The position numbers were made by a program, and so were the translations under genes. Source: a virus (lineage: Duplodnaviria; Caudoviricetes). Taken from it: a stretch of 64,000 nt of DNA. Below, one piece after another: positions 1 to 64,000 of the stretch. A model generated the notes under the pieces. The model did no database searches. It saw only the letters and a list, made by a program, of their open reading frames with translations, and was not told where the DNA came from. The stretch lies in IMG/VR virus record IMGVR_UViG_3300017963_000189. One strand, written 5' to 3'. Within the stretch, counting starts at the first letter, position 1, and the number at the start of each line of letters is the position of its first letter.

Positions 1-1369
1 GTTTCGTCTCATACCAATTTATAGAATCATCCTCAACTTTTTCGTAAGCCGGAACATCAGATAATGGCAAATAAACTACTTGTCTAACTTTATCAGGTAA
101 CTCAGTTAAAACATCCCTTTTCATACGACGAATCATACAAGATTTTCTCAACTCAACTTGTAGTTCTTCCTCGTTCGCCGAACCATATGTCGTACCAAAC
201 CCATTCCATTGTGGCGGAGCGTAGCGGTTTATAAATTTCCTCTTTCCACCAAAATGTGTGTCCAAAATTCCTAACAAATCAAGCTGTGGTGCTAATTCAA
301 CAGTTCGATTTAGTATCGGTGTACCGGTCGTCAAAATCTTGAATGGAACATTCTTGAAATTTTTGAGTATGTAATCCGTTCGAGCAGCTTTTGGATTTTT
401 CAAATAGTGACTTTCGTCACATACAATGACTTTTGGTTTTCTTACCACAAAACGATTTGATACCTTTGACGCCATTGAATAACTTACAATGTATAAATCA
501 CCAGGTGGAATGATTTTGTTCTTATCAACCGCAACCACACTTTTATGAGGCAACCACGTCTTTATTTCTCGCGCCCAATTTTTCTTCAGCATCGCTGGTA
601 CAACAATCAATGCTGGATATAGTTGATGGTACTCTATAATCGCTAACGCTTGTATTGTCTTTCCTAATCCCATTTCGTCAGCGATAAGGATTGACCTTTT
701 ATGTTTTGAGTATTCCACCGATACTTTTTGGAATGGATATAGTTTCTCAAACATACCCTTGAATTCTTCCGTTTCTTCCATTTCAGCGGTTACGGATAAC
801 TCAAATAACTTCTTTTGTTTCTCAATCTCTTTCTTTAGTCTCTGTTTCGCCTTTTTTACTTTTTCTTCGTCAATGTCATATCCTATTACTTTAACTAATG
901 GATGATTTGTTAGTTCATCAAATACATTTTCATCACGAATAATTGAAAACCAAACTCCATCTTGATTTTGGCGAAATTCAAATTGAAAATCTAAATCCTT
1001 CTTAAAAAATCCTATTAATATGTCAAACTTGTCTTTCGGTAACCAGGGTAACCTGACCTCTATTACATTATTATCACCTACTATTTTAATGTTTATTTTA
1101 TCGTATACCGGTCGTTCCTTGTTAACTTCATCATTTTTTGAACTTAATGTTTCATAATCAATTTCATACTTGTCTAATACACTCTTGTTCTTTACTAAAC
1201 ATTCATCTATAAGTTTTACTTTACCATAATCCGTTATCTTTCCTCTCAACAAGTGTTCCAATAATATTCTATCAGCGCCAGAAAATCCCTGTATCTTTCC
1301 TTGTTTAACAAAATCAAGAAATAGTTTAGCGAATTTTACGGTATAATGTTCATTATAGTTGTTACTCAC
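1..1369 (-). CDS. SNF2/SWI2-family helicase (3'-truncated at window edge)
   Basis: Not in ORF track; read manually from GTG at 1369 (GGAGAG SD, overlaps ATGTGA of upstream gene). Motifs LYPFQ, ILIADEMGLGKT, VCDESH, TTGTPILN, MIRRMK. Confidence 0.9.
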   Translation of the reverse strand, partial: MSNNYNEHYTVKFAKLFLDFVKQGKIQGFSGADRILLEHLLRGKITDYGKVKLIDECLVKNKSVLDKYEIDYETLSSKNDEVNKERPVYDKINIKIVGDNNVIEVRLPWLPKDKFDILIGFFKKDLDFQFEFRQNQDGVWFSIIRDENVFDELTNHPLVKVIGYDIDEEKVKKAKQRLKKEIEKQKKLFELSVTAEMEETEEFKGMFEKLYPFQKVSVEYSKHKRSILIADEMGLGKTIQALAIIEYHQLYPALIVVPAMLKKNWAREIKTWLPHKSVVAVDKNKIIPPGDLYIVSYSMASKVSNRFVVRKPKVIVCDESHYLKNPKAARTDYILKNFKNVPFKILTTGTPILNRTVELAPQLDLLGILDTHFGGKRKFINRYAPPQWNGFGTTYGSANEEELQVELRKSCMIRRMKRDVLTELPDKVRQVVYLPLSDVPAYEKVEDDSINWYETK

Positions 1370-1743
1370 ATACTCTCTCCGATTTGGATTACTCTACCAT
1401 AAACGTTCTTTGTCCAACCGTTTATCCGTCCATGATTATTTCCAATCAATAGTCCACGTTTATCATTTTTTCCTTTTACTAAATGTGTATAAAGATTTCC
1501 CTTGACCTTACAATAAACTATGTCGCCTACATTACATTCTTCCCACGTCACCGGTTCCAGTGTAACCGGTTGACGAGATTTGATTAACGGCATCATAGAG
1601 TTGCCAGGTTCTTTGGAAATTATTGTCTCTCCATTCAATAACTTTTCAACTTTCCAATTCAAATACTTTCTCCAAAATGGGCTCAAATCGTCTAAAGATA
1701 CGCCAACGGGCTTCCTCTTTGTCGATAAATCCTGCCCAATCAA
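1366..1743 (-). CDS. S24/S26 peptidase-like small protein
   Basis: GNSMMPLI motif and GDIV..K pattern of S24/S26 fold; real start probably the TTG near 1659 overlapping the Nudix stop. Confidence 0.6.
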   Translation of the reverse strand: MIGQDLSTKRKPVGVSLDDLSPFWRKYLNWKVEKLLNGETIISKEPGNSMMPLIKSRQPVTLEPVTWEECNVGDIVYCKVKGNLYTHLVKGKNDKRGLLIGNNHGRINGWTKNVYGRVIQIGESM

Positions 1744-2089
1744 TCTCTCTTATTTGTAGTAAATCCTTTGGTATTGTTGGATAAATGTGTTTTATAAAAT
1801 GTTTGTCCTTTATCCTAACAACAAACCAAAATACTTTCTTGTATGTCTTACCTTGTTTATTCTTATAGTTTATTACTTTTGGTTCACCACTTTCTACCAT
1901 GTCGGGCGAAAACTCAACCCCGAATTCCTCTCTCGTTTCTCTTATCGCTGCGTCTAACTCACTCTCTCCAATCTCTATCTTTCCCTTTGGAATGCTGTAT
2001 GAGCCTTTCCACGGTGCTCCGGTGGGATGTCCTAATAAAATACTATCTTCGTAGATAATAACTAAACCGGCCGATTTCTCTATTCCCAT
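1646..2089 (-). CDS. Nudix hydrolase
   Basis: Nudix box GKIEIGESELDAAIRETREEFG. Confidence 0.9.
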   Translation of the reverse strand: MGIEKSAGLVIIYEDSILLGHPTGAPWKGSYSIPKGKIEIGESELDAAIRETREEFGVEFSPDMVESGEPKVINYKNKQGKTYKKVFWFVVRIKDKHFIKHIYPTIPKDLLQIREIDWAGFIDKEEARWRIFRRFEPILEKVFELES

Positions 2090-2116
2090 TTCTCACCTAT
2101 ATATAAATATATAACT

Positions 2117-2494
2117 TTAGTATTTCCAACCATTTTTCTCAACATATATCCATTCACGTAATTCACCACCATATGAATTGTAATCATACATAACTTTTAT
2201 CGTGTCGCCAACTTCAATGTGTCGAATAATAGCTGGGTCGGTAATAACCTTGTTACCAATGTTCGGAACAACCAACACTATACTATTTTCATTCTTCTCA
2301 ATAAAACTACCATCAGGTACAATGATTTCCGTTTCAACCGGTAATGCTAATCCTACAAAAAGAAAACCAAAAATTATTGTAAAAAAAGCTAAAAAGAACC
2401 CGAACCCCATCATTCCATCAAGATCAATCATCACTCCAAGAAAGAATATAATAATACCAACTGCTAAAAGTATTCCACTAATTATCAAAACCAT
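2117..2494 (-). CDS. Hypothetical membrane protein
   Basis: Two hydrophobic N-terminal segments. Confidence 0.65.
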   Translation of the reverse strand: MVLIISGILLAVGIIIFFLGVMIDLDGMMGFGFFLAFFTIIFGFLFVGLALPVETEIIVPDGSFIEKNENSIVLVVPNIGNKVITDPAIIRHIEVGDTIKVMYDYNSYGGELREWIYVEKNGWKY

Positions 2495-2497
2495 AAC

Positions 2498-3268
2498 TTA
2501 ATCTCCTATATTTCTACTTGTTATCCATTTTTCAATTATATATCTTTTATCCTTTACAAAATATGGTATTCTTGTATCGGCGACCCAGCGTGACCTTTCC
2601 ACCATTCCATCACCAACTACCACATCGTAACTTTCTTTATATACGACAAATCCCCACTTTTGTAAAGGTGTAAGATTATCCCACAAAATACCCTTTTTAT
2701 AACACATATCAACCATTTCTTGTTGATTCTTTCCATTACATTCACTGTGACTATATAATGAACGAGCAAGAGCTTGAATGGAATTTCTCTTGGCATCTTG
2801 TTGTCTCCAAATGAAAACATTTTCTATTTCGCCGACAGTTGGCACATTGAAAACTCGGGCATCAAATAATGCTGATGTCCATTGATCAAAATGACCCACT
2901 CCCTTTAGATTGAAATGTGCGGTGAACGCGGAAGCCATAATGGATGTGATCTTTTGTATCTTTCCACCAAAATACATTTGTGAATCAGGATTCGCCCATC
3001 CATTCAATAAAAATGTGACTTCATCAGATTGCCCGTAAGCCATAAGTATTTGTCCTACATCACGACATAAATCAATAGTCGCTTGTTGAAACAATAATGA
3101 CAAACGATAATCAAATGGTTTCTCGATGTTCATTCGTTTTACCCATGTGTGAAACGCCTTACCATCAAGGCGAACAAACGTAGGCATATTTTGATTTACA
3201 TATCCTAACTCCGGAGAATAAAATTCCTTCTCATACATTTTCATCCGGTCGCCTAATGAATCACTCAT
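2498..3268 (-). CDS. thg1: tRNA(His) guanylyltransferase Thg1-like protein (3'-5' polymerase)
   Basis: VRLDGKAFH, YGQSDEVTFL, FDARVF, WRQQDAKRNSI motifs; start taken at MSDSLG (GGAGG SD). Confidence 0.93.
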   Translation of the reverse strand: MSDSLGDRMKMYEKEFYSPELGYVNQNMPTFVRLDGKAFHTWVKRMNIEKPFDYRLSLLFQQATIDLCRDVGQILMAYGQSDEVTFLLNGWANPDSQMYFGGKIQKITSIMASAFTAHFNLKGVGHFDQWTSALFDARVFNVPTVGEIENVFIWRQQDAKRNSIQALARSLYSHSECNGKNQQEMVDMCYKKGILWDNLTPLQKWGFVVYKESYDVVVGDGMVERSRWVADTRIPYFVKDKRYIIEKWITSRNIGD

Positions 3269-3567
3269 AATTCCTCCGTCCATTGACAATGTTCATACGC
3301 ATCGTTTGAGCCTTCTTCATACTTTAGTTGCATAACTTCATCTATTTCATCTAAAAGTTCTTTGCTCAATTTTATACCAAATTCCACACAAGATTCTAAC
3401 TTAGCCATCAATACATTGTAACGATAATTTACTTCAGATAAAGTAACGTGTTGTATAAACTTTCCATCAATCCATAACTCCGCATCATAATATGGATATG
3501 AACCATCAATCTTTTTTACGTTACGATATTCTTTATCACGATACTTTTTTCCCATCTTTCTTTCCAT
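3265..3567 (-). CDS. Hypothetical protein
   Basis: Co-oriented ORF, overlaps neighbours. Confidence 0.6.
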   Translation of the reverse strand: MERKMGKKYRDKEYRNVKKIDGSYPYYDAELWIDGKFIQHVTLSEVNYRYNVLMAKLESCVEFGIKLSKELLDEIDEVMQLKYEEGSNDAYEHCQWTEEL

Positions 3568-3742
3568 AATTTATTTTACTTACATCATACTCACTTATTA
3601 TTTTTGACATTTCATTACATTTTTGGAGCCACAAAGCATCGTCCTTGAGTGTCGTTTTACCATCTTTCTTCTTTTCACGGTACTTCCTACTATACTCAAC
3701 AAACGACCTTATGACTTCCATTGTCTCTTTGTGTGTCGCCAT
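3536..3742 (-). CDS. Hypothetical protein
   Basis: Co-oriented ORF with GGAG SD. Confidence 0.6.
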   Translation of the reverse strand: MATHKETMEVIRSFVEYSRKYREKKKDGKTTLKDDALWLQKCNEMSKIISEYDVSKINYGKKDGKKVS

Positions 3743-3743
3743 T

Positions 3744-3923
3744 TTACTCCTTTACTTTGACTACATTATGTTTTACATGAACATATAAAAGAATGGCCAT
3801 TACCCCAATCAAATATACACCCGCCCAATCAATAGGTACATTGAATATAGAATACTTTACCATTATTACAAATACCGGTATAGCCATTAACGCAATTATT
3901 ATGTTTCTCATACGTTCTTTCAT
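3744..3923 (-). CDS. Small membrane protein
   Basis: Start at MKERMRN downstream of promoter; two hydrophobic helices. Confidence 0.6.
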   Translation of the reverse strand: MKERMRNIIIALMAIPVFVIMVKYSIFNVPIDWAGVYLIGVMAILLYVHVKHNVVKVKE

Positions 3924-3951
3924 GACACTTCCTTTCATTATAAGTTGATAT

Positions 3952-3980
3952 AATATAATAAATAAAAATGGATTTGTCAA
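3952..3980 (-). promoter_or_regulatory. sigma70-type promoter (CAG-TTGACA-N17-TATATT)
   Basis: Exact hexamers and 17-nt spacer; one of 13 copies. Confidence 0.8.
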
Positions 3981-3992
3981 CTGTTTTTTTAG

Positions 3993-4018
3993 AAAAAAAG
4001 GGCGATTCCTCGCCCTTT
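3993..4018 (-). terminator. Intrinsic terminator
   Basis: GGGCGA-GGAA-TCGCCC hairpin followed by T7. Confidence 0.8.
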
Positions 4019-4050
4019 CGATGTAACCTTATACTTATTATACTAATAAC

Positions 4051-4920
4051 TTAAAACTTTGTTCCACATTTCGGGCAGAATGCAAAATTCTTCTTTCTTC
4101 GTTTACCACACTGAGTACAATATTCTCGTGTCGCTTCTTGAATGTTTACTCGTTTTTTGGATAATGGAAAGATTTGAAATTCTTCAATGTGAGAAACCCA
4201 ACTTTCAAAATCAATATTCGTTTTATGGAATTTTTGTTTTGACTTTTTACCTTTCTCAATACGTCCAGTTTCTTCAGTTGGAACAGGTAAACTACATTGC
4301 ATTTCATCCCCAAGAGACACTTCCTTACAAGGATTTACATTACTTGTTGTAAATGAAATGTTATTATCACTACTATTTGAAATCGTTATCGTTCCACTTA
4401 AATTCGGATCAGCAGTATCTCCACCCGTATTACAATACCAATATGGTTCATATGGTGGGCAAGGCGTAATGTCTCGTTTATGGTAATGATGATGGTAAAT
4501 ATGAGTAGATACCGGTTGAATCAACCAATTAGGAAATTGTCTTTCCTTATAAAACTCGATCTTGACTTTACCATTTTCGGCGACCAAATGACCACGACCT
4601 TGTTCAATCTCATACGTCTCAAACTTGAACTTGTGTTTCTTCTTTCCACTCGCTGTTATATCAGGTGTGTCCAAAAATACGTGTTCACCAGGTTTCAAAA
4701 CTAATCCACTTTCGGATGTCTTTTCGCCGTTTAAACTGATCATGGCGAGCCATGTGTAGGGCGTACAGTTGTCCAACTCAATTTGGAATTCCGTTCCGTC
4801 AGCCATAAAGACCTGATTGTAAGGATAAGTTTTGATTCTGGATTTGTTAATTGTGATGTGCGCTGATGGATAATCCATAACAGCGACGGATGATGTGCTA
4901 ACGCGTCTGTGTTGTTTCAT
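4051..4920 (-). CDS. Hypothetical protein with C-terminal zinc ribbon
   Basis: CTQCG...FCPKCG at C-terminus; AGGAG SD. Confidence 0.75.
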   Translation of the reverse strand: MKQHRRVSTSSVAVMDYPSAHITINKSRIKTYPYNQVFMADGTEFQIELDNCTPYTWLAMISLNGEKTSESGLVLKPGEHVFLDTPDITASGKKKHKFKFETYEIEQGRGHLVAENGKVKIEFYKERQFPNWLIQPVSTHIYHHHYHKRDITPCPPYEPYWYCNTGGDTADPNLSGTITISNSSDNNISFTTSNVNPCKEVSLGDEMQCSLPVPTEETGRIEKGKKSKQKFHKTNIDFESWVSHIEEFQIFPLSKKRVNIQEATREYCTQCGKRRKKNFAFCPKCGTKF

Positions 4921-5052
4921 AGCAATTCTCCTTATTTATTTGATAAATACCTGCAAACCAATTCATGTCCCGTTGGAACATTCTAAAGTCACCATTAACT
5001 CTTGGCTAACAGATTGATGAATTACATATATAAATATATAAAAATTTATTTT

Positions 5053-5685
5053 TTACTTATGTAACACTTTTGATTCTTCTAATTCTTTTGTATAAAAACA
5101 ATAATGTAACATTGGATATTCTGCAATATATCTTACAGGTTCCCTATCTCCAGGTAAAGTAGGTTTCGCACAATATTTATATGGTTTATATCCTATACCT
5201 TCTACCCATTTATACGCTTTACAATGTCTTGGATTTGGATATTTCATTACGTGTCGCCCATCGTCCGTAATCATTTTATACGAAAACATCATTATATCAT
5301 CACTCGATACCATAAACTTTTTTAAGTCAATAAGAAAATCCTCGTGAAATGTTTCATCTTCGTCTGGCGACAAAATGATGTCAGGTTTTTCGTCGTCTAA
5401 CTCTCGTAATAATTCCTCTCTCCAATTCCACCGATTCCACTTTATATCACTCGTAAATGTAATGAGCTTTGTTCCACTGGCTGCTTCTATACACTGGAGC
5501 CAAATGTCGGTGTCGCCATTTACCTCGTCAAATCTCAAAACTAATATGTCTACTAACTTTTTTAGTTCGCGGATCATCCGGGGCGCCATAGGGAAATCAT
5601 TTATCGCTACGATTCCTGCTACCTTTTTCTCTATCTCGTTGATTGTAAAACCTTCGTCACTAAAACCTTTTATTTTATATTTCAC
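5053..5685 (-). CDS. GT-A fold (GT2-like) glycosyltransferase
   Basis: PDIILSPDEDE resembles the GT2 DxD motif. Confidence 0.55.
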   Translation of the reverse strand: MKYKIKGFSDEGFTINEIEKKVAGIVAINDFPMAPRMIRELKKLVDILVLRFDEVNGDTDIWLQCIEAASGTKLITFTSDIKWNRWNWREELLRELDDEKPDIILSPDEDETFHEDFLIDLKKFMVSSDDIMMFSYKMITDDGRHVMKYPNPRHCKAYKWVEGIGYKPYKYCAKPTLPGDREPVRYIAEYPMLHYCFYTKELEESKVLHK

Positions 5686-5993
5686 TGTAACTTTTCCTCG
5701 TCAAACTCGTCAAATGTTATGATCGCTGGACAATACTGCATCTTACCATTCTTGAAATGTTTGATCCATACATCGGGTGCTTCAGAGCCTTGTCCATACA
5801 ATGTAATTACATAATCTTCATGTTTCTTGGAAAATTCTCTCAAATCCTTTTCATGCTCTAACCAGATTGTCGGATCGCCGCTTAACGCATATTTGGCTTC
5901 CTTATATTCCTCACAAATCGCATCAATAATTTCTTCCGCATATGGCTCTACATCTATCGAATATAAAACAAACTCATTCATCGTCATTCCCAA
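5682..5993 (-). CDS. Hypothetical protein
   Basis: Co-oriented ORF. Confidence 0.65.
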   Translation of the reverse strand: MGMTMNEFVLYSIDVEPYAEEIIDAICEEYKEAKYALSGDPTIWLEHEKDLREFSKKHEDYVITLYGQGSEAPDVWIKHFKNGKMQYCPAIITFDEFDEEKLQ

Positions 5994-6789
5994 AAAGTTT
6001 ATCAGGATCCCATCTGTATAGGTGTCCGTCTTTCTCAGCTCCCTCTATACCCTTTTCCTTGATAATTTCGTCTAACTCGTCGCCAGTCTTTCGTATTTCT
6101 TCGCCCGTTTCGTCACGACGATCAGGATCACCGTAAAAAGAAATGTCGTCCAAAATTCCACCAACTACATCAAATACAGTCATCTTCTTGTGACCTATAA
6201 CACAATACCAATAATCAGGATCGTCAGGAGTTTTATTCGTTTGGTATCTTTCCCAATCCAACATTCTGTATTCAGTATCTATCTTAAAGGGATAGCCTTT
6301 CATCTCATTTATTGGTGTAAATGAAAAAGAGATGCCCATATCATCCATCCAATCACCAGTTTCTTCGTCAAGTGTTTCGCCACGACCACCAAAACCTACC
6401 CATTCCTCAACTTCTCTATATTCACCATTGATACTCTTATCCCACCATTCAGTTGACCAAGCAACTTGTAAATACTTTGTTCGGGTATGACCATCGGGCT
6501 TATCCACAAATGGTTTCTTCCATTCGTCTACCCACTTACCCAAATCAAAATGACCAAGTTGACTGGCGAAAATCACACTAATAATTTCATGGTTGTCCAT
6601 AACATGATTGAAAAAATCCTCAAATGTTATATCGTCCTCTACTCGTATTTCTTCATTGAGATATGGTATAAAACTCTCTACTTTGTTTTCAAGTTGTTCG
6701 CCATCATCCCAATCACGGTAATATATTCCATCCTTTTTGATAAGGATTCCTCTTGTAAATTCACTCATAATAACCTCTCTATTTTTCAT
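5974..6789 (-). CDS. Hypothetical acidic protein
   Basis: 271-aa ORF; start may be MSEFT at 6768. Confidence 0.7.
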   Translation of the reverse strand: MKNREVIMSEFTRGILIKKDGIYYRDWDDGEQLENKVESFIPYLNEEIRVEDDITFEDFFNHVMDNHEIISVIFASQLGHFDLGKWVDEWKKPFVDKPDGHTRTKYLQVAWSTEWWDKSINGEYREVEEWVGFGGRGETLDEETGDWMDDMGISFSFTPINEMKGYPFKIDTEYRMLDWERYQTNKTPDDPDYWYCVIGHKKMTVFDVVGGILDDISFYGDPDRRDETGEEIRKTGDELDEIIKEKGIEGAEKDGHLYRWDPDKLFGNDDE

Positions 6790-8380
6790 TTACAGGATCA
6801 CTTTGTACTGAATAATCAACATCAGGATCATCTTCCATATGACCCACATTTACACTACCACCTGCTTGAAATGGCGACCGTATAATCATTCCTTGACCCT
6901 CTTTCTTTACTTTTCTTACAGCATCCTCAAAATACGCTCGTATCTCGTCATTTGTTACGGGTGATTTCTTTTTTTCCTCTATCTCTTTCTCAAACGCTTC
7001 TTCGTCCTTTTTCTCAGGTTCCGTCCTCATTTTATCAAAAAACTCGTTTTTGTGTTTTACCTTTTCTACCGCATCTATAATCTTTTCTTTTGGTATGTCG
7101 CCCGATTTCGCAGGCTCTTGAACTATTCGTTCTTTTGTTGGTTCATCTTGTCCTACCTTTTTCGTCGTTTCCTCTAATGCCTCAGAAAAATCTTCGTCTA
7201 AATCCTCTTGACTTTCAATGAAATGTTTAAATAACTCAGTTCCTGCTTTTAACTCTTTCTCTACCTCAACTTCATTTTCCATTTCCTCAATTTCGTCGTC
7301 TACCTCTTGAAGAAAATCCTTTTCCTCTTTTATCTTCTTTTCTATGTTGTCAAATGATTCTTCTATCGGTTTCGCAGATTCTATACCCGGTTTATCAAAA
7401 ATAATTTCATCGTCCTCGTCGTCCTCTTGTGGTATATCATAACCACCAAATTCACCTACCTCTAAACCAATGTGTTCTTGTGGTATAGGATCAAATGAAC
7501 TTGTAATAGAAAAATCTCCCGGTAACGCAGGATCAATACCTACACTATATTCTTTCTCTTGTCTACCTTTCATTATCACAGAGTTATAGGCGACAATCAA
7601 AGCAATAGCTAATGGATCAAACACAAATACAATGACCAATGTAAACCATTTCATTACATTGTCCATCGTCGTATTGAATATACGTGCCATATAAACCAAA
7701 GGCCCAACGTCTACACCGGTGTCTATCATTTCAAGTTTTTTGTCCGAAATGTCCTGTTCTACGGTAGATAATCTCACATTCGTTGTATCAAGTTGTTCGG
7801 TGTAACGTGAAATGTTGTCGTCTATTCTCGTTAATTCTTCGTCATATCTCTTGTGTGCTTGACTATTTCTCCACGCTCTATACTTTACAGAATTAGAATC
7901 CGTCGCTGTATTGTTAGCAGCTATCTCACTGTTACGATTCTCAATGGTTGATTGTCTCTCCGCTCTCAGTGTCGCTATATCACTTTTCAATCTTTCTCGT
8001 TCATCCACTAAATTTTGTTTTCGTTGATCCAATACTTGAGCTTGACTATTGATTTTATCTAATCCTATCGTCGCCCCTTGATAACTGTTAGTCAAATAAC
8101 CATAAATACCACCGGACGTTACTAACATCAATACCAATACTGCTATCGATAAATACGTCTTTAATCCCCAACCTGTTGTTTTCCAATACCTATACAAAAA
8201 TGACGCGGTGATGATCTTGGCGAATTCCAAGGCACCCATGGCGATTGCCACGTATAACATTTCCCCTGAGTATAACATGGATAAACCCGTTACAGAAAAG
8301 ATCGCTGCAGCAGCAGCTACCAGTAACGCTGAAAATCCCAATAAGGTTGTGAATATTTTTGAGTTAGTTTTTTCGAGCAT
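6779..8380 (-). CDS. Membrane-anchored coiled-coil protein with acidic tail
   Basis: Three N-terminal TM segments, coiled coil, fourth TM (VFVFDPLAIAL), long D/E/K-rich tail. Confidence 0.75.
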   Translation of the reverse strand: MLEKTNSKIFTTLLGFSALLVAAAAAIFSVTGLSMLYSGEMLYVAIAMGALEFAKIITASFLYRYWKTTGWGLKTYLSIAVLVLMLVTSGGIYGYLTNSYQGATIGLDKINSQAQVLDQRKQNLVDERERLKSDIATLRAERQSTIENRNSEIAANNTATDSNSVKYRAWRNSQAHKRYDEELTRIDDNISRYTEQLDTTNVRLSTVEQDISDKKLEMIDTGVDVGPLVYMARIFNTTMDNVMKWFTLVIVFVFDPLAIALIVAYNSVIMKGRQEKEYSVGIDPALPGDFSITSSFDPIPQEHIGLEVGEFGGYDIPQEDDEDDEIIFDKPGIESAKPIEESFDNIEKKIKEEKDFLQEVDDEIEEMENEVEVEKELKAGTELFKHFIESQEDLDEDFSEALEETTKKVGQDEPTKERIVQEPAKSGDIPKEKIIDAVEKVKHKNEFFDKMRTEPEKKDEEAFEKEIEEKKKSPVTNDEIRAYFEDAVRKVKKEGQGMIIRSPFQAGGSVNVGHMEDDPDVDYSVQSDPVNEK

Positions 8381-8382
8381 TT

Positions 8383-8562
8383 TTAATCTTGATTTTCTCT
8401 ATTGAGTAAAGCCAGGATTTGTCCTAACTCGTGTTGAATTTTACCGTAAGATTCATGAACCTGTTCTTTTGTTAACGCATCCTTTTCAATGGAACGTTTT
8501 AACCCTTCTACGTTGTCGGTTAATCTTTCAATCTTTTCTACTATAATATCTTTAAATCTCAT
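8383..8562 (-). CDS. Small hypothetical protein (59 aa, MRFKDIIVEK...)
   Basis: Read manually, below ORF-track cut-off; AAAGGA SD. Confidence 0.55.
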   Translation of the reverse strand: MRFKDIIVEKIERLTDNVEGLKRSIEKDALTKEQVHESYGKIQHELGQILALLNRENQD

Positions 8563-8607
8563 AACATATCCTTTCCGTTTACGTTTTACACATACTTATA
8601 TAAATAT

Positions 8608-8635
8608 TAAACTATTGAAAAATCAAATAGTTCCA
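8608..8635 (-). promoter_or_regulatory. Putative alternative-sigma promoter TGGAAC-N16-AGT
   Basis: One of five similar elements. Confidence 0.45.
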
Positions 8636-8641
8636 CAAAAT

Positions 8642-8672
8642 AAAAAACCCGCCCTACACAAATGGGGCGGGT
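8642..8672 (-). terminator. Intrinsic terminator downstream of rsr
   Basis: CCCGCCC-N10-GGGCGGG followed by T6. Confidence 0.85.
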
Positions 8673-8726
8673 CTCGGCTAAGTTCATAGCTCTCCCAGAG
8701 TCCTCCAGTCTCCCGGCTGTTCTGGA

Positions 8727-10370
8727 TTAGAATTTATCCATAATAAAGTCACTCATTATAGATGGCGCGTTTGTGTCGAAACCAACAACGTCGAGTGAGC
8801 TTCTATCCTTTGGATCAGCAATAGTGAAACCATTCGATGCCATACCAACTACAACTAACTTGACATCGTGACCCACTTTATGACGATAACGATCCATTGC
8901 TTCGCTTGGTTGGATATTTCCTGCCCAAGTTTCATTATCGGTATATACAAAAATCGCGTCAAAATCCTTGTTCATACCAGCGGCCCACAATGCTGGTAAA
9001 GCACAATCAGTTCCACCAAAATCTAACCTGCTAACGTAATTATCCACATCATTCAAACTCATTCTATCGTGTAACTTCAATTCCGTTACATTAGTTAACG
9101 CTTGACCAGAACCATACCAACCACCACCGGTAAATCCAATAATACCCCAGTTCTTTTCAGCTTTCATCGTTACCATAGCCATTGCGGACGATGCGGAACG
9201 ACAACTGATAAATGGAGCGTTTTGAATACCACTACCCATAGAACCAGATACATCCAAAGCAATCAAGATTCTCTTACCCGTAGACTCAATGTTCTTGAAT
9301 GCTTTGTAAAATCCTGCGTCCAAAGCGGAAACGATTTGTGGTACAACGTTCCAAGTATTAGACCCACGAAAACCACGTCCTGCTTCATAGGTTTTCAAAG
9401 CCATTAATAATTGAATAGGATGTACACGTGCTTTCTTTAACGCTTCATCATTAGTGATCTTGTCAACCACTAAGTTGATTTCGTCAAAGTTACCACTTTC
9501 CAAGATACCAACTTTGGATAAGTTACCTAAATTACGAATTAACGCAGTCATAGGCATTGTTGGTAACAACGCTTCGTATACTTTCTTTCCTAAGAATTGT
9601 GTAGGAATAGCTTCCCGTGGCAAGTTATATTCCTTAATCAAGTTCACAATTTCCTTTTCATTTTCGGCTTTCTTTGCTAACTCAAAACCATAAATCATTG
9701 GAATTTTCCTATACTTCTCAATGTCGCCATTGATTCCTTGAGTAATCCAATGGAATACCTTGTTCATATCTTCATTGACGGCTTGTGCATGAGACTTACG
9801 TAAAATGTCACGGTGACTCCACCCGTCACGAGATTGATACTTGACTACTTGATACGCCAACTTGTTGATGTCCTTGTCGGTGTACCACTTGGCGAATGCC
9901 TTACGTAATCCACGACCCCAACCACGCATCGAGTTTACGAACTCTGTGAAATGGAATAAATGAGTACCAATACGTGCTACTTTACTCAAGTTGTCCAAAG
10001 CGTACTTCTTAGCTTCGTCAGTTCCATAGGAAGCAACCATCGCTAATACGAATAACGCTGGATCATTATTAGGTGCACGACCCTCTAAAGAAATCTCAAC
10101 TACACGATTTACAACTTCAATGCCATCTTCCTTGATTAACTTTTCAATGTTCTTAGCATTCTTCTTAGTTAACTTTTGCGCGGATGCGTAATAAGTTGGT
10201 TGATCGCTACCCAATACTAAGAAACGATTTAACTTATCCCACTTGTCCAACTTAAATGAGACGCCACCGCCATAATTCTTAGCCATATCTTTCTTACGAC
10301 CCTTGATTTTTTGGTTTTGTGGAGTTGCTACCTTAGTAGACTTGTTTAAAGTTTTGGTATAATTTTGCAT
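8727..10370 (-). CDS. rsr: Ro60/Rsr TROVE-domain RNA-binding protein with vWA domain
   Basis: FLVLGS..TYY, SRDGWSHRDIL, PMTALIRNL, IALDVSGSM, GGTDCALP, YTDNETWAG, FTIADP; start MQNYT at 10370 after AGGAGG. Confidence 0.95.
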   Translation of the reverse strand: MQNYTKTLNKSTKVATPQNQKIKGRKKDMAKNYGGGVSFKLDKWDKLNRFLVLGSDQPTYYASAQKLTKKNAKNIEKLIKEDGIEVVNRVVEISLEGRAPNNDPALFVLAMVASYGTDEAKKYALDNLSKVARIGTHLFHFTEFVNSMRGWGRGLRKAFAKWYTDKDINKLAYQVVKYQSRDGWSHRDILRKSHAQAVNEDMNKVFHWITQGINGDIEKYRKIPMIYGFELAKKAENEKEIVNLIKEYNLPREAIPTQFLGKKVYEALLPTMPMTALIRNLGNLSKVGILESGNFDEINLVVDKITNDEALKKARVHPIQLLMALKTYEAGRGFRGSNTWNVVPQIVSALDAGFYKAFKNIESTGKRILIALDVSGSMGSGIQNAPFISCRSASSAMAMVTMKAEKNWGIIGFTGGGWYGSGQALTNVTELKLHDRMSLNDVDNYVSRLDFGGTDCALPALWAAGMNKDFDAIFVYTDNETWAGNIQPSEAMDRYRHKVGHDVKLVVVGMASNGFTIADPKDRSSLDVVGFDTNAPSIMSDFIMDKF

Positions 10371-10410
10371 GATTCGACCCTCCTGTTTAAAGGTAAATGT
10401 TATATAAACT

Positions 10411-10439
10411 AAAAAACCCGACAAGATATTTGTCGGGTT
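10411..10439 (-). terminator. Intrinsic terminator between Y-like RNA and rsr start
   Basis: AACCCGACAA-N5-TTGTCGGGTT followed by T-run. Confidence 0.75.
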
Positions 10440-10459
10440 ACTATTGTAAACAAAATATC

Positions 10460-10523
10460 TTGGATAAAAAGTTGTTGATGTTATTTTTACGTGTGATCGC
10501 GATAATCATCAACTACGACCCAA
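10460..10523 (-). ncRNA. Y RNA-like RNA A (64 nt)
   Basis: TTGGGT-CGT-AGTTGATGA-TTATC ... CATCAAC ... TTTT-ATCCAA; adjacent to rsr. Confidence 0.7.
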
Positions 10524-10594
10524 ATTATGTCTGAGATTGTAGGTTTTACAATCTCGTTACTGTTTGTACACATGGTACATCAGCTAAAATATAA

Positions 10595-10916
10595 AAAATT
10601 GGCGGGATTCGCATCTACCCGCAAGCGTTCATTCAGACTTGAATTATTCGAGCATGTCGGTTAACAACCGTCGTTATTAACCTTATGACAGGAAGAACCT
10701 ATCTATTTATCTTCCAACGTCCACTAGCAGTAGCTCTATTGCCAATTATAATGGGGATTTTAGCAGACGAACCATTGATATGTTTTTTTCAACCCCAAGA
10801 GTTGATCCCACTCCCATATCGACAGTCTCTTATTCTCACTGAACTCGCAACCGACTCCCAGAACTTTTCAGTCTGGGCTATCGTACCTTACTCACCTGCA
10901 TGAGTTATTCAGTCAC
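10595..10916 (-). ncRNA. Unidentified ~320-nt structured RNA
   Basis: Non-coding; multiple hairpins (ACTCA/TGAGT, CCCAGAC/GTTCTGGG, GGAAGA/TCTTCC); 5' GACTGAAT can pair with 3' ATTCAAGTC; preceded by boxA-like site. Confidence 0.55.
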
Positions 10917-10920
10917 AAAA

Positions 10921-10932
10921 TTTTCAAAGATC
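10921..10932 (-). promoter_or_regulatory. boxA-like antitermination element (GATCTTTGAAAA)
   Basis: Resembles rrn boxA; precedes ncRNA. Confidence 0.45.
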
Positions 10933-10941
10933 AAAATAAAA

Positions 10942-11030
10942 TGATGGATAAAGGTGGCTAACGAGATTGACGCGCGTCACGTCCTGCGTTTTTTTCGATT
11001 AAAAGATAACGTTAAACCGACGACCCATCA
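10942..11030 (-). ncRNA. Y RNA-like RNA B (89 nt)
   Basis: TGATGGGT-CGT-CGGTTTAACG-TTATC ... CGTTAGCC-ACCTTT-ATCCATCA. Confidence 0.7.
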
Positions 11031-11058
11031 AGTCCTGTATCAATCAGGACTTGTTTAG

Positions 11059-11132
<74 letters not shown>

Positions 11133-11155
11133 ATACAATATGTTATATATACTTA

Positions 11156-11183
11156 TATACTATTCAACTAAATAAAAGTTCCA
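11156..11183 (-). promoter_or_regulatory. Putative alternative-sigma promoter TGGAAC-N16-AGTATA
   Basis: Directly upstream of tRNA-fMet / Y-like RNA B. Confidence 0.5.
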
Positions 11184-11200
11184 TTTTTCTCAAAAAAAAA

Positions 11201-11440
11201 TTTAGGATAAGGAACGACCAGAGAGAGTTGATTTTTCCGTGAAACTATCACGTCTTTTTAACGTTGTTGTTAAAGACTCTCAACGGGGCTTCTTAAACTT
11301 GCTCCCACACAAGAAACTCTAAGACCGCGAAAACTTTCTTCGGTTAAGATTTTACGACGCGGCTAGCAGATCGAGTTTACAATCTACCTTTCATCCTTTT
11401 AGAATTATCTGTAAGGTAACTCTGCATCAACGACCCTAAA
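11201..11440 (-). ncRNA. Y RNA-like RNA C (240 nt, large internal domain)
   Basis: TTTAGGGT-CGT-TGATGCAGAG-TTACC ... CTCTGGTCG-TTCCTT-ATCCTAAA. Confidence 0.65.
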
Positions 11441-11452
11441 AGTTGAGAAAAA

Positions 11453-11464
11453 TTTTCAAAGAAC
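11453..11464 (-). promoter_or_regulatory. boxA-like element (GTTCTTTGAAAA)
   Basis: 12 nt upstream of Y-like RNA C. Confidence 0.45.
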
Positions 11465-11512
11465 TATTTGTACTACCATATATAAGTATATACAAATTTT
11501 CGAAACGTATCT

Positions 11513-11543
11513 ATTATACTACTTTTTGTGAAAAAAAGTTCCA
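11513..11543 (-). promoter_or_regulatory. Putative promoter TGGAAC-N17-AGTATAAT
   Basis: Heads the Y RNA/rsr unit. Confidence 0.5.
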
Positions 11544-11569
11544 TTTTTTGAAACTTTTTTTATTTTTTA

Positions 11570-11923
11570 TCATCCGTCTCGCCATGCTTCAGAATAAGTA
11601 GAAAATTCAAGATCATCACCGAACTTTTCCTTGAGTTTCTTTTCTACTCTCGCCTTAAATTCGGCTCCAGTTTCATCGTCTTTAACTTGATCCCACGACA
11701 CACCAATATAACAACCATAATCTCCGTCATAAGGCCATAGACATTCCATATCAAGTTCTTTTCCTAATTCATATCCAATTTCCCATACATCAGTATCATC
11801 GTCGTCGTTTTCAACTTCCATATTTAAAGCCTCACGAAATTCATCTTCCGATTCAAAACAAATTCCATAAATCAAGAATGAAGATGTGGAACTATTACTT
11901 ACAAACCCATTTCTTACTTTCAT
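11570..11923 (-). CDS. GFVSNSS-motif protein 8
   Basis: Begins MKVRNGFVSNSSTSSF; acidic body. Confidence 0.8.
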   Translation of the reverse strand: MKVRNGFVSNSSTSSFLIYGICFESEDEFREALNMEVENDDDDTDVWEIGYELGKELDMECLWPYDGDYGCYIGVSWDQVKDDETGAEFKARVEKKLKEKFGDDLEFSTYSEAWRDG

Positions 11924-11936
11924 ATTGTTTTCCTTT

Positions 11937-12314
11937 CTAACAATCTACTTCTACTTCAGCAACATTTTTAGGAAGTTTATCTTTAGCAGAATACCAAAGT
12001 TCACCTGGCCAGATTCCATCTACATTATCATATCCATATTTTTCTTCAAATTCTTCCTCAGACAAATCTTCATCTTCAGGTAATAATGTCACAGAAAAAT
12101 CTTCATAAAAACACCAATTACCTGTCATTCCACTAAAAATAACTACATCAAAATCACCAATTTTTTCTTCCTTTCGTCCTAAATAACTATTATCAATGAC
12201 TTGTTTCTCATAAACATCTAAATTGTCTCGCCATTCTTTTTCTTGTTCAGGTGTCATTACAATAGTAAAACTTGAACTTGAACTGTTTGATACAAAACCA
12301 CTACGTATTTTCAT
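11937..12314 (-). CDS. GFVSNSS-motif protein 7
   Basis: Begins MKIRSGFVSNSSSSSF. Confidence 0.8.
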   Translation of the reverse strand: MKIRSGFVSNSSSSSFTIVMTPEQEKEWRDNLDVYEKQVIDNSYLGRKEEKIGDFDVVIFSGMTGNWCFYEDFSVTLLPEDEDLSEEEFEEKYGYDNVDGIWPGELWYSAKDKLPKNVAEVEVDC

Positions 12315-12328
12315 AACCTTTCCTCCTG

Positions 12329-12928
12329 TTAATGTCTACTTACTTTTATATGATATACCCTACGAAACAATGTACCATGTTCCATAGCAGCAAATAATGA
12401 ACTATCGTTATCACTATATTCAAATGTATAGAATACGGCGTCAGGATTCTTTTCCTTGAATCTCTCTAAAATAGCTTTCGCTCGTTTGTCACTTTCTTCC
12501 TCACGAGCTTTCCAACATTTTTCATATAACTCTCTACCCTTGTCCGTTGTATATCCACCATTTTCTAAGGCTTCCCTTTCCATTTCTTTATATTTTTCGT
12601 CTCGTTTGTCGCCACGATATACATCAACATGACCAGGTAATTCTTCATATCCATCAAACCAACCATCCCTGATACAATCCAACATTTGTTCATCAGTCGT
12701 CTCACCATCTTGTTCTTCAATGTCGGCCCATACGATTTGAGCTACTTGATCAACAGGCCAAAATGTGTCCTTGTCGTCCATTCCATATACAAAAGGATTT
12801 GGATAATCGTTTTGACCAGGTGAAAACAAAATCTCTTTTACATCGTTAATGTTTTTTGGTTTACGCGGAAACGCTACCAAAAATGAACTTGAACTTGAAT
12901 TACTTACAAAACCATTTCTAATCTTCAT
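12329..12928 (-). CDS. GFVSNSS-motif protein 6
   Basis: Begins MKIRNGFVSNSSSSSF. Confidence 0.8.
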   Translation of the reverse strand: MKIRNGFVSNSSSSSFLVAFPRKPKNINDVKEILFSPGQNDYPNPFVYGMDDKDTFWPVDQVAQIVWADIEEQDGETTDEQMLDCIRDGWFDGYEELPGHVDVYRGDKRDEKYKEMEREALENGGYTTDKGRELYEKCWKAREEESDKRAKAILERFKEKNPDAVFYTFEYSDNDSSLFAAMEHGTLFRRVYHIKVSRH

Positions 12929-13403
12929 AACGATAACTACCTCTCTCTAAAAATTTATCAATATTGACTTCCCATGAACCTTTTTGATCCTTTACTTCGG
13001 CTAAATCCTTATACATCATATATTCCATACCAAAATTTCTGGCGATAAAAACATAATCGTTTCCTTTGTCATATTGTATATAATAATGATCGTAATGACA
13101 TAACGCCTTAAATGGAATATGATTTTTCAATAAAAACTCTATTACTTCCCACTCATTACATTCAATCGTATATCCATAAGCAGAAACTAACTCGCCTCTC
13201 AATTCCTCAAATTGATCTTGATAACTTACTTGATCTGGGTAATGAGCCATTGTTTTCCAAAATCCAAATCGTTCTAATTGTTCCATTTTCTTTTTTGATA
13301 TAAAAGTCTTTTCACATTTACCTTGAAAATCAAATTGATCCCTAAAATGAACTATAAAAGAACTTGAACTACTATTTGATACAAAACCATTTCTTACTTT
13401 CAT
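12918..13403 (-). CDS. GFVSNSS-motif protein 5
   Basis: Start re-set to MKVRNGFVSNSSSSSF at 13403. Confidence 0.8.
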   Translation of the reverse strand: MKVRNGFVSNSSSSSFIVHFRDQFDFQGKCEKTFISKKKMEQLERFGFWKTMAHYPDQVSYQDQFEELRGELVSAYGYTIECNEWEVIEFLLKNHIPFKALCHYDHYYIQYDKGNDYVFIARNFGMEYMMYKDLAEVKDQKGSWEVNIDKFLERGSYRYED

Positions 13404-13405
13404 TG

Positions 13406-13678
13406 TTATCTCCACTCAACTTTATTCATGTCAATACCAATATATTCTAAAAACTTATACATATCAAAATTATCCATACTACACCAACCATGAATGTATT
13501 TTTCGCCAACATCTATATCCCATTCATCGTATTTACCAAAATAATCACCAACATTTTTTAATTTACCATACTCCAAATGATTCTTTATTTTGTATAGTTG
13601 TTTATCAGTTACACCGTCTCGTTCTATAATAAATGAACTTGATGAACTATTTGATACAAAACCTTGTCTTATCTTCAT
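13406..13678 (-). CDS. GFVSNSS-motif protein 4
   Basis: Begins MKIRQGFVSNSSSSSF. Confidence 0.8.
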   Translation of the reverse strand: MKIRQGFVSNSSSSSFIIERDGVTDKQLYKIKNHLEYGKLKNVGDYFGKYDEWDIDVGEKYIHGWCSMDNFDMYKFLEYIGIDMNKVEWR

Positions 13679-13679
13679 A

Positions 13680-13997
13680 TTAACACAACCTTACACCAGA
13701 ATAAATCCTTACATCTTTTGAATTAGCACCAAACTCTTTTATAAGTTTTTCAGCCATTTGATTTATGTCCTCTAATGTTAAAACGTCACCACCAAAATCA
13801 GTTTCGTCACCCTCAGCAATCTCTATTCCTATAACAGTTTCATCAACTCCGTCCTCTCCGCCTTCATACAAAATTGTATATACATCTTGTAAATCATCTA
13901 ATTGATTCTCGTCATATTTACTATCGTCAAATGGAATGCCTACAATAACAAATGAACTTGTCGAACTATTACTTACAAACCCTACTCTTTTTTTCAT
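13680..13997 (-). CDS. GFVSNSS-motif protein 3
   Basis: Begins MKKRVGFVSNSSTSSF. Confidence 0.8.
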   Translation of the reverse strand: MKKRVGFVSNSSTSSFVIVGIPFDDSKYDENQLDDLQDVYTILYEGGEDGVDETVIGIEIAEGDETDFGGDVLTLEDINQMAEKLIKEFGANSKDVRIYSGVRLC

Positions 13998-14009
13998 TGT
14001 CGCCTCCTA

Positions 14010-14426
14010 TTAATAATATTCCTCTTTTATGATTATAATTTCATCGGTTTTATAGTCAATACCCATTGGTACTAACATCATTGCTCCCATATCATCATAA
14101 TCTTGATCAGATACAGATCCCTCATACAACTTCCAACCATGATTTTTGACCTTATCATATATCTCAGGATACATATCCTCAAACTCTCCAGGTTCCCAGC
14201 ACCTATCATCTATAAATCCATCAAGAGTATATTCATCCGCATTATCAACAAACGCACCAGTGATTATGAAAATAAACTTCTCAACTAACTCTTTCATTGG
14301 AAAATCTTCAGTGGTTTTTATTCCATCTAATACCGTCTTAAAACTACTCTCCAGATCGCCTTCTTTTACCGCTATAACGAAGCTGGACGAGCTGGAATTA
14401 CTTACGAAACCTGTTCTTACTTTCAT
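14010..14426 (-). CDS. GFVSNSS-motif protein 2
   Basis: Begins MKVRTGFVSNSSSSSF. Confidence 0.8.
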   Translation of the reverse strand: MKVRTGFVSNSSSSSFVIAVKEGDLESSFKTVLDGIKTTEDFPMKELVEKFIFIITGAFVDNADEYTLDGFIDDRCWEPGEFEDMYPEIYDKVKNHGWKLYEGSVSDQDYDDMGAMMLVPMGIDYKTDEIIIIKEEYY

Positions 14427-14438
14427 AATTTCTCCCTA

Positions 14439-14858
14439 TTAATAACTACAATATTCTAACATTTCATCAATGTCACCGATTGTCGTAGGTGAATGTTGAT
14501 CACATTCTCCAAATAATACAACTAACTCACCATCAGGTAAATCACTTTTATTAAGTTTCATATCTCCACCATAATCTGAAGCATATTTAGAAATTTCCAA
14601 AACAGTACCAACTTCTAAACGTTTTTCTCCCTCTACATCATCCGCATTAATCAACTCAAGTAATTTACCATATTCATTTTTGTCAAACCATTTGGTATTC
14701 AAGTGAATATATCCACCATCATAAGAATAACTCGTATCAATGAAATACTCATTTTTATTCAAATCTTCAACAGTCAAATCTTTGACATTTACTTTTTTTC
14801 CAATTACTACAAAACTTGAACTGGAACTGTTAGATACAAAACCATTTCTAATTTTCAT
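14439..14858 (-). CDS. GFVSNSS-motif protein 1
   Basis: Begins MKIRNGFVSNSSSSSF. Confidence 0.8.
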   Translation of the reverse strand: MKIRNGFVSNSSSSSFVVIGKKVNVKDLTVEDLNKNEYFIDTSYSYDGGYIHLNTKWFDKNEYGKLLELINADDVEGEKRLEVGTVLEISKYASDYGGDMKLNKSDLPDGELVVLFGECDQHSPTTIGDIDEMLEYCSY

Positions 14859-14886
14859 AACTTATTCTCCCTACTTTATATTATTT

Positions 14887-15123
14887 TTATTGAGGCCATT
14901 CACTTGGAAATTTATCGAGGGCGACCCACACTGTTCCGCCTTCGTAGGGCTCGCCGTTCTCGTCGGCTAACTGAGCCTGAATTACACCATTTCGCTCTCG
15001 TAAATCGCTGATGTTAATTAAGCCCATTCCAAAAGGTGTGAGCCAAGGTGCTTCAAACGGAAGCTTGTTGATCGTGTCGCCAGTTGGCAGCTTCGCTTTT
15101 CCCAAAAATATGTTTTTTCCCAT
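14887..15123 (-). CDS. Hypothetical protein
   Basis: AGGAG SD; lies between radical SAM and motif array. Confidence 0.6.
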   Translation of the reverse strand: MGKNIFLGKAKLPTGDTINKLPFEAPWLTPFGMGLINISDLRERNGVIQAQLADENGEPYEGGTVWVALDKFPSEWPQ

Positions 15124-15134
15124 ATCATTTTCTC

Positions 15135-16169
15135 CTATATTTCATAATGTACACACGATTGTTTACATTCTCTACATTTAATTACTTTATTCCTAAACTC
15201 AATAACTCGTTCACTATTCCACAAATCATTGAGAAAATTGTCCACTTCATTTAACTTAATTCCCTCTTTCCAATCAGATTCACCTTCCATAAAACTACAA
15301 GGGAAAAACTCACCTTTTACATTGAAGTAACTTGAAAATAAACTTGATTCACATGGTTCAATGTATTGTTCATATTGAGAATCATTACCAACTGCTTTCA
15401 AAAACTTGAACGCACCACAACTATCAAATCCAATGGGAACATTATTTGAAAGGGCGAAATTGACAAGTTCACTAAATTTTTCTTGCGAAAGTTGAGTGTA
15501 ACGAGATTCTGCTCGACCCTTTTTCTTGAGTGACAAAAATACAATCGCGTTCATCTTTGATAAACGTTCGTCGTTATGTCTCTCATATATTAAACTACGC
15601 GCCTTGTCAAAAGTTTCATTTGAAATCATAAAATGTATGTTTACCTGATCCATACCACGATCGGTCAGTTTCTTGATCGTGTTGAATGTCATATCCTTGT
15701 CATAATAAGATACGGCTACCGCTCCACAAGCAGCTGCTAAATGATCTGCTAATTCGTCAGTAATACCAGCTCCGTTTACGGTGACATTTGGAATGACTTT
15801 GTTATCTCGACAATACTTGAAGATTTTCCACATATCAGGATTTGAATCTATATCACCTATACCAAAAGCGATTTGTGTGATTGTGGGCGGGAGTTTGGCG
15901 AAAAGTTCCTTGAATGTCTCTAATGTCATATATTCGCCGTTTGGATTGTTTTTCTTGTAACAAAAGTTACATGGAACACCAACACCTTTACACGATGTCG
16001 CTATCTCAATGTCAGCAATCTCAGGACCAAATGGTGAAAATTGTGGATCATCCTCTTGTGTCTTTCCCCAACGCGCAAAAAACCCACTTTTCCTATCAAA
16101 AATAAAGTTGTAATCTCGGGAGTGCAGATAAGTCTTGTCACCCTTATGGGCGATAATCGCTTTGTTCAT
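15135..16169 (-). CDS. Radical SAM enzyme with SPASM/twitch-like C-terminus
   Basis: CKGVGVPCNFC (CX6CX2C variant), IAFGIGD, VTVNG, PCESSLFSSYFNVKGEFFPCSF, CRECKQSC. Confidence 0.85.
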   Translation of the reverse strand: MNKAIIAHKGDKTYLHSRDYNFIFDRKSGFFARWGKTQEDDPQFSPFGPEIADIEIATSCKGVGVPCNFCYKKNNPNGEYMTLETFKELFAKLPPTITQIAFGIGDIDSNPDMWKIFKYCRDNKVIPNVTVNGAGITDELADHLAAACGAVAVSYYDKDMTFNTIKKLTDRGMDQVNIHFMISNETFDKARSLIYERHNDERLSKMNAIVFLSLKKKGRAESRYTQLSQEKFSELVNFALSNNVPIGFDSCGAFKFLKAVGNDSQYEQYIEPCESSLFSSYFNVKGEFFPCSFMEGESDWKEGIKLNEVDNFLNDLWNSERVIEFRNKVIKCRECKQSCVHYEI

Positions 16170-16185
16170 GAATGTAACCCTTTCT

Positions 16186-16485
16186 TTAGAATGGTTTATT
16201 TATATCCTTTATATAATGTCTTATCAAATCTAAATCATTAGCAATATAATCAACTGCTAACATATCAATACCATGACCCTCTTTGTATTTTTTCTCTATT
16301 CGCCGAAAAGATTCTTGTAGAAAATCAAACTCAATCATGACATCGTAAAAATCGTCGGCGTCACGTTCCTCTAAGAAATCATACTCATTGTCCATAATTT
16401 GGGGCGATAATTCCTCAAATGAACGATTCACATTCATCATGAGATTTGTTATCAGTAACGCTTCATCAAGATTTGTATATTCCAT
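16186..16485 (-). CDS. Hypothetical protein
   Basis: Downstream of sigma70 promoter. Confidence 0.65.
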   Translation of the reverse strand: MEYTNLDEALLITNLMMNVNRSFEELSPQIMDNEYDFLEERDADDFYDVMIEFDFLQESFRRIEKKYKEGHGIDMLAVDYIANDLDLIRHYIKDINKPF

Positions 16486-16512
16486 AAAATTTCCTTTCTT
16501 CCATTTTATATA

Positions 16513-16541
16513 AATATAATAAAAAGAAAGAAGATTGTCAA
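16513..16541 (-). promoter_or_regulatory. sigma70-type promoter (TTGACA-N17-TATATT)
   Basis: Exact match; heads the radical SAM/motif-protein operon. Confidence 0.8.
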
Positions 16542-17041
16542 CTGTTTTCTAATATTATTTCCTTATGTCCAAATGCGAACTCTTTATCCATTATTTCATC
16601 TATCTTGAACCAACCTATTTCTGCAGTTTCATTTTCCTCATTATATTTATTTGTCAATTCTGGAAGTTTATCCACTTGTATAAAAAACCTATATCTCAAC
16701 GTAACATTTTGTTTGTTTTGAGCAACATCAGATGCTACATAATATGGTTGATGTACATTAAGTAGATTGTCGCTGAAATATTGTTTTATATTTAATCCCG
16801 TTTCTTCATATATCTCACGAACAACGGCTTCAACTCCGGATTCATTCCAATCAAGATAACCACATGGTAAATTCCAATAACCTTGATAATCCGGTGCACC
16901 TTGTCCGCGCTGATTAATCAAAACATATGTTTCGCCTTTACAACGAACAAAAACTAATCCCACGACGGCAATAGAACGAGAAATCCAATAGACTTGCCCT
17001 TCATGTTCAATCATTTTATTTTGTACGTTATTAAATTTCAT
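16538..17041 (-). CDS. Nudix hydrolase (ADP-ribose pyrophosphatase-like)
   Basis: LPCGYLDWNESGVEAVVREIYEETGL; start MKFNN after GGAG. Confidence 0.9.
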   Translation of the reverse strand: MKFNNVQNKMIEHEGQVYWISRSIAVVGLVFVRCKGETYVLINQRGQGAPDYQGYWNLPCGYLDWNESGVEAVVREIYEETGLNIKQYFSDNLLNVHQPYYVASDVAQNKQNVTLRYRFFIQVDKLPELTNKYNEENETAEIGWFKIDEIMDKEFAFGHKEIILENS

Positions 17042-17066
17042 AAAATCTCCTATTTTAATTGTTAGT

Positions 17067-17095
17067 AATATACGAAAATAAAAATGATTTGTCAA
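17067..17095 (-). promoter_or_regulatory. sigma70-type promoter (TTGACA-N17-TATATT)
   Basis: Exact match. Confidence 0.8.
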
Positions 17096-17286
17096 CTGTT
17101 TTCTGATATTTCTTCAAATTCTATATCTTGTATTTCCTCAACGAAGTAAAGTAACCCATCTTTCTTTAAAACTAAATCGGCTTGTTTGTACCATCTAAAC
17201 CAATCTAACTTATCTGCCGAAAACCCCGTATCCGGAGTTTTCATTTTTACAACCCATCTTTTGTCTTGAAATGATAAAAATTCCAT
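17092..17286 (-). CDS. Hypothetical protein
   Basis: Co-oriented ORF. Confidence 0.6.
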   Translation of the reverse strand: MEFLSFQDKRWVVKMKTPDTGFSADKLDWFRWYKQADLVLKKDGLLYFVEEIQDIEFEEISENS

Positions 17287-17288
17287 AT

Positions 17289-17528
17289 TTATCTTACCAA
17301 CGCTAATATATTTTCTTCATCTACAATAAAAGAACCATCAGACAATTCTATAGCTTTTCTTTTATCAAATATAACTTTTTTATTTTCACTTATAGCAGTT
17401 TCGCCATTTTTTAGAACAAGTCCAACAACCACCTTTTCATTTTGATCCGTATATTCTATTATACTACTTTTACTTTCTTTTATTTCTTCTATATGTAATC
17501 TCTTACCATAAGTATTTTGTATTTCCAT
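17289..17528 (-). CDS. Hypothetical protein
   Basis: Start re-set to MEIQN after GGGAG. Confidence 0.6.
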   Translation of the reverse strand: MEIQNTYGKRLHIEEIKESKSSIIEYTDQNEKVVVGLVLKNGETAISENKKVIFDKRKAIELSDGSFIVDEENILALVR

Positions 17529-17549
17529 TTCATTTCTCCCATATAACCA

Positions 17550-17574
17550 GGTGGGGCATGGAGAGAGCCCCACC
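17550..17574 (-). terminator. GC-rich hairpin after hsp20 (terminator or stabiliser)
   Basis: GGTGGGGC-N9-GCCCCACC; weak U tail. Confidence 0.45.
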
Positions 17575-17597
17575 GGATTTCAGCCATTACGAAGCGG

Positions 17598-18014
17598 TTA
17601 TTTGATTTCTATTTCTTTTAGTTTTTCTTCCTCTTTTTTGGGAAGCGTAATTGTTAGGACACCATTCTTGAAATTGGCGTCGATGTTTTGTTTATCAAAA
17701 GAATCTCCAAGATAAAACCTACGAGCAAAAGTTTTACTACCTATCTCTCGATAAAGATATTTCTTCTTTTCCTCTTTTTCTTCTTTTACTTCGCCGGACA
17801 CGGTTAAGTAACCTTTTTCATACTCGATTTTGATGTCTTTCTTATCAAATCCTGGCGTTACGGCGACAACCTCTAATTGATCGTCTTTCTCAACAACGTC
17901 AACTTTTACATTGTCGCCATCGAAAAATCCCAGACTTCTCCGATTAAAAAAGAAATCACTATCATCAAAAAGTGACGGAATGTCGCGTGAAAAATATTTA
18001 ATTAAACTATCCAT
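17598..18014 (-). CDS. Small heat shock protein (Hsp20/alpha-crystallin)
   Basis: VDVVE..., PGFDKKDI, F.RRF.L, ANFKNGVLTITLPK. Confidence 0.93.
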   Translation of the reverse strand: MDSLIKYFSRDIPSLFDDSDFFFNRRSLGFFDGDNVKVDVVEKDDQLEVVAVTPGFDKKDIKIEYEKGYLTVSGEVKEEKEEKKKYLYREIGSKTFARRFYLGDSFDKQNIDANFKNGVLTITLPKKEEEKLKEIEIK

Positions 18015-18149
18015 AATTAATTCTCCTTGTGTTTGTTTTACGTTATAGTTTAATCAAATATGTTACAAATATCGTACCAAAAAATCTCAGTCGTTGTTTT
18101 TATTGATTTTATCTTAGTTTAGTAAAATAACCATTATTTTTGTATGTCA

Positions 18150-19352
18150 TTATGTCACACTTAGTATGACATCATTGTTCGTGTCGCCAAAAACGGTGGC
18201 GAAAATCGCTTCCTTCTTGTCAAGGATATAATAATATACATCAACCTGTTCGCTCGTCTTTCTCAATGTTTGATTCTTGTAATGTACATCTTTACCCTCT
18301 TTTATGATCTTATCATAATGTTTCAATCTTTCCAAGTTCTCATTGTTTGTAACTCTAAAATGTTCCTGAGCTCTTGACTTCATTGGTTTATTGATTATAT
18401 CTTGTCGTTTTAAACCGGTCAACTTCTCAAAACTTTCATTCGCATCAAGTATAATGTAATCGACCACTCTATTCTTTTTATCATAAATAAGTTTTTTGTA
18501 GGCTATCGCATTGAAACTACGATGAAAAAGTAACTTGTATTTTCTCTCGTTTTCTTTGGCTTGTTCAGTGAGAAATTTTGTTTTTGTTATGTCTTGAATC
18601 GTTTGTATAAAATATAATGGTTCATCGTTTGATGTTTTTTGTAAAGTGGTTGTAACCAACGCCCAGAAGTAGAAACCATTATATTTCTTGAATCGTTTCT
18701 CTACTTGAACAAAATCTTGACCACCATCTAATAACCTATTACAAATATAATCAACCGATTCCAGATCAGATTTATATGTTATATCTTTTGGAGTAAGATC
18801 AAGTATGTCGCCACGAGTGTAACCCAATAGGTTACAAAATGTGTCGTTTACATCCATGTATTTCATGTCCATGTCTACTATGGCTTGAGCGACACCGGGA
18901 TTGTTGAATAATCCATCGAATTTTTCTTGTTCGATTTTCTCAGTGTTCGCTAACATCCTCTCGTTCGTTACATCACGACCAACTAAAATAAGGTATTCAT
19001 CGTCGTATAAACCATGAGCTGGATCATCTTGTGATGGAGTGTTAGATATACGATGTATATAATACTTACATGATACTAACTTAGTATCACTATTTTTTGT
19101 TTGTATAAAGAATTCCTGTTCACCATTGAATGTTTCATTGAACATTTTTTGTAATACTTTTTCGGTGTTGTCCTTATCATCTTCTATTACTAATGATGAA
19201 AAAGGTTTTTCCTGCATTTCATGATGATTATATCCCAACGCCTTAAAAGTATTGTTATTTACTTCTTGTACTCGTTTGAATTCATCAATGATGAAAATCA
19301 TTGCATCAACTTCATTTAATAAGTTGTATAAAAAATCTTTATCATTTAACAT
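18150..19352 (-). CDS. Multi-PAS domain protein without output domain
   Basis: Three PAS/PAC repeats (VNNNTFKALGY, VNDTFCNLLGYT, ANESFEKLTGL). Confidence 0.85.
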   Translation of the reverse strand: MLNDKDFLYNLLNEVDAMIFIIDEFKRVQEVNNNTFKALGYNHHEMQEKPFSSLVIEDDKDNTEKVLQKMFNETFNGEQEFFIQTKNSDTKLVSCKYYIHRISNTPSQDDPAHGLYDDEYLILVGRDVTNERMLANTEKIEQEKFDGLFNNPGVAQAIVDMDMKYMDVNDTFCNLLGYTRGDILDLTPKDITYKSDLESVDYICNRLLDGGQDFVQVEKRFKKYNGFYFWALVTTTLQKTSNDEPLYFIQTIQDITKTKFLTEQAKENERKYKLLFHRSFNAIAYKKLIYDKKNRVVDYIILDANESFEKLTGLKRQDIINKPMKSRAQEHFRVTNNENLERLKHYDKIIKEGKDVHYKNQTLRKTSEQVDVYYYILDKKEAIFATVFGDTNNDVILSVT

Positions 19353-19636
19353 ATAAATCTCTCAAGTAAGTTAACTATCAAATAAGAACCTGAACAAGAT
19401 GTAAGTGTTTCTAATCGTTGTTCTTTACTTATTGTATTGTCACTAATAACCTTTAACATATCTCGTAAATATGACTTGTCCAAATCAGATGGCGCCACAA
19501 CTTCTATGTCTAAATTAGACAAAATAGATAAATCACGAATTTCACTTACTAACTCTTTTCGTGTTTCATCTTTCGCCTTGTCAATTATTTCTTTCCACTC
19601 TCCCATAATTTTACTCCATGTATAAATAGTGATCAA
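19346..19636 (-). CDS. Hypothetical protein
   Basis: Co-oriented ORF. Confidence 0.6.
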   Translation of the reverse strand: MITIYTWSKIMGEWKEIIDKAKDETRKELVSEIRDLSILSNLDIEVVAPSDLDKSYLRDMLKVISDNTISKEQRLETLTSCSGSYLIVNLLERFIC

Positions 19637-20241
19637 CCATAAAATTTTGATTCACCATATAGTAATTTTACCTCTTTCATGATAAAAGCATACATACGAG
19701 CAACATTATACGCATCGTCCATTCCACGATGGGGCGAGCCTTCAAACTCTAAACCAAGTACCTGAAGCGCGTTGTCCACGTTTCGTTGTACGTTTTGATT
19801 CGTCAAAAGTGAAAACCAATACTTGAAATTACTATGAGTATGTTTGAACGGATATTGTAATCCCTTTCTCTCACATTCTCTTTCTACTTGTTGTCTATCA
19901 AAATCTCCCCAGGACATCCATTCATATTTCGTTGTCTTGAACTCAGTCATCATCCTCGCCAGGGCATAGTCAAGGGCAAGACCATCCTTGATTATCATTT
20001 GTTGAGTGATACCTGTGAGTTTAGTGCAGTAATCTGTTATACCACTTAGACCCATCTCTGTAGGAATTATGAGATAACTTTCTTTCTTTTCGATCTCCAA
20101 TGATCTCGTATCAAGTTGTACTATTCCTATCTCAATCATTTCCATTACGTCACGTTGATTTCGTCCATCAGGAAGTATACCATTTTCCCAACAAGTGCTT
20201 TCCAAATCTACGAAATTTATTTTTTGTACCTTTTTCGCCAT
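19633..20241 (-). CDS. DEDDh 3'-5' exonuclease (ERI1/KapD-like)
   Basis: VDLEST, EIIEIG-like MIEIG, LTGIT, WGDFD, HRGMDDA. Confidence 0.9.
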   Translation of the reverse strand: MAKKVQKINFVDLESTCWENGILPDGRNQRDVMEMIEIGIVQLDTRSLEIEKKESYLIIPTEMGLSGITDYCTKLTGITQQMIIKDGLALDYALARMMTEFKTTKYEWMSWGDFDRQQVERECERKGLQYPFKHTHSNFKYWFSLLTNQNVQRNVDNALQVLGLEFEGSPHRGMDDAYNVARMYAFIMKEVKLLYGESKFYG

Positions 20242-20242
20242 T

Positions 20243-20455
20243 TTATTTTCCTATCAATCTACAATTTTTTATTTCTTCCGGTGTCGCCAATCTATACCTA
20301 TCAAAAAAGATTACTTCCTTACCATGTTGTTTTCTCAACACTTCCTTTTGTTTCTTTACATATGAAAAAACATACACATTTCCGGTTGGAAAGTAAATCT
20401 TAAACGGACATTTGGTATCATCAAATATCACAATATCATCGTCTTTGAAATCCAT
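20243..20455 (-). CDS. Hypothetical protein
   Basis: Co-oriented ORF. Confidence 0.55.
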   Translation of the reverse strand: MDFKDDDIVIFDDTKCPFKIYFPTGNVYVFSYVKKQKEVLRKQHGKEVIFFDRYRLATPEEIKNCRLIGK

Positions 20456-20456
20456 C

Positions 20457-20753
20457 TTACCAATCCTCAGTTGGATCGGGATTAATCCAAGATTCTATCA
20501 ATGCTGATATGTATTCGTCTTTTGACTCCCATATACAATTTTTTAGTGCTCGTTCCTTTTCTTGTTCACTTTCATAATGACCATATTGTTCGGCGAACTC
20601 AAGTACATCAGTCATTTTGTCGTTTGTATCTTCCATTTCAGCACGCCAAACATATTCTGCTGCTCTCCGTAACGCTTCTTTGTACTTTTGTTTACTCTTG
20701 AACTCGTCAAATATAGCGTCAACTAATTCTTCGGTATTTGTCTTTTTACACAT
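20457..20753 (-). CDS. Hypothetical protein
   Basis: Co-oriented ORF. Confidence 0.6.
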   Translation of the reverse strand: MCKKTNTEELVDAIFDEFKSKQKYKEALRRAAEYVWRAEMEDTNDKMTDVLEFAEQYGHYESEQEKERALKNCIWESKDEYISALIESWINPDPTEDW

Positions 20754-20933
20754 TATTTATTCCTTTATTTTATATTTCTTTTTCGCCAATTTAAGATTTT
20801 GTGCGGTCGCTTTATCTTTTTCTTCATCACTTGTACAACCATAACATACATCTTCTGACATACCAAAAATAACTAAATTGATTTCTTCACCACACTTTTT
20901 ACATATCATAATTTATTCCTTTATTTTGTGTAG

Positions 20934-21004
20934 TCCGCCCACCGGGAATCGAACCCGAATAAGTGAGTTTAGAAGTCACTGTTCTACCATTGAACTATGG
21001 GCAG
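20934..21004 (-). tRNA. tRNA with CUA anticodon (amber suppressor)
   Basis: GTGAC-TTCTAAA-CTCAC; standard numbering from the D stem puts CTA at 34-36 (C31:C39 mismatch); normal D and T arms. Confidence 0.75.
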
Positions 21005-21016
21005 ATATAAAAGCGG

Positions 21017-21406
21017 TCAACTTGTGACCGCTTCATTTTCTTTTTGAGCCATTATAGGTAAATCTTTGAACATTCTTCCATTTGTATATACAGCAATCGC
21101 TGTAAGTTGGTTATCTAAATCAGGTTCATGAAAAAGTGAAAAAGGTATTTTCTTTCTATCATCATATTGTTTATCATTGATAGATTGTAACTTGTCTTTC
21201 CACTCATTCAATTCATGACTACTTTCAACAGCGAGAAAAATAAGATAACCATTCTTCCACTCGCTCTTCGGATAGTCCATCATAAACTGAGCAACTACAT
21301 GAGCACCCTGAACTGCTTGATATGATGGATCAAATAATTTAATAAAACTATCCGGTTTCTCCATACATCCTAAATCATTACGAGTTAGAACATATAGCCG
21401 TTTCAT
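21017..21406 (-). CDS. Peptidyl-tRNA hydrolase 2 (PTH2)-like protein
   Basis: LYVLTRNDL, QAVQGAHVVA, F.EPDLDNQLTAIA; start re-set to MKRLYV. Confidence 0.75.
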   Translation of the reverse strand: MKRLYVLTRNDLGCMEKPDSFIKLFDPSYQAVQGAHVVAQFMMDYPKSEWKNGYLIFLAVESSHELNEWKDKLQSINDKQYDDRKKIPFSLFHEPDLDNQLTAIAVYTNGRMFKDLPIMAQKENEAVTS

Positions 21407-21704
21407 TATCCACCTTCTGTATAACGGGATACGCATTAAGAAGTTGTTCAATGTAATCTTGATTTGGCTCATTATCGTCTCTTACCGACCTTTCAATTTG
21501 TTCATAACTTTTACCACGTGCCATACAATAAGCAATATGTTGATGTCTAAATTCATATTTCGCTTGTTGTACTTCGTGTCGTTTTTTATTTGATTCTTTT
21601 CTACTTCGTTCTAATTCCTTAAACTCGATCTTGAGTTGTCTGATTTGTTGTGCTAACCCTTTAAGGTAATATTTTCTCGATTTGATATATTCTTTACGTT
21701 CCAT
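21378..21704 (-). CDS. Hypothetical basic protein, overlaps PTH2-like gene
   Basis: AAGGAG SD; RHQHIAYCMARGKSYEQIE. Confidence 0.7.
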   Translation of the reverse strand: MERKEYIKSRKYYLKGLAQQIRQLKIEFKELERSRKESNKKRHEVQQAKYEFRHQHIAYCMARGKSYEQIERSVRDDNEPNQDYIEQLLNAYPVIQKVDNETAICSNS

Positions 21705-21775
21705 TTTAAATCTCCTTTATATTATTGTTTCATTTTTTATGATACATTACCACTTGTTTCAATAAAAATGAAACA

Positions 21776-21829
21776 TTAAGGAGGCTTAAAACTTTTTATC
21801 TACGTAAAGCCCTACGTCCACTTAATCAT
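21776..21829 (-). promoter_or_regulatory. Leader ORF MIKWT*GFT*IKSFKPP with two in-frame TAG codons
   Basis: AGGAG SD; ATG ATT AAG TGG ACG TAG GGC TTT ACG TAG ATA AAA AGT TTT AAG CCT CCT TAA. Confidence 0.6.
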
Positions 21830-21873
21830 TTTGATACTCCTATAAAATATCCATTGATTGATATACATATACT

Positions 21874-21901
21874 TACACTATTGAAAATGATTTTTGTTCC
21901 A
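21874..21901 (-). promoter_or_regulatory. Putative alternative-sigma promoter TGGAAC-N16-AGT
   Basis: Upstream of amber leader; also lies within a possible 45-aa ORF (21826-21963). Confidence 0.4.
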
Positions 21902-21979
21902 AAATCTTCATCCCAACCGTAAGATATGTGTTGACCTATATATTTTTCGTAATTTAATCTCATAACATATATAAATATA

Positions 21980-22123
21980 CTATTTTTTAATTTCCCCTAA
22001 TCCTTTACACTTTGTACACGCTACTTCCATATATACCGGTTGTCCGTCCAATAGGGAAATCGGGACTAATCGTTGTCCCGATCCCTTACAAGTTGGACAT
22101 ATTTCTTTTTTACTTTTCGCCAT
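21980..22123 (-). CDS. Small DnaJ-type zinc-finger protein (47 aa)
   Basis: Read manually: CPTCKGSG ... CTKCKGLG. Confidence 0.65.
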   Translation of the reverse strand: MAKSKKEICPTCKGSGQRLVPISLLDGQPVYMEVACTKCKGLGEIKK

Positions 22124-23426
22124 CAGTCTTTACCTTTTTTGTACGCGGTTTACGCGGTTTTGGTAAATACTTAATTTCATTTATAGAATGAATATGATAA
22201 CGACCCTCATAATCACTTGGATTTGTGGCGACAAGATTATAACTAATACGAACCTTTTTATAATCCGATTGTTTCGTCCTCAATTTGAACTTTTCAGGAA
22301 ATACATCAGAACCGATATAAATTTTTCGTTTCTCGCCATCTATAAAACCATTATGTGATTCATTTTGGAATCTTAAAACTAATTCGCCAACATCTTCATG
22401 TGTTTCAATAAACTCAATAGGCGGACAATGATTACTCACTGTTGATGTGATCATATGCCATACTACATAACAAATCTCACCAATCTTTTTCAATACCCAC
22501 CAAATAGTAGTGAATACAACTCCAATAACACTAAATATAAAACCAAATACCAACCCCACAGGTTTCAAAATAGCAACAATCGTATTGATCCACTTTTCTG
22601 CGGTTTCTTTTCGACGTTCCTCTTTAGCATCAATTTCTTCCTTGTGAGCCTTGTAATATTCGTCTTGTTGTTTCTTGAATTCGGCTTCTTTTTTACGGCG
22701 TTCCGCAAGACGAGCGAACTTTTTGTCTTGTCGTCGTTCTCGTATATTACAAGATTTCTTAATGAGAAAGTTGAAACATCCACGATTGAATAGAAATACA
22801 CCTATACGATATAATACCCAAAATGTGACCACCATACCTAATAAAATAAGTAATCCCATTCCAACTACATATCCTAACATTCCCCATTCAATGGCAACCA
22901 ACCAACCGGCAAGCATTACAAGTAAATCCCATACTACACTTAAAAACCAAAATACTGCCCATAATACCCAATACACAACAAAATATGGAATGGCGAAAAT
23001 AACATGAATACCATAACCTACCCATGCTACTGCATTGTCAAGGAATAATAAAGATATGAAGAATGTTGTAATGAATGCTAACATAGAAATAATTAATGAA
23101 AACGAAAAAGGATTTTCGTCTTTTAATGCTTCGAAATGTTCAGGTAACGATGGTATAACAAGACCTATCAATTTTGTTAGACCATAAATAATATAGGCGA
23201 AAATAAACAAAGGAAAAGTAACTACCATCAAAAGTGATCCCCAAAACATAAATTGGTAAAACGGACACTTATGAGTAACTAACTTTTCGCCCATACCATA
23301 CCAACTTCTCAACCATTGGTAATAACGATACCTGGCATCTGAGACGCCCATCGTAATGGTATCTTCGACACCAAACAACTTTTCGGAAGCGTCTCTTGCT
23401 TTAGATTTTGCTTCCCATTTACTCAT
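22110..23426 (-). CDS. Multi-pass membrane protein
   Basis: At least 7 hydrophobic segments, charged helical linker. Confidence 0.75.
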   Translation of the reverse strand: MSKWEAKSKARDASEKLFGVEDTITMGVSDARYRYYQWLRSWYGMGEKLVTHKCPFYQFMFWGSLLMVVTFPLFIFAYIIYGLTKLIGLVIPSLPEHFEALKDENPFSFSLIISMLAFITTFFISLLFLDNAVAWVGYGIHVIFAIPYFVVYWVLWAVFWFLSVVWDLLVMLAGWLVAIEWGMLGYVVGMGLLILLGMVVTFWVLYRIGVFLFNRGCFNFLIKKSCNIRERRQDKKFARLAERRKKEAEFKKQQDEYYKAHKEEIDAKEERRKETAEKWINTIVAILKPVGLVFGFIFSVIGVVFTTIWWVLKKIGEICYVVWHMITSTVSNHCPPIEFIETHEDVGELVLRFQNESHNGFIDGEKRKIYIGSDVFPEKFKLRTKQSDYKKVRISYNLVATNPSDYEGRYHIHSINEIKYLPKPRKPRTKKVKTDGEK

Positions 23427-23635
23427 TTGGACACCTCCGTTGAATCAGTTGATGTTGAGTCAGTTAATGTTTCGATAACTTGTAACAAACTATCTCTTTC
23501 TGCTGTTAGAGCGATAACAGCTTCAGAATCTTCGGAAACTCTCGCTTCCTCAAGATGATTCGTTGATTGCCATGAGAATATAAAAACTAAGACAATAACC
23601 AAGATAATAATACCTGCTCTTACATAATCATTCAT
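23423..23635 (-). CDS. Small membrane-anchored protein
   Basis: N-terminal TM; start re-set to MNDYV. Confidence 0.55.
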   Translation of the reverse strand: MNDYVRAGIIILVIVLVFIFSWQSTNHLEEARVSEDSEAVIALTAERDSLLQVIETLTDSTSTDSTEVSK

Positions 23636-23858
23636 AATATAACCCTTTCTTTTTGATGAATGTTTCACCGATTATAGTGTATATCTTCTTTAACTAATAA
23701 TTCGTTATAATGTTCCAACCAGGTTAAAAAAACTTGTCCTTTAGTTGTAAATTCATTTTTATCAATAGGTTTTTCGCCATGTTTCTCACATAACTTCTCA
23801 TATCGTCTATAATCTCGTAGTAAATCCTTGTCCATAATAACCCTTTCATTTTAGATAG

Positions 23859-23930
23859 TAGCGTGTAGCAGATTCGAACTGCTAAGGCAACAGGATATGA
23901 GCCCGTGCTGGACAACCAATCCGACACGCC
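23859..23930 (-). tRNA. tRNA-Met/Ile2(CAT)
   Basis: ACGGG-CTCATAT-CCTGT; atypical D arm. Confidence 0.8.
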
Positions 23931-23939
23931 ATTCAACCG

Positions 23940-24012
23940 TGGGTCTGGTTGGAGTTGAACCAACGATCTTCGCCATGTCACGACGACGACTTAACCTCTT
24001 GTCCACAGACCC
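23940..24012 (-). tRNA. trnV: tRNA-Val(GAC)
   Basis: Cloverleaf, loop GTGACAT. Confidence 0.88.
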
Positions 24013-24024
24013 AATATAACAATT

Positions 24025-24534
24025 TTAAAACCATTTGTCAAGGAAATTCTGGATTGTGTCCTCTTTTCCTCTCTTTATCCACCATTCTTTTCTAAGTAAT
24101 CCCTTAAAAACATATATCTCGTGTGTTAAAAAATTTGTTACTCCAAATAAAATCAACCCACTAAAAAATACCCATGACCATGTTTGTAAAGTCATTGATA
24201 TAACTGCTAATACATATCCACCTAAAATACCTACAAAATATGTCAAGTATTGAAATCCTTGTCTTATTATTTTCGCCCCATGCCATCCATCAAACATGAA
24301 CGCTGGTTTAACAATAAATCCTAACCACTTCTTTCTCGTTCCATCTTCATTATATTTTCGTTCCCACGCACTATCAGGATCAACCATATACCACGACCAC
24401 CAACCACCTTTTGGCAACCAATCAAAAATTGAATCTTCATAATAATATTGTAGACCATCTTCTATATCATTGAATATAATAGAAACTATCCACAACACTA
24501 AGGCGACAAAAAATAATATAATAAATAAAAGCAT
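24025..24534 (-). CDS. Membrane protein
   Basis: Three hydrophobic segments. Confidence 0.7.
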   Translation of the reverse strand: MLLFIILFFVALVLWIVSIIFNDIEDGLQYYYEDSIFDWLPKGGWWSWYMVDPDSAWERKYNEDGTRKKWLGFIVKPAFMFDGWHGAKIIRQGFQYLTYFVGILGGYVLAVISMTLQTWSWVFFSGLILFGVTNFLTHEIYVFKGLLRKEWWIKRGKEDTIQNFLDKWF

Positions 24535-24551
24535 CTTATCTCTCCCATTTA

Positions 24552-24866
24552 TTATAAATAGTGTTCATTCTTTTCTTTCAACCATTCCATTAATAATTTA
24601 TTCTTTTCGCCGACATAAACAGGACACCACTCAAGAAACTCAAGCGGTTTCACTGTTCCATATGGAGCTCCAGTATCCCAGTGATACTCCATATCAAGAA
24701 ACTCCATTGTAAACTTTTGTCGTATTCCTATAAAACCTTGTTTCTTCTGATGATATACTCCAAGAGTAAAGTTACGAGCTAATATCATATATAAACCGGT
24801 ATGCTCACACTTTTCTATTGGTAAATAATCCTCAACATTTGTTGTATATCCCATACAATACTCCAA
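24552..24866 (-). CDS. Hypothetical protein
   Basis: Co-oriented ORF, GGAG SD. Confidence 0.65.
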   Translation of the reverse strand: MEYCMGYTTNVEDYLPIEKCEHTGLYMILARNFTLGVYHQKKQGFIGIRQKFTMEFLDMEYHWDTGAPYGTVKPLEFLEWCPVYVGEKNKLLMEWLKEKNEHYL

Positions 24867-24875
24867 CTTAATTTG

Positions 24876-25001
24876 TGGTATTTGTAGGATTCGAACCTAA
24901 ATTCCGGTGTATCAGACCGACGTGTTACCGTGAGCGGTTATCCAATAAGATTAACCGGTCTCTTATTGGCTTCCCTTTGTGCTCTATTACACTACCATAC
25001 C
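24876..25001 (-). tRNA. tRNA-Ile(GAT) with ~57-nt insertion in the D loop
   Basis: GTGTAA[insert]GGTAACAC, anticodon arm TCGGT-CTGATAC-ACCGG, T loop TTCGAAT. Confidence 0.7.
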
Positions 25002-25010
25002 ATTATACTC

Positions 25011-25109
25011 ACCCCGTCACTGCCAGGTTTTACTCAACTGCGCGGGTCGAACACTCCAAACCTACCGCGAATCGGTTTTGGAGACGGTGGAATTGAACCA
25101 CCACGGGAT
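25011..25109 (-). ncRNA. Circularly permuted tRNA-like RNA
   Basis: Terminal stem ATCCCGT/ACGGGGT, then T arm GGTGG-TTCAATT-CCACC, then internally closed acceptor-like stem CTCCAAA/TTTGGAG. Confidence 0.55.
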
Positions 25110-25112
25110 TAG

Positions 25113-25184
25113 TGGGAGCACCAGGAATCGAACCCGGAACTGGAGGTTAAGAGCCAACTGCGTTCCCAATTACGCCATACTCCC
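25113..25184 (-). tRNA. trnK: tRNA-Lys(CTT)
   Basis: Cloverleaf, loop CTCTTAA. Confidence 0.88.
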
Positions 25185-25189
25185 ATAAC

Positions 25190-25275
25190 TACTTTTCACC
25201 AAACTATATCAAAAATACCTACTTTTCACGATCAGTAACCATTTTTCACCAAATGACCTTGAAAATACCTACTTT
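25190..25275 (-). repeat. Degenerate direct repeats (aaatacctacttt / ttttcacc)
   Basis: 2-3 imperfect copies in tRNA spacer. Confidence 0.45.
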
Positions 25276-25276
25276 G

Positions 25277-25355
25277 TGGGAGCAGTCGGGATCGAACCGA
25301 CGACACCCCGGGCTTCAACCGAGTGCTCTACCATTCTAATCTGAGCTACACTCCC
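25277..25355 (-). tRNA. trnF: tRNA-Phe(GAA), long D loop
   Basis: Cloverleaf, loop TTGAAGC. Confidence 0.88.
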
Positions 25356-25365
25356 ATATATAAAA

Positions 25366-25482
25366 TAAAATCGATCTTCCTCACATCCCTTTACTCTTGG
25401 AAGAATTGATAGAATACGTCTATCTCTTGATAAATGATATATAGGCCAGGGTTTGGCGACCCTTACACCATCAACGATTTTA
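25366..25482 (-). ncRNA. Unidentified structured RNA (~117 nt)
   Basis: Terminal stem TAAAATCG/CGATTTTA, internal hairpins AGGGT/ACCCT and GATAGA/TCTATC. Confidence 0.4.
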
Positions 25483-25486
25483 TAGT

Positions 25487-25604
25487 TGCGCGAGTAGGAT
25501 TCGAACCTACATCCTTCCTTTCCAATAAGATAACGTTTCTCCAGCGGCCCTGTTAGGACAAAAACGAAGCAACGGTTTTAGATGTTACCATTACACCATC
25601 GCGC
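25487..25604 (-). ncRNA. tRNA scaffold carrying a permuted Y-type helix in place of the anticodon loop
   Basis: Acceptor GCGCGA/TCGCGC, D arm GGTGTAATGGTAACATC, T arm GTAGG-TTCGAAT-CCTAC; insert CGTTGCTTCG-TTTT-GTCCT-AAC-AGGGC-CGC-TGGAGAAACG-TTATC. Confidence 0.7.
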
Positions 25605-25613
25605 AAATTAAAA

Positions 25614-25826
25614 CTATTTTTTTACTACCCTATATTGTGTTTTGCGGTAATTCTTCCAATTCTTTTTCTCTCGTTTTGGAAGATACCACCATCCACAACC
25701 ACCATATATACTACCGGTTCTTTGTAAACAAATCATACAAGGTACGTCTCTTACGTGTTTCCATTGTAATTTTTTGTAGACACTACTATTTGTAGTATTC
25801 TTTAGCGTTTCTCTTTTTCTCGTCAT
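25614..25826 (-). CDS. Small basic Cys-containing protein (paralog A)
   Basis: TTNSSVYK...CMIC...NWKNYRKTQY; start re-set to MTRKRE. Confidence 0.65.
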   Translation of the reverse strand: MTRKRETLKNTTNSSVYKKLQWKHVRDVPCMICLQRTGSIYGGCGWWYLPKREKKNWKNYRKTQYRVVKK

Positions 25827-25868
25827 TTTGATTCTCCTTATGTAATGTTTGACCACTACTAAGGAAAA

Positions 25869-26081
25869 TCATTCTCCATATTCATCATACATTATTACCT
25901 TGTATTGTGTTTTTCTGTAATGTTTCCAATTTTTACGATAATACGTTCTTTGGTTTTCATTACGATTATATTTACAACGTGAACATGAAATGATACATTG
26001 TAGTTCACGATAACGTTTTAACGCTAAGTTGTAAATACGACTGTTAGTTGTTGTATCAACTATTCTTTTGTATTTCGCCAT
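25869..26081 (-). CDS. Small basic Cys-containing protein (paralog B)
   Basis: TTNSRIYN...CSRC...NWKHYRKTQY. Confidence 0.65.
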   Translation of the reverse strand: MAKYKRIVDTTTNSRIYNLALKRYRELQCIISCSRCKYNRNENQRTYYRKNWKHYRKTQYKVIMYDEYGE

Positions 26082-26206
26082 TTGGTTTCTCCTTGAGTTA
26101 AAATTTACTTAACTCAAACGAAACCACTCCCTACATAATGTGTAAAATATGTCATATTATCTCCCGTTTTGACACATAATTGGTAATATATGTCACTTTA
26201 TTTTTG

Positions 26207-26289
26207 TGGTAAGGGTAGGATTTGAACCTACGAACCCTTGCGAGACCGGTTTTACAGACCGGCGCCTTTAACCACTCGGCCACCCTACC
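26207..26289 (-). tRNA. trnY: tRNA-Tyr(GTA)
   Basis: Type II cloverleaf, loop CTGTAAA. Confidence 0.93.
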
Positions 26290-26320
26290 AAATCTTATTC
26301 TAAACCAATACTATATCTCA

Positions 26321-26473
26321 TTAGTAATCAACTTTCCCGCGACAAGCTTTACGGGATTGTTCACGTTTTTTGTTTTTGATTTTACGAACACGGTAACGTC
26401 CATCAAAGAAACCATCACGTTTCTGGATTTCTCTCAAAACACCTTTGTTCATATTTATGTTTACATTACTCAT
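26321..26473 (-). CDS. Small basic hypothetical protein
   Basis: Start re-set to MSNVN (overlaps upstream stop). Confidence 0.55.
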   Translation of the reverse strand: MSNVNINMNKGVLREIQKRDGFFDGRYRVRKIKNKKREQSRKACRGKVDY

Positions 26474-26718
26474 TAGACCATCACTACTTTCTTTTGTTTC
26501 AACCAAGTTAGACAATCATCTAACTCTTGTTCATCTATTTCGCCATTCAATAACTGACACTGCCAGTTCAACATATTTGAGATAACTTCTTTCCTTACAA
26601 ACTTCCCTTTTGGGAAATCATCTAAGGCTAATCCTAACAAAGGCGTAGTATCTACACCAGGATAAGTCTTTCCATTTCTCAAATCGTCAACTACTTCTTT
26701 TACGTCAGCTTTTGTCAT
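26473..26718 (-). CDS. Hypothetical protein
   Basis: Downstream of promoter. Confidence 0.65.
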   Translation of the reverse strand: MTKADVKEVVDDLRNGKTYPGVDTTPLLGLALDDFPKGKFVRKEVISNMLNWQCQLLNGEIDEQELDDCLTWLKQKKVVMV

Positions 26719-26748
26719 TTCTCAAATCCTCTCTAAATGTTATACCTA

Positions 26749-26777
26749 AATATACAACATTTTTTTGGATTTGTCAA
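26749..26777 (-). promoter_or_regulatory. sigma70-type promoter (TTGACA-N17-TATATT)
   Basis: Exact match. Confidence 0.8.
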
Positions 26778-26797
26778 CTGTTTTCTGGTTTTTTTTG

Positions 26798-26871
26798 TAC
26801 CGCGAGTTGGATTTGAACCAACGACTTCCTGCTTGTAAGGCAGACACTCTAAACCCCTGAGTTACCGCGGC
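26798..26871 (-). tRNA. trnV: tRNA-Val(TAC)
   Basis: Cloverleaf, loop CTTACAA. Confidence 0.93.
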
Positions 26872-26885
26872 ATATAATGTTCCTT

Positions 26886-26961
26886 TGGTACGAGAGGCAA
26901 GACTTCATCCTTGCGCTTATGTATTGTAACCTATATGATCAACCTATAAGCCATACATCGT
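26886..26961 (-). pseudogene. Degenerate tRNA-like sequence ending in CCA
   Basis: T-like arm GCAAG/CTTGC, partial acceptor ACGA/TCGT, ACCA end; other arms do not pair. Confidence 0.35.
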
Positions 26962-27036
26962 ATGGAAGCGAATCAAACATACAGCGCTGACTTTGTTTGA
27001 CTTTTTCTCTACCTCTCTCGCCAGAGAAACATTGTG

Positions 27037-27110
27037 CTCCACCGGTAGGATTCGAACCTACGACAAGTCGGTTAACAGCCGACCGCTCTACCTGACTGAG
27101 CTACAGTGGA
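27037..27110 (-). tRNA. trnN: tRNA-Asn(GTT)
   Basis: Cloverleaf, G73. Confidence 0.95.
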
Positions 27111-27113
27111 ATT

Positions 27114-27188
27114 TGGCTGGCCCGCCTGGACTTGAACCAGGAATGCTTGAGTCAAAGTCAAGTGTGTTGCCAATTACACCACGAGCCA
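27114..27188 (-). tRNA. trnQ: tRNA-Gln(TTG)
   Basis: Cloverleaf, U1:A72, encoded CCA. Confidence 0.95.
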
Positions 27189-27196
27189 ATTTCTTG

Positions 27197-27269
27197 TGGA
27201 GGCCCTGAGAATCGAACTCAGCTCTTCACGGGCTTCAACCGAACGCTTCACCAGGATAGCTTGACCTCC
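27197..27269 (-). tRNA. trnF: tRNA-Phe(GAA)
   Basis: Cloverleaf, loop TTGAAGC. Confidence 0.85.
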
Positions 27270-27276
27270 AAAAAAA

Positions 27277-27391
27277 ATGGGTAAGTGTCGAATAAGATAA
27301 ATCTCCCAAAGGGAGTTGTGGGGCTTGATCCCACGGCGATCCAGATTCGTAAATCCGACCGCCAACCAGGTAACCTTATCCATCGACCCAC
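27277..27391 (-). ncRNA. Y RNA-like RNA with tRNA-like internal domain
   Basis: GTGGGT-CGA-TGGATAAGG-TTACC ... TCTTATTC-GACACTT-ACCCAT; internal arms CGGTCGGA/TCTGGATCG, GTGGG/CCCAC, CTCCC/GGGAG. Confidence 0.7.
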
Positions 27392-27395
27392 TTAG

Positions 27396-27588
27396 TTCTC
27401 AGAGTTGGAATCGAACCAACTTCCGTACAAGGTTTATTGTAGTTACTTACTATTCACACATTGTTTATTTTTCAGGCCTCAATGTGTGGGCTTCACTACA
27501 ATCTCACTTGATTCTACTTAGATTCGGCTGATCGCGATCAGCAGGAACGATCTAAGTCAACGTGTCTTACCGCATAAACGATCCAAGA
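27396..27588 (-). ncRNA. tRNA scaffold (193 nt) with two inserted hairpins, one a permuted Y-type helix
   Basis: Acceptor TCTTGGA/TCTGAGA, T arm GTTGG-TTCGATT-CCAAC; insert ACTTAGAT-CGTTCCT-GCTGATC-GC-GATCAGC-CGA-ATCTAAGT. Confidence 0.65.
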
Positions 27589-27589
27589 G

Positions 27590-27664
27590 CGGAACCGACG
27601 GGACTTGAACCCGCAAGCCTTCGCCTTGACAGGGCGATGTGCTAACCAATTACACCACGGCTCC
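27590..27664 (-). tRNA. trnD: tRNA-Asp(GTC)
   Basis: Cloverleaf, G73. Confidence 0.93.
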
Positions 27665-27703
27665 AAATAAGAACAGTTTCACATCTTGTTCAGGATGTAA
27701 AAA

Positions 27704-28123
27704 TTACTGCAACAACGTCAGGTTCAGGAATGGGAAATGTCTTTTCAACTCAACTTCGTGTTTCAATAATACCTTAGCTTCCGGTTCCGCTTTCAATAAG
27801 ACATCTAAAGAATCGTAGTAAGTAACATCGTTGACTTCCGCTTCCCAGCCGTAGCAAGAACAGTGTCCGTCATACAATACTGCCCATCTACCATCTTTAG
27901 TTATTCCTATTTCAGTAGCGCCTTCTTCGTAATCATCCAAGTAAAACCCATCATACATTATCAACCACACTACTTCAACACCTTTCAACGCAAATTGTAA
28001 ACGATCAATGTTATCAACTCCAGATTCAATAGCATATTCCCCGTAGAATCCGTTGTCATAACTTTCCTGCAACGCTTTTTGTTGATAGTTGTACGCTTTT
28101 CTCCAAGTTTGTAAAGTTTTCAT
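27704..28123 (-). CDS. Hypothetical protein in tRNA array
   Basis: AGGAG SD; GHCSCYG motif. Confidence 0.7.
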   Translation of the reverse strand: MKTLQTWRKAYNYQQKALQESYDNGFYGEYAIESGVDNIDRLQFALKGVEVVWLIMYDGFYLDDYEEGATEIGITKDGRWAVLYDGHCSCYGWEAEVNDVTYYDSLDVLLKAEPEAKVLLKHEVELKRHFPFLNLTLLQ

Positions 28124-28219
28124 GGCAATTCTCCTTATGTTAGTTTATGGTTTCTAAGTAGTTAAGAATTGCTTAACTTTACCATACCTATCATTTGGAT
28201 TGTCGCCTAAAAAATTTAC

Positions 28220-28231
28220 TTCTCAAAGATC
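28220..28231 (-). promoter_or_regulatory. boxA-like element (GATCTTTGAGAA)
   Basis: Variant of elements at 10921, 11453 and 32083. Confidence 0.35.
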
Positions 28232-28238
28232 AAACTTG

Positions 28239-28311
28239 TGCCCCCACTTGGATTCGAACCAAGAACTCACCGCTTAAAAGGCGGGTGCGTTACCATTGAC
28301 GCCATGGAGGC
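28239..28311 (-). tRNA. trnK: tRNA-Lys(TTT)
   Basis: Cloverleaf, loop CTTTTAA. Confidence 0.92.
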
Positions 28312-28313
28312 AA

Positions 28314-28553
28314 TTACATACTATTTTTTATCGCACTTACTATTTGGTAAAAATTCATTATCGTCCAATTCTTGTATACCATCACTTCACCATCAGAATA
28401 ATGAACTACCATTTTTATTTTTCCATAAAATTTACATATTTTGTCGCCGTTCTCGTTGATAAATGTGACCTTGTTATTCTCTACAATAAAATCACACTCA
28501 ACTTCAATGGCGACCCACTTGTAAAAATCGTAAAAAACTCTATCATTGTCCAT
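28314..28553 (-). CDS. Hypothetical protein
   Basis: Downstream of promoter, AAGGA SD. Confidence 0.6.
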   Translation of the reverse strand: MDNDRVFYDFYKWVAIEVECDFIVENNKVTFINENGDKICKFYGKIKMVVHYSDGEVMVYKNWTIMNFYQIVSAIKNSM

Positions 28554-28578
28554 CGTTTATTCCTTTAACGTATATATA

Positions 28579-28607
28579 AATATACGAAAAAAATGTAAAC
28601 TTGTCAA
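28579..28607 (-). promoter_or_regulatory. sigma70-type promoter (TTGACA-N17-TATATT)
   Basis: Exact match. Confidence 0.8.
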
Positions 28608-28627
28608 CTGTTTTTTCAGATTTTTTG

Positions 28628-28699
28628 TAGGCCTGCAAGGTAACGATCCTTGTTCTCCCGCTTAAAAGGCGGGTGCTTCACCATTAAAGCTTCAGACCC
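28628..28699 (-). tRNA. trnK: tRNA-Lys(TTT), atypical T loop ATCGTTA
   Basis: Cloverleaf. Confidence 0.85.
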
Positions 28700-28707
28700 A
28701 TAATTTG

Positions 28708-28780
28708 TGGAGCTACTCGGATTCGAACCGAGAACTCAGGCTTGCAAGGCGAGCGTAGTTCCCATTACTACCATAGCCCC
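28708..28780 (-). tRNA. trnA: tRNA-Ala(TGC)
   Basis: G3:U70, loop CTTGCAA. Confidence 0.9.
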
Positions 28781-28790
28781 ATATCATTTG

Positions 28791-28863
28791 TGGAGACGAT
28801 CGGAATCGAACCGACCACAGTCTGCTTGCAAGGCAGTCTCGCCCCCTTGGCACATGCGCCCCC
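28791..28863 (-). tRNA. trnA: tRNA-Ala(TGC)
   Basis: G3:U70, loop CTTGCAA. Confidence 0.88.
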
Positions 28864-28915
28864 ATAAAAGACAATCGTTTTAGGTTATCTCAACTCAAAC
28901 AACCTTTTTTACTTG

Positions 28916-28986
28916 TCCGCACAGAGAGAATCGAACTCCCATTTACTGGATATAAGCCAGGTGCTCTACCGTTGAACTATGCGCGG
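28916..28986 (-). tRNA. trnI: tRNA-Ile(TAT)
   Basis: Cloverleaf, loop CTTATAT. Confidence 0.88.
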
Positions 28987-28990
28987 ATAA

Positions 28991-29067
28991 ATGAACAAGT
29001 ATTGTATTGGAAAGCGGGCATTAGCCCAACTCCATCATGAAAGGATAACCCAATACTTTCGGCTCAT
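28991..29067 (-). ncRNA. Y RNA-like RNA E (77 nt)
   Basis: ATGAGC-CGA-AAGTATTGGG-TTATC ... CCAATAC-AATACTT-GTTCAT. Confidence 0.75.
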
Positions 29068-29070
29068 TAG

Positions 29071-29141
29071 CAAGGGCGACAGGAATCGAACCCGCCACAC
29101 CAGGATTTGGAGTCCCGGTCGTCACCTTGACATACGCCCCT
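29071..29141 (-). tRNA. trnW: tRNA-Trp(CCA)
   Basis: Cloverleaf, loop CTCCAAA, G73. Confidence 0.88.
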
Positions 29142-29149
29142 ATAATTTG

Positions 29150-29232
29150 TACCGACACTCGGATTCGAACCGAGACGGGATTTCTCCCACTCGCTTTTGA
29201 AACGAGCGTGTCTACCATTCCACCATATCGGC
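29150..29232 (-). tRNA. trnL: tRNA-Leu(CAA)
   Basis: Type II cloverleaf. Confidence 0.92.
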
Positions 29233-29235
29233 ATA

Positions 29236-29339
29236 ATGTCAAGGATTTTCACTACACAAAAGTTGACATATCTATGTAGTAAAGGCGTTTTACGTTTGTC
29301 GGTCTAAGTCAACCTCGACCTTTCCCACGACCTTGACGT
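29236..29339 (-). ncRNA. Structured RNA, possible Y-like variant with pseudoknot
   Basis: Terminal stem GTCAAGG/CCTTGAC followed by T-CGT; GTTGAC/GTCAAC crosses ACTACAT/GTGTAGT. Confidence 0.45.
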
Positions 29340-29346
29340 ACCTTAG

Positions 29347-29429
29347 TAGCACTGGAGAGATTCGAACTCTCATGTATGTTTCAACCGCCGGGTTTAAGCC
29401 GACTGCGTATGCCATTCCGCCACAGTGCC
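29347..29429 (-). tRNA. trnL: tRNA-Leu(TAA)
   Basis: Type II cloverleaf. Confidence 0.92.
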
Positions 29430-29439
29430 ATATATTTTG

Positions 29440-29512
29440 TAGCACCACCCGGATTCGAACCGAGATCTGTGGGGCGAAAACCCACTATCCTAAACCATTA
29501 GACGATGATGCC
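29440..29512 (-). tRNA. trnE: tRNA-Glu(TTC)
   Basis: Cloverleaf. Confidence 0.9.
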
Positions 29513-29517
29513 ATATA

Positions 29518-29601
29518 ATGAGCAAATAGTTGTCAAGGAATAACCCCGAAGGGCTATTGGATTCGAACCAATTTAACCGATAACCTTAACATTCGGCTCA
29601 T
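29518..29601 (-). ncRNA. YrlA-like Y RNA F with T arm and UUCG-closed acceptor-like stem
   Basis: ATGAGC-CGA-ATGTTAAGG-TTATC, ATTGG-TTCGAAT-CCAAT, AGCCC-TTCG-GGGTT, CCTTGACA-ACTATTT-GCTCAT. Confidence 0.8.
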
Positions 29602-29604
29602 TTG

Positions 29605-29679
29605 TCGGGATAGACGGATTCGAACCGCCGATCCCATGCTCCCAAAGCATGTGCGTTAGCCAGACTACGCTATATCCCG
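29605..29679 (-). tRNA. trnP: tRNA-Pro(TGG)
   Basis: Cloverleaf. Confidence 0.93.
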
Positions 29680-29686
29680 ATAAAAG

Positions 29687-29758
29687 TCTGAGCGGCTGGG
29701 CTCGAACCAGCGCGTTCCCGGTTCCAAGCCGGGGTTCTTCCAACTGAACTACGCCCAG
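29687..29758 (-). tRNA. trnP: tRNA-Pro(TGG)
   Basis: Cloverleaf, loop CTTGGAA. Confidence 0.85.
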
Positions 29759-29764
29759 ATAATA

Positions 29765-29836
29765 AAACGAACAAGAGTGACCAACGAGTTTTGTTCTTTT
29801 TGACAGGAAAGATAATCGTCAATCTTCGGCTCGTTT
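29765..29836 (-). ncRNA. Y RNA-like RNA G (72 nt)
   Basis: AAACGAGC-CGA-AGATTGACGA-TTATC ... TCGTTGGT-CACTCTT-GTTCGTTT. Confidence 0.75.
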
Positions 29837-29838
29837 AG

Positions 29839-29911
29839 AGTACCATATCGGATTCGAACCGATACCACCGACTTGGAAGGACGGAATGCTACCGTTAAAC
29901 ACCAATGGTAC
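29839..29911 (-). tRNA. trnG: tRNA-Gly(TCC)
   Basis: Cloverleaf, U73. Confidence 0.9.
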
Positions 29912-29918
29912 ATAAAAG

Positions 29919-29990
29919 TTGCGGGAGTGAGAATTGAACTCACGTGGCTCGGCTTATGAAACCGAGTGGGCGACCAACAGCCTTCCCACA
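29919..29990 (-). tRNA. tRNA-Met/Ile2(CAT)
   Basis: Loop TTCATAA; short D arm. Confidence 0.8.
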
Positions 29991-29997
29991 ATAAAAG

Positions 29998-30156
29998 TGC
30001 TCCGTTAAGGATTCGAACCTCGTTTAGTTATACCATGCTACACCTTGGCCCAGGACTTTGGTATAACCTACTCTTTCATCTTAGTGAACTGACTTGAATC
30101 AGTGTAGTAACTCAAGACTTCATTCTAAAACTATTAGACCATCTTCTAACCGGAAC
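29998..30156 (-). ncRNA. tRNA-like RNA (159 nt) with large central insertion
   Basis: Acceptor GTTCCG/CGGAGC, T loop TTCGAAT; hairpins CTTGAGT/ATTCAAG and GTTATACCA/TGGTATAAC. Confidence 0.55.
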
Positions 30157-30165
30157 ATATAAGGC

Positions 30166-30305
30166 TGCCTGAGGCCGGAATCGAACCGGCTTGAAAACCC
30201 ATTTCGTACTTTGTGGTTTTCTTTAGCGACCCCAGCGATTCTGTCTCAGTTAGTACGAACCAAAACATATTCTTTTCTGGGCGCCCCACTCCAGTGGGCT
30301 CGGGC
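30166..30305 (-). ncRNA. tRNA-like RNA (140 nt) with large central insertion
   Basis: Acceptor GCCCGAG/CTCAGGC, D arm CCCAC/GTGGG, T arm GCCGG-TTCGATT-CCGGC; insert TTCGTACT/AGTACGAA. Confidence 0.55.
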
Positions 30306-30311
30306 GTTTAG

Positions 30312-30393
30312 TACCTTCGGAGAGATTCGAACTCTCATGTCCTTTGGACGCTGGTTTCTAAAACCAGTGTGTATGCCGTTCCACCACGAAGGC
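30312..30393 (-). tRNA. trnL: tRNA-Leu(TAG)
   Basis: Type II cloverleaf. Confidence 0.92.
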
Positions 30394-30399
30394 AAATAG

Positions 30400-30473
30400 T
30401 GCGGGAAGTAGGTTTTGTATCCTACAACTTCGGGCTTACTCACCCGATGTTTTTTCTCTTAAACTATTCCCAC
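30400..30473 (-). tRNA. Non-canonical tRNA with 8-nt anticodon loop and 8-nt T loop
   Basis: GTGGGAA/TTCCCGC, TCGGG-TGAGTAAG-CCCGA, GTAGG-ATACAAAA-CCTAC. Confidence 0.6.
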
Positions 30474-30476
30474 TTG

Positions 30477-30551
30477 TGATGTCGACGGGATTCGAACCCG
30501 CATTTACCAGATTGAAAGTCTGGTGTCCTACTCCATTTAGACGACGACATC
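30477..30551 (-). tRNA. trnE: tRNA-Glu(TTC)
   Basis: Cloverleaf. Confidence 0.92.
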
Positions 30552-30557
30552 AATTTG

Positions 30558-30629
30558 AGCTACCTACAGGAATCGAACCCGTAACTTGGGCTTACAAAAC
30601 CCTTGTTTTCCCAGTTAAACTAAGGCAGC
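30558..30629 (-). tRNA. trnT: tRNA-Thr(TGT)
   Basis: Cloverleaf. Confidence 0.9.
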
Positions 30630-30638
30630 ATTCATTTG

Positions 30639-30711
30639 AGCTCCCGATCGGCATCGAACCGATACCACCAACTTACCAAGCTGGTATTCTATCCAATTAA
30701 ACTACAGGAGC
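30639..30711 (-). tRNA. trnT: tRNA-Thr(GGT)
   Basis: Cloverleaf. Confidence 0.9.
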
Positions 30712-30718
30712 AACTCAG

Positions 30719-30792
30719 GGTGATCGTCGGGATTCGAACCCGAACCAGCCGAGTCACAATCGACTATGCTCACCATTTACACCACGATCACC
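30719..30792 (-). tRNA. trnH: tRNA-His(GTG) with encoded G-1
   Basis: Cloverleaf, G-1:C73. Confidence 0.93.
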
Positions 30793-30799
30793 ATATAAG

Positions 30800-30873
30800 C
30801 GAGACCGAAGGGATTCGAACCCTCAGCTACCGGATAGACAGTCCGGTGTGTTGACCAATTACACCACGGCCCC
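30800..30873 (-). tRNA. trnD: tRNA-Asp(GTC)
   Basis: Cloverleaf, G73. Confidence 0.92.
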
Positions 30874-30937
30874 AAATGAACCAAACTCCATTATCATCCG
30901 CACGGTTAGTCGGCTTGATCAATTTCATTTGGTTTAG

Positions 30938-31009
30938 CTTCTCCAATAGGATTCGAACCTATATCTCCGCCCCGATTGGGCAGTGTCCTTTCCTTTAGAC
31001 GATAGAGAA
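30938..31009 (-). tRNA. Asp-like tRNA with non-canonical loop CAATCGG (ATC, A33)
   Basis: Normal acceptor, D and T arms, G73. Confidence 0.65.
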
Positions 31010-31108
31010 AACGAAACAAAGTGATCAACTTTATATTTCGCCGTGGATAGGAAAGTGATCAGCTCTCCAGCCCCACTATACCATTGGCATATAAAACCAA
31101 TGATGTTG

Positions 31109-31179
31109 CTGACCCACATGGATTCGAACCATGAACTTCTGATTCAAAGTCAGAGATGTTACCATTACACCATGAGCCA
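31109..31179 (-). tRNA. trnQ: tRNA-Gln(TTG)
   Basis: Cloverleaf. Confidence 0.93.
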
Positions 31180-31184
31180 ATATA

Positions 31185-31277
31185 AAAAGAATCTCGATAT
31201 GTTGTGTTAAGTTCCTCATAGGGCAGACGTAACTCCTAAACAACATATCAGCCGTTCTGCTACTCATTGATTCTTTT
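31185..31277 (-). ncRNA. Unidentified structured RNA (93 nt)
   Basis: AAAAGAATC/GATTCTTTT and GATATGTTGT/ACAACATATC helices. Confidence 0.45.
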
Positions 31278-31278
31278 G

Positions 31279-31355
31279 TCCGCGCGGTTGGAATCGAACC
31301 AACGTGTAACCTACTACTCTTTCTACGCCTTATCAGAGCGAGGAGATACGCGCGG
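31279..31355 (-). tRNA. Rearranged tRNA-like RNA, anticodon arm (GAT) before the D-loop-like segment
   Basis: CCGCGCG/CGCGCGG, CGCT-CTGATAA-GGCG only ~8 nt after acceptor, AGTAGGTTA afterwards, T arm GTTGG-TTCGATT-CCAAC. Confidence 0.6.
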
Positions 31356-31366
31356 ATATTTTTTCG

Positions 31367-31439
31367 TACTCTCGGCCGGATTCGAACCGACATTGTTGGT
31401 TTCGTAGACCAAAGTCCTATCCTATTGAACGACGAGAGC
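31367..31439 (-). tRNA. trnR: tRNA-Arg(ACG)
   Basis: Cloverleaf. Confidence 0.92.
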
Positions 31440-31446
31440 ATATTAG

Positions 31447-31630
31447 CTTCACGAGTGAGATTCGAACTCATTGTCTCAGTCGGGCACTTAACCGCATCGA
31501 CAGTTTAACTTGTCCAACTCTTATCCGGAAAAGAGTAGAAACGTTCATGTTTCGCGAGAACATTACTAAGTTTCCAGAGGAACTCACCGAAGAAAGTGAG
31601 CGACGATTCACCACATCGTCCAGTCGTGAA
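31447..31630 (-). ncRNA. tRNA-like RNA (184 nt) with 6-bp D stem and ~115-nt variable region
   Basis: TTCACGA/TCGTGAA, GACGAT/ATCGTC, GCTCAC/GTGAGT, TGAG-TTCGAAT-CTCA. Confidence 0.55.
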
Positions 31631-31740
31631 ATATATTGTCTTAGCAGACAAGGAGCGTTCGGCATCGTCCTACTCTATCCTTTTCCCCTTATTTATGTTA
31701 CCAGCCACTAATGAGTGTCAGGTGGGTAAGTCTACCATTG

Positions 31741-31824
31741 TGAGAGCAATAGGATTCGAACCTATACAGCCGTTAGGCACCGGGTTTACAATCCGGCTCA
31801 GCTCACCGTCTCTGAAGTGCTCCC
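31741..31824 (-). tRNA. trnY: tRNA-Tyr(GTA), extended D stem
   Basis: Type II cloverleaf, loop TTGTAAA. Confidence 0.8.
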
Positions 31825-31916
31825 AAAAATGTGTGTTTCCATTTTGAACTACAACTGTATGACTTATGTCAGTGTTGCAGGATCGAGAACGTGTACACAC
31901 CAAACCAAACTCTTAG

Positions 31917-31991
31917 CTTACCCGCTCAGATTCGAACTGAGGTCTCACGGCTTAACAGGCCGGCGTTTTAGACCGCTAATACTACGGGCAA
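31917..31991 (-). tRNA. trnN: tRNA-Asn(GTT)
   Basis: Cloverleaf, G73. Confidence 0.88.
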
Positions 31992-31994
31992 ATA

Positions 31995-32070
31995 TGGTAT
32001 GGGAAGTAGGATTTTCACCCACAACTCCACCCGACTAAAGGCAGTATTTTGTATTTTAAACTATTCCCAT
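31995..32070 (-). tRNA. Non-canonical tRNA (sibling of 30400), encoded CCA, anticodon ambiguous
   Basis: ATGGGAA/TTCCCAT-ACCA; shares TGGGAATAGTTTAA and CCTACTTCCC with 30400 element. Confidence 0.55.
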
Positions 32071-32082
32071 ATGTAAATTTTA

Positions 32083-32093
32083 TGTCAAAGAAC
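32083..32093 (-). promoter_or_regulatory. boxA-like element (GTTCTTTGACA) at head of tRNA array
   Basis: Between promoter and first tRNA. Confidence 0.5.
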
Positions 32094-32118
32094 TTCTATT
32101 GTTTCACAACAATACTAT

Positions 32119-32147
32119 AATATACTAAATAATTTTTATCTTGTCAA
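32119..32147 (-). promoter_or_regulatory. sigma70-type promoter driving the tRNA/ncRNA array
   Basis: TTGACA-N17-TATATT exact. Confidence 0.8.
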
Positions 32148-32175
32148 CTGTTTTTTTACTTTTTTTTAACTTTTT

Positions 32176-32301
32176 TTATTCACCAAAAATCCAACTAAAT
32201 AAGGCAAAAAATCCAAACACCTTCAATACCGCAAATAACAACCCTAATGTTACTACCAACATAATAACTCCAAGTATTCCAGCTATCCAATCAAAAACCA
32301 T
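32176..32301 (-). CDS. Small membrane protein (41 aa)
   Basis: Start re-set to MVFDWI downstream of promoter. Confidence 0.55.
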   Translation of the reverse strand: MVFDWIAGILGVIMLVVTLGLLFAVLKVFGFFALFSWIFGE

Positions 32302-32331
32302 TACTTTTCCTTTCTCAATTTTGTATACTAC

Positions 32332-32360
32332 AATATACAAAATATTAGCATACTTGTCAA
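32332..32360 (-). promoter_or_regulatory. sigma70-type promoter (TTGACA-N17-TATATT)
   Basis: Exact match. Confidence 0.8.
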
Positions 32361-32380
32361 CTGTTTTCTGGTTTTTTTTC

Positions 32381-32415
32381 AAAAAAAAAACCCGAACTAC
32401 TTTCATAATTCGGGC
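32381..32415 (-). terminator. Intrinsic terminator
   Basis: CCCGAA/TTCGGG hairpin plus T10. Confidence 0.8.
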
Positions 32416-32444
32416 TTTATATATTCTTTATGAAAGTAGTTTTC

Positions 32445-32660
32445 TTATGGCGCTCCTGCTGTTGGTTGTTCATTATTATGATCATCAGCTTTACGGTTGG
32501 CTTTTACCCAATAAATAAAATAGCCAACACCTAAGAGCATAGTAATCCCACCAACGGTACCGGGAGCGGCAAAACCGAGGGCGTTTACCAATAACGCTAA
32601 GGCTAACGGTATAATAAATACCGCTAATAATAATCGTATAATAAGTTGTGATTTTTTCAT
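32445..32660 (-). CDS. Small membrane protein
   Basis: Two TM helices. Confidence 0.65.
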   Translation of the reverse strand: MKKSQLIIRLLLAVFIIPLALALLVNALGFAAPGTVGGITMLLGVGYFIYWVKANRKADDHNNEQPTAGAP

Positions 32661-32726
32661 TGTTCCTACTTTCTTTTGTTATCTAATATAAATATAAACT
32701 AAATTTCATTCCATGTTATATATCTT

Positions 32727-32754
32727 TATACTCGTATATAAATATAAAGTTCCA
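32727..32754 (-). promoter_or_regulatory. Putative alternative-sigma promoter TGGAAC-N16-AGTATA
   Basis: One of five similar elements. Confidence 0.45.
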
Positions 32755-32761
32755 AAATTTT

Positions 32762-32974
32762 TCACTTTTTTTTAAGTTTTTTACATTCACATTCGTATAC
32801 TTCCATACCACTCCAGCCAGCCCATATCTCTCCGGTATCTTTACATCTATCACAATCATATTCTCTTAAAAGTTCCCTTGACTTCTTTACATGATATTTG
32901 GTTAAACACCACATCCCAAATGCCGTTAAAAAACCAATAAGACATACAATTATTACTCCCTCAGGATTTTCCAT
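32762..32974 (-). CDS. Small membrane-anchored zinc-finger protein
   Basis: TM then CDRCKDTG...CEC. Confidence 0.6.
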   Translation of the reverse strand: MENPEGVIIVCLIGFLTAFGMWCLTKYHVKKSRELLREYDCDRCKDTGEIWAGWSGMEVYECECKKLKKK

Positions 32975-33197
32975 TCTCTTGTTCCCTTATAGTATATTCT
33001 TCCACTTCTTTCTCAAATAACGCCAGTTCCTCGGCTTCCATGTCATATACACTCTTTCGTTTTGGAAGATTCGGGCCCGCCATTATCTCTCTCATAAGTT
33101 CTAAATATCTCAACCTACCTATAAAACGATCAGCTTTCGCCATGTCGTTGGCTAAACCGTCACTCATTTTACAATTACATTTTACACATCTACACAT
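32961..33197 (-). CDS. Hypothetical protein
   Basis: AGGAG SD. Confidence 0.55.
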   Translation of the reverse strand: MCRCVKCNCKMSDGLANDMAKADRFIGRLRYLELMREIMAGPNLPKRKSVYDMEAEELALFEKEVEEYTIREQENGKS

Positions 33198-34344
33198 TTT
33201 GTATCTCCTTTATCTTTTCTATTACCATGTCACCGGAAATCCTTTTGGTACACTCAAATTGTCTACCACTGTCTTTGTGATACGGACACCAATTCCAATC
33301 ACCTTTATCAAATTCTACAAATGTGTCCACAAAACATCCCGTACATACCATACCATCATCTTTTTGAACATAATAATTGTTTTCTTTGAACTCAAACCAT
33401 GACTTTGAAAACCCACTAATCATTATCACTTTCTTTTTCAAGGCCCACGCTAACCAAGATAATCCTGATGTCAAACCTATAAAAAATATACAACGATTTA
33501 TTATGTCAATCACGTCTTGTATAGGTTTATCTTTTATCACCGTTACATTATCTAAGTCACATCCCTCTTTTGAAATTGATACCACTTCATAACCTTGATC
33601 TACTAAATAATCTACCACTTGTCGCCAACCATCAGGATTGTTCCAATACTTTGCTTGAGCGGTTGAATGTGTCGCTATACAAACATATGGTTTCTTCGGT
33701 CTTTCCATATTCGAATATGGAATATCTATTTCTGGGCGAATCTCTTTATACTCCAATCCCAACATATCAGTCGCCGTTTGTTGTAAAGGTATGGTTCTCC
33801 AATCCCTTTTATTTTTGAACGGATCATTAGGATTTATTCCGATAACATACATAGCATACAGATCATCCATTTCTACTCCAGGATTTACAAATTTAATTTT
33901 GGGATACTTACTGACGAAAAGTCCATTCCAGAATGTTGAACATATCACTTCGCATTGATGTTTTTTTCTAAATTCCTCTACATAAGGTATCCATGCTATT
34001 GTATCTCCAAGAGCTTTACTGTCAAGTTGAATATACACTCGTCTATTTTTTGCATTATAATCATGTATAAACAATGGTTTCTTATTTTTGAATACTCTTA
34101 TTTGATAATTGATAAACCATTTGAAATCTTCTTTTATCCAATGATTTATTTTTATTGTATCATGTTTTACTATTTCATTGTTTCTATCTTTATCTAATAA
34201 AAGTATATCGTAATCATTGTTATTCTTTTCGCCGAGAATCTCTACAAATGGTTGTCCTACAAAATGAAAATTCATCCTCTCTCTCATTTCATTCGTACCA
34301 CGTCTCTTACTATTCTCGTATATGTCTATAAGTCTCTCTTTCAT
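33190..34344 (-). CDS. Autotransporter O-heptosyltransferase (TibC/Aah)-like glycosyltransferase
   Basis: DSKALGDTIAW, STAQAKYWNN, FIGLTSGLSWLAW, CTGC...WCP...FECTK. Confidence 0.8.
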   Translation of the reverse strand: MKERLIDIYENSKRRGTNEMRERMNFHFVGQPFVEILGEKNNNDYDILLLDKDRNNEIVKHDTIKINHWIKEDFKWFINYQIRVFKNKKPLFIHDYNAKNRRVYIQLDSKALGDTIAWIPYVEEFRKKHQCEVICSTFWNGLFVSKYPKIKFVNPGVEMDDLYAMYVIGINPNDPFKNKRDWRTIPLQQTATDMLGLEYKEIRPEIDIPYSNMERPKKPYVCIATHSTAQAKYWNNPDGWRQVVDYLVDQGYEVVSISKEGCDLDNVTVIKDKPIQDVIDIINRCIFFIGLTSGLSWLAWALKKKVIMISGFSKSWFEFKENNYYVQKDDGMVCTGCFVDTFVEFDKGDWNWCPYHKDSGRQFECTKRISGDMVIEKIKEIQNV

Positions 34345-35286
34345 CCTAATACAACTCGTCTTATATTTATCGCGTCAAATACGGGCTCGCCCGTGAGAAA
34401 ATATACATCGTCATAGTTGGCGAAACGATTATCATAATACTCAAGATTAAATAAAAATAAAGGTTTCTTCCAACTCAAAGCTTCCTTAACAACTAAAGGA
34501 TTACACTCCGCTATATTCGATGGAAATACAACAGCGTCACAGTGTGCGTAGTAATCGTCAACGTTATCTTTTTCGCCATGAATGAAACAATTCAATGGTT
34601 TATCCTCATAAAGGTTTCCAATAATCCTCAAAATTCTTGGCGTAATTTCCAACAAAATCAAATACTATTTTGTCCTTTATATTCTTGTCTAAATAACGCG
34701 CCAGTTCAAACGCATATCCTTGATTCTTATTTGGTGTAAATAACCCTACCACTAAGATATGCTTACAATTTCTCATTATATCTATATAGGGATACGGACG
34801 TTCTTCACCTACTTGTTCTTTTACTTCATATTCCACAATCTCTTTTGGTATATCTATAATGTTATATTGTTTCACTTGATACGGACTTACCATTACAAAT
34901 CTATCAGGATAAAACCTTTTCTTTTGTGGATTAAATTCAACCGTATGTGATGTTTCAAAAATCATAAATCGTCTACTATGATCATAAACGATTTCAGCAA
35001 TTTTATCATCCATAAAAAGTTCAGGTACTTCTTGTAAATGAATAATGTCAGGTTGTATTTGTTCTATATAAGATAATAACACTTCTTTATCATTATCAAG
35101 TGATAAGAAACTATCTCCAAGTAAATCTATTATTTTATTTCGTTGAACCACATAATGATCAGATAACTTTTCATATTCAACAATATAAATATCGTATGTA
35201 TCAACCAAAAGTTCTATTGTTCTCAATAGATATTGAGGCATTCCACCAGTTGAAAGATGTGGAACGATGTACATAACTTTTTTCAT
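34341..35286 (-). pseudogene. GT4-like glycosyltransferase split by a +1 frameshift near 34610
   Basis: N part (PHLSTGGMPQY...PNKNQ...YWKPL*) and C part (KPLNCFIHGE...FPS..ECNPLVVKEALSW) are consecutive halves in different frames. Confidence 0.7.
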
Positions 35287-35609
35287 ACAATCTCTTTCAT
35301 TATTATTTTCGCCCGTTTCGAAGGCTCTTTTGTCATAAATGGAACTGGGCGAGCCGTTGTGTAATCGTACTCGTTACGACCACAAGTTATATCGATTATG
35401 TCACCGGTCTCAGGATTCCTGAGAAACCAATGCGTGCCTTCCTCAATCTCCATACAATAAGGTTTATAACCTTTCTCTTTTCCCTCTAAATGATAATAAA
35501 CTTCACTCGCGGTATAACAATGACCGAATAACGGTCTATCTTTATCCCTATACTTTTTCTTTATAAGTTCAGGATGATTTATAAGTGATTTCTTTATTTC
35601 ATTTATCAA
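35283..35609 (-). CDS. Hypothetical protein
   Basis: GHCYTASE...HWFL motif. Confidence 0.7.
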   Translation of the reverse strand: MINEIKKSLINHPELIKKKYRDKDRPLFGHCYTASEVYYHLEGKEKGYKPYCMEIEEGTHWFLRNPETGDIIDITCGRNEYDYTTARPVPFMTKEPSKRAKIIMKEIV

Positions 35610-35784
35610 CCGTTACTCCATATGGTTTTTCACGATGGTTAGGAGTTTTCCCTACCATTTGTGGAATATAATTTACTTGTTTATACTCTCTACATCCTTG
35701 ACAATCACCAACTTGTTTTGCTGATACCAACAACCAAATCCTATCTATATCATAATGTGGAGCACATTCGTCACATACTAACAT
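35599..35784 (-). CDS. Small zinc-binding hypothetical protein
   Basis: CDEC...CQGC. Confidence 0.55.
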   Translation of the reverse strand: MLVCDECAPHYDIDRIWLLVSAKQVGDCQGCREYKQVNYIPQMVGKTPNHREKPYGVTVDK

Positions 35785-35811
35785 TGTTTTCTCTCGTTTG
35801 GAAATAAATAA

Positions 35812-35892
35812 AAAAGGCTTTACAGGTCAGCCACTCGCATCCCACCGGTTTGTTTCACCCGCCAAAGCCTTGTCCGCTGCGTAAAACCTTTT
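35812..35892 (-). ncRNA. Unidentified structured RNA (81 nt)
   Basis: AAAAGGTTTTAC/GTAAAGCCTTTT terminal helix, GC-rich core, abuts tRNA-Thr. Confidence 0.4.
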
Positions 35893-35894
35893 TG

Positions 35895-35966
35895 AGCTCC
35901 CTATCAGAATCGAACTGATAACTTCTACTTACGAGGCAGATATTTTTCCAATTAAACTAAAGGAGC
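35895..35966 (-). tRNA. trnT: tRNA-Thr(CGT)
   Basis: Cloverleaf. Confidence 0.9.
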
Positions 35967-35968
35967 AT

Positions 35969-36052
35969 AAACGGCAACTAATTTACTTGTCGTGATTTTT
36001 TTCGTATAGGAATTTGCTCACGAAACAAACCCTAAAGAATGAGTTGCCGTTT
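35969..36052 (-). ncRNA. Unidentified structured RNA (84 nt)
   Basis: AAACGGCAACT/AGTTGCCGTTT 11-bp terminal helix. Confidence 0.4.
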
Positions 36053-36116
36053 GAACCTCGCTGTGATAAATCACTAGCGACCGGTCCCGTTATATTTTCG
36101 TTCTTGTCTATAAATA

Positions 36117-36539
36117 TTATACGTCTGAATTTTCAATAAGTTCCGCGGCTCTCTCTAAAAAGAAAATTTTATCTGTTTCAAGATCTGTATATACTCTTGT
36201 CCATGTTGGAGCACGAAATTCACCATCTACATAATCCAAATCAATTTGATCAACCGCATCACTACCAGTTTCCATATCTTCATATGTTTTAGCATATGTT
36301 TCGAACCATAAAATGTTTTCAGGTTTTGTTCCTTTTGGAAATACATCTTCTTGATTAAATAACTTTGTAGCAATCGTTTCACAAGCATTTGTTACACTTG
36401 TTCCGGTATCAGGAACTCCGGGCTCAGTCATTACAACTACACATTTTCCTTTATGTGTATACACTTGAACTATACACCATGAATCATGAATACCATATCC
36501 CTTGTATTCAAATCTAAAGTCTACATAATGTTGTTTCAT
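36117..36539 (-). CDS. Hypothetical protein
   Basis: GTSVTNACETIA motif. Confidence 0.7.
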   Translation of the reverse strand: MKQHYVDFRFEYKGYGIHDSWCIVQVYTHKGKCVVVMTEPGVPDTGTSVTNACETIATKLFNQEDVFPKGTKPENILWFETYAKTYEDMETGSDAVDQIDLDYVDGEFRAPTWTRVYTDLETDKIFFLERAAELIENSDV

Positions 36540-36746
36540 TTACTTACCTTTCCCGGCGACATACCTACCTTTCGCCAATTCCTCTAAATGTTGTTCAATT
36601 TTTATGACCTTTTCCTGAAGCGCGTTTAACTCAACTTGCTTTAGCGCAACAGTTGGTTCAGTTTTTACGGCATTCAATGACCGAATTGCCGATTCAACTA
36701 ATTTTTCAAGATGTGTTTTTGTGTTTATTGGTATTGATGTACTCAT
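36540..36746 (-). CDS. Hypothetical protein
   Basis: Co-oriented ORF. Confidence 0.6.
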   Translation of the reverse strand: MSTSIPINTKTHLEKLVESAIRSLNAVKTEPTVALKQVELNALQEKVIKIEQHLEELAKGRYVAGKGK

Positions 36747-36749
36747 AAC

Positions 36750-36971
36750 TTACTCCTTAAAAATTTCTCTAAGTTCCTTTTTTAAATCTTCTATTTCTTT
36801 TTCTTGTTTCGTCATTCTTTCTATCGCAATTTGTATTGTAGTCATATCCCACGTACCACCATAAACACCATATGTAGTTAAAGTTGTACTCAATTCGTCT
36901 TTCGCCACTCTTAGTTGGCGACGAAGTTCCTTGTAACGTTTACGTCGAGCTAAATAATCAACCAATTTCAC
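36750..36971 (-). CDS. Hypothetical protein
   Basis: Co-oriented ORF. Confidence 0.6.
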   Translation of the reverse strand: MKLVDYLARRKRYKELRRQLRVAKDELSTTLTTYGVYGGTWDMTTIQIAIERMTKQEKEIEDLKKELREIFKE

Positions 36972-37207
36972 TTTTTTCTCCCATCGATTTGTTTTTTGAT
37001 GTCTCTTATTATTTCAATTTCATTTTCAAGAACCTTGATGAACTCATTTAACTCAACTTGAGCCATTGAACGTTCAACTTTACTTCCACCATTCTTTAAT
37101 AAATCTATCAACGTAAGCCCATTGATCTTCCAAAATGATTTCATCTTTGTCGCCCGTAACTTTCGCGCGTCTCGTATCTCATTTCTAATCCAATCAACTC
37201 TCGACAT
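36968..37207 (-). CDS. Hypothetical protein
   Basis: Co-oriented ORF. Confidence 0.6.
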   Translation of the reverse strand: MSRVDWIRNEIRDARKLRATKMKSFWKINGLTLIDLLKNGGSKVERSMAQVELNEFIKVLENEIEIIRDIKKQIDGRKK

Positions 37208-37890
37208 TATAATACCATCGCTTTCTCGTGACCTACTATTATACTTGGATCAACCATTATTTTCATTCCTTTTTCAATTACCGTTCTACAAAATCCCACA
37301 TCCTCACTCGTAAAGTCTGTCATAATAATTCCATTATCTAAAGGTATATCTTCCCATATAGGCTTAAACCAGGGATAACCAACTTTTTCAAATACACCTT
37401 TTCGTACTAACATAAAACCCATACCGGTATAGGCGACTTCAATTAATGTGTCTTTATCATATACTTTTAAATCGTCAACACTCATAAATTTGAATGTACC
37501 ACTTCTTTTAAAAAATTCCAAATCCCAATTTACAACTGTTGCGAAGTGTTTTTGATCTTCCATTCTATATAAACCAGATACTATATCAAGTTGTGGATAA
37601 CCCTCAAGTGTGGCGACTAACTTAAAAAATTGTTCAGGATTCCATACTATATCCGAATCAATCCACATCATGTAATCATAATCTACTTGACCTTGAAAAG
37701 GCTTTTGATCCTTACCTCTTAGATTGTCGCCCCCTAAACACATATTACGGGCATAATAAACAACACTACTATACTTGTTTATAACCTGAAACTCAATGCC
37801 TCGTCTCCATAATTGACCAAGAGTTTCACTCCAAGACATTAAAAACTTGTTCGAATATGTTCTCCCAGGTATTGCTAAAATTATTTTCAT
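37207..37890 (-). CDS. GT-A fold glycosyltransferase
   Basis: DYDYMMWIDSDI, GMGFMLVRKGVFE, SEDVGFC. Confidence 0.85.
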   Translation of the reverse strand: MKIILAIPGRTYSNKFLMSWSETLGQLWRRGIEFQVINKYSSVVYYARNMCLGGDNLRGKDQKPFQGQVDYDYMMWIDSDIVWNPEQFFKLVATLEGYPQLDIVSGLYRMEDQKHFATVVNWDLEFFKRSGTFKFMSVDDLKVYDKDTLIEVAYTGMGFMLVRKGVFEKVGYPWFKPIWEDIPLDNGIIMTDFTSEDVGFCRTVIEKGMKIMVDPSIIVGHEKAMVL

Positions 37891-38153
37891 ACATTCACCG
37901 TTTTGTCCACTGATAAATGATATTCACCTTTGATACGATAACTCGGAAATAGACGAACAAAATCAAGTTTGATTTTTTGTTCAACATTATTTATAACAGA
38001 ATCATCTATATATGTTTTGTTTTCTTCCTTTTGATAATATCTTATCACTACAAACCAAGTATCATCTTGTTCCCAATAATGAATAATATCATGTTCAAAA
38101 TTTCCATACCAACTATCAATGGCTCGTTGTACGTCTACATTTTGTAACTTCAT
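37887..38153 (-). CDS. Hypothetical protein
   Basis: Co-oriented ORF. Confidence 0.6.
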   Translation of the reverse strand: MKLQNVDVQRAIDSWYGNFEHDIIHYWEQDDTWFVVIRYYQKEENKTYIDDSVINNVEQKIKLDFVRLFPSYRIKGEYHLSVDKTVNV

Positions 38154-38401
38154 TTCTCTACCTCTTTTTTATATGTCGCCTGACACACTCGACAACGATA
38201 TACAATAGTATAATCAAGATACTGCCCATCGTCGTCCTCTTTAATCTCCAAACACTTCTCCGTATATAAGTGTTCCTCTTTACAATTATGCTCGCCAACA
38301 TATCGGGGACGCGGAACTACATCCACGTGCCCGATTGTTAACCCCAAATCCCTTAATTTCTTGTACTCTTTACTCAACATAAATAACCTTATTGAACTCA
38401 C
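38150..38401 (-). CDS. Hypothetical protein
   Basis: Co-oriented ORF, CRVC motif. Confidence 0.55.
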   Translation of the reverse strand: MSSIRLFMLSKEYKKLRDLGLTIGHVDVVPRPRYVGEHNCKEEHLYTEKCLEIKEDDDGQYLDYTIVYRCRVCQATYKKEVEK

Positions 38402-39431
38402 TCTTTAAAGATTGTTCACCTTTCTTGAATAATTTATATTGTTTACGGATAATTGATTCCGGTACAACTGATCTATCAACTCCATTTTCTATATCCTTGT
38501 TTACTCGTTCTAATGAAGTTTCTACATCAGATTCAAATACAACGGCTATCTTTTGCGCACCATTGAAATCAGCCATAAACTCAACTCTCAACCATTTATT
38601 TACATTGGTAGCATCCAAATACACTTTACCATATCTACGTAACGCGACTTTCATTCTTATTTTCGCGGTTGGCCAAACTTCAGCATTCATAGATTGATCG
38701 GAAACATCACCGGTCAACTCTCTACGAATATCGTCTGGCGAAACAATGTATTTTGGATCAACATTTTTTAAATAACGAGATTTACCTGAACCAGATATTC
38801 CAACCATTACATATACCTTTTTACTGGAATGTCTTTGTTTGAAATATACCCACTTTTCTTTGATAACGTTTTTCAACCTATCAGACCAATCGGATTCTTT
38901 CAAATATAATTGTTTGGATATAACCTTGTCAGCGGTAATAAAATCATCTAAATCGGGATCATCTTGTAACTTCTTGTGACCCGGATTCAAATCCATATGT
39001 TTATCAATCATACGATAAGTTAAATCATAATGTTTGATTCTATTTTTTATAGATTCTAAATACTTTATAGATTCTTTTGGATGTCCAAAAGCATATATAC
39101 GATCATTACCTACATTAGTCTTAGTTCCCTTACCATAATCATGTAAAAAAGCTGCTTCTAACAAATCAGGACGTTTTAATTTCCATACAGCCATTACTAC
39201 ATAATAAGTGTGATAAAAAGCATCAAACTCAGGGTGATGGTTCAAACCTTGTGGAACGCCCTCTAAAGCGTTTACAACCTTAGCGGTAATATCATATTCA
39301 CGTAACGCTCTTTTCCATTCCTCTATATAAGTAGCATTAGTAACAATTCTACGTTGTGGATATTCACGAACAATCGCCCGTGAACATAACCAAGTTTCAA
39401 CCAATATGTTTTTTAAACTTTGTTGTGCCAT
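38370..39431 (-). CDS. HD-domain phosphohydrolase fused to P-loop polynucleotide kinase (AAA_33)
   Basis: HH...HT...LHDYGK...GH; GISGSGKS, SPDDIRREL, LDATN. Confidence 0.85.
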   Translation of the reverse strand: MAQQSLKNILVETWLCSRAIVREYPQRRIVTNATYIEEWKRALREYDITAKVVNALEGVPQGLNHHPEFDAFYHTYYVVMAVWKLKRPDLLEAAFLHDYGKGTKTNVGNDRIYAFGHPKESIKYLESIKNRIKHYDLTYRMIDKHMDLNPGHKKLQDDPDLDDFITADKVISKQLYLKESDWSDRLKNVIKEKWVYFKQRHSSKKVYVMVGISGSGKSRYLKNVDPKYIVSPDDIRRELTGDVSDQSMNAEVWPTAKIRMKVALRRYGKVYLDATNVNKWLRVEFMADFNGAQKIAVVFESDVETSLERVNKDIENGVDRSVVPESIIRKQYKLFKKGEQSLKSEFNKVIYVE

Positions 39432-39471
39432 AATAACCTCTTTTCTTACCTATAAGTTACAAAACTTTTTA

Positions 39472-40080
39472 CTAAATGTCAAGTGTTTTTTTCAATATTT
39501 TTTCCTTTTCTAATACCTTATGTAACGCTTGTAAAATAAACAACTCATACTCTTTTCCTGCTCTCGCATACATATGAGTAATAACATTCTTTGGATCAAA
39601 ACCCTTTCGATATGGGCGATCCTGCGTCATAGCATCATAAACATCAACTATCGCTAATATCTGGGCGAGCCCGTTGAACTCCGTTCCCTTTAAACCATTT
39701 GGATAACCTGTACCATTCAACTTCTCATGATGTTGCTCAACTATCTCAGCTTCAGCATCCATACCAAGTGACCGTAAAATCGTAGCACTGTCTGATGGAT
39801 GTTGTTTGATACTCTCATATTCTTCGCCAGTTAATTTACCGGGTTTAAATAAAATACCCTTTGGTATCTTGATTTTTCCCACATCATGATAATACGCTGC
39901 ACGTGTTACCAGGTTCGCGGTTTTCAAGTCTAAACCCAACTCTTGGGCGACCATCTTAACAATCCTACCAACCCTTAAAGAATGTTTTTGGGTATAATCA
40001 GAGTCCTCTACGGCTTTCAGAAGACTCATTGTGATTAATACCCTTTGATAGTCTATTTCAAATTTAGTGTCCTTTGCCAT
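39472..40080 (-). CDS. HD-GYP domain phosphodiesterase
   Basis: HSLRV, HDVGKI, HHEKLNGTGYPNGL, DVYDAMT..RPYR. Confidence 0.92.
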   Translation of the reverse strand: MAKDTKFEIDYQRVLITMSLLKAVEDSDYTQKHSLRVGRIVKMVAQELGLDLKTANLVTRAAYYHDVGKIKIPKGILFKPGKLTGEEYESIKQHPSDSATILRSLGMDAEAEIVEQHHEKLNGTGYPNGLKGTEFNGLAQILAIVDVYDAMTQDRPYRKGFDPKNVITHMYARAGKEYELFILQALHKVLEKEKILKKTLDI

Positions 40081-41260
40081 TTATTTTCTCTACCAATAAA
40101 TTTTTTATTCGTTTTAATCCCTTTTGTTCGTACAATCCATGTATTACATCTATCGCCTTTAATTCAGGTTTATCTACCATAGTGAAAATAAATCCAACTC
40201 GATCACGTTTGATTTTATCTTGTATCTCTAACGCTAACTCTTTACGAGACATTTCAGGCGCTCTTTTTCTATAATACTCACCCTCTTTAGATAAATATTC
40301 AATCAATTCAAAATACCTTTTTTTCAACAACTTATATTCTTCTTTTACGGAATCAGGTAACTTGTCCAAATATACTTCAAATTCTTCTTCCTCGTTGTCC
40401 AATAAAACACCTACCAAGTTGTTAGTCACACCCTCGCCAGTAGCTACATGGTGTAAATGAACATACTTTGGCGACTTAACTTTTACTCGACCAACTACTA
40501 AATCATCTTTGAACTGAACAACTATAAATCCCTCAAATCCATTTCCCTTTTCATTCTCTTTATCAGCAATTTCAGATAATTCGGAAACATCCTTAACATC
40601 TTTCAAATCAAACAATCTTGGAAAACGTATAGAATATCCCTTGAACATCTTTTCGTATTTCTTCTTTATGGATTTATGGAATATATTAAAGTCACGTAAT
40701 TCACCATCGTTTTCTTTTAAACCAATGAAAACTAACTCTTTTACGCCTTCATAATCAACTACTATTTGATTTGATGGATGTACCAACTCAAACATATAAG
40801 TCAAATTTGGCGAAAATTCCGCAGTTAACTTTTCAAAATCTTCTTTAGAAACTACATCAAAGAAAATCTTGGAAAAAGAAATTCCATCCATATTAGACGC
40901 ATCATCAGCATCAATAGTTCCATTAGTTGCTACTCTCCATTCACCATCATAAAAATATACTTTTATAATAGAACCATCTACCTTTTCAACTACATAAGAA
41001 TCATCTAATATCAAATTGTAAGCATATATTTCACCGTAGTTGAAAAACTTATCAAATGGATGCGCAACTATATTCCAAGTTCCCTTTTCTAATATGATAC
41101 CACGAGATTCTTTTACAATCTTGTTAGAGAAATCGGAATTAAACTGATTATACTTGAATATAACTAAGTTATCCTTAGCATTAATATGCAAGTTGAACGG
41201 GTCTTTACGTAAATCATCTAAAGACCGTATTTTCAATATTTTTTGTAAGTTCAATTTCAC
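40064..41260 (-). CDS. T4 Rnl1-family RNA ligase
   Basis: ESRGIIL, PFDKFFNYGE, EKVDGSII, FELV, EGFIVV, VKVKS. Confidence 0.88.
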   Translation of the reverse strand: MKLNLQKILKIRSLDDLRKDPFNLHINAKDNLVIFKYNQFNSDFSNKIVKESRGIILEKGTWNIVAHPFDKFFNYGEIYAYNLILDDSYVVEKVDGSIIKVYFYDGEWRVATNGTIDADDASNMDGISFSKIFFDVVSKEDFEKLTAEFSPNLTYMFELVHPSNQIVVDYEGVKELVFIGLKENDGELRDFNIFHKSIKKKYEKMFKGYSIRFPRLFDLKDVKDVSELSEIADKENEKGNGFEGFIVVQFKDDLVVGRVKVKSPKYVHLHHVATGEGVTNNLVGVLLDNEEEEFEVYLDKLPDSVKEEYKLLKKRYFELIEYLSKEGEYYRKRAPEMSRKELALEIQDKIKRDRVGFIFTMVDKPELKAIDVIHGLYEQKGLKRIKNLLVEKINGKGH

Positions 41261-41286
41261 GTTATTTCTCCATTCATTTATACACC

Positions 41287-41315
41287 AATATACAAAATTA
41301 AAGTATAAATGTCAA
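41287..41315 (-). promoter_or_regulatory. sigma70-type promoter upstream of RNA ligase
   Basis: TTGACA-N17-TATATT exact. Confidence 0.8.
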
Positions 41316-41569
41316 CTGTTATTTTTATTATTTACGCCTTGTTTCGGTTTTGATACATATTCTTCAAATAATTTTACAAGATCATCTTCACATCCTAATT
41401 CTTCAGCAAGTTCATCTAATTTTAATCCGCCCATACCACCTACAATACCACATAACATATTACCCCAAATATCGGCTACCTGTTGATCATGTTTCAAATG
41501 AACTTGTCTTTTAATTTCTACCTCTTTTTCATTTTCATCAAGATAGAATTTTTCTCGATCCTCACTCAT
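41312..41569 (-). CDS. Hypothetical protein
   Basis: Co-oriented ORF. Confidence 0.6.
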   Translation of the reverse strand: MSEDREKFYLDENEKEVEIKRQVHLKHDQQVADIWGNMLCGIVGGMGGLKLDELAEELGCEDDLVKLFEEYVSKPKQGVNNKNNS

Positions 41570-41760
41570 TATACCAATGGAAGTTTACCGAATAACAGGA
41601 CGCCGTAATAGTTTAGAGTAACTAAAAGATTTACTACAAAAGCTACCCACATAAAAAATTTTATCAAGTTGTTAGCAACGCCTTTTTTATTCCAAAAATA
41701 CGCTGCTAAAAACAATAAAAATGTGTTTACGATTAAAACAATACCTAATAACATAACCAT
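41569..41760 (-). CDS. Small membrane protein
   Basis: Two TM helices. Confidence 0.6.
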   Translation of the reverse strand: MVMLLGIVLIVNTFLLFLAAYFWNKKGVANNLIKFFMWVAFVVNLLVTLNYYGVLLFGKLPLV

Positions 41761-41767
41761 TCTCCTT

Positions 41768-42070
41768 TTACTTGTTTCGTTTTGCTGCTCTACGAGCTTT
41801 CTTTTTTTCTTTTAACGGGTCTTGACCCTTTTTTACTTTGAATTTTTTCTTACCACTTTTTGAATCTTTTAAAATAGCATCTTCAATCATATCTCTCAAA
41901 TCACCCGCATTATCAATTAATTTTTGAAGTCTTTTCCGTTCTTTCTGAGCCCCTTTACCTTTACCATATTTGAAATCAAGTTGATCTAATTTCTGAGCTG
42001 CGGATATTTTAACTCGTTCTTTTGCTCGTTCTAATGCTTCTTTTTTCTTTTGTTCTTTACTTTTCGCCAT
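41768..42070 (-). CDS. Highly basic hypothetical protein
   Basis: K/R-rich; LD.K.G.GKGAQKERKRL. Confidence 0.65.
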   Translation of the reverse strand: MAKSKEQKKKEALERAKERVKISAAQKLDQLDFKYGKGKGAQKERKRLQKLIDNAGDLRDMIEDAILKDSKSGKKKFKVKKGQDPLKEKKKARRAAKRNK

Positions 42071-42337
42071 TTACATTACACCTTTTCTTTTCTTCTCTCT
42101 TGTAGTCCATATACGATCTAAAATGACCATAATAATTAGTAATACTCCAAATGTCAACCATCCAAATACTGCTGTAAATATATGTCCGATACAGATTGAT
42201 ATAATTATTGTAGCAATAACAAATAATATACATTGTCCATCTTCCATAAATATAACCCTTTCTTTTGTTTAGGTAAGCTGTTCCCTGGCCCCGTTAGTAA
42301 GTTTTACTACGCCCGGCAGAAAAAGTTCCCAACTTTT

Positions 42338-42664
42338 TCAGATTTTTCTATATTTATTTGCAAGTTTCTTTTGTCGTTTTGCTTCAATTTTTGCTTCCTC
42401 GATAACTCTAATATATTCCTTTAATGTTGTCCTATCATCAAGAGTAATCAAATCATATCCACTCAACATATCAATAAAATCACAGGCAGGAACATAACCT
42501 CTTTTCATATATATTTCGTCTACACATTCACGAGCATCAAGAAAATTCATTTGTTTTGACATTATCTTTCCTATCATCGCCAAAGTCGGCGTTACATAAT
42601 CTTGTGGATCATATAATTTACTTACTTCCGCTACATTAACACTAAAATATCTTGTTTTACTCAT
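42338..42664 (-). CDS. Hypothetical protein
   Basis: Start re-set to MSKTRY. Confidence 0.55.
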   Translation of the reverse strand: MSKTRYFSVNVAEVSKLYDPQDYVTPTLAMIGKIMSKQMNFLDARECVDEIYMKRGYVPACDFIDMLSGYDLITLDDRTTLKEYIRVIEEAKIEAKRQKKLANKYRKI

Positions 42665-42693
42665 AATATACGAAATAAAATAACCTTTGTCAA
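42665..42693 (-). promoter_or_regulatory. sigma70-type promoter (TTGACA-N17-TATATT)
   Basis: Exact match. Confidence 0.75.
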
Positions 42694-42703
42694 CTGTTTT
42701 TTG

Positions 42704-42787
42704 TGACCAGAGCGAGACTTGAACTCGCACGAGATTTCTCCCACAACGCCCTCAACGTTGCGCGTCTGCCTATTCCGCCATCTGGCC
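42704..42787 (-). tRNA. trnL: tRNA-Leu(GAG)
   Basis: Type II cloverleaf. Confidence 0.92.
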
Positions 42788-43027
42788 ATTTCCATTATCA
42801 AACAATTCACATTCCTCAACTACTTCGTGACCACATCTATAACCGTGAATACAATCTTTACAACAAGACTTCTTCCACAATTCTTTGAATGTCGCTCCGT
42901 TTTCTTTTATCCAATTCAATACAAACTCAACACCAGGATCAGCATCTATTCTAACACCTTCGCACCATTTTTCGATGTCGATTTTCTTTATTTGTACCAA
43001 CATATATTTTCTAAAGGAATGATCCAT
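42770..43027 (-). CDS. Small Cys-rich hypothetical protein
   Basis: DPG.EF..NWI; CCKDC...C...C. Confidence 0.65.
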   Translation of the reverse strand: MDHSFRKYMLVQIKKIDIEKWCEGVRIDADPGVEFVLNWIKENGATFKELWKKSCCKDCIHGYRCGHEVVEECELFDNGNGQMAE

Positions 43028-43030
43028 AAC

Positions 43031-43396
43031 CTACTCAACTTGTGAAATTTTCTCCAATACGTTTTCTACGTCATTTATCCCAAATCTTTTGTGTAAGAAA
43101 AAAACATAAGGATCATTGGACAATTCTGCAAGTGGAAATCCACTCATAAAAATTACCCTCAAATCATTTGATAATTCTCTTATCTTTTCATATACAACCA
43201 TTCCATTTACATCTGGCATCATCATATCGACAAATACCAAATCCAATTCATCTATATTCTTTTCGACCTTTTCTATTCCCTCAACGCCACCTAAGGCGAC
43301 AATAACCTCAATTCCTAACTCAAGTGATTCTAATATTTCTTGTAAATACTCGACCAATTCTTGTTCGTCGTCAATTATTAACACCAATTTCGCCAT
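43031..43396 (-). CDS. Single-domain response regulator (CheY-like receiver)
   Basis: LIIDDE, DLVFVDMMMPDVNG, IFMSG, LHK; start MAKLV. Confidence 0.9.
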   Translation of the reverse strand: MAKLVLIIDDEQELVEYLQEILESLELGIEVIVALGGVEGIEKVEKNIDELDLVFVDMMMPDVNGMVVYEKIRELSNDLRVIFMSGFPLAELSNDPYVFFLHKRFGINDVENVLEKISQVE

Positions 43397-43533
43397 TCCC
43401 TTTCTCCACATAGTTCATTGTGATTCTCAACTATAAACCTATTCGTATATATACCTATTAATAAATATGAGATATAAAATAAATATAATCTTTATGAGAA
43501 AAAAGTGACGAACTGTTACGCCCGTCACATTTT

Positions 43534-44028
43534 TTATCGGCAATAACGATTTGCAGCATATGTTGCTGCCCAAGCGTATGGTTTACCCTCTACCTTGAAT
43601 CCCAAAGAATTCAAGTAACCAATAGCAGAATCGTAAATCATATTGGATGCGTATTGTTTCTTCACGTTAGCATCAACGTGTGTTCCAATATCATCAATAT
43701 TAATTCCGTTTTCGCTCAAGAACAACGCGGTTTCGACAATACGTTCAACTTCATTCCACAATCTCTTGAAGATGCCACCTTTATCTTCGCCAAGTTTATC
43801 GTCTCGTTCTCTTGTGTGAATAATGTGTACTCCACGTCCAACTCCATCTACCATACGGTGCATTCCAATAACTACAGAATAAATCGTACTTTTACTGTTC
43901 ACTTGAGAATCACATCCAACAAAAATTTCATATTGAATTTGACCATTAGCGTCACTCATGTAATCTTTCATGTATTCCAATACATCTGGAATTTTAGTAC
44001 CATCGTGTTTAACGAATTGTCTGTTCAT
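43534..44028 (-). CDS. Ribonuclease H-like YkuK family protein
   Basis: IFVGCDSQ, RLWNEV, HVDAN, KPYAWAATYAANR. Confidence 0.8.
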   Translation of the reverse strand: MNRQFVKHDGTKIPDVLEYMKDYMSDANGQIQYEIFVGCDSQVNSKSTIYSVVIGMHRMVDGVGRGVHIIHTRERDDKLGEDKGGIFKRLWNEVERIVETALFLSENGINIDDIGTHVDANVKKQYASNMIYDSAIGYLNSLGFKVEGKPYAWAATYAANRYCR

Positions 44029-44039
44029 TTTTTGTTCCT

Positions 44040-44426
44040 TTATTTATTTCCAAAATTACTTCTTACATCCCACTCTTTAAGCATATGTGGGAAAGATTTT
44101 AAATATTTACCATTTTCATCATATGGTTCATATGATTCATTTTCAATAAGTTTGATCGGCTTTCCGAGTACAAACGCAGCTCCCATATCAAAATGACTAC
44201 CAGTTGAAGTTGAATCAAAAAAGATATGAATTTCATCAGCCCATTTTATTGCTTCTACATTTTCATCACAAATACCTATACTCGTATTATCTTGATTTGT
44301 ATGTATGTGGGGCAAATGAACTTCATGACCATCACAAATTAACTTTTTTGTATATGATTCTAACTTTTCTCTTACTTCGTCTGTCGCCTCACGAACACTA
44401 CATATAATATAAATCTTTTTACCCAT
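44040..44426 (-). CDS. Nucleoside 2-deoxyribosyltransferase-like protein
   Basis: IYIICSVR, AIKWADEI, STGSHFDMGAA. Confidence 0.65.
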   Translation of the reverse strand: MGKKIYIICSVREATDEVREKLESYTKKLICDGHEVHLPHIHTNQDNTSIGICDENVEAIKWADEIHIFFDSTSTGSHFDMGAAFVLGKPIKLIENESYEPYDENGKYLKSFPHMLKEWDVRSNFGNK

Positions 44427-44715
44427 CTTCCCCTCTTTCTAAAACCTTTGCGGTCTTTGTATCTTTTTGTATATAATGTTGCCGAAAAAACTTCATTTCA
44501 CCAATTAACTGCGACAACAATAAAATAATCTTGTATAATCCCAAGGCGAAAATACCATAAAGAGCAAACTCAAATGCTCTATATGCTAACCATAGACCAT
44601 TTTCGCCAAATACCTCAAGACCAAGTGTAATCAAAAGTAAAACCGCCATGGCTATAAAACAAGCCGTACTAAAACCTTTGATTACACTATTTTCATCAAT
44701 TCCATACATAAACAC
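44419..44715 (-). CDS. Membrane protein
   Basis: Two TM helices. Confidence 0.6.
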   Translation of the reverse strand: MFMYGIDENSVIKGFSTACFIAMAVLLLITLGLEVFGENGLWLAYRAFEFALYGIFALGLYKIILLLSQLIGEMKFFRQHYIQKDTKTAKVLERGEDG

Positions 44716-44970
44716 CCCTTTTCTTTTTATCTTTTAGTTAATTTCCCTACGGGCTTTTCAACTACTTTACCATCTTCCATTACGATACGAACTTTCATCT
44801 TTTCATTTGTAGTGTCAATACTTTGACATACAATAGCACTTTCCATACGAATCTTACCTTGAATACTTACCTTATCACCACAACTAAAAGACATTCTTTT
44901 CATGTAAATCTCCTTGTTTTTATATGTTTAGTAAATCTACGAAATAAAACCGTATTTGTCAAAGGCTTTT

Positions 44971-45435
44971 TTAAAAAAACTTATTTTTTCTTTCTTCCTC
45001 TACTTTTATTTCCTCTCGCAACTCCATTAAAAGTTTTCCTAACATATTATAGCCCGCTCCATCTTCATTTCTACCCCAAAAATAATCTGTTTTACTGTAC
45101 TCAACTATTTCTGCATTTCCGGTAGACAATAAAAGATTTCTCATACGATCTATCTTTTTGAATTTCGCCACAAGGGCTCGCCTCATAACTAATAACTTTA
45201 CTTCATTCCAATCACTTCTCAAAGGTAAATCGTCTCTACGACCCTCATGTGCAGCACCACCTGGCTTATCTTGATTTCGTATGTATTCTTCCCATTCAGT
45301 GCCTTCATATTTCTTAGATTGATAATAGTGTTCTGTACTTTTATAATCTCGACCATCAATAGTAATCGTTATAGGATAAAAATTACTAAACTCTCCAAAA
45401 GGCTCTTTAAGTTTCCTGAATATTATTTGTTTCAT
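44971..45435 (-). CDS. NADAR (YbiA-family) N-glycosidase
   Basis: FSNFY, STEHYYQSKK, MRRALVAKF, LLSTG..EIVE, YFWG, NMLGKLLMELRE. Confidence 0.92.
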   Translation of the reverse strand: MKQIIFRKLKEPFGEFSNFYPITITIDGRDYKSTEHYYQSKKYEGTEWEEYIRNQDKPGGAAHEGRRDDLPLRSDWNEVKLLVMRRALVAKFKKIDRMRNLLLSTGNAEIVEYSKTDYFWGRNEDGAGYNMLGKLLMELREEIKVEEERKNKFF

Positions 45436-45646
45436 CTGGAAATCTCGTTTTCTCCATTGTGTCTATAAAATCTAAAAGTTGTTTCTTTACATCTTCATTG
45501 TTGTTACTATGTGAAATGTTCCAACGAGCACTTGTTAACAACATCCTTGCTTTAGTGTCGCTGGAACTTCCCACTTGATACGCGAACTTTAACATATAAT
45601 ATGAAATTTTTATAAAATTCATCCATGTTTTTATTTTTTTCACCAT
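45407..45646 (-). CDS. Hypothetical protein
   Basis: Co-oriented ORF. Confidence 0.55.
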   Translation of the reverse strand: MVKKIKTWMNFIKISYYMLKFAYQVGSSSDTKARMLLTSARWNISHSNNNEDVKKQLLDFIDTMEKTRFPDETNNIQET

Positions 45647-46347
45647 CGTAGCGGTTTCCTTTTATTATAGATTTTCCGTATTTGTTCCTTTATCTTTACT
45701 ATGTTCCAATCAATATCATTTCCAATTCCATCTTCAATTTCATAATCTATATGATCAAGTTCATCTAAACAAACGAACTCACATCCCAAAAGGTTGTCCA
45801 CTCTTGACATATGCCAGTGACCATAAAACCAAATTTTAGGTTTATGAATCTCAAACATTTGATTCAATGCTGTAGAAGTTCTATTTCCTGTACCATCGTT
45901 TATGAACTCTTTCTTAAAGATTTGTTCAATTCCGATTCTCGGACATTCGTGTGTCAGCATTATATCGGGCTTGACTCTTTCATAATCCGCAATAGCATCC
46001 ATCAACTCGTTATAGGACAGTTGCTCTTCTTCCCACCAGGAGACGCCAGGGATACGCCAAGACCAATCTATTGACCAGGCTCCCCTGACAAAGAAGAATT
46101 TAAATCCATTGAACTCAACTTCACCATAACCTTTCCCAAAAGTATATTGTTCTCTTAGGCCTTTGTAATCGTCGTGATTACCTGGAATAATTTTATGGTT
46201 ATATGGATTTACCTTATTAGTAACAAGTGAATACCAATGTTTGGCGAAGCCGAAGTCACCTAATTGAATAGAATATTCTGCATCTTTTATTCTTTCCAAA
46301 TAGGCGTGAAATTTTCCATGTACATCGCCTATTAATCTAATTTTCAT
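45640..46347 (-). CDS. Calcineurin-like metallophosphoesterase
   Basis: GDVHG, LGDFG, PGNHD, LTHECP, GHWH. Confidence 0.92.
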   Translation of the reverse strand: MKIRLIGDVHGKFHAYLERIKDAEYSIQLGDFGFAKHWYSLVTNKVNPYNHKIIPGNHDDYKGLREQYTFGKGYGEVEFNGFKFFFVRGAWSIDWSWRIPGVSWWEEEQLSYNELMDAIADYERVKPDIMLTHECPRIGIEQIFKKEFINDGTGNRTSTALNQMFEIHKPKIWFYGHWHMSRVDNLLGCEFVCLDELDHIDYEIEDGIGNDIDWNIVKIKEQIRKIYNKRKPLRW

Positions 46348-46535
46348 AAAGATTTCTCAATTTTCTCGTAAAAATATTTTTCCGTTTCATTTAAAGTTTC
46401 AAGATATTTTTCAAGTAACTTACGTGTTTTCTTTTTCAAGTCTCCACGTCTTAACAAGAAATTTAATCTCGTTTTCGCCATACCCAATTCCATCTTTTTT
46501 AAACTTTCTAAGATTTCATTTTGAATTGTTTCCAT
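46344..46535 (-). CDS. Hypothetical protein
   Basis: Co-oriented ORF. Confidence 0.55.
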   Translation of the reverse strand: METIQNEILESLKKMELGMAKTRLNFLLRRGDLKKKTRKLLEKYLETLNETEKYFYEKIEKSL

Positions 46536-46550
46536 AACCTTTTCCTTTAT

Positions 46551-47219
46551 TTAAGATAATAATTCTAATAATCCATTTATTATTGTTTCTTTATTTTTAC
46601 GATAATCTTTTTCCCAAATAACAATAACGTTAAATCCCATTGATTCTAATAGTTGTTTTTTTTCTTTATCATATTTCCATATTTCTTTTGCTTTAATTTT
46701 CTTTTTGTTTTTTGTTATCAAATGATTTTTATCATATACATTTGGATTAGCATGCCAGTAATCTCCATTATATTCTACAATTATATTTTTGTTAGGTACA
46801 AATATATCTACAAAATACTTTTCAATATGTTTTTGTTTTTCAACTTGTATTTTATTTTTTGTTAATATATTTATTATTTCTATTTCAGCTTTTGATGATC
46901 TTCCTTTTTGCCAACGAACATCTGAATTGTTCCATATCATTGATTTTTTCATTTTATCATAAAAATTTTTATCTTTCCATTTTTCTTTAAGAGTTTTACT
47001 TATAGAGTTTTTGTGTTCTTGACTTAACTTTTTTCCTATCTTTGCATTTGTTATATTTTTTTTGTGAGATTCGGTTTTTGATTTTCCGGATAACGCATTA
47101 GATAGATTCTTTTTATGTTCTTCTGAAAAGGGTTTTTTGTTTTTTTGACTACGTTGCATTTTTTCTCTATATTCCGGATCGGCCCATAACCTTTTCATTT
47201 TTTCAGATCTTGATTCCAT
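46551..47219 (-). mobile_element. Free-standing homing endonuclease-like gene (NUMOD3 repeats plus Vsr/DUF559-type nuclease)
   Basis: SEEHKKNLS/SQEHKNSIS repeats; SKAE, VDIF, VEYNGDYWH, IVIWE; very A-rich. Confidence 0.75.
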
Positions 47220-47280
47220 ATAATTTTCCCCTTTATAATAAATATAAAGGTTTTCATTTTTTTAATAACCTCTTAAAAAA

Positions 47281-47483
47281 GTAATTATTTCCTGTAGCCA
47301 GGATTCTGTCGTTTAAGATAGTCATTTATCTTTATGTGGCCTCAACCTTGCTATTATCGACCCGCTCACCGTCTAAGCTATTTTGAGTTGCATCCTCAGT
47401 GGTACAAACGACTTTCGTCTCCCATCTTAAGCAGCGATGTCCTGAGCTTCCTCTCCGTAGAGCGACTATCCAGAAATAATTAC
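47281..47483 (-). ncRNA. rnpB: Compact RNase P RNA (203 nt)
   Basis: P1 GTAATTATTTC/GAAATAATTAC, P2 GATAGTC/GACTATC, P3 CTCT/AGAG, P4 AGC(T)CAGGA/TCCTGGCT with bulged U, GAGGAA (CR-I), GCAAG (CR-IV), ACAGAA (CR-V). Confidence 0.88.
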
Positions 47484-47992
47484 TCTTTTGGTATTTCTAC
47501 ATTGACCATATCAAAACTATAATACTCTCTATAATATGTGTCAAGGATTAATTTCTTCACATCATAATTATGATGATTTATATCATACAAAGTTTCTACA
47601 TAAACTCCAGGTGTTTTCTTGTCTATATTCAATATCTCCGACAACGCCAGAGCGACAGCAGGCGACCGTGACAAACCTGCCTCACAATGAATCATAAAGT
47701 TTTTGTGTTTTTTATTTTTCAATCCAAACTCAATGATTTTTCGAGCATCACTATCATCAATTTGTTTTGGTTTAACTACCTCATAAAATGATGAAATTGT
47801 ACCGTCTGCCCGTTCATCATGAAATCGAAGATACAAAACATCTTTCATAAGTGGATTTTTCACCACTTCATATTGTGGATGTTCCGGCGACACTATTGAT
47901 ATACAACTAAATGGTACATCAATTTTGCTCATAAAACCTTGATCAGTAGCCATAGCTACATTGACTACAATAAATCTTATATTCATACACAA
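47480..47992 (-). CDS. Protein-tyrosine/dual-specificity phosphatase-like protein
   Basis: IHCEAGLSRS (HCX5R P-loop). Confidence 0.85.
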   Translation of the reverse strand: MCMNIRFIVVNVAMATDQGFMSKIDVPFSCISIVSPEHPQYEVVKNPLMKDVLYLRFHDERADGTISSFYEVVKPKQIDDSDARKIIEFGLKNKKHKNFMIHCEAGLSRSPAVALALSEILNIDKKTPGVYVETLYDINHHNYDVKKLILDTYYREYYSFDMVNVEIPKE

Positions 47993-48158
47993 CCTTTTAT
48001 TTATGTTTTAATCTATAATCTATATCTTTTAAAATAAAATATGTCACACTCTTTTTAACTACGTGATGTAACGCGACTAAAAATCCTACAAGTGCTAATC
48101 CAACAAGAATTGTTCCAAACATTGCTAATAATCCTTTCGTTCATTTATGTGTTTCTAT

Positions 48159-48187
48159 AATATACTAAAATATTTCCTATTTGTCAA
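48159..48187 (-). promoter_or_regulatory. sigma70-type promoter (TTGACA-N17-TATATT)
   Basis: Exact match; upstream of PTP and RNase P RNA. Confidence 0.8.
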
Positions 48188-48195
48188 CTGTTTTT

Positions 48196-48645
48196 TTAAA
48201 TTTCTATATCCAATGGTTTCATTTCATAACCAACAATGTCACATAATATATTTATCCATGTTTGTTCAGAATAAATACCATCAGCTAAATCAGTACCCCG
48301 TGTCCAATTTTCCCCAACTCGCGGCTTACGAGTAGATGCTTGACAACCAAGATAACCTAAATCTTTTTCACCTTTATTTTTTCTATCTTTACGGCGAGCA
48401 CTAATACTATAAGTATGTGTTTCAGTGAATAGTTTTATCACAACTCTTTTTGTATCTTTGTGATAAAATATTAAAGCGGCTTTTTCGAAACGAGCAATGA
48501 TAGCTTTCAACCATCTTGCTAATTCAGGAAATATATGGGTAAGTTCATCACTTTGAATCAATCGACCACCATAAGTTTCTTCAAGACGATTAATAGTTGA
48601 TTCAAGTTGATCTAACATTTCTACGGCATCTTTTTTCTCATTCAA
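48196..48645 (-). CDS. Hypothetical protein
   Basis: Start re-set to TTG downstream of tRNA-Ser. Confidence 0.65.
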   Translation of the reverse strand: MNEKKDAVEMLDQLESTINRLEETYGGRLIQSDELTHIFPELARWLKAIIARFEKAALIFYHKDTKRVVIKLFTETHTYSISARRKDRKNKGEKDLGYLGCQASTRKPRVGENWTRGTDLADGIYSEQTWINILCDIVGYEMKPLDIEI

Positions 48646-48663
48646 TGTATTTCTCCGGTTTAG

Positions 48664-48747
48664 CGGAAGATAAAGGGATTGAACCTTTGATCCCAAAGGG
48701 AAGCCTCGGTTTTCGAAACCGGCACATTACCACTCTGTCAATCTTCC
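48664..48747 (-). tRNA. trnS: tRNA-Ser(CGA)
   Basis: Type II cloverleaf, G73. Confidence 0.9.
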
Positions 48748-48803
48748 ATATAGTCATTGACTTCTATTCGCCTCATTATCAATGACCTTTTCTCGTTTGA
48801 GTG

Positions 48804-48887
48804 CGGAGAGTATAGGGATTGAACCTATGCAGGGAAACCCCGGCCTCCGCTTTCCAAGCGGGCACATTACCACTCTGTCAACTCTCC
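48804..48887 (-). tRNA. trnS: tRNA-Ser(GGA)
   Basis: Type II cloverleaf, G73. Confidence 0.92.
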
Positions 48888-48893
48888 AATATT

Positions 48894-49202
48894 TTATTTC
48901 AACATCAAACGGTACGGATGTGTTTTTTGGTTTAAAGTGACTACTCTTTTTGTAGTACAAAAATCATTGATCAATGGAATATGAGTATTGATTAAATCCA
49001 ATAAATGATTCGCTTGTGTCATTGTATCAAACATTATTTTGATTTCTTCAAGACCAATTTCATATCCTCTAAATCCCGGCAAATCAGCATGAAAAACTTT
49101 TCTTATTTTTTCATATTGTGTATTATGAGCATCCGTCCATTCTGATATATCGTGTGTAGTCAGCCACGTATCAACACTTATTTTTACTATTACACCTATC
49201 AT
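48894..49202 (-). CDS. Hypothetical protein
   Basis: AGGAG SD. Confidence 0.6.
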   Translation of the reverse strand: MIGVIVKISVDTWLTTHDISEWTDAHNTQYEKIRKVFHADLPGFRGYEIGLEEIKIMFDTMTQANHLLDLINTHIPLINDFCTTKRVVTLNQKTHPYRLMLK

Positions 49203-49333
49203 TTAATTTCTCCTGTATAGGTTTATATTTTATGTGTGACCTTATTCACTTAACATAATATATAACGTTGCCATACCGGAAATTATAAACACTCCAAGAA
49301 TTCCGCCTACCACTAATGATAATATTATTTCCA

Positions 49334-49624
49334 TTAAGCGTGATTTGTTTTCATCCTTTCAATTTCAACTTCCAATGAATTATCATTTCGTAATTCAACA
49401 TCATTTTTAATTTGTGGCATTTTCTCTTTTTTGTCCGAAACTGCTTCTATATAATCACCAATCATTTTATCCATCGCGTCACTATTATCCATAAGTGGAG
49501 TTTCACCTTCAATTTCCACCGTAACAGTTTCATATTTATCTTTTTTACCAAAAGCCTTTTCCCAATTATCCACATATTCATCATATGTAACATTCATCGG
49601 TCTCGGTTTATCACCTTTACTCAT
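49334..49624 (-). CDS. Hypothetical protein
   Basis: Begins MSKGDKPRP. Confidence 0.65.
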   Translation of the reverse strand: MSKGDKPRPMNVTYDEYVDNWEKAFGKKDKYETVTVEIEGETPLMDNSDAMDKMIGDYIEAVSDKKEKMPQIKNDVELRNDNSLEVEIERMKTNHA

Positions 49625-49826
49625 TGTTTAACCTCTTTTCATTCTTATTCATTAACATTGTTGGTTTACTATAATCTGCTGGTTCGGAATATGAATATAC
49701 CATTTCACATTCACAATAACCACAAATCGGAATATCGCTATCTTCGGCGACAACCCTAACATATTTCCTACCATAATTTTTATAATGTTTACAACCTACA
49801 TATTCACATAAAAATATATCACTCAA
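49617..49826 (-). CDS. Small Cys-containing hypothetical protein
   Basis: C..GC, CGYCEC. Confidence 0.55.
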   Translation of the reverse strand: MSDIFLCEYVGCKHYKNYGRKYVRVVAEDSDIPICGYCECEMVYSYSEPADYSKPTMLMNKNEKRLNNE

Positions 49827-49860
49827 TAAACCTCTCCATATTTACATATAAATATATAAG

Positions 49861-50088
49861 TTATTTTGTTTCCTCTTTTTTTCCAAAATACTTTTTCAAT
49901 ATAAGATGAAATACAAATAATGATATCGGAAACGCTAAAATATTACTCAATAAATCGGTATTTATTTTACTCGTATCTCCACCAAGAGCAAAAACTAATA
50001 AACCTATAATAAATCCCGCTCCAAAAGCAAATACAATATATCTCCATACAAACGACCACCAAACTTCCAATGTCTTTCCAAATTCCAT
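49861..50088 (-). CDS. Small membrane protein
   Basis: Two TM helices. Confidence 0.6.
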   Translation of the reverse strand: MEFGKTLEVWWSFVWRYIVFAFGAGFIIGLLVFALGGDTSKINTDLLSNILAFPISLFVFHLILKKYFGKKEETK

Positions 50089-50098
50089 AACTTTCTCC

Positions 50099-50518
50099 TT
50101 AGTTTAAATACCACATATACCAACTAAATACATTTAATAATAAAAAGGCGACCCACAAAATGACTTGTGACCATACTTTCTTTTTTATCGCCCAATAAAT
50201 CCAAAAAAAGTTTGATACTATCCATACTGGCCAACACCATATCACTTTTAATCCACATAATACAATCCCTATAAGTGAAAATGTAGTAGCAATACGACCT
50301 ATAATAGTTAACTTTTTCTTTTCTTTACCTTCCCAATCAAACTCTTTTAGGTTTACATTTCCTATCTTTACAGGATCAACTTTTTTAGTTTTCCCTACAG
50401 CCTTTTCTATTGTTTTTTTCGCTTGTGTTGCTGCGGCTTTATTCTTTTCTTCCTCAATTATTGGATCAAATGTTTTATCAAGTTCTTGTGTAAAATCATC
50501 TAAATTATCATCTGCCAT
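50099..50518 (-). CDS. Membrane protein, PnuC-like C-terminal helices
   Basis: SLIGIVL...IWCWPVWIVSN..W...SQVIL...LNVFSWYMW; start MADDN. Confidence 0.55.
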   Translation of the reverse strand: MADDNLDDFTQELDKTFDPIIEEEKNKAAATQAKKTIEKAVGKTKKVDPVKIGNVNLKEFDWEGKEKKKLTIIGRIATTFSLIGIVLCGLKVIWCWPVWIVSNFFWIYWAIKKKVWSQVILWVAFLLLNVFSWYMWYLN

Positions 50519-50552
50519 ATAACCCCCTTGCGTTGATTTGTACATAACTAAG

Positions 50553-50638
50553 CGGAAGATGTAGGATTCGAACCCACGCTACCAAAGGTAGACCTCGGTT
50601 TTCAAAACCGGTGCATTACCAGACTCTGCCAATCTTCC
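50553..50638 (-). tRNA. trnS: tRNA-Ser(TGA)
   Basis: Type II cloverleaf, G73. Confidence 0.92.
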
Positions 50639-50720
50639 AAAGTGGCGGGAGTTTAAAAACATCAACTCTTGATCACCACCTACTCCCGCTTAGTATGATG
50701 AATAGACCTGATGCTATGAG

Positions 50721-50806
50721 CGGAGAGTACAGGATTCGAACCTGTGTGTCCAAAGGACAACCTCCGGGTAGCAACCGGGTACATTACCTGACTCTGTCAA
50801 CTCTCC
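50721..50806 (-). tRNA. trnS: tRNA-Ser(GCT)
   Basis: Type II cloverleaf, G73. Confidence 0.92.
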
Positions 50807-50811
50807 ATATA

Positions 50812-51186
50812 TTATTTCATTTTCTTTTCTGCTAACTTTATTACTTGTTTTAAATATTTTACATATAATTTAAAATCTTTTTCTAAATTTGATGGTTTAT
50901 ACGGAATTTTTTTCTTAACAACAGGATCATGACTTCCATCTAATACATCAAATAAAAAATTAATTGGCGGATAATCATATCCCGCGGAAGCAATTATTAT
51001 CCAATCATCTTCTGGCGAACCTTTTCTATCACTATGCCAGTATACAAGTCCGTCCCTGGAATCCCATTCAGCTTCCCAACCATCAATTTTTTTGTTATTA
51101 ACTTTTTTACCAATATAATTATCTAAATCAGCAGGATATTCATCTAAATCAATTTTCTCTACTAATTTTTTCATCTTTATCGACAT
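50812..51186 (-). CDS. Hypothetical protein with MSIKMKKLVE leader
   Basis: Leader shared with 51534 and 51862 ORFs. Confidence 0.65.
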   Translation of the reverse strand: MSIKMKKLVEKIDLDEYPADLDNYIGKKVNNKKIDGWEAEWDSRDGLVYWHSDRKGSPEDDWIIIASAGYDYPPINFLFDVLDGSHDPVVKKKIPYKPSNLEKDFKLYVKYLKQVIKLAEKKMK

Positions 51187-51188
51187 TC

Positions 51189-51413
51189 TTATTCTCCATA
51201 TAAGTCATTTAGTTCAACAATCATATCGTCCATATCTTCTAAAATTTCCTTGTCTCTTTCTTCGCCGTTGTCTTTAAAATATTCACTTTTTAATTGATTA
51301 AAGTCACGACGATGTTGAATAATTTTTCGTCTATCATCCCCACTTTGCATGGCGACTCTCCACATATCCATAAAATGATTCATTTTTTTACGTATAATTT
51401 CGCGTTTAGTCAT
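51189..51413 (-). CDS. Hypothetical protein
   Basis: GGAG SD. Confidence 0.6.
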   Translation of the reverse strand: MTKREIIRKKMNHFMDMWRVAMQSGDDRRKIIQHRRDFNQLKSEYFKDNGEERDKEILEDMDDMIVELNDLYGE

Positions 51414-51438
51414 TTACTTTCTCCACATAATAAATTTG

Positions 51439-51528
51439 AGTCGGTGACAGGATTTGAACCTGCGACAGGGTTTCCCCTTTTGCTGGTTTTGCAGACCAGC
51501 CCCTTAGACCAGACTCGGGCACACCGAC
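51439..51528 (-). tRNA. trnC: tRNA-Cys(GCA) with long variable arm
   Basis: Loop CTGCAAA, U73, variable arm AGGG-GAAA-CCCT. Confidence 0.85.
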
Positions 51529-51533
51529 ATTAC

Positions 51534-51860
51534 TTACCACGGTTCTTCTAAAAAACGTAAAGCAGCTCTAATTAAACTACGATTGCCTATTGGATCATAG
51601 CTTTTTGTATGAGCTCTAAAATGATTTCTTTTATACCAAATATCCAATCCTTTAACTTTACTTCTATCAACTACTCTTGAACCGGCTCTACTTGGCGAAT
51701 CATAAGTCATATCTCTAACTTCGGCTTTAACATCTTTCATTTTGTTAATTTCATCTACAAACTTTTTCAAAGATAGCCGTTTTTTATTATCTTCAAACCA
51801 CTTTTCAATATCTTTAAGTGTTGTTTTACCTTCCAATAATGATTTAAGTTTTATAGACAT
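51534..51860 (-). CDS. Hypothetical protein with MSIKLKSLLE leader
   Basis: Leader motif. Confidence 0.65.
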   Translation of the reverse strand: MSIKLKSLLEGKTTLKDIEKWFEDNKKRLSLKKFVDEINKMKDVKAEVRDMTYDSPSRAGSRVVDRSKVKGLDIWYKRNHFRAHTKSYDPIGNRSLIRAALRFLEEPW

Positions 51861-51861
51861 T

Positions 51862-52167
51862 CTATTTCACCAACTTAAATGATACTACTTCCCATTTCGC
51901 CTTTTTTGAAGTCAATAAAATGGGAGTTTTACCTTTCCAACCTACTCTTACATGACGTTTCAACTCAACAATATATCCACCATTCTTACCAATACCCTCT
52001 AATCGAACCGTCCTATTCGTTTGTTTCATTGACTCAACTCGACCAACTTGCTGATATACAGGAAGTCTCGTCAAAAACATTTTAGAAACTAATGGATACA
52101 TTTCTTCAATTACATTTTTTTCTACTAACTTGTCTTTTAGTTTCATTGAATTCTCCATAATTTTCAT
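51862..52167 (-). CDS. Hypothetical protein with MKLKDKLVE leader
   Basis: Likely start at MKLKDKL. Confidence 0.6.
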   Translation of the reverse strand: MKIMENSMKLKDKLVEKNVIEEMYPLVSKMFLTRLPVYQQVGRVESMKQTNRTVRLEGIGKNGGYIVELKRHVRVGWKGKTPILLTSKKAKWEVVSFKLVK

Positions 52168-52172
52168 ATATA

Positions 52173-52201
52173 AATATACGAAAATAAAATAACGTTGTCA
52201 A
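52173..52201 (-). promoter_or_regulatory. sigma70-type promoter (TTGACA-N17-TATATT)
   Basis: Exact match. Confidence 0.75.
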
Positions 52202-52202
52202 G

Positions 52203-52622
52203 TTATTTTTTGGCTTTTTTTACCGTTTTCGTTTTATCATTTGTACGTCTATTATATTTTGCTTGTTTCGCCTTTGCTTGAGCGGGTGTCTCATTTTTCC
52301 TACGATCTGCAATACCCATCTTTTCACGAACTACATAATTTGTATTTTGTTTTACCTGTGTGTCCATATTCTTTTTCTTCTTATATAAAAATATAGGAAT
52401 AAGAATAGGTAAAAGTGTTTTCAACATATCCAATATATCTTTTTGAGCTAAGAACTTCAACAATTCTTTCCCAAACTCAACACTTTCGCCTGCTGCTTCT
52501 TTAGCATCAGCTGCTATCGCTGCAGGCTCCCAGACATTCGTGTACCCTGTATATAAAAACCAACCAACGACTAAAATGATAATCAAGGTATATGTTCTGT
52601 GTTCTAAAATCCATCTAAACAC
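52203..52622 (-). CDS. Membrane protein with basic tail
   Basis: TM segments; LLPILIP motif shared with 52994 ORF. Confidence 0.6.
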   Translation of the reverse strand: MFRWILEHRTYTLIIILVVGWFLYTGYTNVWEPAAIAADAKEAAGESVEFGKELLKFLAQKDILDMLKTLLPILIPIFLYKKKKNMDTQVKQNTNYVVREKMGIADRRKNETPAQAKAKQAKYNRRTNDKTKTVKKAKK

Positions 52623-52634
52623 CTTCTTTCTCCG

Positions 52635-52997
52635 TTAATATTTCTTTTGATAAATCCCCAAATCAAAAACTACTTTATCTAATTCATTAACAACCTTGAT
52701 CAACATCATTCTTTTACCATAAAATTTTTGTAACTCTTTTGGCTTGATTTTTATTTCCTTTCCAAAAGATTCTATCTCATTTCCCTCTTTATCATACATA
52801 TAAACCACTAACCACGCATTATATGGTTTACTCTTTCCTTGTATCTCTACTTCATAAAGAAAATCTACAAATATGGTTTTTCCTTTACGATATTCTATAT
52901 CATATACTCCACTTTTTATTTTAGGAAGGGGCGACTCGCCAGAAAACAATGATCCCACAAATAAAAGTATCAATATGATTATCAATGACTTTTTCAT
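52635..52997 (-). CDS. Secreted/exported hypothetical protein
   Basis: Signal-peptide-like N-terminus MKKSLIIILILLFVG. Confidence 0.65.
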   Translation of the reverse strand: MKKSLIIILILLFVGSLFSGESPLPKIKSGVYDIEYRKGKTIFVDFLYEVEIQGKSKPYNAWLVVYMYDKEGNEIESFGKEIKIKPKELQKFYGKRMMLIKVVNELDKVVFDLGIYQKKY

Positions 52998-53458
52998 TTC
53001 TTTACCTCTTTCTTAAAGACGGTTATTTCCTTATCATGACTCTTTCTTGTAAAATATGGAATTATTACAGGTAACAATGTTGTAACTATTGCTAATATAC
53101 TATCCATCGTTCCCTCTTTATTCGCATTATTTTCCGTATGAGAAGCTTTCAATTCTGCTTCTAACTTCTCGTAATCTTCCTCTAATTCTTGTATTCTATA
53201 TTTCAACAATTCCATTTGTAAATACAATTCAGTATCAAATTCGTCCATATTTTCAGGAACAGATTCCGCTATAGCGGGTTCTTCGACAGATTCCTCAGCT
53301 ACTTCAGGTCTCTCAGCACTTTTTGTATGATGTTCTTTTGTAATGAATTCACCAAAGACAACATTATATGCCTTATCGAGTGTACCTTGACCATAGGCGA
53401 AAAGTAAAAAAAGAGTAATAGACAATCCCCAAACAAGTTTGCCAACTGTAAACTTCAT
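52994..53458 (-). CDS. Membrane-anchored coiled-coil protein
   Basis: N-terminal TM, coiled coil, C-terminal LLPVIIP. Confidence 0.65.
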   Translation of the reverse strand: MKFTVGKLVWGLSITLFLLFAYGQGTLDKAYNVVFGEFITKEHHTKSAERPEVAEESVEEPAIAESVPENMDEFDTELYLQMELLKYRIQELEEDYEKLEAELKASHTENNANKEGTMDSILAIVTTLLPVIIPYFTRKSHDKEITVFKKEVKK

Positions 53459-53502
53459 AAAATTTCTCCTGATATTCTCTATATATAAATATAAGTGAAA
53501 TT

Positions 53503-53703
53503 TTATTTTATCTTGTTTACCGCTTTCTTTATTTCATTTAACGCTTCAAGAATTTCATAATATGTCGCCGATACAACATCAATTTCTTTAGTAATTTTAC
53601 GAATTTTACTTATTTGAAATTGATAGTATACGACAAAACCAACAAAGACTAACATAACCATAAATAAGATTGCGACTACAATCCATAATATCTCTGTTAT
53701 CAT
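53503..53703 (-). CDS. Small membrane protein
   Basis: Single TM. Confidence 0.55.
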   Translation of the reverse strand: MITEILWIVVAILFMVMLVFVGFVVYYQFQISKIRKITKEIDVVSATYYEILEALNEIKKAVNKIK

Positions 53704-54137
53704 TTTTTGACTTCTTTAGTTTCACCAGGACCACCATCAAGCTGATCGGCTTTCTCTTTCCATTCCTTAAATACTTCAAAAAAGTTACTCAACTTCGCAT
53801 GAAGCGCATGACTAAACTCAACTTCCTCATTCATATCCAAACGACTATTCATTTCTTTCGCGACATAATCAACACTAAAATCTTGATATTGTCTAAGAAG
53901 TTTTTCTACTTCACTATGAATTGTTGAATATAATAATCGTTGAAATTGATCCCTGTCTCTCCAACTAATATCAAGGGCTTCGACTATTACCCTTATAATT
54001 TCTCTTGTAAGCCGTTTTTCAATATCATGATTTGGATTACTTATTTCACAATTTCCTTGACGTTGATAAGGATTGAATATTTCATTGTGTCCACTAAAAT
54101 TTCTATAATCCGTCGGACATTTATCATCTTTACTCAT
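53700..54137 (-). CDS. Hypothetical protein
   Basis: AGGAGG SD. Confidence 0.65.
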   Translation of the reverse strand: MSKDDKCPTDYRNFSGHNEIFNPYQRQGNCEISNPNHDIEKRLTREIIRVIVEALDISWRDRDQFQRLLYSTIHSEVEKLLRQYQDFSVDYVAKEMNSRLDMNEEVEFSHALHAKLSNFFEVFKEWKEKADQLDGGPGETKEVKK

Positions 54138-54145
54138 TTCGCCTC

Positions 54146-54616
54146 CTATAAACCAAATCTATCTAATTTAGCTGGTTCAATATCATAAACACTTGAGAAT
54201 TGAGTTTTGAGATTTCCAAACCAATCAATACCGTGTTTTTGAATAATGGTATAAAAATCTTGAACATCATGATCACGAAGTTTGTAATCCCATTCACCGG
54301 TCTTTTCATTCATAACTGGATGAACGTGTAACAATTCATGATACATCAAAATTTCTCGTGTTTCATCGTCAAGTTGATCCCACAAATCACCGGACATTTG
54401 AATAACATAATCACAATTACCAAATACTTTCAATAAGTTATTCGCCCTTGAACAATGACCAGCCGTAAACTTATTGATAAATGGATATACCAACAAATAC
54501 TTTATCCTAACATTTTCGATGCCCATATTTTTGTCGTGCATAACCTTGTCCGCTAATACTTCTAAGTCTTGACTTTTCACATACTCGCGATTCTTAATTT
54601 TTACAGTCTCACTCAT
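54146..54616 (-). CDS. Phage metallopeptidase-like protein
   Basis: ILMYHELLHV (HExxH) and HDVQDF..II..HG. Confidence 0.75.
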   Translation of the reverse strand: MSETVKIKNREYVKSQDLEVLADKVMHDKNMGIENVRIKYLLVYPFINKFTAGHCSRANNLLKVFGNCDYVIQMSGDLWDQLDDETREILMYHELLHVHPVMNEKTGEWDYKLRDHDVQDFYTIIQKHGIDWFGNLKTQFSSVYDIEPAKLDRFGL

Positions 54617-54631
54617 AACATTTTTTCCTTT

Positions 54632-54829
54632 CTATGCTTTTTGTGTTACTCCACAATATTTACATTTCTCATAACTGTGATGTGAATCTCGCCCATCAGG
54701 TTCAAATTCATGTTCACATATTTCCTGAAGCGCTTTAATAGCCTTTTCGATTTTAATAACTTGTTGATTTAAATCAACTCGTTTTTGTTCTAAATCTTCA
54801 ACGGCTACTTGTAATACGGCTTGTTCCAT
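54632..54829 (-). CDS. Small coiled-coil/zinc-finger protein
   Basis: CEHEF...CKYCG; start MEQAV after GGAGG. Confidence 0.6.
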   Translation of the reverse strand: MEQAVLQVAVEDLEQKRVDLNQQVIKIEKAIKALQEICEHEFEPDGRDSHHSYEKCKYCGVTQKA

Positions 54830-54830
54830 A

Positions 54831-55187
54831 TTATACCTCCTGATTTGGAATAAACATTTCGTCTGCCAAATAAACTTCATGGCGACTATGAGATTTGGGA
54901 TGAAGTCTTTTAGCTAACACTTTAATTACTCTACGATCTTTCGGAACTCTAAACATTTTTTGTAGAAATTCGTCACATTGTTCTTTAGTTTTTAGTACAT
55001 GGAAACCTGATTCATAATATGTAGCACAAGAACCATCTTTGACTGTTTTCCTGTCAGCAGATAACCATTTACCAACTTCTAATTTCCTTGAACCACGTTC
55101 ATTTTTACCTTTAATCCCATGAAATAAAGTATGATATTCACCATTAATAACTTCAACTATTCTATAACATTCAATAATTTGATCCAT
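54831..55187 (-). CDS. Hypothetical protein
   Basis: YESGFHV motif. Confidence 0.65.
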   Translation of the reverse strand: MDQIIECYRIVEVINGEYHTLFHGIKGKNERGSRKLEVGKWLSADRKTVKDGSCATYYESGFHVLKTKEQCDEFLQKMFRVPKDRRVIKVLAKRLHPKSHSRHEVYLADEMFIPNQEV

Positions 55188-55233
55188 AACCTTTTCCTTT
55201 CACCTATATAACCTTTATACTACTCAATTTTAA

Positions 55234-57495
55234 TTAAGTTCCATCTAATATTTCTCTTATCTTTCTCGCCAATGATGTCGGCGTCACAGGTTTCTGAATA
55301 AAATTAGTTCCAGGATCTAATACCCCACGATGAACTATTGTGTTATCGGTGTAACCGGACATATACAAAACTTTTAGATTTGGTATAAAATCACTTAACT
55401 GGATCGCAAGTTCTCTACCGTCCATTCTCGGCATCACGACATCAGTCACCAACATATTTATTTTTGTTTGATTATTTTTCATCACTTCTATAGCTTCAAT
55501 ACCATTGGACGCACAAATAACTTTATATCCCATATCTCTTAACGCGTCACAAAGTAATAGACGAACTTCTTTTTCATCTTCTACTAATAACAATGATTCA
55601 TTTCCACTATAATCTAATATCTCTCCATTTATTTGTATTTCGTTTTTTGTCTCTCTATCCACTCTTGGCAAATATACCTTGAACGCCGTTCCTTGTCCAA
55701 TCTCACTATATACCCAAACAAAACCACCACTTTGTTTTATTATTCCATACGCCGTAGACAATCCTAAACCAACTCCCTTACCCATTTCTTTTGTCGTAAA
55801 AAATGGTTCAAAGATTCTTTCTTTTGTCGCCATATCCATTCCAACACCATCATCCGTAACAGAAAACATTATGTAACGACCTTTATCAATCATCTTTTGT
55901 TTTCGTTCAACGTGATCTTCATCAAAATATATATTTTTTGTCTCAAGTCTAATCAATCCTACATCTTGTTCAGGTATAGCATCCCGAGCATTGATTATCA
56001 TATTCATCATAACCAAACTAATTTGATTGACATCAACAAAACAATTACCCAAATCAGGATCAAGATGTTTAGCGATTTCTATATCTTCTCTTATCAGTGT
56101 CGCCAAAACTTTTATTTCATTTTCAAGAATGTTATTTAAGTTAACAACTTCTGGCGTCAAAATTTGTTTTCTACTAAAAGCAAGAAGTTGTTTTGTAAGT
56201 GCCTCGGCTCTATCAGCCGCATTATCTATTTTTTCTAATTTTGTTTGTAAATATATATGTGGTTCTGTTTCAGGACATTTTTGACTTCTCCTAATAAGAA
56301 GTTCAGTGTGACCACGAATAACGGTAAGAATGTTATTGAAATCGTGAGCAACTCCACCCGCTAATAAACCAATAGCTTCCAATTTAGCAGCTTGTCGTAA
56401 TTGTTCTTCAAGATTTAATTTTTCTGATATATCATAAAAAATTACAAGTATAGATTGTTTATTTTTATATATTATTGGTTTAGCAACAACTTCAACATCT
56501 ATGATACTACCATCTTTTTTAAAGAATTTTTCGTCTAACGGTTCATTAGTTTCTCCTGTTTCTATCATATTTTTTATTCTTCCTTTAACAACACTTCTAT
56601 AATCAGGATGAACATAATCCATTACTTTGTCGCCAACCAAATCTTTATAATTGTCAGCTCCAATTAATTGACATGCAGCAGGATTGGCGAAAACAATCTC
56701 CATACTTTTTATATTGTAAACTATGATTGAAGATGGTAAAAGTTCCACTAAATCTTTATATTGTCTTTCAAGAGATTCAAGTTTTAGTTTTTCACTTATA
56801 TCATTGAACAAAACCATACTTGCTTTTTGATTCTTATAAGTTATTAATTTAGAAATCACTTCCATTTCAATAGCTTCTTTTTTATCATGTGATAAAAATT
56901 TCATTCTACTCGCTGGACAATATCCTTTTTCTTGTAATTCCTTTATTCGCCGTTTTCCTTCCTCAATAGAATCAGGATGGACGGATTCAAAAACACTTTC
57001 AGGTTTATCATCGTCCAATGGACGATTTATCATTTTTCTCGCTTGTTTGTTGGAAAATAATTTTTGTTTTGTTTTTAAACTATAAACTGCCATTCCGATT
57101 GGCAAAAGTTCAACTAAATCTTCATAGTATTGTTCTTTTTCTATTTGTTTAGTAATATCTATACCAAAACTTAAAAATGTATTATTTGGAGTTATTTCTG
57201 CAGAAAATAAACCATGACGTGTTTCACCATTTTTATGTAATATGGTAAACTCTCTATTTAATACTTTACCTTTTTCACGTAATTCATTACTAATCGCGAT
57301 CCGTTCTTCCGGATACTTCCACATATTAAATTCAAGAGAAGTTTTACCAATTATTTCTTCTCGTGCATAACCGGTCATTTCACAAAATAAATCATTTACT
57401 TTTATAAACTTTCCAGTGTCCAATTCGCTATATGCTACCGCAATAGGTAACGAACCATATACTTTATCAAATGAAATTGTTATATCGTCGTTCAA
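55234..57495 (-). CDS. Hybrid sensor histidine kinase (3 PAS + HisKA/HATPase + receiver)
   Basis: LAGGVAHDFNNIL, NMIINARDA, FEPFFTTKEMGKGVGLGLS, LLVEDE, VTDVVMPRMDG, FIQKP. Confidence 0.95.
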   Translation of the reverse strand: MNDDITISFDKVYGSLPIAVAYSELDTGKFIKVNDLFCEMTGYAREEIIGKTSLEFNMWKYPEERIAISNELREKGKVLNREFTILHKNGETRHGLFSAEITPNNTFLSFGIDITKQIEKEQYYEDLVELLPIGMAVYSLKTKQKLFSNKQARKMINRPLDDDKPESVFESVHPDSIEEGKRRIKELQEKGYCPASRMKFLSHDKKEAIEMEVISKLITYKNQKASMVLFNDISEKLKLESLERQYKDLVELLPSSIIVYNIKSMEIVFANPAACQLIGADNYKDLVGDKVMDYVHPDYRSVVKGRIKNMIETGETNEPLDEKFFKKDGSIIDVEVVAKPIIYKNKQSILVIFYDISEKLNLEEQLRQAAKLEAIGLLAGGVAHDFNNILTVIRGHTELLIRRSQKCPETEPHIYLQTKLEKIDNAADRAEALTKQLLAFSRKQILTPEVVNLNNILENEIKVLATLIREDIEIAKHLDPDLGNCFVDVNQISLVMMNMIINARDAIPEQDVGLIRLETKNIYFDEDHVERKQKMIDKGRYIMFSVTDDGVGMDMATKERIFEPFFTTKEMGKGVGLGLSTAYGIIKQSGGFVWVYSEIGQGTAFKVYLPRVDRETKNEIQINGEILDYSGNESLLLVEDEKEVRLLLCDALRDMGYKVICASNGIEAIEVMKNNQTKINMLVTDVVMPRMDGRELAIQLSDFIPNLKVLYMSGYTDNTIVHRGVLDPGTNFIQKPVTPTSLARKIREILDGT

Positions 57496-57515
57496 CTATT
57501 CTCTCCGTAAATAAG

Positions 57516-57595
57516 AATCCCCGGTGAGAATCGAACTCACATTCTCAGCTCCGGTTACGGCTACAAGCTTAGGAGGCTTGCCCGGCTACGGGGAC
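57516..57595 (-). tRNA. Rearranged tRNA-like RNA, anticodon arm (CCT, Arg) nested before D-like segment
   Basis: GTCCCCG/CGGGGAT, CAAGC-CTCCTAA-GCTTG only 8 nt after acceptor, T arm GTGAG-TTCGATT-CTCAC. Confidence 0.65.
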
Positions 57596-57598
57596 ATT

Positions 57599-57805
57599 CT
57601 ATTTTTTATCTTTCTCCACTTTCATTCTTTTTACAAAACCATCAGGGTCTTTTTTGTATTCCACAATCATATCAGTAAATGCTTTACTGATACCTTCCTC
57701 AATCGTCATACCCAAACTTTGAATTTTTTCTACAATATCATCTTCTAATTCTACGACAGTAAAAACTTCTCCAGTTTTTTCGTCGATAAGTTCTACTTCA
57801 ACCAT
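57599..57805 (-). CDS. Hypothetical protein
   Basis: AGGAG SD. Confidence 0.6.
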   Translation of the reverse strand: MVEVELIDEKTGEVFTVVELEDDIVEKIQSLGMTIEEGISKAFTDMIVEYKKDPDGFVKRMKVEKDKK

Positions 57806-57848
57806 GTCATTTCTCTCCTACTATATAAATATGTATAGATATAAAAAA

Positions 57849-58526
57849 TCAAACAACACTGCAATTTTCTTTTATATATCTTTCTCTGGCTAAAACCATT
57901 CCTCTAAATTGATCCAATGTATCAACCATCATAAAAGGTATATCATTATTATCTCTACGATACCAACCATTACCACGTTCCCGTTTAAACAGGACACCTA
58001 CACTACCATTTTCACTGGCATGTATAGTTTCTACTGTTTGTGGTTTATCGTCCAACAAATAATTCGGATGATACAACTCTTTTTGACTTGAGAAAATCAA
58101 ATCTTCATACGTTATTTTATTTTCTTCTAACCATTCAATAGTACCCACTTTTGATTCCGGTGTATATTGATGTGTTGATAAAACTATACGACAATTCGGC
58201 AGTTTTTCTTTCAAGATGTTGAAATGTTTATACCATTGTCCTGGCGTCACAAGCGCCGGAGCATGGCGAAACACATCATAAGTCAAATCACCACCAAAAA
58301 ATAACTCAGTCATAAGTTTATCGACTTCCTCACCTTTTTCTTCCGGCCAGTATTCATCTTTGAACCACCAACCACGTATTTCACTCGGATGAACTTTATA
58401 TTGTTCATATTGTGGATAACGTTCAAAGAATAATTTCTCTGAATAGCCATGAAAATCGCGCAATACGCCATCTATATCGTGATGAATCGTAATAATTCTA
58501 TTTGTAATAACTTCTATTTTTCCCAT
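57849..58526 (-). CDS. HAD-family 5'(3')-nucleotidase (NT5C-like)
   Basis: HDIDGVLRD, K..WL, LLDDKP. Confidence 0.82.
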   Translation of the reverse strand: MGKIEVITNRIITIHHDIDGVLRDFHGYSEKLFFERYPQYEQYKVHPSEIRGWWFKDEYWPEEKGEEVDKLMTELFFGGDLTYDVFRHAPALVTPGQWYKHFNILKEKLPNCRIVLSTHQYTPESKVGTIEWLEENKITYEDLIFSSQKELYHPNYLLDDKPQTVETIHASENGSVGVLFKRERGNGWYRRDNNDIPFMMVDTLDQFRGMVLARERYIKENCSVV

Positions 58527-58535
58527 AAGCCCCCT

Positions 58536-58778
58536 TTATACATACGTTTTATACATATCAAACAACTTCTCTAATGTTTCCTTTTCTATTTCCTTATCTT
58601 GATGTATCTTTCCTATTGTCGCCAGAATCGTCTGGGCTCGCCCAGAACGAGACTGGTTTAATGTCTTTTCATTTGGATCATAACCATTAGTCTCAAATGT
58701 CTTTACTAAATACTTCTTTAGTAATACATTTAACTTCTTTATCGTCTCGTCCTTTTTTGAATCAGGTATCATTATCAA
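58536..58778 (-). CDS. Hypothetical protein
   Basis: Co-oriented ORF. Confidence 0.6.
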   Translation of the reverse strand: MIMIPDSKKDETIKKLNVLLKKYLVKTFETNGYDPNEKTLNQSRSGRAQTILATIGKIHQDKEIEKETLEKLFDMYKTYV

Positions 58779-59197
58779 GATACACCACCATTCTCTACAA
58801 TGTCCTCTACAAACTTCTTAGCCTCAATCAATGACATCTTTTCACCACTTGTCGGTATTACATTTTCCCTGGCGTATTTTATCGCTTCCACTTTACCCAT
58901 TGTATGATTAGCGTATATGTCTTTTATCATCCAATCAATAACCTGTTCATATGACATATCTTCACCATTGTTATCGGCTCGCCACTTTTTGATAGTTTGA
59001 TTTTTACGCCAAATAAAATTCATCCGTTTTAACGTTTCCGGTGTTACTTCATTGTCTCGTTTAATTCTTGTTATAGTATCAGTAACTTCAATCCAATCTT
59101 CATGAAAAAGATTATCTGGATTATTATCATGAATTTCATCTAATAATTCAGCTAACTTTTGAAGTTTGTCCAAAACTCTTTGTTTCTTGTCTAACAT
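58775..59197 (-). CDS. Hypothetical protein with C-terminal ribosomal L7/L12-CTD-like motif
   Basis: KVEAIKYARE...MSLIEAKKFVE. Confidence 0.6.
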   Translation of the reverse strand: MLDKKQRVLDKLQKLAELLDEIHDNNPDNLFHEDWIEVTDTITRIKRDNEVTPETLKRMNFIWRKNQTIKKWRADNNGEDMSYEQVIDWMIKDIYANHTMGKVEAIKYARENVIPTSGEKMSLIEAKKFVEDIVENGGVS

Positions 59198-59500
59198 TTA
59201 GAAACCCTTTTTATCTAATCTCCGATCATAAAACTTTAATACTGTTTGATTGTCAACTTCCCAATGATCAACATATTGTTCTTGTAACTCAAAGATCATT
59301 GTTTTCGCCCCTTCCACATCACCATCTATTATACGAAACCAAATACGTCTGAGTTCCAAATATAAAATATTACTGTTAGTATTCGCCATCCATTGACGTA
59401 AATCTCTTTCAAAACTAAATGTGTCGCCTTTATCAAGACAATCTAAATAATGTTCAAAAATCTCCGCTGCGGGTTTTGCATGTTTTCCTACATATCTCAT
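59198..59500 (-). CDS. Hypothetical protein
   Basis: Co-oriented ORF. Confidence 0.6.
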   Translation of the reverse strand: MRYVGKHAKPAAEIFEHYLDCLDKGDTFSFERDLRQWMANTNSNILYLELRRIWFRIIDGDVEGAKTMIFELQEQYVDHWEVDNQTVLKFYDRRLDKKGF

Positions 59501-59784
59501 TCGTCGCCCCTTTCTTCCGTTTTATTTGTATGTTCATCTAAAAATTGTTGTGATCTATTATGTGTAATTTCTCGTATGTCTATATCAGCAACTGCTTTTA
59601 TTATCGCTATTACCGTAATACGAAAAGGTCGGCGTAGTGACCATTTAGTTTCTACACCGACCAAGTTGTAATCCCCAGCCTTCAAGTTAGCTATTATTTT
59701 ACGATAATTAAAAATTGTACCATCAAAAGTAGTTTCGAACGTATAACTTTTTTGTATTAATTTTTGTGGTATTTCATTACGCAT
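59497..59784 (-). CDS. Hypothetical protein
   Basis: Co-oriented ORF. Confidence 0.6.
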   Translation of the reverse strand: MRNEIPQKLIQKSYTFETTFDGTIFNYRKIIANLKAGDYNLVGVETKWSLRRPFRITVIAIIKAVADIDIREITHNRSQQFLDEHTNKTEERGDE

Positions 59785-60130
59785 TCTTTTTCCTCAACCA
59801 ACCTTCATAAATTTTAAATTCTTCACGATATGGAGCAACAATGTCGCCATTAGCAATCTTGGCTAATTGACCAGCATACCGCAACATTTTTTTCTTGACG
59901 TGTTTGAACTGACCTTCTGAAACAAATCCATGTTCCAAAAACCACTTGGCGACTGAAGTCATAAAGTCACCATCAAAACCACTAAACCCAACACCATTAG
60001 CATATTTGGTGTATTCAGCACTTTGTTCATCAGCAGTTTGAAGTTCATAAATACGTATCAAACCCTTGATAACTGCTACGTCATTAGTCTCAAGTAAATT
60101 CTTGATTTCGTCTTTAGTCCACTTTTTCAT
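59777..60130 (-). CDS. Conserved phage-type hypothetical protein
   Basis: QTADEQ...NGVGFSGFDG; AGGAG SD. Confidence 0.7.
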   Translation of the reverse strand: MKKWTKDEIKNLLETNDVAVIKGLIRIYELQTADEQSAEYTKYANGVGFSGFDGDFMTSVAKWFLEHGFVSEGQFKHVKKKMLRYAGQLAKIANGDIVAPYREEFKIYEGWLRKKNA

Positions 60131-60169
60131 TATATACTCCTATTAGTTGTTATCTCAATTAACTACTAT

Positions 60170-60198
60170 AATATACAACATTTCGGAGTATTTGTCAA
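60170..60198 (-). promoter_or_regulatory. sigma70-type promoter (TTGACA-N17-TATATT)
   Basis: Exact match. Confidence 0.8.
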
Positions 60199-60743
60199 CT
60201 GTTTTCTGATTTATTTTTTACTAATTCGTTAGCGAACTTTCTAACTGACTCCCAATACAATAAATAGTCTGTTCTTCGTCTTTCTCTTATAGGATTTCGC
60301 CATCTTTCGTCAGGTCTATTATCTTGTCTCAACCAATGATAAATATCAGCCCACTCGGTTTCTGCATCAAATCCGGCTTTATCGTCCAAGTAAACATCAA
60401 AATATGGTTTATTTGTATAGTCACCATAATCGCCTTCACCTATCTCAGGATTATCATTTACATATTCAAACTCTATATTATGTAACGACAACAAATTAAT
60501 ATAGTGTCTTATTTGATCTTTATGTGAACAAGTATAAAGAATCGTCCTTATATCTGGGCGAGCCGTAAGTAATTGTAATGACGGTTTCGCCCATTCGTAA
60601 AAATCTAACTTGTTTACTAACTTTTCCTTGTGATTCGGACGTATGATCACACCATGCATGTCGATTAACCAATAGGTTTCATACCATTGTTGTCTCATTT
60701 GTTTATCATATTGACGATGTATAACGTCTATAATTGCTCCCAT
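60195..60743 (-). CDS. HAD-like hydrolase
   Basis: LIDMHGVI, ILYTCS, VNDNP, KPYFDVYLDDKAG. Confidence 0.7.
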   Translation of the reverse strand: MGAIIDVIHRQYDKQMRQQWYETYWLIDMHGVIIRPNHKEKLVNKLDFYEWAKPSLQLLTARPDIRTILYTCSHKDQIRHYINLLSLHNIEFEYVNDNPEIGEGDYGDYTNKPYFDVYLDDKAGFDAETEWADIYHWLRQDNRPDERWRNPIRERRRTDYLLYWESVRKFANELVKNKSENS

Positions 60744-61363
60744 TAATATCTTTCCTCAATAACATTTGAAACAATCAACTCAACATCATTTTCCTGCATT
60801 TCTATCAAAGCATCATCCGCTCCATCAAGACCCGCAACACCATCAACAACAACATAAGTTATAAATCCCAAACTTTCAGCATCAAGAGCTGTAAACTTTA
60901 CACAATAGTCTGTCGCCAAACCAACAATATAAACTTCGTCAATCGCTTGATCATCTAAAATGTCACATAAATCTGTTTCAAACAATTTACCATTGTCAAA
61001 AAATCCACTGTAAGAATCTACTTCGGGATTCGTTCCTTTTACAACATATTCATTAATCCATTCTAAATGTAAATCCTTATGTAATTCAGCACCGTTTGTT
61101 CCTTGAACACAGTGATCCGGCCACAAAACTTGTTCTACACCATTTAAATTAATAACATCAAACAACATACTGCCTTCATGACTTGACGCAAATGACTTAT
61201 GACCCTCAGGATGCCAATCTTTCGTGGCGACAATTAAATCCCAATCAACGTTTGCGGTAAGTTTATTTACAACAGGAATGATTTTTCCGGCGTTCGGTAC
61301 TTCCAATGATCCGCCTTCCATAAAATCATTTTGAATGTCTACTAAAATCAAAGCTTTTCTCAT
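60743..61363 (-). CDS. pncA: Nicotinamidase/pyrazinamidase
   Basis: ALILVDIQNDF, DWHP, WPDHCVQ, KG..DSYSGF, GLATDYCV. Confidence 0.95.
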   Translation of the reverse strand: MRKALILVDIQNDFMEGGSLEVPNAGKIIPVVNKLTANVDWDLIVATKDWHPEGHKSFASSHEGSMLFDVINLNGVEQVLWPDHCVQGTNGAELHKDLHLEWINEYVVKGTNPEVDSYSGFFDNGKLFETDLCDILDDQAIDEVYIVGLATDYCVKFTALDAESLGFITYVVVDGVAGLDGADDALIEMQENDVELIVSNVIEERY

Positions 61364-61366
61364 ATC

Positions 61367-62113
61367 TTACCTCCTGTATATCGGTGGATATTTAGTTTTA
61401 TGTTCATTTATCCTAATCATTTTCTTTACTTTTTCAATCTTATCGGCATGATCAATAGGATATTCTTTACCGGTTTCAAGATAATATAGAATAGAATCTA
61501 ATACATCATAACTCATTCCAATATCTTTTTCATCAGTCTGCCCTTCCCAAAGAGCAGCAGTAGGCGTTCTCTCAACCAAATCGTCGGGAATACCTAAGTT
61601 TCTCGCCATCCCTTTTACTTCCCACTTGTAATATTCTGCTATCGGAAGCACATCAACTCCACCATCACCGTATTTAGTAAAATATCCAATCATATCTTCA
61701 CTCTTATTTCCGGTTCCGGCGACCAACATATTATTTTTTCCAGCGACAGCATAAAGGAAAGTCATTCTCAATCTTGCTCTTATATTCGCTTGTTCTAACC
61801 TACCCAACAAAATCGGAGCTTCCTCGACCATCGCGTTATATGTTTCTCTCATATCATAAAAGACAGTTTCAATACCAAGAAGTTTAGCAACTCTATCAGC
61901 GTCAAGTTCATCTTGTTCACCAGAATAAATCGGCATAATAACACCAATAACATTTTCTTTACCAACGGCTTTTACCGCGAGAGCGGCGACAAGAGTAGAA
62001 TCAATACCACCACTCAAACCAACGACATAACCATTAGTTCCAGAAATAGTATTATAATTCTCTAACCAACTTGCAATGTCTTTTATTTCCGGTTCAAAAT
62101 TAAGATTACTCAT
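61367..62113 (-). CDS. nadE: NH3-dependent NAD+ synthetase
   Basis: GLSGGIDS, NIRARLRM, GTGNKSE, GYFTKYGDG, PTAALWEGQTDE. Confidence 0.95.
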   Translation of the reverse strand: MSNLNFEPEIKDIASWLENYNTISGTNGYVVGLSGGIDSTLVAALAVKAVGKENVIGVIMPIYSGEQDELDADRVAKLLGIETVFYDMRETYNAMVEEAPILLGRLEQANIRARLRMTFLYAVAGKNNMLVAGTGNKSEDMIGYFTKYGDGGVDVLPIAEYYKWEVKGMARNLGIPDDLVERTPTAALWEGQTDEKDIGMSYDVLDSILYYLETGKEYPIDHADKIEKVKKMIRINEHKTKYPPIYRR

Positions 62114-62141
62114 TTATATACCTTTCTTTATGTACTTTCTT

Positions 62142-62170
62142 AATATACAAAATTAAGTTCACTTTGTCAA
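62142..62170 (-). promoter_or_regulatory. sigma70-type promoter upstream of nadE-pncA
   Basis: TTGACA-N17-TATATT exact. Confidence 0.8.
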
Positions 62171-63345
62171 CTGTTTTCTATAATTCTTTTCGCTAAATCT
62201 ATCATTTCAGGATCACCGGTGTGTTTTCCCTCAACATCACTCAACTTGATTGTCGGTATCCATTTTTTACCTTGTGGTTTAGCAGAAACCATCTTGATAA
62301 CAATATTCAATGGAGTAACATCAGGAATATCATTAGAAAGATTAGTTCCCATTCCATATGAAATTTTAATTCTACCATGTCCAAAATGACTATTTATTCT
62401 TTCAATTTCCTTTGGATTCAACCCATCGGAGAATACAATCGTTTTAGTTCTTGGATCAATACCAAGTTTCTTGTAATGTTCAATAGCTCTTTTTCCAAAC
62501 TCAATAGGATCACCAGAATCGTGTCTAACACCATCAAATAATTTAGCATACATTGTGTCAAACGATCCAAAAAAATTCTTTGTGGTGAAAGTGTCCGTGA
62601 GTGCTATACCCAACTCTCCATTATAAACATCGACCCAACGACCAAGAGCAACAGCGTTTGCTTGATGAAAACCATATTTCGCAGCGTGAAACATAAACCA
62701 TTCATGAGCTTGTGTTCCAATAGGTTTTATTCCATACTTACGAGCTAAGTGGACATTACTTGTACCAACAAAATGATTTGATTTACTAAATGTTCTAACC
62801 ATTCTACTTTGACTCTTGTAAGAATGTCGCCGTCTTGTTCCAAAATCGGCTAAACTTATAGTAGGTACTAAATCAAATAAGAAATCTCTTTTTGATTCAT
62901 TATGATTTTCTATATCTCCCCAATGTACATTACCAATACCTTTACCGGTATGAATGAAATAAAGTTCTGAAATCAAAGCCATAAGCGGAACTTCCCATAA
63001 GATTGTTCTATACCATAATCCCTCAATCTCTACTGAAAGTTCACCATCATTCCAAAAAATCTTTATTTCATCAGCGTTATAGCGATAACCTTTCAGGAAA
63101 TCTATATAAACAGGATCAAAGAAATAAAGGTTTTCTCTCAAATAATCTTCCTCACCATCGGTAAGAAAAAGTTTTTCCATATCCCAAACCATGTCGCCCA
63201 AATCCTTAGCAACTGCTTCAGGAATGTAAGTTTTCCCACGATTGAAAAACTTATACTTTACTTCGGCACGCGGGTACAACTTCGTAACTGCGTTCTGCAT
63301 TGTAAACTTATATAAATCATTGTCTAAAATAGATTTGATTAACAT
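62167..63345 (-). CDS. pncB: Nicotinate phosphoribosyltransferase
   Basis: LDNDLYKFTM, ADFGTRRR, GTQAHEW, LTDTF, GVRHDSGDP, VFSDGL, KLSD..GK. Confidence 0.95.
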   Translation of the reverse strand: MLIKSILDNDLYKFTMQNAVTKLYPRAEVKYKFFNRGKTYIPEAVAKDLGDMVWDMEKLFLTDGEEDYLRENLYFFDPVYIDFLKGYRYNADEIKIFWNDGELSVEIEGLWYRTILWEVPLMALISELYFIHTGKGIGNVHWGDIENHNESKRDFLFDLVPTISLADFGTRRRHSYKSQSRMVRTFSKSNHFVGTSNVHLARKYGIKPIGTQAHEWFMFHAAKYGFHQANAVALGRWVDVYNGELGIALTDTFTTKNFFGSFDTMYAKLFDGVRHDSGDPIEFGKRAIEHYKKLGIDPRTKTIVFSDGLNPKEIERINSHFGHGRIKISYGMGTNLSNDIPDVTPLNIVIKMVSAKPQGKKWIPTIKLSDVEGKHTGDPEMIDLAKRIIENS

Positions 63346-63354
63346 TATAACCTC

Positions 63355-64000
63355 TTAAAATATTAGTGAACCTTTATCATCCCATTTGGTATAAATCTTA
63401 CCATCTTCTCGGATGATCATATATTTCAAAACATTTTTCATTTCTTTACTCATACAATCATCGTCCACCACCGTAGAAATTCCCTCAACCGAATACTTCA
63501 TAGCTCCAAAGGGTAATCTTTCCAACTCGTGACCATGATATTTAATATAATTAATAATCGTTTTCAACGTTTCCTTTTTAGCAGCATTTTCCACAATCCA
63601 TTTGTCTTGTTTTGTATCTTCATCACTTGTATACAACTTTCTAAAAGTAACTTGATCAACTTCCATTTCAATTAATCTATTGAAGATTCTTTTTACATAA
63701 ACATCGTCATATATATCAGTAAGATTGATAGACAACCTTACATTAAAATTCATTTTCTTTAAATTATCAACAACATAACTAATATCAACTTGTCGATCTA
63801 TAGGCATAACCATTATATCAGCATTATTGTTAGAATCAAAAATATCTACTACACTCAAACTAATAGTGGAAATATCCTCAAACCAATCGGCATAAAGTTC
63901 AATTACTTCCAACAAACCAACACTACTTGCAATACCACTTGTTTGTAACTCAATCCACTTAAAAGGGCTACTCAAATTACGATTTATACTAAGAATATCA
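63355..64000 (-). CDS. Radical SAM-like protein, C-terminal part (5'-truncated by window)
   Basis: Frame stays open to window end; IELQTSG, STVVDDDCM, IIREDGKIYTKWD resemble radical SAM barrel end; CxxxCxxC not visible. Confidence 0.5.
   Translation of the reverse strand, partial: DILSINRNLSSPFKWIELQTSGIASSVGLLEVIELYADWFEDISTISLSVVDIFDSNNNADIMVMPIDRQVDISYVVDNLKKMNFNVRLSINLTDIYDDVYVKRIFNRLIEMEVDQVTFRKLYTSDEDTKQDKWIVENAAKKETLKTIINYIKYHGHELERLPFGAMKYSVEGISTVVDDDCMSKEMKNVLKYMIIREDGKIYTKWDDKGSLIF

Follow-up and report, generated by a model that had tools for sequence, protein, structure and literature searches.

A phage-borne, strongly reduced bacterial-type RNase P RNA supported by Rfam matches, covariation and placement among tRNA genes

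The RNA gene and its domains

The window analysed here is a stretch of 64,000 nt of DNA from a tRNA-rich giant phage. Between positions 47281 and 47483, on the minus strand, it contains a 203-nt RNase P-like RNA, the existence of which is confirmed. Matches to models of the Rfam RNase P clan support its identification as an RNase P RNA of bacterial type, strongly reduced and borne by a phage, as do the tracts of the catalytic domain, covariation among relatives and placement in tRNA arrays. Taking homology, conserved structure, family and genomic context together, we regard the locus as quite probably a phage gene whose product is a miniature, type A (bacterial) RNase P RNA, which would be catalytic. 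An earlier reading of the bare letters (hereafter the sequence-only reading) had proposed an RNase P RNA of 203 nt at this interval; the coordinates proved exact, the strand is minus, and the motifs quoted then are in the RNA sense. RNA positions run from 1 (window position 47483) to 203 (window position 47281). The features of the locus, all on the minus strand, are as follows:

47516-47544 (-): sigma-70-like promoter sequence TTGACA-N17-TATAGT, about 26 nt upstream of P1; 11 of 12 consensus positions matched
47281-47483 (-): whole miniature RNase P RNA gene, from the P1 5' strand to the P1 3' strand; 50.7 bits with RF00010, 190.7 bits with family model R2
47472-47483 (-): P1 5' strand (RNA 1-12), partner 47281-47292 (RNA 192-203); both-side changes in 12 of 12 pairs among relatives
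47464-47470 (-): P2 5' strand (RNA 14-20), partner 47317-47323 (RNA 161-167); five of six modelled pairs covary, G14-C167 read from the sequence
47453-47462 (-): P3, 3-bp stem and UACG tetraloop (RNA 22-31); CUC/GAG becomes CAC/GUG in relatives L202 and L179
47440-47453 (-): J3/4 GAGGAA and P4 5' strand AGC-U-CAGGA, bulged U at 47445 (RNA 31-44); aligned with the GAGGAAAGUCCGG region of RF00010
47430-47433 (-): P6 pseudoknot, J5/7 strand UGCU (RNA 51-54), partner loop bases 47363-47366; four pairs, 100% paired in 36 sequences
47395-47435 (-): vestigial specificity domain, 41 nt between the P5 strands; P7-like 5-bp stem (RNA 58-62/82-86), asymmetric internal loop and 3-bp GAC-GAAA-GUC hairpin
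47388-47394 (-): P5 3' strand and J5/15 tract, GAUGCAA (RNA 90-96); P5 100% paired, with one pair occurring as CG, UA and AU
47341-47387 (-): P15-P16-P17 arm (RNA 97-143), 9-nt L17 loop GGUGAGCGG, GGU at 47345-47347; P15, P16 and P17 all covary
47323-47331 (-): J18/2 tract AGAUAAAUG (RNA 153-161); aligned with AGAUGAAUG of RF00010
47296-47309 (-): J2/4 ACAGAA and P4 3' strand UCCUGGCU (RNA 175-188); P4 97.8-98.9% paired, six of eight pairs compensatory
47275-47280 (-): U6 tract right after the P1 3' strand, read from the sequence

With thresholds lifted, the Rfam model for bacterial class A RNase P (RF00010) matched the window globally at 47279-47481 (50.7 bits, E-value 1e-14), the alignment of the window RNA covering model positions 1-367, and bacterial class A was the best match within the RNase P clan. 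A search with Rfam RNase P models was the check proposed with the sequence-only reading, and its outcome lies below the curated gathering cut-off of 100 bits. Since the window RNA stands at half that cut-off, it is missed by routine annotation; a gathering-mode scan of the window reported 40 tRNAs only and no RNase P RNA. Within the RF00010 alignment P1, P2, P3, GAGGAA, the P4 strands, GCAA, P15, GGU, AGAUAAAUG and ACAGAA are all in register, and the positions of the specificity domain and of P18 are deleted. As a single sequence the window RNA folds moderately better than its shuffles (z = -2.3 only), and our case is therefore built on comparison with relatives.

The window RNA is a complete type A catalytic domain (P1-P6 and P15-P17) with P18 missing. 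P1 comprises 11 Watson-Crick pairs plus one U-G, P2 has the 7 bp that had been read from the letters, and the P3 described at the same time is a 3-bp stem (RNA 22-24/29-31) under its tetraloop, a hairpin that is longer in other relatives. The long-range helix P4 is formed as in RF00010, its 5' strand AGC-U-CAGGA (RNA 36-44, bulged U39) pairing with UCCUG-GCU (RNA 181-188) between the flanking J3/4 and J2/4 strands, and the bulged U separates 3 bp from 5 bp, just as it does in E. coli M1 RNA. Both the bulged U and the compensatory character of the P4 changes had been part of the sequence-only reading, and the latter is now seen across relatives. The bulged-U helix P4 builds the RNase P active site, and GGU binds the 3' end of the tRNA. 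In an alignment of 11 sequences no variation was found in GAGGAA, the bulged U, the UGCAA of J5/15 or the GGU, which is aligned to GGGU of RF00010 in an arm that corresponds to that of the model. Two of the conserved tracts named earlier, GAGGAA (RNA 31-36) and ACAGAA (RNA 175-180), are present; the third, GCAAG (RNA 133-137), is instead the P16 3' strand with the first G of GGU, and the true J5/15 tract is UGCAA (RNA 92-96). The P6 pseudoknot joins J5/7 to the L17 loop, and in three of its four pairs both bases have changed, GC being replaced by UA and UA by AU, for instance. P18 is absent from the window RNA between P15 and J18/2, where a region of 23 positions in the RF00010 alignment is down to 4 nt; relatives L001, L123, L136, L185 and L203 do have P18-like hairpins.

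The specificity domain of cellular enzymes reads the T/D-loop elbow of the tRNA. In the window RNA this domain of roughly 160 nt has shrunk to 41 nt, with about 37 nt standing where RF00010 has about 140 model positions, and one 5-bp stem and one 3-bp hairpin stand in place of the P7-P14 domain of that model with its elbow-binding regions CR-II and CR-III. The much-reduced specificity domain foreseen from the sequence, including a GAC-GAAA-GUC hairpin (RNA 65-74), is thus what the comparison found. Four of the five pairs of the P7-like stem covary and the 3-bp hairpin stem is invariant (36 sequences); in the 11-sequence alignment GGAGAC...GUCGU and AC of the remnant do not vary, and the following U hardly does. 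This conservation indicates that the 41-nt remnant is under selection.

Relatives in phage genomes and covariation

BLAST searches against GenBank phages gave matches only in the largest published genomes, LR756501 (735 kb) and LR756502 (642 kb), precisely on the RNA, and compensatory changes in P4 and P5 could be recognized by eye in both copies. A pattern drawn from these two copies and the window retrieved five IMG/VR contigs of 30-416 kb, and a slightly relaxed version retrieved 98 metagenome loci, of which about 40 proved genuine. The covariance model was started from the window RNA and our structure of it, rebuilt after alignment of 22 clean relatives, and used for a renewed search, which returned 42 matches (36 distinct) with scores of 93 to 198 bits and E-values of 1e-19 to 1e-43. 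Other DNA patterns were of less use: the first one had no matches in IMG/VR, and a second, GACGGTGAGCNGGTC, was discarded as unspecific (more than 119 matches), 38 screened loci being without a model match.

All carriers are phage contigs. A pattern search of 185,579 species genomes produced 29 matches, of which 28 were chance and one, a 548-bp MAG contig, was a true member. Exactly one copy per record was found in the nine phage records searched whole, namely LR756501, LR756502, LR745206 (634 kb), IMG/VR contigs of 416, 348, 345, 104 and 30 kb, and phage DLP6; the LR745206 copy had been missed by the DNA pattern and was found by searching the whole record with the model. The copy in the cultured Stenotrophomonas phage DLP6 (KU682439.2 105772-106020; L258, L261) is unannotated, lies between CDS AAY80_165 and a tRNA-Arg gene, ends 5 nt before the latter and scores 54.7 bits with RF00010. 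Two further relatives, L259 and L256, scored 61.3 and 32.4 bits with RF00373 of the RNase P clan. For the LR756501 copy an Rfam scan in E-value mode gave no match at E 0.01 or below; the family model scored it at 143.6 bits. The GC content of the relatives' loci ranges from 26% to 61%, and one high-GC relative (L171) showed no link to any cultured phage.

Among the 36 distinct sequences, 94.3% of base-pair cells hold standard pairs, compared with 69.5% after shuffling, and the covariation score is 0.585, compared with 0.160 for the shuffled control and at most 0.091 when partners were slid. Apart from the 3-bp hairpin, which is invariant, every helix showed changes on both sides. The search model never contained the P4 and P6 pseudoknots, and their pairing therefore constitutes independent tests of the structure. 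These results bear directly on whether the RNA could be a non-functional, decaying fragment of a captured host rnpB, as a score under the Rfam cut-off and an adjoining homing-endonuclease-like gene might suggest. Compensatory changes across the helices contradict decay, and 36 distinct relatives with the same reduced architecture at loci of such different GC content, each of the nine records searched having a single copy, likewise count against it; we regard this origin as extremely improbable.

Genomic setting, tRNA genes and protein partner

In the window ARAGORN predicted 42 tRNA genes, every one of which shares the minus strand with the RNA; the RNA gene itself is situated between tRNA clusters. 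Across the family, tRNA genes are near the RNA in 24 of 36 loci, every one of them on the RNA's strand, and many copies have tRNAs on both sides within 3-60 nt. The promoter-like sequence at 47516-47544 would drive transcription of the window RNA. It is included in the 15 sites of the motif TTGACA-N17-TATAnT, mostly TTGACAA...TATATT, that occur in the window (3952 to 62170), all on the minus (coding) strand, where 0.4 would be expected by chance. The U6 tract could serve as terminator; a simple terminator scan returned nothing at 47275-47280.

The upstream neighbour is an ORF of 170 aa (47480-47992, minus strand) with a weak match to dual-specificity phosphatases; it spans the promoter of the RNA, and its UAA stop falls within the first four bases of P1. 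Downstream, at 46551-47219 on the minus strand, lies a gene for a DUF559/MTES_1575 endonuclease-like protein, the DNA of which is similar to that of a Hef-like homing endonuclease gene in Campylobacter phage CP30A; a mobile element may sit beside the RNA gene here. Neither neighbouring protein has the look of an RNA-binding cofactor.

A search of RNA libraries for the window's own stretch found no carrier. Short contigs of relatives (<95% alike) over the RNA alone were present in RNA-library runs, a weak hint of expression that is no proof of transcription, ends or level. One contig of 201 nt from a wetland metatranscriptome (run X8, record 8), belonging to a relative <90% alike, joins the position of 47275 to that of 47488 with 8 extra letters. 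This 3'-to-5' junction was seen in a single contig at depth 2; a circular RNA, a permuted gene or tandem copies might explain it.

The flanks of the window tRNAs (11058-51528) are uniform: 40 of the 42 have U at -1, and positions -3 and -2 are U/A and A/U, respectively. At the 3' end 41 have C74, none has C75 and 32 have A76; CCA is thus generally not encoded though C74 is, and a complete CCA was found once. Bacterial RNase P contacts U-1 through J5/15 and C74 through GGU, both within the catalytic domain. The uniform U-1 and C74 fit a reliance on catalytic-domain contacts, which would link them to the window RNA. The tRNA at 20933-21004 (minus strand) has the anticodon CUA (an amber suppressor, labelled Pyl by ARAGORN), which suggests that part of this phage may treat TAG as a sense codon.

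Alternatively, the phage RNA might be an active RNase P with relaxed or altered specificity, devoted to odd tRNAs, tRNA-like RNAs and array junctions that the host enzyme handles badly, and not mere added capacity. The reduction of the specificity domain to 41 nt in every family member would agree with this, as would the uniform signals just described and the unencoded CCA of 41 of the 42 tRNAs. Most of these tRNAs, however, are ordinary (34-69 bits in Rfam) and should suit the host enzyme, and the sequence of the remnant is invariant, so that some role in recognition may persist. We rate altered specificity as unlikely.

Six-frame translation of the 64-kb window revealed no rnpA-like ORF and no RNR motif, in agreement with the sequence-only reading on this point. 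RnpA homologues were found in the phage collection only in LR756502 and LR745206. The former encodes an RnpA of about 100 aa (LR756502.1 525189-525473; L225) that matches PF00825 with 52 bits, above the Pfam cut-off, and has the RNR motif, with close relatives on contigs of 481-635 kb; the latter encodes a compact homologue (PF00825; LR745206.1 76462-76740; L263). Because both records also carry the RNA, a holoenzyme with an RnpA-type protein is plausible. LR756501 and three large IMG/VR contigs with the RNA had no detectable RnpA, so a phage-encoded partner is not general, and in most carriers the likely partner would be the RnpA of the host.

A rather different role would be that of a catalytically irrelevant mimic which titrates host RnpA or competes for pre-tRNA and thereby shuts down host tRNA maturation. 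The RnpA-binding part of P RNA is in the catalytic domain, which is the part that was kept, and the window is without rnpA. Against a mimic stand the invariant active-site features (the bulged U of P4, the adenines of J3/4, J18/2 and ACAGAA), which a decoy could do without, and the invariance of the GGU that binds the 3' end of the substrate; moreover, the large tRNA set of the phage itself would be starved by a decoy as well, and two carriers supply an RnpA of their own. Such a mimic appears very unlikely to us.

Possible function and known RNase P RNAs

For a functional RNase P RNA, the following course of events can be proposed. The RNA would be made from its own promoter, on the same strand as the 42 tRNA genes found in the window. 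Its relatives would be transcribed within the tRNA array and freed by enzymes that process tRNA ends. Together with an RnpA-type protein (that of the host for the window phage, phage-encoded in some relatives) it would cleave the 5' leaders of phage pre-tRNAs, with contacts near the cleavage site (U-1 to J5/15 and C74 to GGU) offsetting the lost elbow contacts. The outcome would be that tRNA maturation is sustained through infection. Engineered bacterial P RNAs without a specificity domain are much weaker enzymes, which counts against this reading. We also put forward, tentatively and as a possibility of rather low probability, that the family is a natural catalytic-domain-only RNase P that reads signals at the cleavage site (U at -1, C74 without C75) and not the elbow. 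It would then provide a private channel of tRNA maturation that tolerates non-canonical tRNAs and works when the host RNase P is limiting or disabled, and it might even act protein-free or as a circular or permuted RNA, as hinted by the one joined RNA-library contig.

Compared with bacterial type A RNAs (RF00010; E. coli M1 RNA/rnpB, Thermotoga maritima), the phage RNA has the same P1-P6 and P15-P17, P6 between L17 and J5/7, GGU before the P15 3' strand, and GAGGAA, UGCAA, AGAUAAAUG and ACAGAA in the same register. It differs in its length (203 nt versus roughly 350-400 nt), in the absence of P8-P14 and, in the window copy, of P18, in being phage-encoded and often within tRNA arrays, and in its RF00010 score of 50.7 bits against a cut-off of 100.

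Another natural RNA of similar size is type T RNase P RNA of the Thermoproteaceae (Pyrobaculum, Caldivirga; Lai et al. 2010, as cited in PMC12974513 and PMC8172020), which reportedly has about 200 nt, keeps the catalytic domain and has nearly lost the specificity domain. Type T is archaeal and works with archaeal proteins, whereas the phage RNA has P6, an L15-type GGU and RF00010 as its best match; the archaeal-type catalytic domain in an archaeal genome that marks type T is not found here. In view of the bacterial type A hallmarks, the reduction of the phage RNA is independent of type T, and the likeness is convergent.

Small or divergent P RNAs also occur in cellular bacteria. That of Mycoplasma fermentans has 276 nt and is without P12. 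P RNAs without P12-P14 and P18 are known from CPR bacteria (PMC8172020). Like the phage RNA, those of M. fermentans and the CPR bacteria have lost peripheral helices and are detected only below Rfam thresholds; unlike it, they keep P7-P11 and the elbow-binding modules, and the shorter phage RNA has only a P7-like stem and one hairpin. Engineered catalytic-domain ribozymes, namely mini-M1 RNA and the B. subtilis C-domain with P protein, are likewise catalytic domains on their own and are reportedly active with the protein subunit (Green et al. in 1996 and Loria & Pan in 2001). These are laboratory deletions of weak activity, whereas the phage RNA is of natural and conserved design and has an invariant remnant of 41 nt. 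The setting of the phage RNA is similar to that of rnaC and rnaD of phage T4, stable RNAs of small size and unknown function encoded where a tRNA array ends. The two are unrelated and were rejected as distant members: across the T4 tRNA region the family model scored no more than 8 bits, and no Rfam RNase P model matched rnaC or rnaD.

RNase P RNA is viewed as a ribozyme common to all cells. Our literature search brought up neither an RNase P RNA of a phage or other virus nor a printed description of this family, so that it is apparently the first RNase P RNA encoded by a virus. When megaphages were scanned with the full set of Rfam models, tRNAs and a tmRNA were the only RNAs reported (PMC8172020), and RNase P is not mentioned in the huge-phage paper. 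The family would also be, to our knowledge, the smallest natural bacterial-type P RNA and, as a natural experiment, would reveal how small a part of the ribozyme is enough in vivo. With it, the translation toolkit of huge phages (tRNAs, synthetases, tmRNA) would extend to tRNA processing.

A second architecture was observed in four distinct members of the family (L124:710-918, L126:1254-1468, L221:1525-1717 and L142:4387-4595). P3 is gone from these RNAs, the 5' strand leading directly into AGGAAG, and the strand after J18/2 pairs with a strand past the P4 3' strand and not with a 5' P2 strand, examples of such pairings being GACGAGUU/AACUCGUC, GACGGGUU/AACCUGUC and UCAAGGUU/AACCUUGA. This arrangement looks like a natural topological rearrangement of P2.
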